Positions 1 to 64,000 are shown, counted from the stretch's first letter. The stretch is 64,000 bases of DNA from Macrostomum lignano (GCA_002269645.1 NIVC01000347.1:62001-126000), one strand, 5' to 3'. Translations and numbers: made by a program. Notes: generated by a model not told the origin, from the sequence alone.

Positions 1-833
1 GCCGCTTTGCAAATTTTGGGTATAATTTGGGTGGGTGGGCGCTTCTGCATGCTCTCTGTTTCAACTATTGAAAATTGAAAATATTGAAAATATTTTGAAA
101 ATATTTTGAAATACTATTGAAAATAGTTGAAAATAAACATGATATCAGCTTTTTCAATATAAAAATGTAAAATTATGAATGTAATCTTTTTCAGTAAGAA
201 TCTCGACTTGTAAACTCTACTAATGGTAGTATGGCGTAATCAGTTACATTTGGTTTTGAGTAATTCACATATAAATATGCATATATGACGTGTTCTGTAA
301 AACTTGGATGTTAGTTGACTCATTTGGTAGTAGGTGAGATTGTACAGTTGGCGCGCACACACCGACCCACCTCTGCGCATATACTGTGCTGTACACGTAA
401 CAATTAGTGTTTCGAGTTGTACATATAATCTTGTGGGGTTGACGATTCAAATACGCAGAGCGGGGGCCGTCGTGTAGATTGGGGATTAATGTACATAATG
501 TACTGTACATATAAAAATTGTCATAGAAGTAGATTAATGCGCAAGTGTACATATAGAAGGATTGTACAAGTTGACAATACACATGTAGAATTGGGATAGA
601 CATGGAAGTAGACAATGTACATTTACAATTTGAGATAGATAGGGATTAATGCAGTACATGGGATTAATGTACATATATGAGCACATGGATTATTACGACT
701 ACATATTGCCATATCACGCTTAGGATAGCGTTGTTGTATACTACTTACTTCATTTTCAGATAGTAGTATAATTTGCGTTTTTTGCGTCAAAACATCTGAA
801 AATCAACCACTTTTGGTGCGATATGTAGTGCTG

Positions 834-1670
834 CTCTCTCTCTCTCTCTCTCTCTTCACTCCGACCTGCGGCCGCCCGCGGGAGGCCGGGTCGGGGCTGC
901 TCTGCCACCTGGATCGTCTATAGGCGGTTTTTGGCGGCCCACCCTCCGCAGGTAATCACAGAGGAGGCTGCCCTCGCCCCCCAGCACGGTATTCCAATCA
1001 ACGCTGATGCCGGGATGCGAGCCTGGTGGTAGCCTGGGCAGGTTAGGAGCAGATGCTCGACCGAGTCCGACTCTCCACGGGTAATGTATCGGTCGTCAGT
1101 AGTGAGGCCGAATCGGTGGAGTGTGTCGCGCGTGAGCGGGGATTTGCGCGTTCTCAGCTGGCAAAGGGTGACCTGGCCCCATCTCGGGAAATCGTCGTGG
1201 CCAGGCGTCGGGCTCGGATACGGGTGCATGTGGTCTCGCGTTTTTCGCCAACCTCGGATAACATGATTGATGGCAGTCCTAGCGGCGATAGGGGTGACGG
1301 AATTAGGCTGTTGTTGAGTCTCGGTAGCTCTCCCGGCCAACTCATCAGCCGCTTCGTTCCCAGGGAGGTTAGCGTGACCCGGCACCGATTGCAAGTGAAT
1401 TTTGCAGCCACTCGGCAGGGCAGCGATATTAGCCCAGACGCATCGGGTGACATCGTCCGCCGCAACGGTCGGGCCGCGCAGAATCGTTTGGAGGCCGGCA
1501 CGGGAATCCGTGCACAGCCTGACAGTAATGGCCGGGCTGCCGCCACTACGGAGGAGCTCAGCCAGGCGGGCAAGTGCCGCTTCGATCGCAACGAGCAAAT
1601 CGCCAATTGTTCCGGCCACACTCACCCGAGTAGCAGATTACAGTCACCCATGGCCCGTCCTACCGGCCAG
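834..1670 (-). mobile_element. 5'-truncated 3' end of an RNase H-containing non-LTR retrotransposon (I/Ingi/Tad-like group) with a (GA)n tail
   Basis: ORF 918-1625(-) has RNase H motifs (RLCTDSRAGLQ; LQSVPGHANLPGNEAADELA) and a degenerate C-terminal zinc knuckle (GESDSVEHLLLTCP). A GC-rich 3' UTR runs into (GA)n, seen as (CT)n at 834-855 on +. Stops and frameshifts lie upstream of 1625. Confidence 0.85.
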
Positions 1671-1735
1671 CGCCTGCTGCTGCTGCTGCTGCTCGTGAGC
1701 ACCAAGCGCATAAGTAAACTAGAAAAATGTTGGCA

Positions 1736-2330
1736 ATGATTAACTATCAGAAAATACTAGAAGACGAGATTTCAGGGCTTACATCAGCAGAGATATCATT
1801 TGTGTTTAGTGACGACATGCCTTCTGGGGAGTTTCATCAAACACCGGTTTAACTGTGGAGCAGACCTTGAATCTAGATGCTTTCGACAAGTGGCTCCATG
1901 ACAGTTACGGCATACAAAATCTAGCTCAATTGACCGCTGATCAACATCAAGAAATCAAGGACATGGAGGCAACAGCGGTGGTGAAATCTACCGAGGCTCA
2001 AACTAGACAACATGTGGCGAAATTCGAAGCATTTTCGAGATACCATTCGAGTTCGTCGGCCTTTGGCGGGCATTCCAGCGCGCGATACCTGAAAGAGTAT
2101 TTTCTACTGTTACTTGCTCGTCTTTCTAAGAAGGATGGAAGCTACTACGCTCCTGAATCATTCACATGCATTCTTGCTAGTCTTCATCGTGCTATCTATG
2201 GGCAAATTTAGCGGGCAAAATTTTCCGGACACATAATGAGGTTAGAAATTGCCTATCTCCGTCAAATTTTAGCGATTTTTGCGGGTGAAGAGTTTAAGAG
2301 TGGTGATCAGTCACTCGAAAACTCCCACTT
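1736..2330 (+). pseudogene. Degenerate Crypton/DUF3504-type tyrosine-recombinase N-terminal fragment
   Basis: ORF 1855-2211 contains STEAQTRQHVAKFEAF and LARLSKKDGSYYAPESFTCILASLHRAI, resembling the Crypton/ZMYM/QRICH1/KCTD1 'RKkDGeeYeP.Sl....asi.R.l' block. After the stop, IFAGEEFKSGDQSLE resembles the next motif. Recognised from memory, not by search. Confidence 0.5.
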
Positions 2331-4326
2331 CTAGACACTGGGGAACAATTGCCTAGGTACGAGTATATGCAAAATCAAAAAACTCTTACTGCAGCGGATC
2401 CTTTAGTGGCTTGTAGACGTCTTGGTTTGGCTTAGGTGATTCGGTACCTCCGGGAGTCCTTGACTTTTATCTGAATCAGAACTTCTTGACGGTCCTCGAG
2501 CTCGGAATTACCAATAGAACGTGCGCCCTAATGAACAATTGAATCCTCTAAGTTTGTGATAGGTCCTCCTGAAGGGCGGCTTCTTCGTTACGTCCGAAAC
2601 GTAACGGATAACTCAATTGAATCAACAAATCCTCTAGGAATGTATCCTAGGGCTATGGTTCCTCAGAGATTGGTCTTCTTCTTGTTTCTTCAGAGTCTTC
2701 TTAGAGACCGCTCTGAGTCTGAATTTTCGACTCGAATTTTCACTTATATTTATAGCAAAATTTTGGAGAAAACCGGTTTGGGATTGGGTATTTACTTAGG
2801 TCAAAAATGTTTGATTAAGCTGTCATGCATGTTTGAGCATTACCATATATGGAGTTAAACAAATACAGCTGTTGGAATCCGGTTCCTTGATCAAACAATG
2901 TAAGGTTCTAAATCGTTCTGTTTGCGCGCGATTCCTAAAATGAGATATGACTCATTCTAGAATAAATTGACTTTCCTAGAATATTACTTTAGGTAGAGCA
3001 TTACGGTATGGTTTAATAACTCTCTACACGGGCAAATAAAGCCGTAGAGACATTATCGGGCACGCCTAAAGGCTCGATGACTTAAAAAGCCTACTAACAA
3101 TTCCGCTTTGCAAACTGAAGGCTGCCCATAAAGTGGACAAGAGGCAATTCGTTTAAAAGGTCTGCATAGATATGCTTATTTGTGCTATTCAGCGCAAAAA
3201 AGAAGGCCCATGCAGTCAACCAAATTTAGAACCAACAGTTAATTACATTGTAGTGATAGTTACTAAGGCTTTTCGTCCTATGCGGACACATTTTCAGGGT
3301 GTATTTCATTTTTAAACAAAAGAGTGTATAAACTACGAGTAAGACAACATATTTATTTATCTCTGGTATTTGGGTTAAAAAAAAGAATATAAAATCAACG
3401 ACCCAACCCAAATATATTAATGTAAATATGTTGCCTGCTAACTCCTTGGTAATTATACTCTTGGTTAGAGGAAGACATTTTAAAGGATAGATTATGTAGC
3501 TATTTCAAAAGCCAATGCTGAAAGATTTAATTTTAGACTCACGGTTGAGCATTTAGCACATTGATGTACACGTAATGCGCGCTTTGCCTGTCTATTTCAC
3601 TGATTACAACTCGCGGAGAGCATCAGTAGCCTAACTTTGCTACTACGCTCGTATACTAGTAAGACAGCAAAAAAGCAGTATTTTACATTATTGGGTATTA
3701 GTTAAATACGATAGAATAATTTTTATAATTTGAATTGTTTTCCTTCGGATCTAATTCGTGCTATCTACTAAATTAAGATGTTATTTGTTATAGAGAGTAC
3801 TATATTATTCATTTATGCCCATTTCCTAGTTCATTTTATCGATTTAAATTCGGACGCTCTAAAGTTCAGCTTTAAATATTTACATTTAAAGATTTTGTAG
3901 GAAACATTTTTCTGCATCGAACCGGACATTTCTGTTTCTGTAAATTGTTAAAAATAAAAAATGATCGCCAGTGCTTTGATAAACAGTTCAGTTTATATAT
4001 TGACATAAATCGGCCAAATTCATTTTGATTATTTTGAAAAATAACAATAATTTTTTATCAAGCTGCGCATAACTGAAAAGTTTTACCGATTAATATACAT
4101 GTAGTTGATGACTTCAGTACAAGCGAAGGTTTAATAAGAAGCCGTGCAAAATACGATCTCCTACATGGTAGTAAAACAAAACTGTTGCTCTACTGTATCT
4201 TTATCAAAGAAGTAGAAACGTAGAATTATAATAATTTGTAAGGTTTTAACTCGTAAACACACTGCAATCTTTTACACCGCTGATCGCTACAGAGGAAATC
4301 TTACTTTTCTTTGCTGATTTCCCAGT

Positions 4327-5169
4327 TTAAATTTTGAAGTACCAGAAGGGATCGGCGCATTCGCAGGCTCCAAGCATCGCGTGATAACTCGATCTGTCGT
4401 TCAAACCAAAGTACTGAATTCTGGCTCGCTTGTCGCTTTCGTAGGTTCCGCTACCCTTACCGGCTTGCCAGACTCCTCCGCTTGTCGTGTTCAGCAGCGG
4501 CAGAGGCCAGCCGCAGTCCGCCCACTCCCAGCTGCTGTTGCTCAGAATCGATGCGCTAACCCAGATATCCTCGGTGGAAAATCCGGTTGAATTCCTCACG
4601 TCCTGCAGCTCCTCAACGCTGCCGAGATCGGCCAGCTTCGTCAGCCGCATGACGGATCCGTCCGAGCTGCTCAAGAAGCTCCGGCAGCTGTTGGCCTGAG
4701 CACTCCAGCTGGCCTCCTGCCCGCTCCCAGCAGCCTTGTACAGCGAGCCCTTGAAGCTGCTGCCGCTGACGCCGGACACCCAGCGATAGTCGGCGGGACA
4801 GAGCCGGCCCGGCTCGAGACCCTCCGACTGCTTGACGAAGACTCGGAGCTGCCGGCTGGCGCAGCCGCTGCTCGCTATCGAGCTGGCATCGAGCAGCAGC
4901 TGCGAGCTGCAGGCATCGAAGGAGAACAGCAGGCAGACCTGAGCGTCCGAGGCGTGTCCGGCCTCCATGGCGAAGGCCCGGCATCGCGGAGCTGCCCGAC
5001 AGCGAATTGCGCAGGTCAAAACATCGACTTGAAGCTCCTGGTAGTGGCCTGGGGACACGCAGTTAGAGGTGATGATGGAATGGAAGACTGCTCTCTGCCT
5101 GCAGCAGGGCGCCAGGTGACTCAGCAGCAGCAAAGTCAGCAGCAGTCGCGCAACCTCGTCTGTAAACAT
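4327..5169 (-). CDS. Secreted PAN/apple + C-type lectin-like domain protein, single exon, 280 aa
   Basis: Signal peptide (ARLLLTLLLLSHLAPC); PAN-type CAIRCRAAPRCRAF...CLLF; CTLD-like C..W...ANSCRS...LADL...DIWVSA...WEWAD...GACEC; GC-rich uninterrupted ORF. Confidence 0.8.
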   Translation of the reverse strand: MFTDEVARLLLTLLLLSHLAPCCRQRAVFHSIITSNCVSPGHYQELQVDVLTCAIRCRAAPRCRAFAMEAGHASDAQVCLLFSFDACSSQLLLDASSIASSGCASRQLRVFVKQSEGLEPGRLCPADYRWVSGVSGSSFKGSLYKAAGSGQEASWSAQANSCRSFLSSSDGSVMRLTKLADLGSVEELQDVRNSTGFSTEDIWVSASILSNSSWEWADCGWPLPLLNTTSGGVWQAGKGSGTYESDKRARIQYFGLNDRSSYHAMLGACECADPFWYFKI

Positions 5170-5221
5170 GCTCGGGTTTAGGTAGAGATCGATGGGTGTG
5201 AAAGACGCCTGCTGCAGCTAA

Positions 5222-5229
5222 ATTTATAG
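5222..5229 (-). promoter_or_regulatory. TATA box of the PAN-CTL gene
   Basis: CTATAAAT on the minus strand about 55 nt upstream of the ATG at 5169. Confidence 0.5.
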
Positions 5230-5608
5230 GAAATTTTTTCTTGCTTAGTCGGTGCTTACTCGTGTTCAGCCAACTGTTTCCGCATGAGAAACAACCAGCA
5301 TTTTGCGCTCTCTCTTGTGATTCCCATACAGAAAAGGATGACTACTGTGCCTTCTTTGTTTCGATTTCACAGCAGTTTTTCCATATCCGGTGTCCAGCCT
5401 ACAGGGCTTAGAAATGCAAGACTAACAATAAGCTAGAAGCAGGAAGATGGAACAATAGAACTAGAGAAAGCAGGGGCCGCAGTAGTGCGCAGCAGCGCAT
5501 GGCAAAAGTACAGCAATTACTCCATCATTTCAGACAGAAATAGATGGCGAGGCGGAAACAGGCGTAGGCGGCCGGTGCGGAGGCCGCTCCAGAGGAGGAG
5601 CGGTGCGG

Positions 5609-5986
5609 ACCAAGGATGATATATAACAACTGGATTGTCAGACTACTCCACCTAAAAGGATTGAATATGCCTAAAATATGTGACTTGCAAAACCCCTGCT
5701 TCCAACTCATTGGCTGCTATTTTTAGCTCACTTCTTATACCGGCCTATGTAAAAACTGCCTGATGGTGGTTAGAAAACTACGCGTAGCTAGGGACGGGAG
5801 GGCTCGCGAGCCGTGGTGGGTAGAGAAATAAATTTAGAGGTGCGTTTGCAAGGTTGTTATATATATATTCCTAGTGTACTTGAAACCCTGCAGCCAATCA
5901 GCATGAAGGAGGGGATTCGCGAGTCAAAAATTTAGGCATGCTTTAGCGCCAGCCTGATAATCCAAGTGTTATATATCCTCCTTGGT
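5609..5986. repeat. Diverged inverted repeat of about 100-110 bp (5609-5717 vs 5890-5986); each arm has a CCAAT and a TATA-like motif
   Basis: accaaggatgatatataacaactggattgtcag...atgcctaaa...attggctgc on + matches accaaggaggatatataacacttggattatcag...atgcctaaa...attggctgc on -. Confidence 0.8.
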
Positions 5987-6629
5987 GCGGGTGCATTTGG
6001 GACCGACTTTGTCCCAGTGCTCGAGTTAAGGGGTAACCCCATCTGGCGTAGCAACCGTGGACGGACGCGGACGCGCGGACCGGCCTGTACAAAAGGACTG
6101 TGAAAGAACTTAAGACTGAACCTCCCCCGGATACTCTAACGCAACCAGAGTAAACTGGAGGAGGCTCACCGCCCAACCCTCGCCCCGTTAGCAACATACA
6201 TGTCTAGGCTCAATTCTGTTGCATGCACTGTTTGTGTAAACCTACCGTCGTCAACCAGGGGATATTCCACCCCATCGACGGAAGGGGAAGAAATTGTGGC
6301 AAACGGAAAATAGACTCAAACTGAGCCCAGAGCGGCACTTCTAGTCTCAGAAACCGTTTGCAAAGTTGAGTTGCACGATTATACTGAATTAAGTACCGAA
6401 GTAGCCAACCGTTCAGCGACGTAGAGTCTTACACAGCCTTTCTTGCAGAGCATCACTCCTTAATAGGCAGTACGCAAGGTCGGTGTGAATATAAACTGGG
6501 GCTCGCTAGGGACTCCTGTCGAGCTGTGCGGCGTGCGCCGGTACTACGCGTCCAGATATTCATCGACATCTGCCGTTTAGTCTTTGCCTTCGGCGACGGC
6601 TGAGAGGATGGCTTTGTTGAGGCCTGTGG

Positions 6630-7390
6630 TCAGTTTATGACTCTAAAAGTGCTCACAGCGGCTGGGCTATACTCGTACCCAGTAACAATCAAAAGAGATG
6701 AATTTTTCTCACTTATTGCGACATGCGAGTGACGCAAATTACGGCACGCGCGAAGCTTATTGCTTCTTGGGGGTTCTCCGATGCGGTCCCCAGACATGAA
6801 TCCCATCAACAAGCTGTTGGTCTTTGGAGGCTTGCGGGCTGACCCACCTGGCTGGCGGCGGCGCAGCATGCTGACGCCTTCGGAGGTGGCAGCGCTTTTC
6901 GGCCGCCTCATGAGTTCTCGCCAGCTGTAGAGTCTGCTGATATTTGATGCTGATATTTGGTAAGTTTAAGAGTCGCTTCCTTAGAGCGTCGCTCGATCAG
7001 TGACTTCTGCAGGTCTCCAAACTGACAAATTGCCCTCTTGAAGACAATTCCGGAATTGATATCTGATAAATACGACGTTTTCGCTGCCTTTAAACAGCTG
7101 TTTGCTGAAGAACTGGATAAGTATTGCAATGTTTGCACTTTGGCCTTCGGCGATCGTTTTGCTGTTTGCGATCTCTTTTGTTTTGTTTGTTTCTTTTCAT
7201 TTTTCTGTTTTGCTGTCGCTGTCTTTCTTTTCGGCGGTGTAGAGCAGAATTTTCCGCTTTTGGGTCTCACTGGTGATGCCGCTGGCCGCCAGCTAGCGCT
7301 GTAGGTTGTCAGCCCATTCTTGCCTACGTTTGCTGACAGTGTGTGGGTCTTCTCTAACGCTGAATGCTGCTGGGGCGGTATGGGCGTCTA
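6630..7390 (-). mobile_element. Degenerate Ty3/gypsy gag remnant
   Basis: Minus-strand frames give RQEWADNLQR*LAASGITSETQKRKILLYTA (typical gypsy gag N-terminus) and AICQFGDLQKSLIE...ATLKLTK, with stops and frameshifts. Confidence 0.5.
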
Positions 7391-7528
7391 TGTATAGTTT
7401 GCCCTTTTTATTTTAACATGTGCAGAATAAGTCTTATAAGTTCATTGGCTTTTATGTTCAACTGCAAATTTCGATCGCCAGTTGAAACTTTTCTAACTTT
7501 CACTTGTGCAAACAATTAAGCGTGGGAA

Positions 7529-7913
7529 CAGGTGACACGACCAGGTGGCACGTCCAGGTGACACGACCAGGTGGCACGTCCAGGTGACACGACCAGGTGG
7601 CACGTCCAGGTGACACGACCAGGTGGCACGTCCAGGTGACACGACCAGGTGGCACGTCCAGGTGACACGACCAGGTGGCACGTCCAGGTGACACGACCAG
7701 GTGGCACGTCCAGGTGACACGACCAGGTGGCACGTCCAGGTGACACGACCAGGTGGCACGTCCAGGTGACACGACCAGGTGGCACGTCCAGGTGACACGA
7801 CCAGGTGGCACGTCCAGGTGACACGACCAGGTGGCACGTCCAGGTGACACGACCAGGTGGCACGTCCAGGTGACACGACCAGGTGGCACGTCCAGGTGAC
7901 ATGTCCAGGTGTC
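7529..7913 (+). repeat. 26-bp minisatellite (13+13 dimer) caggtgacacgac-caggtggcacgtc, about 15 near-perfect units
   Basis: Read directly; explains the three overlapping repeat ORFs at 7493-7902. Confidence 0.97.
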
Positions 7914-8592
7914 CTAGCCTATCCTCGTTCCTAAACTTATGAGCATTTTCTAATGGCTCATATGCAGCAGTTGCAAGGCTATGGCTCGCTCTTGCGACGC
8001 CAATGTAATGGCTATCGTAAAAGGTCGAAGTGTGTTGACACGAAAAGTGGAGCCCTGTTGGGTGGGCCGATGATATTTATTTTTCCTACGATGGATATTA
8101 ATCAAACTACCAGAGTGAGGGACAATCACCGCACTTGAAGTGCATGAATTTTACATACTGTACGCAACGTTGATGTACATATGAATGCATATTGGGGCTG
8201 GTTTGGGCACTACGAGTGATTTTAATTGCAAGTGACATATTAAGTTATCTTACTAGCTGAGAAAAACATTACTAGTCCTTGATATTTGAATATATTTGAT
8301 TTGATTTTATCTAATATCAGTCAACATTTGTTTGGCATATACCAGTATTTACAGCCAATCTTCTGCACCCGGATATATTGTATTTATTTTGAAGAAAATC
8401 TATATTAAAAAAAGATTTTCGGAATAGGAAAATTAGTAAATCGAAGGAAGAGAATTTCAAGAAAATGACTTAACGAGACGCTACAGAGAGAGCAGTAAAC
8501 GAAAAAGACTTAGTATCTAAGCATATGGTGACGAATTCAAAGAATTTTTGTATTCGAATTATTACTCGAATATTGTATTGTATTGAATTTTC

Positions 8593-8637
8593 GTCCTTAA
8601 GCAAGACACACTTAACTTCAGTTCACCCAGATGTAAA
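8593..8637 (+). mobile_element. SINE fragment (central domain only)
   Basis: gtccttaagcaagacacacttaacttcagttcacccagatgtaaa is nearly identical to the SINE body at about 13833-13880. Confidence 0.8.
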
Positions 8638-8925
8638 TACATATTATTTACACCAGTGCGTGAATGTGCAATGAAGATCTGTAATTGCACAAATTCAATA
8701 CATGCCTCATGTTAAAGCTGTTACTCTCGCGAAGTCACGCTTGCCAAGTAGCTATCTTAAATCATTGTCAAAATTATCCGCGTACACTCTTCACTCTCAT
8801 CAGGTGAATTTTCACAATTTTATAAACAAAAATTTGGCTGTTTAATTAGATTATTTATCGATGCAGCAAGAAAGTTGGCTCTGGAATTATTCTAGCTAGT
8901 CACTTTGGCCAGAAATAGACAGAAA

Positions 8926-11900
8926 ATGCGATTGCTGCCATCTGGAGAAGGTGTAAAGCGATTTGTTTTACTCCTAATTCTTTGTCACTTGAAAATAGTT
9001 CGTTGCACGAGTAAGTGAACAGCGGTTCTGTTTTCTTTTTTACTTACTTTAAAATTATAGCAAAATAATAGTACATCAAAGCACATGACCGGTTTTGAAC
9101 ACATTTCAGGGCCTTGTACTAATCAAGTTCGCTTGGAAAAATTTTCCGGAATCATAGATCACCCGGGTGCCGGCAAAAATTACTCAGCTGACTCAGATGT
9201 TTGCTGGCTAATCGAAATTGAAGGATCAGTTGCTATACGATTTACTAAATTTGATCTAGAAAACAACTATGACTGGATAAAAATCTATGAGGATACTACT
9301 CTTCCTGAGAGTGAAAGTAAAGTAAGGTTTCACCTTAGCAATGTGGAACAGGTAGCTAATTCTGAGTTTTGGCTGACTGGCAGGGTAGTACTAATTCGGT
9401 TCAAAAGCGACACCAGTGTTCAGAAGACTGGATTTCGTCTTATGTATCGAAAAATTCCTTTTTACACACTGCCTGTTGCAGGTAAGTTTCCAATGGCAAT
9501 ACATGGTCAATATGGACTGCATAAAACTGCATATGTAGGTGATGGTGCATTCGCTAACTCTCATAATGTGAATTTTACTTGAGTAGTTGTTCGCTGCAAA
9601 TTTCACTAATTATATAAAAAAATTTAAGTTACAGTTACTTAAATTTAAGATACTTACATGGAGACTAGCCAATTGTACATTGCAAATAGCTCAGATATTC
9701 GTTTCGGTCTAAGTTTCGTTTAAATTGATTTTTTACGTTCTTCTATCCGCTTTACTAAGCCCTTTAATTTGCCAAAAAGGTGGACCATCAGCCGTTGAGA
9801 TCATATCTGGTGCATCGGCTGGCGTAGTTCACAGCCACGCCGGGTTCGAAAAAGGCAAGAACTATTCGCACAATGTCCAGCAGGCTTGGAGCATCAGAGC
9901 GCAGCCAAGCCAGCTAATTCGAGTCACATCCCTAGATGAAATCGTCATGCCATTTCTTAGCAGATCTGTCTGGAGCTTCTCGCTACGTTCTTGCAAGAAC
10001 GTAACAGATCTGCACTATTAAAATATATAGGCAGAACTTACAAGATCTGCAGGAAGATCTTGCACGGTCTGCACGAGCAGATCTTAGGAGATCTGGGCAG
10101 ATCTTGTAAGATGTATTAAGCTTTACCAATTGAATGCATTGTCCGTCTTATCAAATCTTCCAAGATCTGTTTAGTAATCCATTTATAAAACCCCAATGCA
10201 CTAATTTAATTCCAATAAAGAACACGAGTTATGACAGGACTTTCTTATTTGATTCTGCACTTTTAGTATTGTGCTAGTAAGCTGCCAGAACAAAAGCAAA
10301 TGTCATTGAACAATTAAAATAAAGTAGACATATTTATTTGTGAAAATGTAATTGTAAACAAATACACATATATGCTCATGAAATAAAACTTGTATGCACA
10401 AGGGAAATGGCACAAGCAAAAAATAAGTCAACTTCAAAACAAAAGTTAAGCACACATTCAATAGAAAAAATACTAATGGTACAATGGACTAATAAAATTA
10501 GGGTGAGCAATACTTTTAGAAACTAAAAAATAGAAGCAGAAACATTTGAAAAAAAAACCAGGTGCATCTTTTACTACAATGTACAATTAAATTGGTTTGC
10601 AAATAATTGAAACTGAAAGAGTCCAGTACTGAAAGATTTTAAAGTCAATATTGCTAGAAAGCTTACTTTGTTATCAATAAAAGTAGGTCTATAAGAGCTC
10701 TTAGTAATACTTTAGGGCTCTTTATCATGTTGCATTTTTACTTTAGGCTGGATTCATTTTTTCTTTTAGCAAACATAGGATGCTTGCCACTTTGCCATTT
10801 GGTATAAAGACAAGCTTGGAACCCATAAGTAGCGATGCCATATTGACCATGTAAAGTAGCAGCAATGAAAGGGAAAATTGTAGTAAAGTTCTGGGATTTT
10901 AAACATTAATATTCAATTCAAAATAACTAAAACATAAAACAAATATCATTGTTATGTTTTTAAATAGTCAGAGTAATAACTTTTGTAAAAGTTCTTTGGT
11001 CTAATTAAATTTAGACCTGTTTTTCTTCTATTCTATATTTTTCATATTATTTATCTAGGCTTATCTAGTATCAATAATTTTAGATTTTGCTATGCCTATC
11101 TATATTCTTCAAATAGTAGGTCAAGGCTTAAGATAACTTTCTAACAACCACAAGCCTATATTTAAGCATCCAGGTTTAATTCTAATTCAGAAAAACTATA
11201 CCCTATATAGCAATTACAATTTTTAGTAGAGTAGGGCCTATTTTATTTTAAAATTAAAATGATAAGCCTAGTTATAACACTATTTACTAAAAATAGGCAT
11301 TACATTCTTAACCTAAGTGTTTAAAATCAAGGAGGGATTAAAACCAAGTTTTACAGATATGTCAGTCTACCTATTTATAAATCTAGATAAGCATATATAA
11401 AACAAACAAAAACAGAATAGACCTATTTAATTAAGATTTACTTACTAGCTAGGTCACTAGAACTAGCCTAGCCCTAGCCTAGGGGCTAGAACTAGGTATG
11501 TATATATAAATATAATATAATGAAATGCAAAAGACTACAAAAATACTGATCTATGGGCCTTTTCATATTGCTTGTTCTGGTTCCAGAACCAGAACCAATT
11601 TGTGAAGTATAACTTTTTGTCTCCAAAGCTAGAAGGAGATACCTGCTATAAAGTTTTTATTATTGAATGACAATCGCCAAGAAGAAAGTGAAAAATCGTG
11701 CAAAGTGAGGCTGTTACGGCAGTCAAATATTAACAGAGTTTAATAGTTATACTGCTGTTTTTCTTGGAATTCCGAACCGATTCTGGTTCTGGAATTGGTA
11801 ATATGAAAAGGCCCTATGTATGTAACTGAATTTCTGAATTATTAATGGATTAATGAATTATTAATGGACAACATCACTAGGTCTAGACATGCATTCTGTT

Positions 11901-14900
11901 TCTATTAAAGCATAGAACAAAGTCATAGGCCTAGGCCTACTCATACTTATAGGCCTGGGAGTAGGAAACAAGCCTAGATATATATATGATATAGATATAT
12001 ATATAGCATATCATACATTTTATAGTCAGTCTGTCAATTATGTCAAATTTTTCTAATTGATGACGCGATCTGCTCTTCATTTAAAGCCATAGCTATACTT
12101 AATCAAAAAAAGTTATTATGGCTAAAAAAGTAAAAAATAGTGATACTACACTATGAAACAATTTAAGGAATTAAAAATTACGTATTCGGCTAAGTCAAAA
12201 GAAAGAACTGAGATGATCCATGGATATTGCAAGAGCGAGAATTCAAACTATAAGGGTCCACTATGTTCAGAACTGCGGAAAAAATATTTAAACAAATTCA
12301 TTTACTGTTGGCTGCCAGAAGAACAAGTAAAATAAATACAAATCATTAAAAAAACGTAATTACTATTATTTTAAATATTTTGTGGAAAAAAACAATTCAG
12401 ACACTTTTCAAAACTGGTCTGTACAGATCTGCAAGAACTGATCTGACAAGATCCAGCAGAGAAATGTCAAAATATACGAAAGTCTTTTTTCTGATATACA
12501 GTTAGAAATTTTGTTTTCTCTTTACCTCATAAGTATTTTCTAAAAAATCACGAATGTTTTTTACGTATTAAACAATAAAAAATGGCTTGCAAAGATTTGT
12601 AAGATCTTGTAAGACAAAAGCAGATACAGATCTGCTAAGAGATTTAAGTAAGAACAGATCTGTTAAGAATGTGTTAACCAAAGTTCACAGATCTGTTAAG
12701 AAATTTAAGTAAGAACAGATCTGCCAAGAATGAGTAAACAGAACTTCATCTAGGGATTCACCACGTTCAACACGGAAAAGAACTTTGACTTTCTGCGAAT
12801 ATTTTCCGGTGCCTTGCCAAACGTTCAAAGCAATGAAATGTATGCCAACCTGTCCGGCAACATAGCGAAACTGACGGATTATAATTTCTTCGGCAGTCTG
12901 ACTTTTGTATTTAGCTCGGACAGATCCAACGATGGGAAAGGCTTCAGATTTATTTATCAAATTTTGCGGACAGGTATGATAAACATGCAATCATATGTTT
13001 GTGATCGAATGTGTGGTTTTCTTTCTTTGAAGTTGAATTTTTAAAAGGAGTTGGACCTTTTTGGCTTGATTGAAATTTGGGAGTGTGATTTATAATAGCG
13101 AACTTAAAAGCGTATAATAGCAGTGAGCATTGCAACTTTACCCGTTGAATACCAATGAAATATTTAGAGCATATAATAGAGAATCAGGAGTTACGGACAA
13201 CTGAAGTAGAAGTACGCTACAATCGATTTTCTTAGGCCGGTAAAGGGACGTTTGTTTGTCGTATCTGTAGAGAACTCGAGTGCTGTCAAACTTGATCAGC
13301 AAAGCAGCAATGTTCGCTCATATTTCAGACTATAATCTTCAACCTGTTTTTCACAATTGGACCGGCAGTTTCTCCAAGGAACTCGACAGAACAGCCGATT
13401 TTAGTCTGATTGCCAAACCGGCGGACAGTGCTTTGAAAGCTCGCTGCAGCGTGCGGAAAGAGTGTGCAAACCACTCTGAGACGTTTGTGACGGTAATGCT
13501 ATACAATTATCTTGGTATACATGTACTAACCCTTCGCCTTCCACTGATCATCGATCATCTCCACCACACTAAGACAAACGCATTAGCGATTGGATTGTGA
13601 ATTAGCGAGAGGTATACAAATATTTAGACATAGCGATTTCGTCTTAGAATATGATTGTTATTATATTTGTTATACTACAGAACCTCAGACTTATCCCGTA
13701 CGCTTAAGACTTGCTTTCATTTACGCTAGTACATATAATCATGTTAGGGTGCTGTAGCCTAGTAAGCTAGAGCGTCAGACTCGCAACTGAAAGGTCGGGG
13801 GTTCGACTCTCGACCCACTCGGAACAATTTTTGTCCTTAAGCAAGATCCACACTTAACTTCAGTTCACCCAGCTGTAAAATGGGTACCAGCATTAGCTGG
13901 GTTAATTAAGGGTGTGTGTGGCGACCCACACAATGAGCATTATTGCCAATTTAATGTAATTTTTCATCTATTTTATTCTAGCGTGCGCCGTTCCCATGCT
14001 CGCCTGAGTCACCTGAAGTAACGTAGCATTGAATGTAGTTGAATCCCCACCCCACATAAAAAAGACCTAAAGACTCTTGAAAGTGGAAGCAGACTTTCAT
14101 GGCAATTTGCACTTTCCCTTTACAATTTACTGTCATGAAACACTTGTGGTTGCAGCTTTTTATAAGAGTGCAGCTGTTCACAACTGCAACACTCCACCCA
14201 CCTCTGATAAAACTGCAATGCATTAACCTAACCTATTCAATAATCTAAATCCAATTCTTAATGGTCATTGCAATAGTCTCTAAAATTATATTAGGTTAAA
14301 TATCATCCTTATACTCGTACTTAAATAGCCTAACTATGATGAAGTTTCTTTGCAAATCAGAGTGATTGCTGAAAAACTGACAATTTTTCAGCTTTTACGA
14401 GCTGTGTGATCTTAAAATCAACAGTACCTCTACTCCCAACTTTCGAATCACAAGTGAAACAATAATCTCTTCTAGCAGTGGTTTACTAAGAAGTTTAAAA
14501 TGAATTTTAAAGCGAAGTAAACTGCAAGGTTAAAACGCATGCAAACTTAACTTTCAACTACTTCTAATGATTTAGAATGTTTATGCTAAACGGGTTACAG
14601 GCCACTTTTTCTTGAAGGAAAAATCGTACTATGAAAATTCCAATCTTTGTAAAAACCGTTTAAAGACTGCAAATGAATTCTACGTGCTGTTCTTGCAAAA
14701 ATAATATTGTCTTTTTTTACTAATAAAAACACTTTTATTGACATTTAAAAGCCATCAGAGTATCGATATCTTGCTAACGAGATGAGGCTCAAGTTTCAAC
14801 TTCGACCAAGAAAAAGTGACCCAGATTCGTTGTACTGTGTCGGCGCGGTTCTGTGCCACGTCTCGTGGAAATCCGAGGCCTATCGAAATATCGAATACTC

Positions 14901-15783
14901 ACTGGACTTGCCGAAGCGTAAGATAGAATCAATTTGATTCTTTTTAACCAGTTGTAAACAATATTGAAATATTTGTCGCATGATTTCAGCGGATCCAACT
15001 TCATTGAGCATCCATCTCGTCAGACCAGATCTCTGGACACAGACAGGCTTAATCGAGTTTTTCGCTGTGTCCGAGTCTGTTTGTCCGAAAGTGAGACACC
15101 GCTGCGAGCTGAGAACAGAAGACGGAAGGATAGTGGAAGCCAGGATCCTTCAAGTGGTTTGTGACCCAAATTCTTTTATGAAGTGCTTATGTAGTAGAGA
15201 TTTTCAAAACAATATTGAGCAAATAAAATCGATTTCGCCATATAACTTTCAGACCGCGTCTCCCACTAAGCCGGCAAGTTGTCATATCAGTTCATTAAAA
15301 ACCCTGTTTGCGACGCCGATTCCTGGCAATGGCAGTTTTGATGCAACAACAATAGCTTGTCGATTGAATGACGGCAATTTTATCAAGTATCGAGTGACAT
15401 CGAAAACTTTCACTGGTGAGCAGATTAAAAAAGTAATAATTTCTTTTATACTCGCTCGTAAAACTGCTTTCCAAACTTATACATGAAGCAAGAAAATCAT
15501 TTTTACAGCTCACCAAGAGTCACAGAAATCAATGAATGCATGGGAACGGCCGTTACATATAATAGCCTGGGTGGCTGCTGCAGTGGCTGTTACACTGCTT
15601 GTCGCTGTTATGATTCGAAACGCCAGGAACCGAAAAAAGCGTCACGGTCTTACCGCCGTCAACAGAGCCGCCCTGAAGATGAGCAAACAGGAGGTCGGGC
15701 ACGGGCATAGTAGTAGTGCTTCTTTCAGAAACAACTCTTACTTAACAAATCATCCTGCTAATGAAGTAAGTTATGCTCGCTAA
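8926..15783 (+). CDS. Type I membrane protein: signal peptide, 2 CUB domains, Cys-containing region, TM, short tail (about 648 aa without the insertion); exon 3 is interrupted by a DNA transposon
   Basis: Phase-consistent exons 8926-9010, 9110-9481, 9780-9929 + 12758-12973, 13168-13211 + 13271-13492 (alternative single exon 13329-13492), 14761-14917, 14990-15415, 15509-15783. CUB motifs: NYSADSDVCWLI...FTKFDLENNYDWIKI...FKSDTSVQKTGF and NYSHNVQQAWSI...FNTEKNFDFLRI...FSSDRSNDGKGF. TM: IIAWVAAAVAVTLLVAVMI followed by RNARNRKKR. Confidence 0.8.
9930..12755. mobile_element. Non-autonomous DNA transposon (2826 bp), probably CMC/EnSpm-like: CCC...GGG ends, 2-bp TSD
   Basis: 11-bp perfect TIR ccctagatgaa / ttcatctaggg; AT duplicated at 9928-9929 and 12756-12757; dense AGATCT subterminal motifs at about 9960-10150 and 12420-12725; AT-rich interior with no recognisable transposase. 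Confidence 0.88.
11555..11814. mobile_element. 260-bp MITE (Harbinger/Tourist- or Zator-like) nested in the larger element
   Basis: 15-bp perfect TIR gggccttttcatatt / aatatgaaaaggccc; TAT on both sides (11552-11554, 11815-11817); subterminal ttctggtt / aaccagaa motifs. Confidence 0.88.
13747..13960 (+). mobile_element. tRNA-derived SINE with a CORE/Meta-like central domain (intronic)
   Basis: A-box-like tagcctagtaagctagagc, B box ggttcgactc (13800-13809), then gtccttaagcaag...cagttcacccagctgtaaaatggg; homologous copy at 49928. Confidence 0.88.
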
Positions 15784-18700
15784 TTTAGATATTGTTATAT
15801 GAGACTTAAGTAATTAAGACAGATTACGTATCTTTAGGTATATGTACTACTTTACAGTTGATATTTTTATTTCTGGCTTCTGTCTAAGTTAGACGCTTAA
15901 GAGAAACGTTTAGAGAAACACACTAAATGATCCATATCGAATGTGTTGATAGAACCATGCAGGCTTAACCAAAGTATCCGCTAAGGATCGAGAAACTGTA
16001 GCTATTGAGATTAGTTTTAACCAATGAAAAAGCTAAACCACACTTCCTCCAGGAAAACAAGTCATCAATAGGCACCATTCGGTCTATATTATCGAATTAA
16101 AATCAAGATGACGCAATCAACATTTCAGAATCAAGTGAATGAAGTTTACGTCACGTTACCTAACTAAAGGTACAATTTAGATCTAAATTCATCAACAATC
16201 GAAGTGACAATTGTGACGGTCGCAAACGAAATATGCTACATTAAGTTTATTTTTAAACAATTACTTTTTGTTGGTTTTTTATTTTACGAGTACTGTTGTT
16301 AAATCATAAGAAAATTTGTGTGTACATATACTGGCAAACTATTTGTTTGGCACGATTAATTTACTATTGAACTTGCAGCTTTTTGCTGTCAGTTTGAGCT
16401 TAGAAGAAGTTTGAATGGTGAGCAGACAATCTTTGGGATATTGACTTATAGTCCATTTTCTCCTTTTGTATCTTTGTCTCTTAATTCTTATTATCGTAAA
16501 GCACTGCAAGCAATCGACACAACTGTCTTGGCGTGAATCTTCGTCCATTTCGCGATATCGACCAGTCGCTCACCTCCGTCCGATGCTTCAATGACGACGA
16601 GACTGCATCTCATCACTGATCTTCGTCCATGTTCTTGGTTGCGGCCCGACACCCTGCTCGTCTGCCGGGGTATGCAGTTTCATATAGCTAAACGTTGCTG
16701 TCTTTATCTTCCCAGCTCATATTGTTGCTGATTTGTAAGCCTTTTTGGCAGACATGAGAGAACTATGTCAATGCTCCGAAGATTATCTTTGCTCACCAAT
16801 CAAACATTTGGGTCATTGACTGGGGGCAGCAGTTTTCTTGAGTGTAGCTCTCTGCCCATGGATGAAGGAATACCTGCCACTCTAAAATTAAGTCTACTGC
16901 TCCTAAACTCTCAAACTGACTGCAGAAAGCTATATTTATAAGTAGATGTATAATATAAAATTATATACATACTACTATACATGTTCGCGTGTACATTTAT
17001 GTATTTCAAGCAGTATTATAAACATTTTTGGTTGCTTTTGGTTGTAAAATGCTATTTGAATTGCTTATTCAACACCCTATTATTGTCGTGTTGATCGTTC
17101 AACCTGTACTATATATTTTCGCCTTTTCTGCAATAGAAATTTTTACTTGAACACTTAATGAACGACAGTATTATTAATGATGGAACTATATATTTATCTA
17201 AGCTAGAGCTAGTGATTTGAAAACACTGCATGGTTTCCATGATATTGTTGAAAACAAGAACAAAACTACATGTATAAAGTCAGGTCGATACACTCTAATA
17301 CATACATGTATTTAAAAATCCTGGCCTAGAAGGTTCTTACATTCTGTAATAGTACATGTACTTCATCTTCGATATCAATTAGGGACCACCAGCGCCAGGG
17401 GCGTCGCCATTAATTTTATGGTGAGGGGGACAAAGCCAAAAATTGTACGTGTGTATGTACTGACTAAATTCCTACATCATGTACACTATTTTGAGAATCG
17501 GTTTTGTCAAAAAATCACGATTCTTTCGCCGCAGGCACCATTTTAGCGCTGCAGGCACTCTCATTTTAGCGCCGCAGGCACTCATTTTAGCGCCGCAGGT
17601 ATACTCATTTTAGCGCTGCAGGTACTCATTTTAGCACCGCAAGCACCATTTCACTTTCTTTTCTTAATTTGATAGTAGAGAATCAAGTAGTCAAGTAGGT
17701 AGTCATGTGGATAAATTTAAACCAATCATTATCCCCGAATTGGACCCAAAATCTTTCTCTATGCAGTTTTTCTTGCGCGCACACTGATACACCAAACGTA
17801 CAGTACATGTTAAGTCGCATTTCGCAGACGAAGTGGCCAATATAGCAATGTGATAATGGTTTAATTTGATTCTGTATATGAGCTACAGTTGTACAAATTC
17901 TTGCAGAATTTGGGGGTTTCGACAAAAAAGCCTCTTATGGCAGCGTTTCCATGGAAACCTATATGTCGGACTAAAATTACTACAGTGTGTGTACGTTATG
18001 TACAATATTTTTGGGAATCGCAGGGCATGCTATAATTGTAGTACGATCATTTTGGCGCCGCAGGGTACGCATTTAGCGCCGAACGCCAAGGGCCCAATTA
18101 TTAGGGCCCCCTATAGCTAGAAAGCAAAATTATTGATTTCCATGACGGGTCACAATTAAGGTGGGGCGAGGGGACAATAAAGCATTGGCATGTCCAGCCA
18201 TATTGCTTTTACTATATAGTGATATATCCCCCGACCCGCCTCCCAGCTTAATTGTCCCTGATCTCCTGTGGCTATACGCCGCTGATGTGTTACGACAAAA
18301 AATCCGATACATCATCGAGGCCTTTGTAGATTTCAGTGCAAATACACGATTCAAGCAAATCTTAAAAAATGTGTCGATTCGGAGCGCCCGTGATATGTCA
18401 GTTATATTATACGTTATGCAGGGGCATACATGCTTGTACATATGTAAGCTAATTAAAAATGTATTAACATTAAAATTAACTGAGAAGAAGACAAGCGGAT
18501 TAATTTTAGCAGAGCAGGCGTCTCTTTTCGACTTATTAGAGTTAAGCAGGAAAAATGCTAAGCATTTTTTAAAGGTAAAGAACTTATTTTCTCAAAAAGG
18601 TTTTAAAAATTTCAAAAATTCCCTGCACACTTATATTAAAGCAGGGTTTGGCAAACCGTTGTGTTTCTGAACCATAGTTCTCGACACTTTTTTATCAAAA

Positions 18701-21058
18701 AATTTACATCACGGATACGGATAGACTCACAAATTTGTAAAATTATGGACAAATAAGCGTATTCAAAAAGCATTTTTGTTAAAAAGAACACTCGTTTATT
18801 TGAATCGTCTGTCTGTGTTTTAACTTCAATCTGTCGTGGAAATTTGTATCGTTAGTAGTCCTCTACATTTCATGATGCTGAGGGCCGGAAAAGCACTAGC
18901 TGGAAGCTTACATCTACAACAGACCAGAGCTTTTGCGAGAGGTTGGTGGCAATGTTTTATGATTATAGGCCCTGGCCTGGCCCGGCTTCAGCAATAAAAT
19001 AGGCCTATGCCTAATATTAGGCCTACTTTAACTTTAAGTTTAAGCATTCTATTATATTAATCAAAGTAGGCCTACTAATTAATTGCCAATAAAATAAATG
19101 AATATGAAAGAAAACATTTTCATAAAGTTAGGCTTATTTTTAAATAGCAATTTTCATTTTTTAATTTTAATTTAGGCCTTCAACTCAAGTGTAGGCCTCA
19201 AGTGTGTGTGGATGATATTGATACTGATGCCTGATAGAGATAGGCCTAGTATGGCTTCCAGAAAATCCAGTGACAAGATGATTCTGCAACAGACAATCTG
19301 GCAACAGTCAAATCAGTGAGGGTGACAGACAATCTGGTGACAGAGATTTTATATTGCAAAATTTACACAGATTTTAAACACAAATTTAGATACAAACAAA
19401 ACTTTATATGAACTATAGTTTTTAATTTTAGGCCCACATGTAGAGAATTCACTTTAGGATAAGCAGTATATTTTTTAAAAAGATTATATATTATATCTAT
19501 ATTTTTGATAGTTAAGGATGATATCACATCAAAAATGTTTTAATGTAATAATGTATCTCCAGATAATAAAACTAGTGTGCAGCCTTTAGCAAAAATATAA
19601 AAGAACATATTGATTTAATTCAGTTTCCCATTTTTAAAGCAGTACATACATGCATCATATTATCATTATAAGAATATAAGCTGTTGATTGCCAGAATTGG
19701 GACCCTTAGCATATACATATAGGCCAACTAGTCTAGTCATTTACTAATTTTACTATTTGACATCAACAGTTGACAATTTATCCATTGGAACTCATTAATA
19801 TTCCTATTGAATCTTTGAAATCTTTGAAAAGGCCTATTTCTATTCTATTTCCAATTTTTAATAGTTAAGCTAGATATTGCAAAGTTCAATGCTAGCCTTG
19901 CTAGGCCTTACCCTTATTTCTGCAAGAGATATACTTGTAGTTAGTGCTAGTGGTCTTCTAGCAATAGTATTGTTAGAATGCATAATGCACATTGCATAGT
20001 AAAATAATTTAATGCAAAAAACCAATAGATTGCCACAATTTTTATTTAGGTAAATATTTTGCTTGTATGCTATTCAGCATTGTAGCAATTTTTATAATAT
20101 TTTTCTATTTTTGTTATAATGTCCCAGGTTATATCATAATCAAGTATGATTTTTTAAAGCTATCATTGGCATATAAAAAAGCATATCTATTAGGCTAGCC
20201 TATATACCACACTAGTTTAGAGCTCATTGTCAGTTTTTTGTTTGTAGAAAGTACTTTATTCTATTTTACATTTATTTTAAAACCCTTTAAGATCAGAATA
20301 ACAGATCATTTTGTAAATTTAAATTATACCAACAAAGATTAGAATCCTTGAGAGCTTTCAAGAGGATTCAAGAGGATCCTTGAAAGGATTAATCTTTAAA
20401 ATCTTAGAGCCTAATTCATTGGAATCCCAAGATTGGGAAAATCTAACATATCCCAATCTTGAAAATCCAAGGATTTTGTCTGTGATATCCCAAATCAAAA
20501 AATTCCTGGATTAGCAAAACTTGAAATTTTGTATTCCCTAGAAGGTCATATATTTAAGTTTTTAATATTATGTTTATTTAAACAAACAATATCAAACACT
20601 ATTGAATTTTCAAGATTTTTCAATTTGATTTTTTGGCAATATAATACAAGATTAGATTTAGTTTTAAAATTTTTTTTCAAACTATTGGCTAAATCTCTTG
20701 ATATGGGTAACACTAAAATGAGTTAAATTTTTAGACTAATCTGAAAGCAGTTTAAATTCCATGTGTTTATAATATTTAGATATGCTATATTAAGAGTATT
20801 GGTATCCAATCTAGGGCTATTTGTTTTCACTTTATTTTATATATCAGATTTTCACACTTAAAAAAAGATTTGATCAAGAAAAAATCTAAATTCTTAAACA
20901 TTTTTTTTGTTTTTCTTTGTATAATTTAACTAAGGAATAATGACTATATGTGGAAAGTGTAGATATATGGAAGGTTATAAAAATTAGAAACATTGTCTTA
21001 TTTAAAACTCCTAATTTTTTTTACTAAAATATATTCAAAACTAACAACATTTACATTC

Positions 21059-24000
21059 ATGTCAATGCTGTCTTCAAATCCACTAGAGCAACTGACTCCA
21101 GAGTTAAATTGTCGAATTTTTAGCTACCTATCAGCTAAAGAATGCCGACCATGTTTTGAGGTTTCTCGCAATTGGCACCAATTTCTAACTCAAAAGGCTC
21201 CGTGGGGTAGTCTAACTTTGCCTATAAGTTCTCACAGGGTCTGCAGTTCAGAACATCTAACTAAACTGACTGTTCATTTTAGCCGCATCAGTTCAAGCAA
21301 TCAAGATCAAGTTGAATTTGCATTGTCTAGAGCGCCTAATTTAGAGTCTGTAGTTCTACTCATTAAAAATGCCAGTCGAAGTCAGATTCGCTCAATACAA
21401 CCCATTCTTATGAGACTGAGCAAAGAGAGATGGTGTCCGAGTTTGAGACAACTAATTATACGAGGCGGCCCGTGCAATCTGACTGATGATGGAGTTTTGA
21501 ATTTGACTCAAGGGTGAGGAGACTCTCGATTGAGAAATAAAATGGAGCTGGATAAATTGAGATACTTAAGTAGCGGTCGAGACAATGGGTTAAGAGCCAT
21601 AGAGCCGATTGGTTTAAAATAAAAATGACTAAATTTTAAAAGTAGAGGTAGCGGGTAAAGAGCGGAGGGTGGGACGGGTAAAGATTGGAGCATAGGGCGG
21701 GTAAAAAGCGGAGGGTGGGGCGGGTAAAGAGCGGAGGGTGGGGCGCGTAAAGATTGGAGCATAGGGCGGGTAAAAAGCGGAGGGTGGGGCGGGTAAAGAG
21801 CGGAGGGTGGGGCGCGTAAAGATTGGAGCATAGGGCGGGTAAAAAGCGGAGGGTGGGGCGGGTAAATATTGGAGCATGGGGCGGGTAAAAAGCGGAGGGT
21901 GGGGCGGGTAAATATTGGAGCATGGGGCGGGTAAAGAGCGGAGGGTGGGCGGGTAAATATTGGAGCATGGGGCGGGTAAAAAGCGGAGGGTGGGGCAGGT
22001 AAATATTGGAGCATGGGGCGGGTAAAAAGCGGAGGGTGGGGCAGGTAAAGAGCGGAGGGTGGGGCGGGTAAAGAGCGGAGCATGGGACAAGTAAAGAGCG
22101 GATGATTCGTTGGGTAAAGATCGGAGCATAAGGCGAGTAAAGAGCGGAGGGTGGGGCGGTTAAAGAGCAAAAGTTATATCAGGTAGAGATCGGAGCATAG
22201 GGCGGGTAAAGAGCAGATGGTGGAGTGGGTAAAGAGCGGAAGAGAAGTCGCATAGAGAAGGCATTAGTTGTGTTTTAGAGTCGTAATTTTTTTATATGAA
22301 TCTATTATGGTTGTTCACAGGTGTTCGAAACTCAGCCACTTCGAGTTTCATCCTACAAGCCTGGTAACCAATCATTCTCTAGTTGCCATGGCAACTAATT
22401 GGCCAGAATTGCGCTCACTAACTATGTTAAACTGTTTGGGATTAAATCTTGGTGACGGTTCAGCTGTGGGCATCTTCAAACTGCTAGAACAGTGCCGCGA
22501 GCTGCGTAGGCTGAGACTGGCTATTGGTCACGGAATTAAGCCGACATTCTTTACCAGACTGGGCAAGTGCGCTGCTCAGCTCACTCACCTGCGAATGGAG
22601 CTAATTGAGGTTGGAAGTTTTTTAGTCACGTTGGTGGCTTGTTTCATACTTTTATTGTTTATTCAAAAACCCAAACCAAAATCCTGGAGATCTCAAATCT
22701 CCACGGAAATCCAGATCCTAAATCCCCTAATCCAGACCCCAAATCCTCTAATTCAGATCCCAAATCCTCACTAAAATCCAGATCCCAAATCCCCACTCTA
22801 ATCCAGATCCCAAATTCCCGCTCTAATCCAGATCCCAATTCCTCACTAAAATCCAGATCCCAATTCCTCACTAAAATCCAGATCCCAATTCCTCACTAAA
22901 ATCCAGATCCAAAATTCCAATCTAATCCAGATCCCAAATCCTCTAATCCAGATCCCAAATCCTCTAATCCAGATCCAAAATCCCCACTCTAATCCAGATC
23001 TCAAATCCTCTAATCCAGATCCCAAATTCCCACTCTAATCTAGATCCCAAATTCCCACTCTAATCTAGATCCCAAATTCCCACTCTAATCTAGATCCCAA
23101 ATTCCCACTCTAATCTTGATCCCAAATTCCCACTACAGATCCCAAAATCCCACTCTAATCCAGATCCCAAATCCTCACTGAAACCCAGATCCTACATCCC
23201 CCACTTTACTTGAATCAAGATCTCAAATCCCCACTCTAATCCAAATCTTAAATGCTTTAAAACGCAAATAAAAAATATTCCCATATTTAAATGTACCCTT
23301 TATAGGGAGATCAAGGCTTCGACTCCTGGGGCGAGCTTGACGGATTGGACGGCTTGTCTGGCTGCTCAAACTTGAGTAGCCTGGCCTTGGTCGACTGCGG
23401 GTACCCCGGCCCTAACGCCTTCGCCTCCTTGGCTGCTCACCTGACTGGGCTGCGCCATCTGCTACTCAAGTACGGTCAGACAGAGCCGCCCTCTGCTTCT
23501 GCCTGCATTAACGACCAGCTGCTGCTGGCTGTGGCTGAGCACTGCCCACTGCTGGAGACTCTGCGGCTTGCCGAGTGAGTGCCCGCTAATGCTTTTCTCA
23601 GTTGCTGAGCCAGCCTCCCAGATCCTCAGTTGCTGGGCCAGCTTCCCAGATCCTCAGTCTGCCAGATCCTCAGTTGCTGGGCCAGCCTCCCAGATCCTCA
23701 GTTGCTGAGCCAGCCTCCCAGATCCCCAGTTGCTGGGCCAGCCTCCCAGATCCTCAGTTGCTGGGCCAGCCTCCCAGATCCTCAGTTGCTGGGCCAGCCT
23801 CCCAGATCCTCAGTTGCTGGGCCAGCTTCCAATCCCAGATCCTCAGTCTGCCAGATCCTCAGTTGCTGGGCCAGCCTCCCAGATCCTCAGTTGCTGGGCC
23901 AGCCTCCCAGATCCTCAGTTGCTGGGCCAGCCTCCCAGATCCTCAGTTGCTGGGCCAGCCTCCCAGATCCTCAGTTGCTGGGCCAGCCTCCCAGATCCTC

Positions 24001-24825
24001 AGTTGCTGGGCCAGCTTCCAATCCCAGATCCTCAGTCTGCCAGATCCTCAGTTGCTGGGCCAGCCTCCTAGATCCTCAGTTGCTGGGCCAGCCTCCCAGA
24101 TCCTCAGTTGCTGGGCCAGCCTCCCAGATCCTCAGTTGCTGGGCCAGCCTCCCAGATCCTCAGTTGCTGGGCCAGCCTCCTAGATCCTCAGTTGCTGGGC
24201 CAGCCTCCTAGATCCTCAGTTGCTGGGCCAGCTTCCAATCCCAGATCCTCAGTCTGCCAGATCCTCAGTTGCTGAGCCAGCCTCCCAGATCCCCAGTTGC
24301 TGACAGTCTCACGCACCCTCGCCGCCACTCATTCCCAGCTGCCAGAGCATCACAGACGTGGGCCTCAGCCAGCTGAAGTTGCTCAGCCAGCTCAATCGCC
24401 TCACTATTCGAGGCTGTCACGGTCTCCGAGACCCAGTCAGCATCAACAATGGGCAGAGCCATAGCCCGGATGCAGATTCTGGCATCACCACATCCGGCTT
24501 GGCCTCGGCTGTAATTTCTTGCGCTAAGCTGTCTCGCCTATGCGTGGAATTCTCAATGTCGCACCGGCTGCCGGATGGCGATCAGCTGATCAGCAGGCTG
24601 GAGTCCAAGTGTGGCTCCATCGTAAACCTGAGCCTAATTGGCCTGACCGATATTAGCCATGCCAGTTTGAAATTTGTCGGTTTAAAGTTTGCCAGCTTGA
24701 CCAGGCTGCGGCTCGGCTGTTGCAGTCGCATTGGCGAAACTGCCAGAGCCGACTTTCTGAGGGATGGCAGACCGGCTCTGCTCGAACGGGACATGGTTGA
24801 GCTGCTGGAGTCGACTCAGTGTTGA
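21059..24825 (+). CDS. F-box/leucine-rich-repeat protein (FBXL-like), 499 aa
   Basis: Exons 21059-21513, 22321-22609, 23306-23574 and 24339-24825 are phase-consistent and total 1500 nt. F-box LEQLTPELNCRIFSYLSAKECRPCFEVSRNW; Cys-containing LRRs (CPSLRQLIIRG, CSKLSHF, CRELRRLRL, CPLLETLRL, CQSITDVGL). Confidence 0.92.
21648..22250 (+). repeat. G-rich minisatellite (gcggagggtggggcgggtaaa / attggagcatagggcgggtaaa) filling F-box intron 1
   Basis: Read directly; source of the Pro-rich minus-strand ORFs. Confidence 0.93.
22690..23250 (+). repeat. About 21-bp minisatellite (taatccagatcccaaatcccc variants) in F-box intron 2
   Basis: Read directly. Confidence 0.9.
23595..24300 (+). repeat. 28-bp minisatellite gatcctcagttgctgggccagcctccca in F-box intron 3
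   Basis: Read directly; explains ORFs 23602-24211. Confidence 0.96.
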
Positions 24826-35960: not shown

Positions 35961-36464
35961 GAGAATGATTTTAAGGGTTAGACACGAGAGAGGAGAGGGT
36001 TTACGCATATGCAAAACGGGCAGAGGATGATAATCAAGCAATGGAAGCCAGAAGCGAAAGGTATATTTAGGGCAGAGCGCCATCATAACCTGAGAAGGCT
36101 GTGACAGCCTGCAGTCTTCAGTTGCTCAAAGCTGGGGTCACCTGAGCCACTCAAGCCGGCTTTATGCATGCCTGGGAAGCTGTACCGAACTCGGACACAA
36201 AGTGATCATTAATCCCTATTGCAGAGGTGAGGAGCCCCGGATGCTCTGGGCATCTTCTTACACAAGCTGATAGATTTATTTTTTATCTTTTCCCGAAACC
36301 CCAGATGGCGGATGCTGGGAAATCGCCGATGGAATAGACTGAGGATTAAGGTTTCTTGTGGATATTCTTGTATGTGTGCGAATTGTGTAGCATATTAGTA
36401 GCGGTTGACAAATTGATTGATGGGTTGTATGAATCATTGATCGGAGATCTGACAGCCTCAAAAT

Positions 36465-37260
36465 CTGAGCCCTGACACCCAAAATCGGCGCCCTGACACC
36501 CTCAAAATCGACGCTCTGACACTCAAAATCTGCGCCCTTACATCCTCAAACTCGACGCCCTGACACCCTCAAAATCGACGCCCTGACACCCTCAAAATCG
36601 ACGCTCTGACATCCTTAAAATCGACGCCCTAACACCCTCAAAATCGGCGTCCTGACACCCTCAAAATCGGCGTCCTGACACCCTCAAAATCAGGGCCCTG
36701 ACATCCTCAAAATCGACGCCCTAACACCCTCAAAATCGGCGTCCTGACACCCTCAAAATCGGCGTCCTGACACCCTCAAAATCAGGGCCCTGACATCCTC
36801 AAAATCGACGCCCTAACACCCTCAAAATCGGCGTCCTGACACCCTCAAAATCGACGCCCTGACACCCTCAAAATCGACGCTCTGACATCCTCAAAATCGA
36901 CGCCCTAACACCCTCAAAATCGGCGTCCTGACACCCTCAAAATCGGCGTCCTGACACACTCAAAATCAGGGCCCTGACATCCTCAAAATCGACGCCCTAA
37001 CACCCTCAAAATCGGCGTCCTGACACCCTCAAAATCGACGCCCTAGCACCCTCAAAATCGGCGTCCTGACACCCTCAAAATCGACGCCCTGACACCCTCA
37101 AAATCGACGCTCTGACATCCTCAAAATCGACGCCCTGACACCCTCAAAATCGAGGCCCTGACACTCTCAAAATCGACGCTCTGACACTCGAAATCTGCAC
37201 CCTTACATCCTTTAAATCTGAGCCCTGACACCCTGAAACTCGACGCCCTGACACCCTCAA
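36465..37260 (+). repeat. 23-bp minisatellite acaccctcaaaatcgacgccctg
   Basis: Read directly. Confidence 0.95.
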
Positions 37261-37824
37261 GTCTGCACTGTTTCAGTGCTTCTACTTGGGTCAAATGTAC
37301 ATGTAGGACCTAGCTATAACTCTACATACGCGTAGTCTGGCTTTGTAAATCATCTTTATCTTTACCGAAACGAACTGGCAGTTATTATTGCAGACTTGCA
37401 GTAAACTATGCATACACACGTGCATCTAAGCAATAATTATGCTGCTTTTTGGTACACAAGTTTCTGTCGGATTTATCTTAGCACAGCGATTGGGATGATT
37501 GGTACATATCTGCAATCAAACTGCTAAGGTCTCAGGCATAGCGGCTAAATTAGTCTTTGCTTGCTTGAGGGCATCGCGGTAGTCTCCATTAGTGAGCAGC
37601 TCTTTTGGCGGGTAAAACGCCAGAGTTCTTAGATCAGCAAATTCTTTTAAAAATTATGCATTTGAAAAGCATCGAATGTAAAGAAAATGCTCTGATTAGC
37701 AGACAGACAGATTTTGTTGGCCATGTTGGATAAACTATGTTTAGTTATTTGAATGCTGTTTTGGTTTCTGTTTGGCCGTCTTAATTCTCTCTAGTGCAGG
37801 ATTTGGCGCCACTTTTTTAACTTT

Positions 37825-38310
37825 TTGGCGCTTATAGTCATGGCGCTTATAGTTTGCGGCGCTTATAGTTTTGTCGCTTATAGTCGTTGCACTTATAGTT
37901 TGTGACGCTTAAAGTTGTGGCGTTTTTAGTTGTGGCCCTTCTAGTTTTGGCGCTTCTAGTTGTGGCGCTTCTAGTTGTGGCGCTTCTAGTTGTGGCGCTT
38001 CTAGTTGTGGCGCTTCTAGTTGTGGCGCTTCTAGTTGTGGCCCGTCTAGTTTTGGCGCTTCTAGTTGTGGCGCTTCTAGTTTTGGCGCTTCTAGTTGTGG
38101 CGCTTCTAGTTGTGGCGCTTCTAGTTGTGGCGCTTCTAGTTGTGGCGCTTCTAGTTGTGGCGCTTCTAGTTGTGGCGCTTCTAGTTGTGGCGCTTCTAGT
38201 TGTGGCGCTTCTAGTTGTGGCGCTTATAGTCATGGTGCTTTTGCCAGGTAGTTGTGGCGCTTACAGTGGCGCTTACAGTGGCGCTTATTTTTTGCGTTTA
38301 TAGTTGTGGT
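37825..38310 (+). repeat. 15-bp minisatellite ttctagttgtggcgc
   Basis: Read directly; explains the SATTR and VVALL ORFs. Confidence 0.96.
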
Positions 38311-40444
38311 ATCCTGTATAGTGCAGTTTGGTTAAATTTTGAACATCAGAGCCATTAAGAGGAGTTACTGACTCCTTCACCCATTTGGTAAATCTTTGCT
38401 TTTAAAAGCCTAGAAAATTTCTTCCTTCTTGGGCAACAGAAGCAAGACAGCAAGACGACCCTGCAACTTTTCAGGTTTCACTCGGGGGACAGGTGATGGG
38501 ATCTGCGCAATGAGGGATTTGTTTTTTGTTTGACTTGCGCAGGGCTTCACCGCAATCCTGTTTGAGCAGAGCTCAGCTGCAGCAACCGAAAGCATTTCGG
38601 ATTTCTCATTCGATTGTGATGGCTTGTCAGCGCATCATCCACCTTTCCCTTTTTATCACCATAGATTCATGCATTAGCCACGGCTAGAGAAATGCTTTTG
38701 AAATCTGTCTTTGCTGTCAAAGAAGATGACGAAGAGCTCAGTGGTTGCAGGAGGTTGTCTTTGGTCTTCTAAAAGAGGTCAGAGAGCAGACTGGCGGAAC
38801 TGCTGGCATCTACATTCTTCCTAAGAATCACAGCGGCCGTCACGCAAGTTCTGAACGACAGTCAATTGAAATTCTCTCTGCTTTTTCTTGTGCATAGCCC
38901 GGCAGCTCCAGGAGCAGGGTCTGACAGCTGCGGCGCCTCTCAGCTGATCTCCCAGCCTCACTCTGTAGGTTTTAAGCATCTCATCTGTCCCCTGTTCAAC
39001 CAACCCCCCTTCCCGGACTGACTCAATTCTGGCGCCACGATGCTGACAAACAGTTGAGCTGCCCAGACTCCAGACAGACTGACTGTTTCTCTTCTCAACA
39101 ACAACATCATTATTGAGCTCAAATCTTTGCCCCGAGGAACTTAATAACTGTTTTTTTTCAGTTCCCTGTTCTAAAAAATTTGAAGCAGTGCTGGGTTTAG
39201 TTTTAATGCTAGACAGTTTGCCCGGGAGCTATTATCTATCAGCTCTCTGCATGCTTAAGCTGCATCTCTGAATGGCTACACGCCTTCAAAAAGATTTCTC
39301 CTAGAAGAAGATCTAAGCAAGAAATTTCTCTTTCTCTTTAAGCCGAGGGCAAAATCGCCAGTTGACAACCGTCCGTCAGCTGGTTGTCCGTCCTCTGCCC
39401 CCCCCACCTCCTGTGCCCTGCGGCCTCGACAGGGATGTTAATGCGCGTCTCTGGCAGTTCCCCCAGCTGACCAACCAAGGATTCCCATGGAACTTGGAAC
39501 CAGGGCTGACTTTAATGTGCATTTTACACACACAAAAACATTTGATTGAACCAATTTTTTGGTTGTAACTTGATCACATTTTTTCAATTTTTGTGCTCAA
39601 ATGCTGAACGTTTGAATTGAAGTATTCCAAGGACTTCTCTCTATTAGCGAGATATTCGAGGTTTAACAGCAGATTATTGTCCATTGTGTGTACACAGAAA
39701 TCTTTCACGATCTCCTTGGCCAGAAGTGACCAGAGGACAAGGGGGAAACTTCATATTTCTTTCGGATGGTCGCTAACCCCAGCTCCAGCCCGTGGGAGAA
39801 CTCGAACCCCCAGCCAGCAAAAACTTCCTAATAGATACGTTTCCCCAGCAGAGGCAGCGAGAAAATTTCCGTGTTAAATATCGTCTCCTAATAGCAGACC
39901 CGGATGCCCGGGCCCATAACGTTTTGACAGCTTCTATCCCCGTCCGTCTGGGGGGCAGCTTTGGAATTTCAAAAAAATCCCACTTAGAAGGAAAGAATGG
40001 ACGCCTGTTCCCAGATTCTCAGATCCCCATCCGTCCAGACCCCCCCCCAGTTATATTGAAGCGCCCACTGACTGGCGGGCTTCAAACTTTCTTTTGTAGA
40101 CAAAAAAGAAATGACACAGGAGGAGCCCCCCTGCTTATGTTCAATGGCGGCGCGGCTGCTATGAAAGAATAAAATTGAAAATTGGGTGAGAGGGCAATGC
40201 GACGGAAAGGCATTGGGCCAGCTCACAGTGTCAGCTTGATTGGTTCCTTTTGTAGTCTTGCATTCTCCCCGCCTTTCTCTAACTCCTTTATCTGCTCTCT
40301 ACTCTCTCCCCTCTCCTTTCTCCGCTCTATACCCTCCCTAGAACTCTATTTGCCCTTTATAATCTTGCAAAATGTCATATTCTACATTTGTATAATTAAC
40401 TGTCTAGATTAGAATACAGATTAGAAGTAGGCAATCGTGTGTGC

Positions 40445-41209
40445 ATCTGTCTAATCTCTCTCTCTCTTATCGCTCTCACCTGTCTTATCTCTCTCTCACC
40501 TGTCTTATCTCTCTCTCTCTCACTTGTCTTATCTCTCTCTCACTTGTCTTATCTCTCTCTCACCTGATCTCTCTCTTTCGTCTTCTTATCTCTCTCTCGC
40601 CTGTCTTATCTCTCTCTCACTTGTCTTTCTGTCTCTCCCTGTCTTTCTCTCTCTCACCTGTCTTATCTCTCTCACCTGTCTTATCTCTCTCTCGCCTGTC
40701 TTATCTCTCTCTCACTTGTCTTTCTGTCTCTCCCTGTCTTTCTCTCTCTCACCTGTCTTATCTCTCTCACCTGTCTTATCTCTCTCTCACCTGTCTTATC
40801 TCTCTCTCTCACCTGTCATATCTCTCTCACCTGTCTTATCTCTCTCTCACCTGTCTTATCTCTCTCTCACCTGTCTTATCTCTCTCTCTCTCACCTGTCA
40901 TATCTCTCTCACCTGTCTTATCTCTCTCTCACCTGTCTTATCTCTCTCTCTCACCTGTCATATCTCTCTCACCTGTCATATCTCTCTCACCTGTCTTATC
41001 TCTCTCTCACCTGATCTATCTCTCTTTCGTCTTCTTATCTCTCTCTCGCCTGTCTTATCTCTATCTCACTTGTCTTTCTGTCTCTCCCTGTCTTTCTCTC
41101 TCTCACCTGTCTTATCTCTCTCACCTGTCTTATCTCTCTCTCACCTGTCTTATCTCTCTTACCTGTCTTATCTCTCTCTCTCACCTGTCTTATCTGTCTC
41201 TCACCTGTC

Positions 41210-41243
<34 letters not shown>

Positions 41244-41355
41244 TGTCTTATCTCTCTCTCTCTCACCTGTCTTATCTCTCTCTCACCTGTCTTATCTCTC
41301 TCTCACCTGTCTTATCTCTCGCTCACCTTTCTTATCTCTCTCTCACCTGTCTTAC
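40445..41355 (+). repeat. CT-rich minisatellite (tctctctcacctgtctta)
   Basis: Read directly. Confidence 0.94.
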
Positions 41356-42004
41356 TTCTATGTATAACTTTTTTTCGCCTTTGTCACTTATTTTTTCGAA
41401 CACACTGCTCTCTAGGCCATCTCAAAAGTATCTACTTCAGCTCTGTAATCAGCAGCAATCGACAAAGATTGCACAGCAGTCGCACACCTGCGGGATACCC
41501 TATAATTAGAAGCAAAATCGAGTTCAGAAGACACAGAATGTAAAAGTGTGCCATGTTTTACCAATAGCTATAATAGCCTTATATTGCAGTCCCGCGTCAT
41601 ATAGACATATCATCTAGCCTCCATCCAGTCTCCATCTTTTATTAAAAATCAATCGGGGATCAGGGATAGAGGAAGGCGGAGCCAAAATCCCCGGGATTCT
41701 CAGGAGCGGAATGGATAATTCTCCGTCAAAATAGCCCAGCTTCTAGGGGCAGAGCCGCCATAAAACTGTGCCCCAGCCGCCCCTGAACCGAAGTAAAAAG
41801 GGTCGCTTCCTCCTTCTGTCCAGCATAATAAAGTCGGAGAGGAAGTAAGAGGAGGGGGAACTGCTCAACCCTCTATACTCGCTCCTTTATGCCTGCTCTC
41901 TCCTTCCTCTCCCATGCGTGGCCCATGGATTATTAGGCACTCATAGATGCTTGGATTGGAAAGCAGAAATTGAATGAAATAAACGCCATTTAATTTTTGC
42001 TTGT

Positions 42005-43525
42005 GGCATCTCAGCAACTCTCCCCCATTGAGCCATGGCATGTCAGCAACTCCCCCCCCCATTGAGCCATGGCATCTCAGCAACTCCCCATTGAGCCATG
42101 GCATGTCAGCAACTCCCCATTGAGCCAATTGGCATCTCAGCAACTCCCCCATTGAGCCAATTGGCATCTCAGCAACTCCCCCATTGAGCCATGGCATGTC
42201 AGCAACTCCCCATTGAGCCAATTGGCATCTCAGCAACTCCCCCATTGAGCCATGGCATGTCAGCAACTCCCCATTGAGCCATGGCATGTCAGCAACTCCC
42301 CATTGAGCCAATTGGCATCTCAGCAACTCCCCCATTGAGCCATGGCATGTCAGCAACTCCCCCATTGAGCCATGGCATGTCAGCAACTCCCCCATTGAGC
42401 CATGGCATGTCAGCAACTCCCCCATTGAGCCATGGCATCTCAGCAACTCCCCATTGAGCCATGGCATGTCAGCAACTCCCCATTGAGCCAATTGGCATCT
42501 CAGCAACTCCCCCATTGAGCCAAGGCATGTCAGCAACTCCCCATTGAGCCAATTGGCATCTCAGCAACTCCCCATTGAGCCAATTGGCATCTCAGCAACT
42601 CCCCCATTGAGCCAATTGGCATCTCAGCAACTCCCCCATTGAGCCATGGCATGTCAGCAACTCCCCATTGAGCCAATTGGCATCTCAGCAACTCCCCCAT
42701 TGAGCCAATTGGCATCTCAGCAACTCCCCATTGAGCCAATTGGCATCTCAGCAACTCCCCCATTGAGCCATGGCATCTCAGCAACTCCCCCATTGAGCCA
42801 ATTGGCATCTCAGCAACTCCCCCATTGAGCCAATTGGCATCTCAGCAACTCCCCCATTGAGCCAATTGGCATCTCAGCAACTCCCCCATTGAGCCAATTG
42901 GCATCTCAGCAACTCTCCCCCATTGAGCCAATTGGCATCTCAGCAACTCCCCCATTGAGCCAATTGGCATCTCAGCAACTCCCCCATTGAGCCAATTGGC
43001 ATCTCAGCAACTCCCCCCCCCATTGAGCCAATTGGCATCTCAGCAACTCCCCCATTGAGCCATGGCATCTCAGCAACTCCCCCATTGAGCCAATTGGCAT
43101 CTCAGCAACTCCCCCCCATTGAGCCAATTGGCATCTCAGCAACTCCCCCATTGAGCCATGGCATCTCAGCAACTCCCCCCCCATTGAGCCAATTGGCATC
43201 TCAGCAACTCCCCCCCATTGAGCCAATTGGCATCTCAGCAACTCCCCATTGAGCCATGGCATCTCAGCAACTCCCCCCCCATTGAGCCAATTGGCATCTC
43301 AGCAACTCCCCCATTGAGCCATGGCATCTCAGCAACTCCCCCATTGAGCCATGGCATCTCAGCAACTCCCCCATTGAGCCATGGCATCTCAGCAACTCCC
43401 ATTGAGCCATGGCATCTCAGCAACTCTCCCCATTGAGCCATGGCATCTCAGCAACTCCCCCATTGAGCCATGGCGTCTCAGCAACTCCCTCATTGAGCCA
43501 TGGCGTCTCAGTAACTCCCCAATTG
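42005..43525 (+). repeat. About 30-33-bp minisatellite gcatctcagcaactcccccattgagcc(aatt/at)g
   Basis: Read directly; many units carry the palindrome CCAATTGG. Confidence 0.96.
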
Positions 43526-44124
43526 GGTTTTGGAATCTGAGCCAGTCCAGATTCTATACTTAAAAGCCGCATGAATTAGTAGTCCATGACCTCTACATCC
43601 GGCTAAAGAAGCCAGAGGAGACCTGAGAACGGTTGGTGGACATCCCCAGCTTTTGCCAATCTGCAAGCAAAAGCAGATTTTCCTTTGCTAATGGGGGTGA
43701 GGGCGGAGGAAAGGATTAGGCTGGGAACGGATCGTCATAAAAGTCATAAAATGGGCGACCGCGGAGCCTCTGACTGGGGAGCTTTTTCCGAGCCCCCAAC
43801 AGCGTCTCCAGCTCCAGCACCTCGGGGGGGGGATCCGTTCTGTGCAGCAGCTTCTGGTCATTTCCGCATTAATTATTGGCCATAACTATTTTGTTGCATA
43901 TTTAGGCCCGCGAAGATCTGTAGATCTGACTTTTGGAGTTGCATGGCCCAGCACCCATTGATCTGTATGCAATTTAAATCACTGCGATCTTTGTTTAAAT
44001 GACTGGTTCACTGATATAGATTTTGTTAAGAAAGTCAATTATAGAATTCAGACTTTTGGCGATAATTTTTAAAAACCCGGACGTGTTGGGCTCAGCCCGG
44101 ACTTTTCAGCTCCAGCACCAGGAG

Positions 44125-44606
44125 CGCCATTTCAGTTGAGTAGGGTGTCATTTCAGTTGAGTAGGGCGCCATTTCAGTTGAGTAGGGTGTCATTTCAGTT
44201 GAGTCGGGTGTCATTTCAGTTGAGTAGGGTGTCATTTCAGTTGAGTAGGGTGTCATTTCAGTTGAGTAGGGCGCCATTTCAGTTGAGTAGGGCGCCATTT
44301 CAGTTGAGTAGGGCGCCATTTCAGTTGAGTAGGGTGCCATTTCAGTTGAGTAGGGTGCCATTTCAGTTGAGTAGGGTGCCATTTCAGTTGAGTAAGGGTG
44401 CCATTTCAGTTCAGTAAGGTGCCATTTCAGTTGAGTAGGGTATCATTTCAGTTGAGTAGGGTATCATTTCAGTTGAGTAGGGTGTCATTTCAGTTGAGTA
44501 GGGTGCCATTTCAGTTGAGTAGGGTGTCATTTCAGTTGAGTAGGGTGTCATTTCAGTTGAGTAGGGTGCCATTTCAGTTGGGTAGAGTCATTTCAGTTGA
44601 GTAGGG
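44125..44606 (+). repeat. 21-bp minisatellite atttcagttgagtagggtgcc
   Basis: Read directly. Confidence 0.96.
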
Positions 44607-44999
44607 TGCGCACATGCCCTCTTGTCCCGCAACCAGTAACAGCCACTTTCAAGCCTACAATGACGAGGAAATGAAAAAATCCTTTCCTGCAAGAATCGTT
44701 TCAGGCAATCGTTAGATTTTCTGTTCAGATGGCTGCTGTTGACTCTACGGTAGCTTGTGGCGGCTTCCACCTTGGCTGAGTCGGCAAACACTCGCGATAA
44801 TTCTTGCATGCCATTTCACAGCCTTGCTCAGCCAAGCGCATGCATTGGTAGGTGAGCAAAAAACACGGAAAATAGCAAATAGCAAACGGAAAATGGCTGA
44901 CTTTTTGAAACCTTAACATTTTGCCTGACTGTCTTGATTGGGTCAGTTTTAGAATGCTTTCGGATTTCTGACTTGGGCAGAACTAAAAAAATAGACTGA

Positions 45000-45445
<446 letters not shown>

Positions 45446-46044
45446 CAGGTGAGGCCAATTAATTTTACACGCATGCCGAGTTGTGTGGCAGCTCAGCTGC
45501 TCAGTGACTCAGAGATTTCGCACGGATTACCCAAGGCTGCGGCAGTTCATAACAAGGTGGCCATGCACCGATTAACGCGAACGAATCTCTGAGCGCAAGG
45601 CTTATCTTAAATTGCGCGGATAAGTTGGATAAAGAACAGCTGAGACTGGCGGCGCGGAACACGCGCTGAGCTGAGTCCAGAAACTTCACCGCCGTCAATC
45701 TGGGCGCTGTGATTGATCGAGAAGCAACTCACATTAACAGCTGGGCATCTCTAGAGGGTCTCAGCCAGGAGAACACAAAAATGCTCACTGAATATTGGGA
45801 AGCTGGGTAATGCATGGTCTGAGTGGGCGGATAAAAGTTGGCGCCTCTGGGAGGGATTCGCTTCCCCGCCACCCCTCCCGCCATGCCGCTCTGCTGACTA
45901 ACGTGGGAAAAATTTCTTTTTTGAGATGCAAGCGAGATGGAGGAGGGCGGGAAGAGAGAAAGATGGAGCAGTGGAGGTATGCGGTTACTTGGCTGTGGCT
46001 GAGCTGACAGCTTCCTGACTGCCGCTGCTGGATCACCACTTGCT

Positions 46045-46325
46045 CTCTCTCCCTTTCTGTCTCCCTTTCTGTCTCCCTTTCTGTCTCCCTTTCTGTCTCC
46101 CTTTCTGTCTTCCTTTCTGTCTCCCTTTCTATCTCCCTTTCTGTCTCCCTTTCTGTCTCCCTTTCTGTCTCCCTTTCTGTCTCCCTTTCTGTCTCCCTTT
46201 CTGTCTCTCTTTTTGTCTCTTTTTCTGTCTCTCTTTTTGTCTCTTTTTCTGTCTCTCTTTTTGTCTCTTTTTCTGTCTCTCTTTTTGTCTCTTTTTCTGT
46301 CTCCCTTTCTGTCTCCCTCTCTCTT
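46045..46325 (+). repeat. 12-bp pyrimidine repeat (ctccctttctgt) just upstream of the protocadherin start
   Basis: Read directly. Confidence 0.93.
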
Positions 46326-46392
46326 TCCTACCTGCCTCTTCCTTCTCCAATGAAAAAATCCTAGCCCACCGGAACCCACTCCAAATCCTAGG

Positions 46393-57201
<10,809 letters not shown>

Positions 57202-57309
57202 ATTTTCTTGAATACTTTACTGAAACTTGAAGTCAGGTTAATTAATGATAACTGATTTGCTGCGACTATGAGGAACTATCCACATTTTTTGCTTCAGACC
57301 ACCTTAAAT

Positions 57310-57735
57310 ACAGCCTACAATCCATTGGAGCGCCCTGATTGGCTGAGACTGCAGTCCCCCAAACCATACTTTCCTACCCCAGAATACAAAAATACTTTCC
57401 TACCCCAGCCCTAGCTGATACTAGAGTACAGTGGCTCCATTCGGCTACAACCCCTCAGAGCTCCCTGATTGGCTGAGACAGCAGTCCCCCAAACCAATCA
57501 ATAATTTTCTAATCCAGCCCTAGCTGATACTAGAGTACAGTGGCTCCATTCGCCTACAACCCCTCAGAGCTCCCTGATTGGCTGAGACAGCAGTCCCCCA
57601 AACCAATCAATAATTTTCTACCCCAGCCCTAGCTGATACTAGAGTACAGTGGCTCCATTCGGCTACAACCCCTCAGAGCTCCCTGATTGGCTGAGACAGC
57701 AGTCCACCAACCCCAATTCTTTCCTACCCCAGTTA
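57310..57735 (+). repeat. About 108-110-bp tandem repeat, about 3.5 units, with ATTGG and CCAAT motifs
   Basis: ccagccctagctgatactagagtacagtggctcc recurs at 57405, 57513 and 57623. Confidence 0.9.
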
Positions 57736-58619
57736 TTCTAGCAGTATAGAGCTTTCTCATCAGTCTCTCTGTGTGTGCATAGCTAATTAGTACATAGTTA
57801 ATGGTGTAAGGTCGTTCTGTTGTCACTGTACTTCTTGCTCACTATATACCGACATTAAAACCACAGTAAAATAAAAAACTGTAATAGCGCCAATATAGTT
57901 AATCGACATAACCATAACGCCCAGCTTTTAATGTTGTTCTGCTAAAAATTCGATGTAATTAAATCGAATGTTTGATATTAATTTCTAGTGGTCATAAAGT
58001 GTCTTTAAAGCATCTAAAAATCTTTTAGCAACATCGAGACCGAGCAGAGCCTTGTTGCATAAATTAATTATTCTAATTAGCATATTCACTGAGGCAGATG
58101 CGGAAAAAATTTCAATCAGTTTTGAAATTAGCAAGTCAAATTCGTTTAGCCGACTTTCTCTGTCTCTGAACTGACATCTGGGTCCGAGCAGTTATTCTTG
58201 ACAGCAAATTTATTGTAGGAAAACCAGCGCAAGGATTTCAGCTGAAACTTTAAGTCCCTGGGGGATTCGAATTCCAGGAATATTTTGAGTGCTGTTGGCT
58301 GATGCAGATTCTGAATTAAAAACCTTGCTCAACTAAGAATCAAGATTTTTGCGGTTTTATTCAGTATTCGAATTTTGCTACTGTTCATCAGTAGTGTTTG
58401 TAGTGCTGGGTTTACTTATTGTTAAGATTGGAGTTGTGGAATATAAAGATTCGCAGAAAATTGGGATACATGATGGGCAAATATCTAAGTGATAGATAAA
58501 TATTTAGTGAAATACTTCTGAGAAAAATAGAGACTCAACAAAGACCTTAGCGATGTATGGAGATTCAAAACAAAAGCCTCAAAGAATTTTAGAGATTCGG
58601 GAGAAAAATCTAAAAGATA

Positions 58620-58800
58620 GCTAGATATATATTCGAGACAAAGGCCTCAGAGAAAAATAAATATTCAGGACAAGGTCCTCAGAGGAAGATATAGATTCAG
58701 GACAAAGACCTCAGAGGCAGATATAGATTCAGGACAAAGTCCTCAGAGAAGGAAATAGATTCACGACAAAGACCCCAGAGAAGGATATTCTGAACAAAGA
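58620..58800 (+). repeat. About 30-bp degenerate repeat gatatagattcaggacaaagacctcagag
   Basis: About 5 imperfect units. Confidence 0.75.
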
Positions 58801-58839
58801 CCAGAAACTAGCTTCATATTCAGTCAGAGGTGCAGTCAC

Positions 58840-60661
<1,822 letters not shown>

Positions 60662-61569
60662 TTTTGTTGAAAATTTCTTGTCACAAAAGTCTGCTTTTTC
60701 AATCCGCGCTGTTCCAAAACGTAGTGCGCAACAAAGCGCTTTTATACCCCTAGAAAACCATGGGCGCAACATCCTGTCTACCTGTCAAAACTATTTTTAA
60801 CTTGATGTGTCGTCCAAATCTTGGGCAGCTTCACGGTCCCTTCCTGAGCCTTTTGTCATAGGCCATTGTTTGCTTTTTTTCACTGCCCCAATCAAAAAAA
60901 ATAAATGTCTTTTGATGTTTTCGCATTTTTTCGATGTCAAACACGAGCAATCTGTCAGAACTGACAAAATGATTTACAATTTCTGCCGATAAAAATCCAC
61001 TCGTAGAGTGACTTTTGGTAAATAAGCCTGTTTATTTAAACAAATCGGAACAATTCTAGAACTTTCTGTTTTATTAACTTTTTCATGGCCACCACTATCG
61101 TGCACAGCAGTCATTGTACATGTGCGATCAAGTCAGTCACGGAAAAATCAGGATAATTTAAACAAAATCTGTAGTTAATATTAACAAAATATGTAACAAT
61201 TTTTACAAATAATGATAAATAGTGTTACATACAGTGCTTCAAAAGCAGCTATTAAAAGTAGGGCTCACAGTTCATAGTAGGATTACGAGCTAGTTAGAGA
61301 GGAAAGTCTATCTACCATAAATTGGAGTAGCTAGAAATTAAAAGAATCAAAGAATAAATGTTAAATATATTACTTCGTGTGCGTTTCTAAAACGCAGAAA
61401 GTTATTTAATTATATAAGCTCATGCACTGTAGTTTGAGTTGTATTGCACTTTTCCATCTGTCAATTCAAAATCATCAAGCAAATTTACGTGTAGCTAAAA
61501 TAAGTAATTTCTAAATTAAAAATTAAAAAACCGGAATCCATAATTTCTTGGAAATAAAACTGAATAGTG

Positions 61570-62390
61570 GACAGACAGACAATCCAACAGACAGACAGAC
61601 CATCTAACAGACAGACAGACCATCCAACAGACAGACAGACCATCCAACAGACAGACAGACAATCTAACAGACAGACAGACAATCTAACAGACAGACAGAC
61701 AATCTAACAGACAGACAGACAATCTAACAGACAGACAGACAATCTAACAGACAGAGAGACAGACCATCTAACAGACAGACAGACTATCTAACAGACAGAC
61801 AGACCATCTAACAGACAGACAGACCATCTAACAGACAGACAGACAATCTAACAGACAGACAGACCATCTAACAGACAGACAGACCATCTAACAGACAGAC
61901 AGACCATCTAACAGACAGACAGACAATCTAACAGACAGACAGACAGACCATCTAACAGACAGACAGACAATCTAACAGACAGACAGACAGACAATCTAAC
62001 AGACAGACAGACAGACCATCTAACAGACAGACAGACAATCTAACAGACAGACAGACAGACAATCTAACAGACAGACAGAGAGACAATCTAACAGACAGAC
62101 AATCTAACAGACAGACAATCTAACAGACAGACAGACAATCTAACAGACAGACAGACAATCTAACAGACAGACAGACAATCTAACAGACAGACAGACCATC
62201 TAACAGACAGACAGACCATCTAACAGACAGACAGACAATCTAACAGACAGACAGACAGACAATCTAACAGACAGACAGACAGACCATCTAACAGACAGAC
62301 AGACCATCTAACAGACAGACAGACAATCTAACAGTCAGACAGAAAATCTAACAGACAGACAGACAATCTAACAGACAGACAGACAATCTA
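61570..62390 (+). repeat. Compound repeat of (CAGA)n punctuated by atctaa
   Basis: Read directly. Confidence 0.96.
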
Positions 62391-62535
62391 ACAAATATAA
62401 AATCGTTCCCAACATCGTCATTTTTTCATCGCTTCTTCTCTTTCTTCTAAACTCTAAATTGCCATGGTCAAACTTCAGAAAGTCTGCATCCCGTCGCACG
62501 ACAGTCCCCAGGCCCTACAAAGCTGCTGTCCCGCA

Positions 62536-64000
62536 CTAGTTTTGGCGCTTCGACCGTTGAAAGGCTTCGTAAACCTCCGGCGACGGAGCCGTCGGCAGCC
62601 TCGGCGGTTGCGTCATCAAATCGCCCGCCACCTCCCAGTACGGACCAGCAGCGGTTGATAATGACGCTTGCGGAAGCTGCGGCGGAGTCTGCGGCCGCGG
62701 CGGCGGCACCTCGTCGTCTTCGCGCCCGTCGCTGGCTTCCTCCTCTGCCTCTTCGGTGTCGGCATCATCGTCACTGCTCAGCTTCTCGGCAGCTGCGGCG
62801 CCGGCCGCGGCGAGTTTCTTCATCATCAAGAAGGTCGTCGTTGTCGCCGACTCGCCGACAGCCACTCCGTCGACGTCCATGCCGGTCTCCGGCAGCTCGT
62901 CGATGCGGTCGATTTCGGCCAGGTCAATGCCGCTACCGCCGCCGCCCGGGCCTCCGGGACCGCCGGCCCCACCGCTGCCACCTGCAGCTGTCGTCGCGAT
63001 GTTGTCCATCGAGGCCGAGGAGCCGACGCTTTGCACGCTGAAGTTGCTGCCCATCCTGGCAAGTCGCGGCCGAGCGCTGCCAGACCTTCGACCGCCTGAA
63101 GGCCCCGGCGGCTGCTGCTGCTGACCAGTCAGGGAGCCGCGAGAGTTCGTTCGCTGGAAGGCCGTGTAGATGTCGCCCTTGGCTGTGCTCGGTCGCGACA
63201 CGATTTCGGCACCGCTACGCGTCAGCTCGGCGACTTTGATTCGTTCAACGGCTCGATTGGCCGCCTCCAAGCGGGCGAACTCTTTCGGTAGCCACTCGCT
63301 CGGGTGGCTGAGCAAGCTGTGAGAATGAGAGAGCAGGCATTAAGACTGAGTTTTCATGCGGATATTGTAAAAAGTTGCGTTTAACTATGCGTCCGAAAAC
63401 AACTCACTTGGACGGAGTCGCACTGGGCAGCCGCTGATCGTCCAAAACGTACCGGCACTGCCTGTACTCGTTCGGCGGCAGGAGGGCTCTGAAATGTGTG
63501 GTATTATGACGCTTGGGTCTTTAGGTCATTAGCTTTCTCGGTCATTGGGTCTTTTGGTTATTGGGTCATTGGATCTTTTGGCAATTGGGTCATTGGGTCT
63601 TTTGGTTATTGGGTCATTGGGTCTTTTGGTTATGGGTCATTGGGTCTTTTGGTTATGGGTAATTGGGTCTTTTTGCAATTGGGTCATTGGGTCTTTTGGT
63701 TATGGGTGATTGGGTCTTTTGGTTATTGGGTCGTTGGGTCTTTGGGTCATTACCGTAGGTTTTGGGTCATTGGGTCTTTTGGTTATTACCGTAGGTTTTG
63801 GGTCATTGGATCTTTTGGTTATTGAGTCATTGGGTCTTTGGGTCATCGGGTCTTTGAGTCATTCTGTTCTTAGGTCGCTGTGAATCTAAGTTGCTAGGTG
63901 ATGTGGTTGCTAAGGTATTCATACGTATTAGCCGCTAACCTCTTCAACTTGTCCATGTCAATGCTCAGCCCATAGCTGCAGAACTTCTCGTAAATCGTTC
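62536..64000 (-). CDS. 3' exons of an unidentified protein with a long low-complexity/acidic C-terminus; 5' end is outside the window
   Basis: Phase-2-consistent exons >64000-63940, 63488-63408 and 63316-62536, giving TIYEKFCSYGLSIDMDKLKRALLPPNEYRQCRYVLDD...LLSHPSEWLPKEFARLEAANRAVERIKV. Confidence 0.85.
63520..63860 (+). repeat. 24-bp minisatellite gggtcattgggtcttttggttatt (intronic)
   Basis: Read directly. Confidence 0.92.

What the first reader, a model, noticed from the sequence alone, without database searches (positions are those of the whole stretch)
9920..12770. 2.8-kb DNA transposon inside a CUB coding exon whose right TIR offers an in-frame splice acceptor (possible transposon-to-intron conversion)
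Seen: the element runs 9930-12755 with an 11-bp TIR and AT TSD. Removing it with one TSD copy restores LIRVTFTTFNTEKNFDFLRI, a canonical CUB segment, and I saw no stops or frameshifts in the other modelled exons. The right TIR contains cttcatctAG|gga (AG at 12752-53), which is phase 0 with the downstream frame. Two phase-0 donors exist: GT at 9923 (CGA|GTCACA) would give LIR-GFTTFN, replacing VT with G; GTAACA at 10001, inside the element and reached through a frame open to 10021, would give a 26-aa in-frame insert. Established: CACTA/EnSpm (dSpm) insertions can be spliced from exons, and introner elements create introns this way. Inference: the allele may still make near-full-length protein. 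Caveat: GTCACA is a weak donor compared with the gene's other donors, so a simple null allele is equally possible.
Basis: partly seen in the sequence, partly recalled or inferred. Interest (0 to 1): 0.75.

Follow-up and report, generated by a model that had tools for sequence, protein, structure and literature searches.

The report
Transposon disrupting a flatworm CUB gene
A 2.8-kb non-coding DNA transposon sits inside a coding exon of one of at least three near-identical copies of a Macrostomum lignano CUB-domain membrane-protein gene. Available evidence indicates it simply breaks that copy rather than acting as a new intron, which is an ordinary event in a repeat-rich, partly duplicated genome.

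Summary
The window is Macrostomum lignano contig NIVC01000347.1:62001-126000. A 2,826-bp element (9930-12755) has perfect 11-bp terminal inverted repeats, a 2-bp AT target-site duplication, AGATCT-core subterminal repeats and no ORF. It interrupts exon 3 (second CUB domain) of a 9-exon gene encoding a signal peptide, two CUB domains and a transmembrane helix. Two paralogous loci carry the exact empty site, and one of them encodes the intact 592-aa protein.

The second adds 25 aa, not 26.

The "transposon-to-intron" reading is not supported:
- Both candidate donors score below all eight real donors of the gene, and GT9923 scores below the median of all GT dinucleotides in the window.
- The acceptor is a weak TAG that is also an in-frame stop codon.
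- The element supplies no donor.
- The transcript-based GenBank annotation splits the locus into a 232-aa ORF that reads into the element and a separate 363-aa 3' ORF.
- No database protein carries any predicted junction.

The 2-bp AT duplication and CCC...GGG termini fit ISL2EU-type elements better than CACTA. The most likely status is a disrupted redundant gene copy.

The parts
9930..12755 (+). Non-autonomous TIR DNA transposon, 2,826 bp, about 31% GC, no ORF longer than 63 aa
   Evidence: Absent from paralogous loci L001 and L003 at exactly these boundaries. ORF list, six-frame segments, composition.
9928..9929 (.). Left copy of the 2-bp target-site duplication (AT)
   Evidence: The empty sites carry a single AT.
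12756..12757 (.). Right copy of the 2-bp target-site duplication (AT)
9930..9940 (+). Left terminal inverted repeat CCCTAGATGAA
12745..12755 (-). Right terminal inverted repeat (TTCATCTAGGG on the + strand). It contains the candidate acceptor AG at 12752-53, which is also part of the in-frame TAG at 12751-53.
9952..10170 (+). Left subterminal repeat region: 8 AGATCT cores, with the TTCTTAGCAGATCTG motif at 9954
12423..12744 (-). Right subterminal repeat region: 6 AGATCT cores, four TTCTTRRCAGATCTG motifs in inverted orientation, and a 28/61-nt tandem at 12626-12747
11555..11814 (.). Nested 260-bp inverted-repeat (MITE-like) segment inside the element, with 34-nt arms GGGCCTTTTCATATT... flanked by TAT on both sides
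   Evidence: (I1). Structural inference only, because no other copy was found.
9780..9929 (+). Exon 3, 5' part (first half of CUB2), ending in ...LIRVT
12758..12973 (+). Exon 3, 3' part (second half of CUB2, FTTFNTEK...). The whole exon is 366 nt and phase 1-1, so skipping it stays in frame.
10019..10021 (+). First in-frame stop (TAA) after read-through into the element. It ends the annotated 232-aa product PAA85100.1.
9923..9924 (+). Candidate cryptic donor CGA|GTCACA (in frame with AG12753), score -6.0 bits
10001..10002 (+). Candidate cryptic donor AAC|GTAACA inside the element (in frame with AG12753, +25 aa), score -2.3 bits
12838..12840 (+). ATG where the separately annotated 3' ORF (PAA85101.1, 363 aa, MYANLSG...) begins
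8926..16167 (+). Host gene: signal peptide, CUB, CUB, transmembrane helix and tail. Exons are 8926-9010, 9110-9481, 9780-9929/12758-12973, 13329-13492, 14752-14917, 14990-15156, 15253-15415, 15509-15765 and 16129-16167.
   Evidence: The paralog P0004 is 592 aa.

Best explanation
A non-autonomous cut-and-paste DNA transposon of 2,826 bp inserted into exon 3 (the second CUB domain) of one copy of a multi-copy Macrostomum lignano gene. The element has 11-bp TIRs and putative transposase-binding subterminal repeats with an AGATCT core. Its 2-bp AT duplication is the signature reported for ISL2EU-type (PHIS) elements. The host gene encodes a type-I membrane protein with two CUB domains.

The insertion happened after the gene copies diverged, because two paralogous loci keep the empty site. 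It breaks the reading frame of this copy. Transcripts from the gene's promoter run into the element, meet a stop 92 nt inside it and probably end at one of the 17 AATAAA/ATTAAA signals on the sense strand. The result is a 232-aa secreted fragment (signal peptide, CUB1, half of CUB2) or no stable product. The 3' half is at best expressed as a separate, N-terminally truncated RNA. Function is covered by the intact paralog.

Shown: the insertion, its boundaries, the empty sites, the intact remainder of the gene, the split annotation, and the poor quality of the candidate splice sites. Inferred: transcript termination inside the element, loss of function, and the superfamily assignment.
For: Boundaries and empty sites. 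TIR and subterminal repeats. No coding capacity.

The gene is otherwise intact (592 aa) and exon 3 is 366 nt.

Annotation: the window equals NIVC01000347.1, and the locus carries two GenBank gene models. PAA85100.1 is 232 aa, identical to the predicted unspliced read-through product, and PAA85101.1 is 363 aa. That annotation is RNA-seq and transcript based (PMC5730564). Two ParaSite models, P0008 and P0009, also read into the element. The intact paralog PAA75150.1 lies on NIVC01000900.1.

Splice sites: candidate donors score below all real donors, the acceptor is a weak TAG, and neither fits the species motifs.

Other support: 7 AATAAA and 10 ATTAAA on the + strand of the element. ISL2EU elements generate a 2-bp duplication, typically AT (PMC4122938). 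No protein in the 15-billion collection carries a splice-across or exon-skip junction.
Against: - No RNA-seq reads could be examined directly.
- The annotation used multimapping reads (up to 1000 loci) among about 99%-identical paralogs, so the models at this locus may partly reflect transcripts of the paralogs or of other element copies.
- The rest of the gene shows no stop or frameshift. This is compatible with a recent insertion but also with continued use.
- The ParaSite model P0007 starts exactly at the coden following the TIR AG (GFTTFN...), which could mean that this AG is used as an acceptor.
- The superfamily call rests on duplication length and sequence alone. No second copy and no transposase were found.
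Confidence: 0.72

Rival explanations
1. Transposon-to-intron conversion. The element is removed from the pre-mRNA by cis-splicing from a cryptic donor (GT9923 or GT10001) to the AG in the right TIR. This gives a 591- or 617-aa near-full-length protein.
For: Both combinations are in frame and free of stops. All other exons are intact. P0007 begins exactly after the TIR AG. There are established precedents for splicing of exon-inserted transposons: maize dSpm/Ds and C. elegans Tc1 (own knowledge), and introners (PMC9860276).
Against: - The donors score -6.0 and -2.3 bits against -1.4 to 8.6 for the real donors. GT9923 is worse than the median random GT.
- Neither donor fits GT[G/A]AG, and the acceptor is TAG with low pyrimidine content.
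- The element and its AT duplication supply no donor.
- The transcript-based annotation gives two separate ORFs, one reading into the element.
- No database protein has either junction.
- The products damage a core beta-strand of CUB2. The Pfam score drops from 32.2 to 22.2 bits for the 591-aa form.
Confidence: 0.07
2. Exon skipping. The 3.2-kb interrupted exon 3 is skipped as a whole (9481^13329). Exon 3 is 366 nt and phase 1-1, so this gives an in-frame 470-aa protein that lacks only the CUB2 domain.
For: Exon arithmetic and translation. The flanking donor (CAG|GTAAGT, 8.6 bits) and acceptor (TTTCAG|A) are strong. Enlarging an internal exon commonly causes skipping (own knowledge).
Against: No protein with the junction PVA-D-YNLQ or YSLQ exists in the collection. 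The annotation shows exon 3a joined to exon 2 in the 232-aa model. No reads were examined.
Confidence: 0.12
3. Gene fission by the transposon. The element supplies poly(A) signals for the 5' half. An unpaired acceptor (the TIR AG at 12753, or another one nearby) is SL trans-spliced. One gene then becomes two independently processed mRNAs, Mlig011261.g1 and Mlig004241.g1.
For: GenBank has two gene models with different transcript-cluster names at this locus, and the pipeline cuts units at trans-splice and poly(A) evidence. [quoted passage not shown] P0007 starts at 12754. The sense strand of the element carries 17 poly(A) hexamers.
Against: - ATCTAG|G does not fit the trans-splice motif [T/C]TNCAG.
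- The start of P0007 also coincides with the first codon after an in-frame stop.
- PAA85101.1 would lack a signal peptide, so a functional product is doubtful.
- No SL or T-fill reads were examined.
Confidence: 0.1

Closest known systems
ISL2EU superfamily (PHIS: PIF/Harbinger-ISL2EU-Spy) non-autonomous elements
   Same: 2-bp target-site duplication with the sequence AT, which is stated to be typical of ISL2EU (PMC4122938). Short TIRs and a cut-and-paste architecture.
   Different: No transposase (THAP-DDE) or YqaJ gene is present. No autonomous partner or second copy was found, so membership rests on the duplication alone. The TIR sequence could not be compared with Repbase.
   Same: Numerous short subterminal repeats in direct and inverted orientation. 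Mirage-type members make 2-bp duplications. In maize bz-m13, dSpm is spliced using an acceptor in its terminus (own knowledge).
   Different: The termini are CCCTAG...CTAGGG, not CACTA or CA..TG (PMC12730594). The duplication is AT of 2 bp, not 3 bp. There is no evidence of splicing here.
Introner elements (PMC9860276)
   Same: A TIR/TSD DNA element in a coding exon whose terminus contains an AG that could serve as a 3' splice site. Some introner families change the protein by a few codons.
   Different: - Introner families have median lengths of 30-654 nt and 5 to more than 2,000 intronic copies. This is one 2,826-bp copy.
- The AT duplication cannot create a GT/GY donor.
- The annotated transcripts read into the element rather than removing it.
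- Flatworms are not mentioned in that paper's main text.
Tc1 insertions in C. elegans exons removed by cryptic splicing (own knowledge: Rushforth and Anderson 1996)
   Same: A 2-bp-duplication DNA transposon in an exon of an invertebrate that also uses SL trans-splicing. Partial function could be restored by imprecise splicing near the element ends.
   Different: There, splicing was shown by cDNA. Here no junction evidence exists, the candidate sites are weaker than random expectation for one of the two donors, and the duplication is AT, not TA.

Membership tests
Class II TIR (cut-and-paste) DNA transposon | Terminal inverted repeats at the exact ends of the inserted segment | tested here: met
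   11/11 perfect CCCTAGATGAA at 9930-9940 and 12745-12755. These are the only two copies in 64 kb.
Class II TIR (cut-and-paste) DNA transposon | Target-site duplication, verified against an empty site | tested here: met
   AT is duplicated in the window and single in L001 and L003.
Class II TIR (cut-and-paste) DNA transposon | Multiple copies in the genome, or an autonomous partner with a transposase | not testable with these tools
   There is no other copy in the window, L001 or L003, about 130 kb in all. The M. lignano genome cannot be searched by DNA here. The six-frame protein query found nothing.
ISL2EU (PHIS) | 2-bp duplication, typically AT | tested here: met
   Criterion from PMC4122938.
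ISL2EU (PHIS) | THAP-DDE transposase plus a YqaJ exonuclease gene (or TIR identity to such an autonomous element) | not testable with these tools
   The element has no ORF longer than 63 aa, and no autonomous copy is available.
CACTA/EnSpm (CMC) | 5'-CACTA (CA..TG) termini | tested here: not met
   The termini are CCCTAG...CTAGGG. Criterion from PMC12730594.
CACTA/EnSpm (CMC) | 3-bp duplication (2 bp in Mirage-type) | tested here: inconclusive
   2 bp is compatible only with the Mirage or Plavaka-like branches.
Tc1/mariner (ITm) | TA target-site duplication | tested here: not met
   The duplication is AT, and no register of the ends gives TA. Criterion from PMC10045372.
piggyBac | TTAA duplication with 5'-CC..GG-3' termini | tested here: not met
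   The termini fit (CCC...GGG), but the target is CAC-AT-TCA with a 2-bp duplication, not TTAA.
Introner (transposon-generated intron) | The element is removed as an intron from the mature mRNA | tested here: not met
   Tested only indirectly. The transcript-based GenBank models read into the element and split the gene. No protein with a splice-across junction exists. RNA reads were not available.
Introner (transposon-generated intron) | Both splice sites are supplied by the element and/or its duplication | tested here: not met
   An AG is present in the right TIR. There is no GT/GY in the left TIR or in the AT duplication. The nearest GTs score -6.0 to -7.3 bits.
Introner (transposon-generated intron) | A family of many similar copies located as introns in other genes | not testable with these tools
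   The genome is not searchable by DNA here.
CUB domain (host exon) | Pfam PF00431 match above the gathering threshold after restoration of the empty site | tested here: met
   32.2 bits for restored CUB2 and 38.4 bits for CUB1. 64.9 bits for the paralog P0004.

The most novel reading that the evidence does not exclude
In an animal with spliced-leader trans-splicing, the transposon has split one gene into two processed mRNAs. Its sense-strand poly(A) signals end a 5' transcript that encodes a secreted fragment of signal peptide, CUB1 and half of CUB2. The unpaired AG in its right TIR (12752-53) serves as an SL trans-splice (or cis) acceptor for a 3' transcript. That would be transposon-driven gene fission, or the first step of intron creation. 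Because CTAG is part of the TIR, every insertion of this family in either orientation would bring the same acceptor.
Probability: 0.1. Interest if true: 0.55.

Novelty: new member of a known kind. Interest (0 to 1): 0.2.

Why it matters
As it stands this is a routine case. A non-autonomous DNA transposon has knocked out one redundant copy of a gene in a partly duplicated, repeat-rich genome.

It is useful in three small ways:
- It explains why GenBank carries two odd "hypothetical protein" models at this locus, PAA85100.1 and PAA85101.1. They are the two halves of one CUB gene.
- It documents a probably recently mobile element family with a 2-bp AT duplication in M. lignano, where DNA transposons make up about 3% of the genome.
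- It offers a clean natural test locus, with empty-site paralogs in the same genome, for how a trans-splicing flatworm processes a transposon-interrupted exon.

Only if reads showed use of the TIR AG would it bear on intron origin.

Tried and rejected
1. Alternative register (13-nt TIR ATCCCTAGATGAA with a 4-bp TCAC duplication). Rejected because both empty sites retain ...CACATTCAC..., and the corresponding restored protein scores only 21.9 bits for CUB.

2. Helitron reading (insertion between A and T, 5' TC). Rejected because the element has perfect TIRs and the 3' end is GGGA rather than CTRR with a hairpin.

3. Ancient intron instead of insertion. Rejected because no canonical or AT-AC splice pair can yield LIRVTFTTFN, and the paralogs have contiguous exon sequence.

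4. Search for other copies or read-through proteins. A composite query of all six-frame open segments of the element gave no hit at E<=0.01. Only cluster representatives are scored, so sensitivity was low.

5. Pattern scan CCCTAGATGAA-N(10-35)-CAGATCTG. It found 44 metagenome and 2 viral stretches. None shares more than chance similarity with the element (best 28-36 nt at E>=0.001), so these are chance matches.

6. The four gene identifiers (Mlig011261, Mlig004241, Mlig034133, Mlig025522) appear in no paper text and in no supplement of the two M. lignano papers checked.

7. Rfam and tRNA scans of the element found nothing.

8. Lineage-specific substitutions as a test of relaxed constraint. The window lineage has 8 non-synonymous and 2 synonymous changes, against 6 and 5 in the two paralogs. 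The numbers are too few. Seven of the ten changes lie in one locally divergent block, so this is not evidence of decay.


Full report
**What is in the sequence**

The region reads ...CTAATTCGAGTCAC-AT-[CCCTAGATGAA ... TTCATCTAGGG]-AT-TCACCACGTTC.... The 11-mer CCCTAGATGAA occurs exactly twice in the 64-kb window, at 9930-9940 (+) and 12745-12755 (-).

Both ends carry a dense set of short repeats with an AGATCT core:
- 14 of the window's 27 AGATCT sites lie in the element: 8 in the first 300 bp and 6 in the last 350 bp.
- The longer motif TTCTTARCAGATCTG occurs six times in the window. All six are in the element ends, on the + strand at the left and the - strand at the right (0.54 expected by chance).

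The interior is about 31% GC. It has no ORF above 63 aa on either strand, no Rfam or tRNA match, and a nested 260-bp inverted-repeat segment at 11555-11814. This is the anatomy of a non-autonomous cut-and-paste DNA transposon.

**Organism, locus and host gene**

A search with the restored CUB region found Macrostomum lignano proteins. The cluster members and their contigs show that the window is NIVC01000347.1:62001-126000 of assembly GCA_002269645.1. L002 is identical to the window over the overlap.

The host gene has nine exons, all with canonical GT-AG introns: 8926-9010, 9110-9481, 9780-9929/12758-12973, 13329-13492, 14752-14917, 14990-15156, 15253-15415, 15509-15765 and 16129-16167. With the element and one AT removed it encodes 592 aa: a signal peptide, two CUB domains, a cysteine-containing stalk, a transmembrane helix and a tail.

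**Empty sites**

Two paralogous loci of the same assembly align to the window up to 9929 and resume at 12756 with a 2-bp overlap. They are L001 (NIVC01004028.1) and L003 (NIVC01000900.1). Both read GTCACAT|TCACC. So the element is 9930-12755 (2,826 bp) and the target-site duplication is AT.

L003 encodes the intact 592-aa protein PAA75150.1, with LIRVTFTTFNTEK uninterrupted. An alternative register (13-nt TIR with a 4-bp TCAC duplication) is excluded by these empty sites and by the CUB score of the alternative restoration (21.9 versus 32.2 bits).

Away from one divergent block, the three loci differ by only about 0-1.5%. That fits the duplicated chromosome content described for the DV1 line (PMC5730564). 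The insertion is therefore younger than the divergence of the gene copies.

Two ParaSite models read into the element and differ from each other at residue 140 (P0008 has K, P0009 has M). P0007 carries the window-type 3' half with T instead of M at residue 340. The insertion is thus present in the older ML2 assembly as well, possibly in two haplotypes. It is not an assembly artefact.

The arithmetic is right:
- GT9923 to AG12753 gives 591 aa (LIR-G-FTTFN).
- GT10001 to AG12753 gives 617 aa, an insertion of 25 residues rather than 26.

The site quality does not support the proposal. Scores come from a generic metazoan 5' splice-site matrix whose frequencies I entered from memory, so they are rough.

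| Site | Sequence | Score or property |
|---|---|---|
| Eight real donors | GTAAGT x3, GTATGA, GTAATG, GTAAGA, GTTTGT, GTGAGC | -1.4 to +8.6 bits |
| GT9923 | GTCACA | -6.0 bits, 38th percentile of all GT in the window |
| GT10001 | GTAACA | -2.3 bits, 71st percentile |
| AG12753 acceptor | TAG | 41% pyrimidines upstream, versus 47-65% for the real acceptors |

The species-wide motifs are GT[G/A]AG for donors and CAG for acceptors (PMC8629364), and the candidates match neither. The acceptor AG is also part of the in-frame stop codon at 12751-53. The left end of the element has no usable GT, and an AT duplication cannot create one. The element therefore brings at most one weak splice site.

The 591-aa product removes a residue from the conserved I-x-V-x-F-x-x-F strand of CUB2. 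Its Pfam score falls from 32.2 to 22.2 bits.

**Transcript-level evidence available without reads**

The GenBank annotation of this assembly is built from StringTie/TACO assemblies of RNA-seq. These were cut at experimentally mapped trans-splice and poly(A) sites, with ORFs called by TransDecoder (PMC5730564). At this locus it has two genes:
- BOX15_Mlig011261g1 (PAA85100.1, 232 aa). Its sequence and length equal the unspliced read-through product ending at the TAA at 10019-21.
- BOX15_Mlig004241g1 (PAA85101.1, 363 aa). It starts at the ATG at 12838.

No joined model exists. All relatives of the query in the 15-billion-protein collection fall into two clusters, whose nine members were all read. 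None has a LIRGFTTFN, SCKNGFTTFN or exon-2/exon-4 junction. The element carries 7 AATAAA and 10 ATTAAA hexamers on the sense strand.

Two caveats apply. First, reads were multimapped among near-identical paralogs, so the models are indirect evidence. Second, the ParaSite model P0007 begins exactly at 12754 (GFTTFN...). That could reflect use of the TIR AG as a cis or SL trans-splice acceptor, or it could merely be the first codon after the in-frame TAG.

Exon 3 is 366 nt and phase 1-1, and it lies between a strong donor and a strong acceptor. Skipping the whole interrupted exon is in frame and gives a 470-aa protein without CUB2. No evidence for this isoform was found either.

**Classification**

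- CMC-type elements usually end in CA..TG and make 2-5-bp duplications (PMC12730594).
- Tc1/mariner makes TA (PMC10045372).
- piggyBac shares the CC..GG termini but requires TTAA.
- ISL2EU elements generate 2-bp duplications, "typically AT" (PMC4122938).

On duplication length and sequence the element is best placed with ISL2EU/PHIS. This stays provisional because no transposase and no second copy could be examined.

**Is this copy decaying?**

Relative to the two paralogs, the window lineage has 8 non-synonymous and 2 synonymous changes and no stop or frameshift. Seven of the ten changes lie in a roughly 650-bp block (12886-13540) that is 4-14% divergent, against 1.5% or less elsewhere. That pattern looks like a divergent haplotype or a conversion tract rather than decay. 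The numbers are too small to decide.

**Verdict**

The element is a non-autonomous TIR transposon, ISL2EU-like by its duplication, that inserted after the gene copies diverged into the CUB2 exon of one of at least three gene copies.

The best-supported consequence is disruption of this copy, with the intact paralog providing function. Conversion into an intron is arithmetically possible, but neither site quality nor annotation supports it. Direct junction counts from existing RNA-seq would settle the matter. Interest is low and the case is ordinary: a new member of a known kind.

Noticed in passing
L001:9124-9494 (exon 2 of the paralog on NIVC01004028.1); corresponds to window 9110-9481: This empty-site paralog has a 1-nt deletion in exon 2 (CTTGGAAAAA becomes CTT-GAAAAA) that shifts the frame. 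That explains why its GenBank model PAA48879.1 also starts at MYANLSG although no transposon is present. It is either a second pseudogene or a PacBio indel error.
   Followed up: partly
L003:11507-11946 and L001:10431-10885, versus window 13269-13289 (intron 3): Both empty-site paralogs carry an extra segment of about 440 bp that is absent from the window. It is bounded by inverted arrays of a TTCGTCAACCGG-like motif, so it looks like another MITE-type insertion polymorphism between the gene copies.
   Followed up: partly
window 12886-13540: This block is 4-14% divergent from both paralogs, against 0-1.5% upstream and downstream. The two paralogs differ from each other by only 3 of 510 positions here. 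It contains 7 of the 10 window-specific coding changes. It may be a conversion tract or an older haplotype next to the insertion.
   Followed up: partly
window 11555-11814: A 260-bp segment inside the transposon has 34-nt inverted arms (GGGCCTTTTCATATT...) flanked by TAT on both sides. It looks like a nested Tourist/Harbinger-style MITE. No other copy was seen in about 130 kb.
   Followed up: partly
ParaSite proteins P0007, P0008 and P0009 (ML2 assembly), corresponding to window 9094-10018 and 12754 onward: Two models read into the element and differ at residue 140 (K versus M). A 3' model starts exactly at the codon after the TIR AG and has T instead of M at residue 340. This suggests a second transposon-bearing haplotype or copy, and possibly an exon boundary at 12754.
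   Followed up: partly
window 7529-7911; 21651-24302; 25049-27280; 28170-30826; 40465-43525; 54933-56118 and others: The window is packed with minisatellite arrays, for example an 18-nt unit x140 at 28170-30826 with strong GC skew and a 26-nt unit x14.7 at 7529-7911. This is consistent with the high tandem-repeat content reported for M. lignano.
   Followed up: no
window 20993-24822 (+ strand); L003:22927 onward: The downstream neighbour appears to be an F-box/LRR-type gene. Its counterpart in L003 has a faint LRR_FBXL15 hit. Tandem repeats (25-28-nt units) sit between its exons, and synteny with the CUB gene is kept in the paralogous locus.
   Followed up: no
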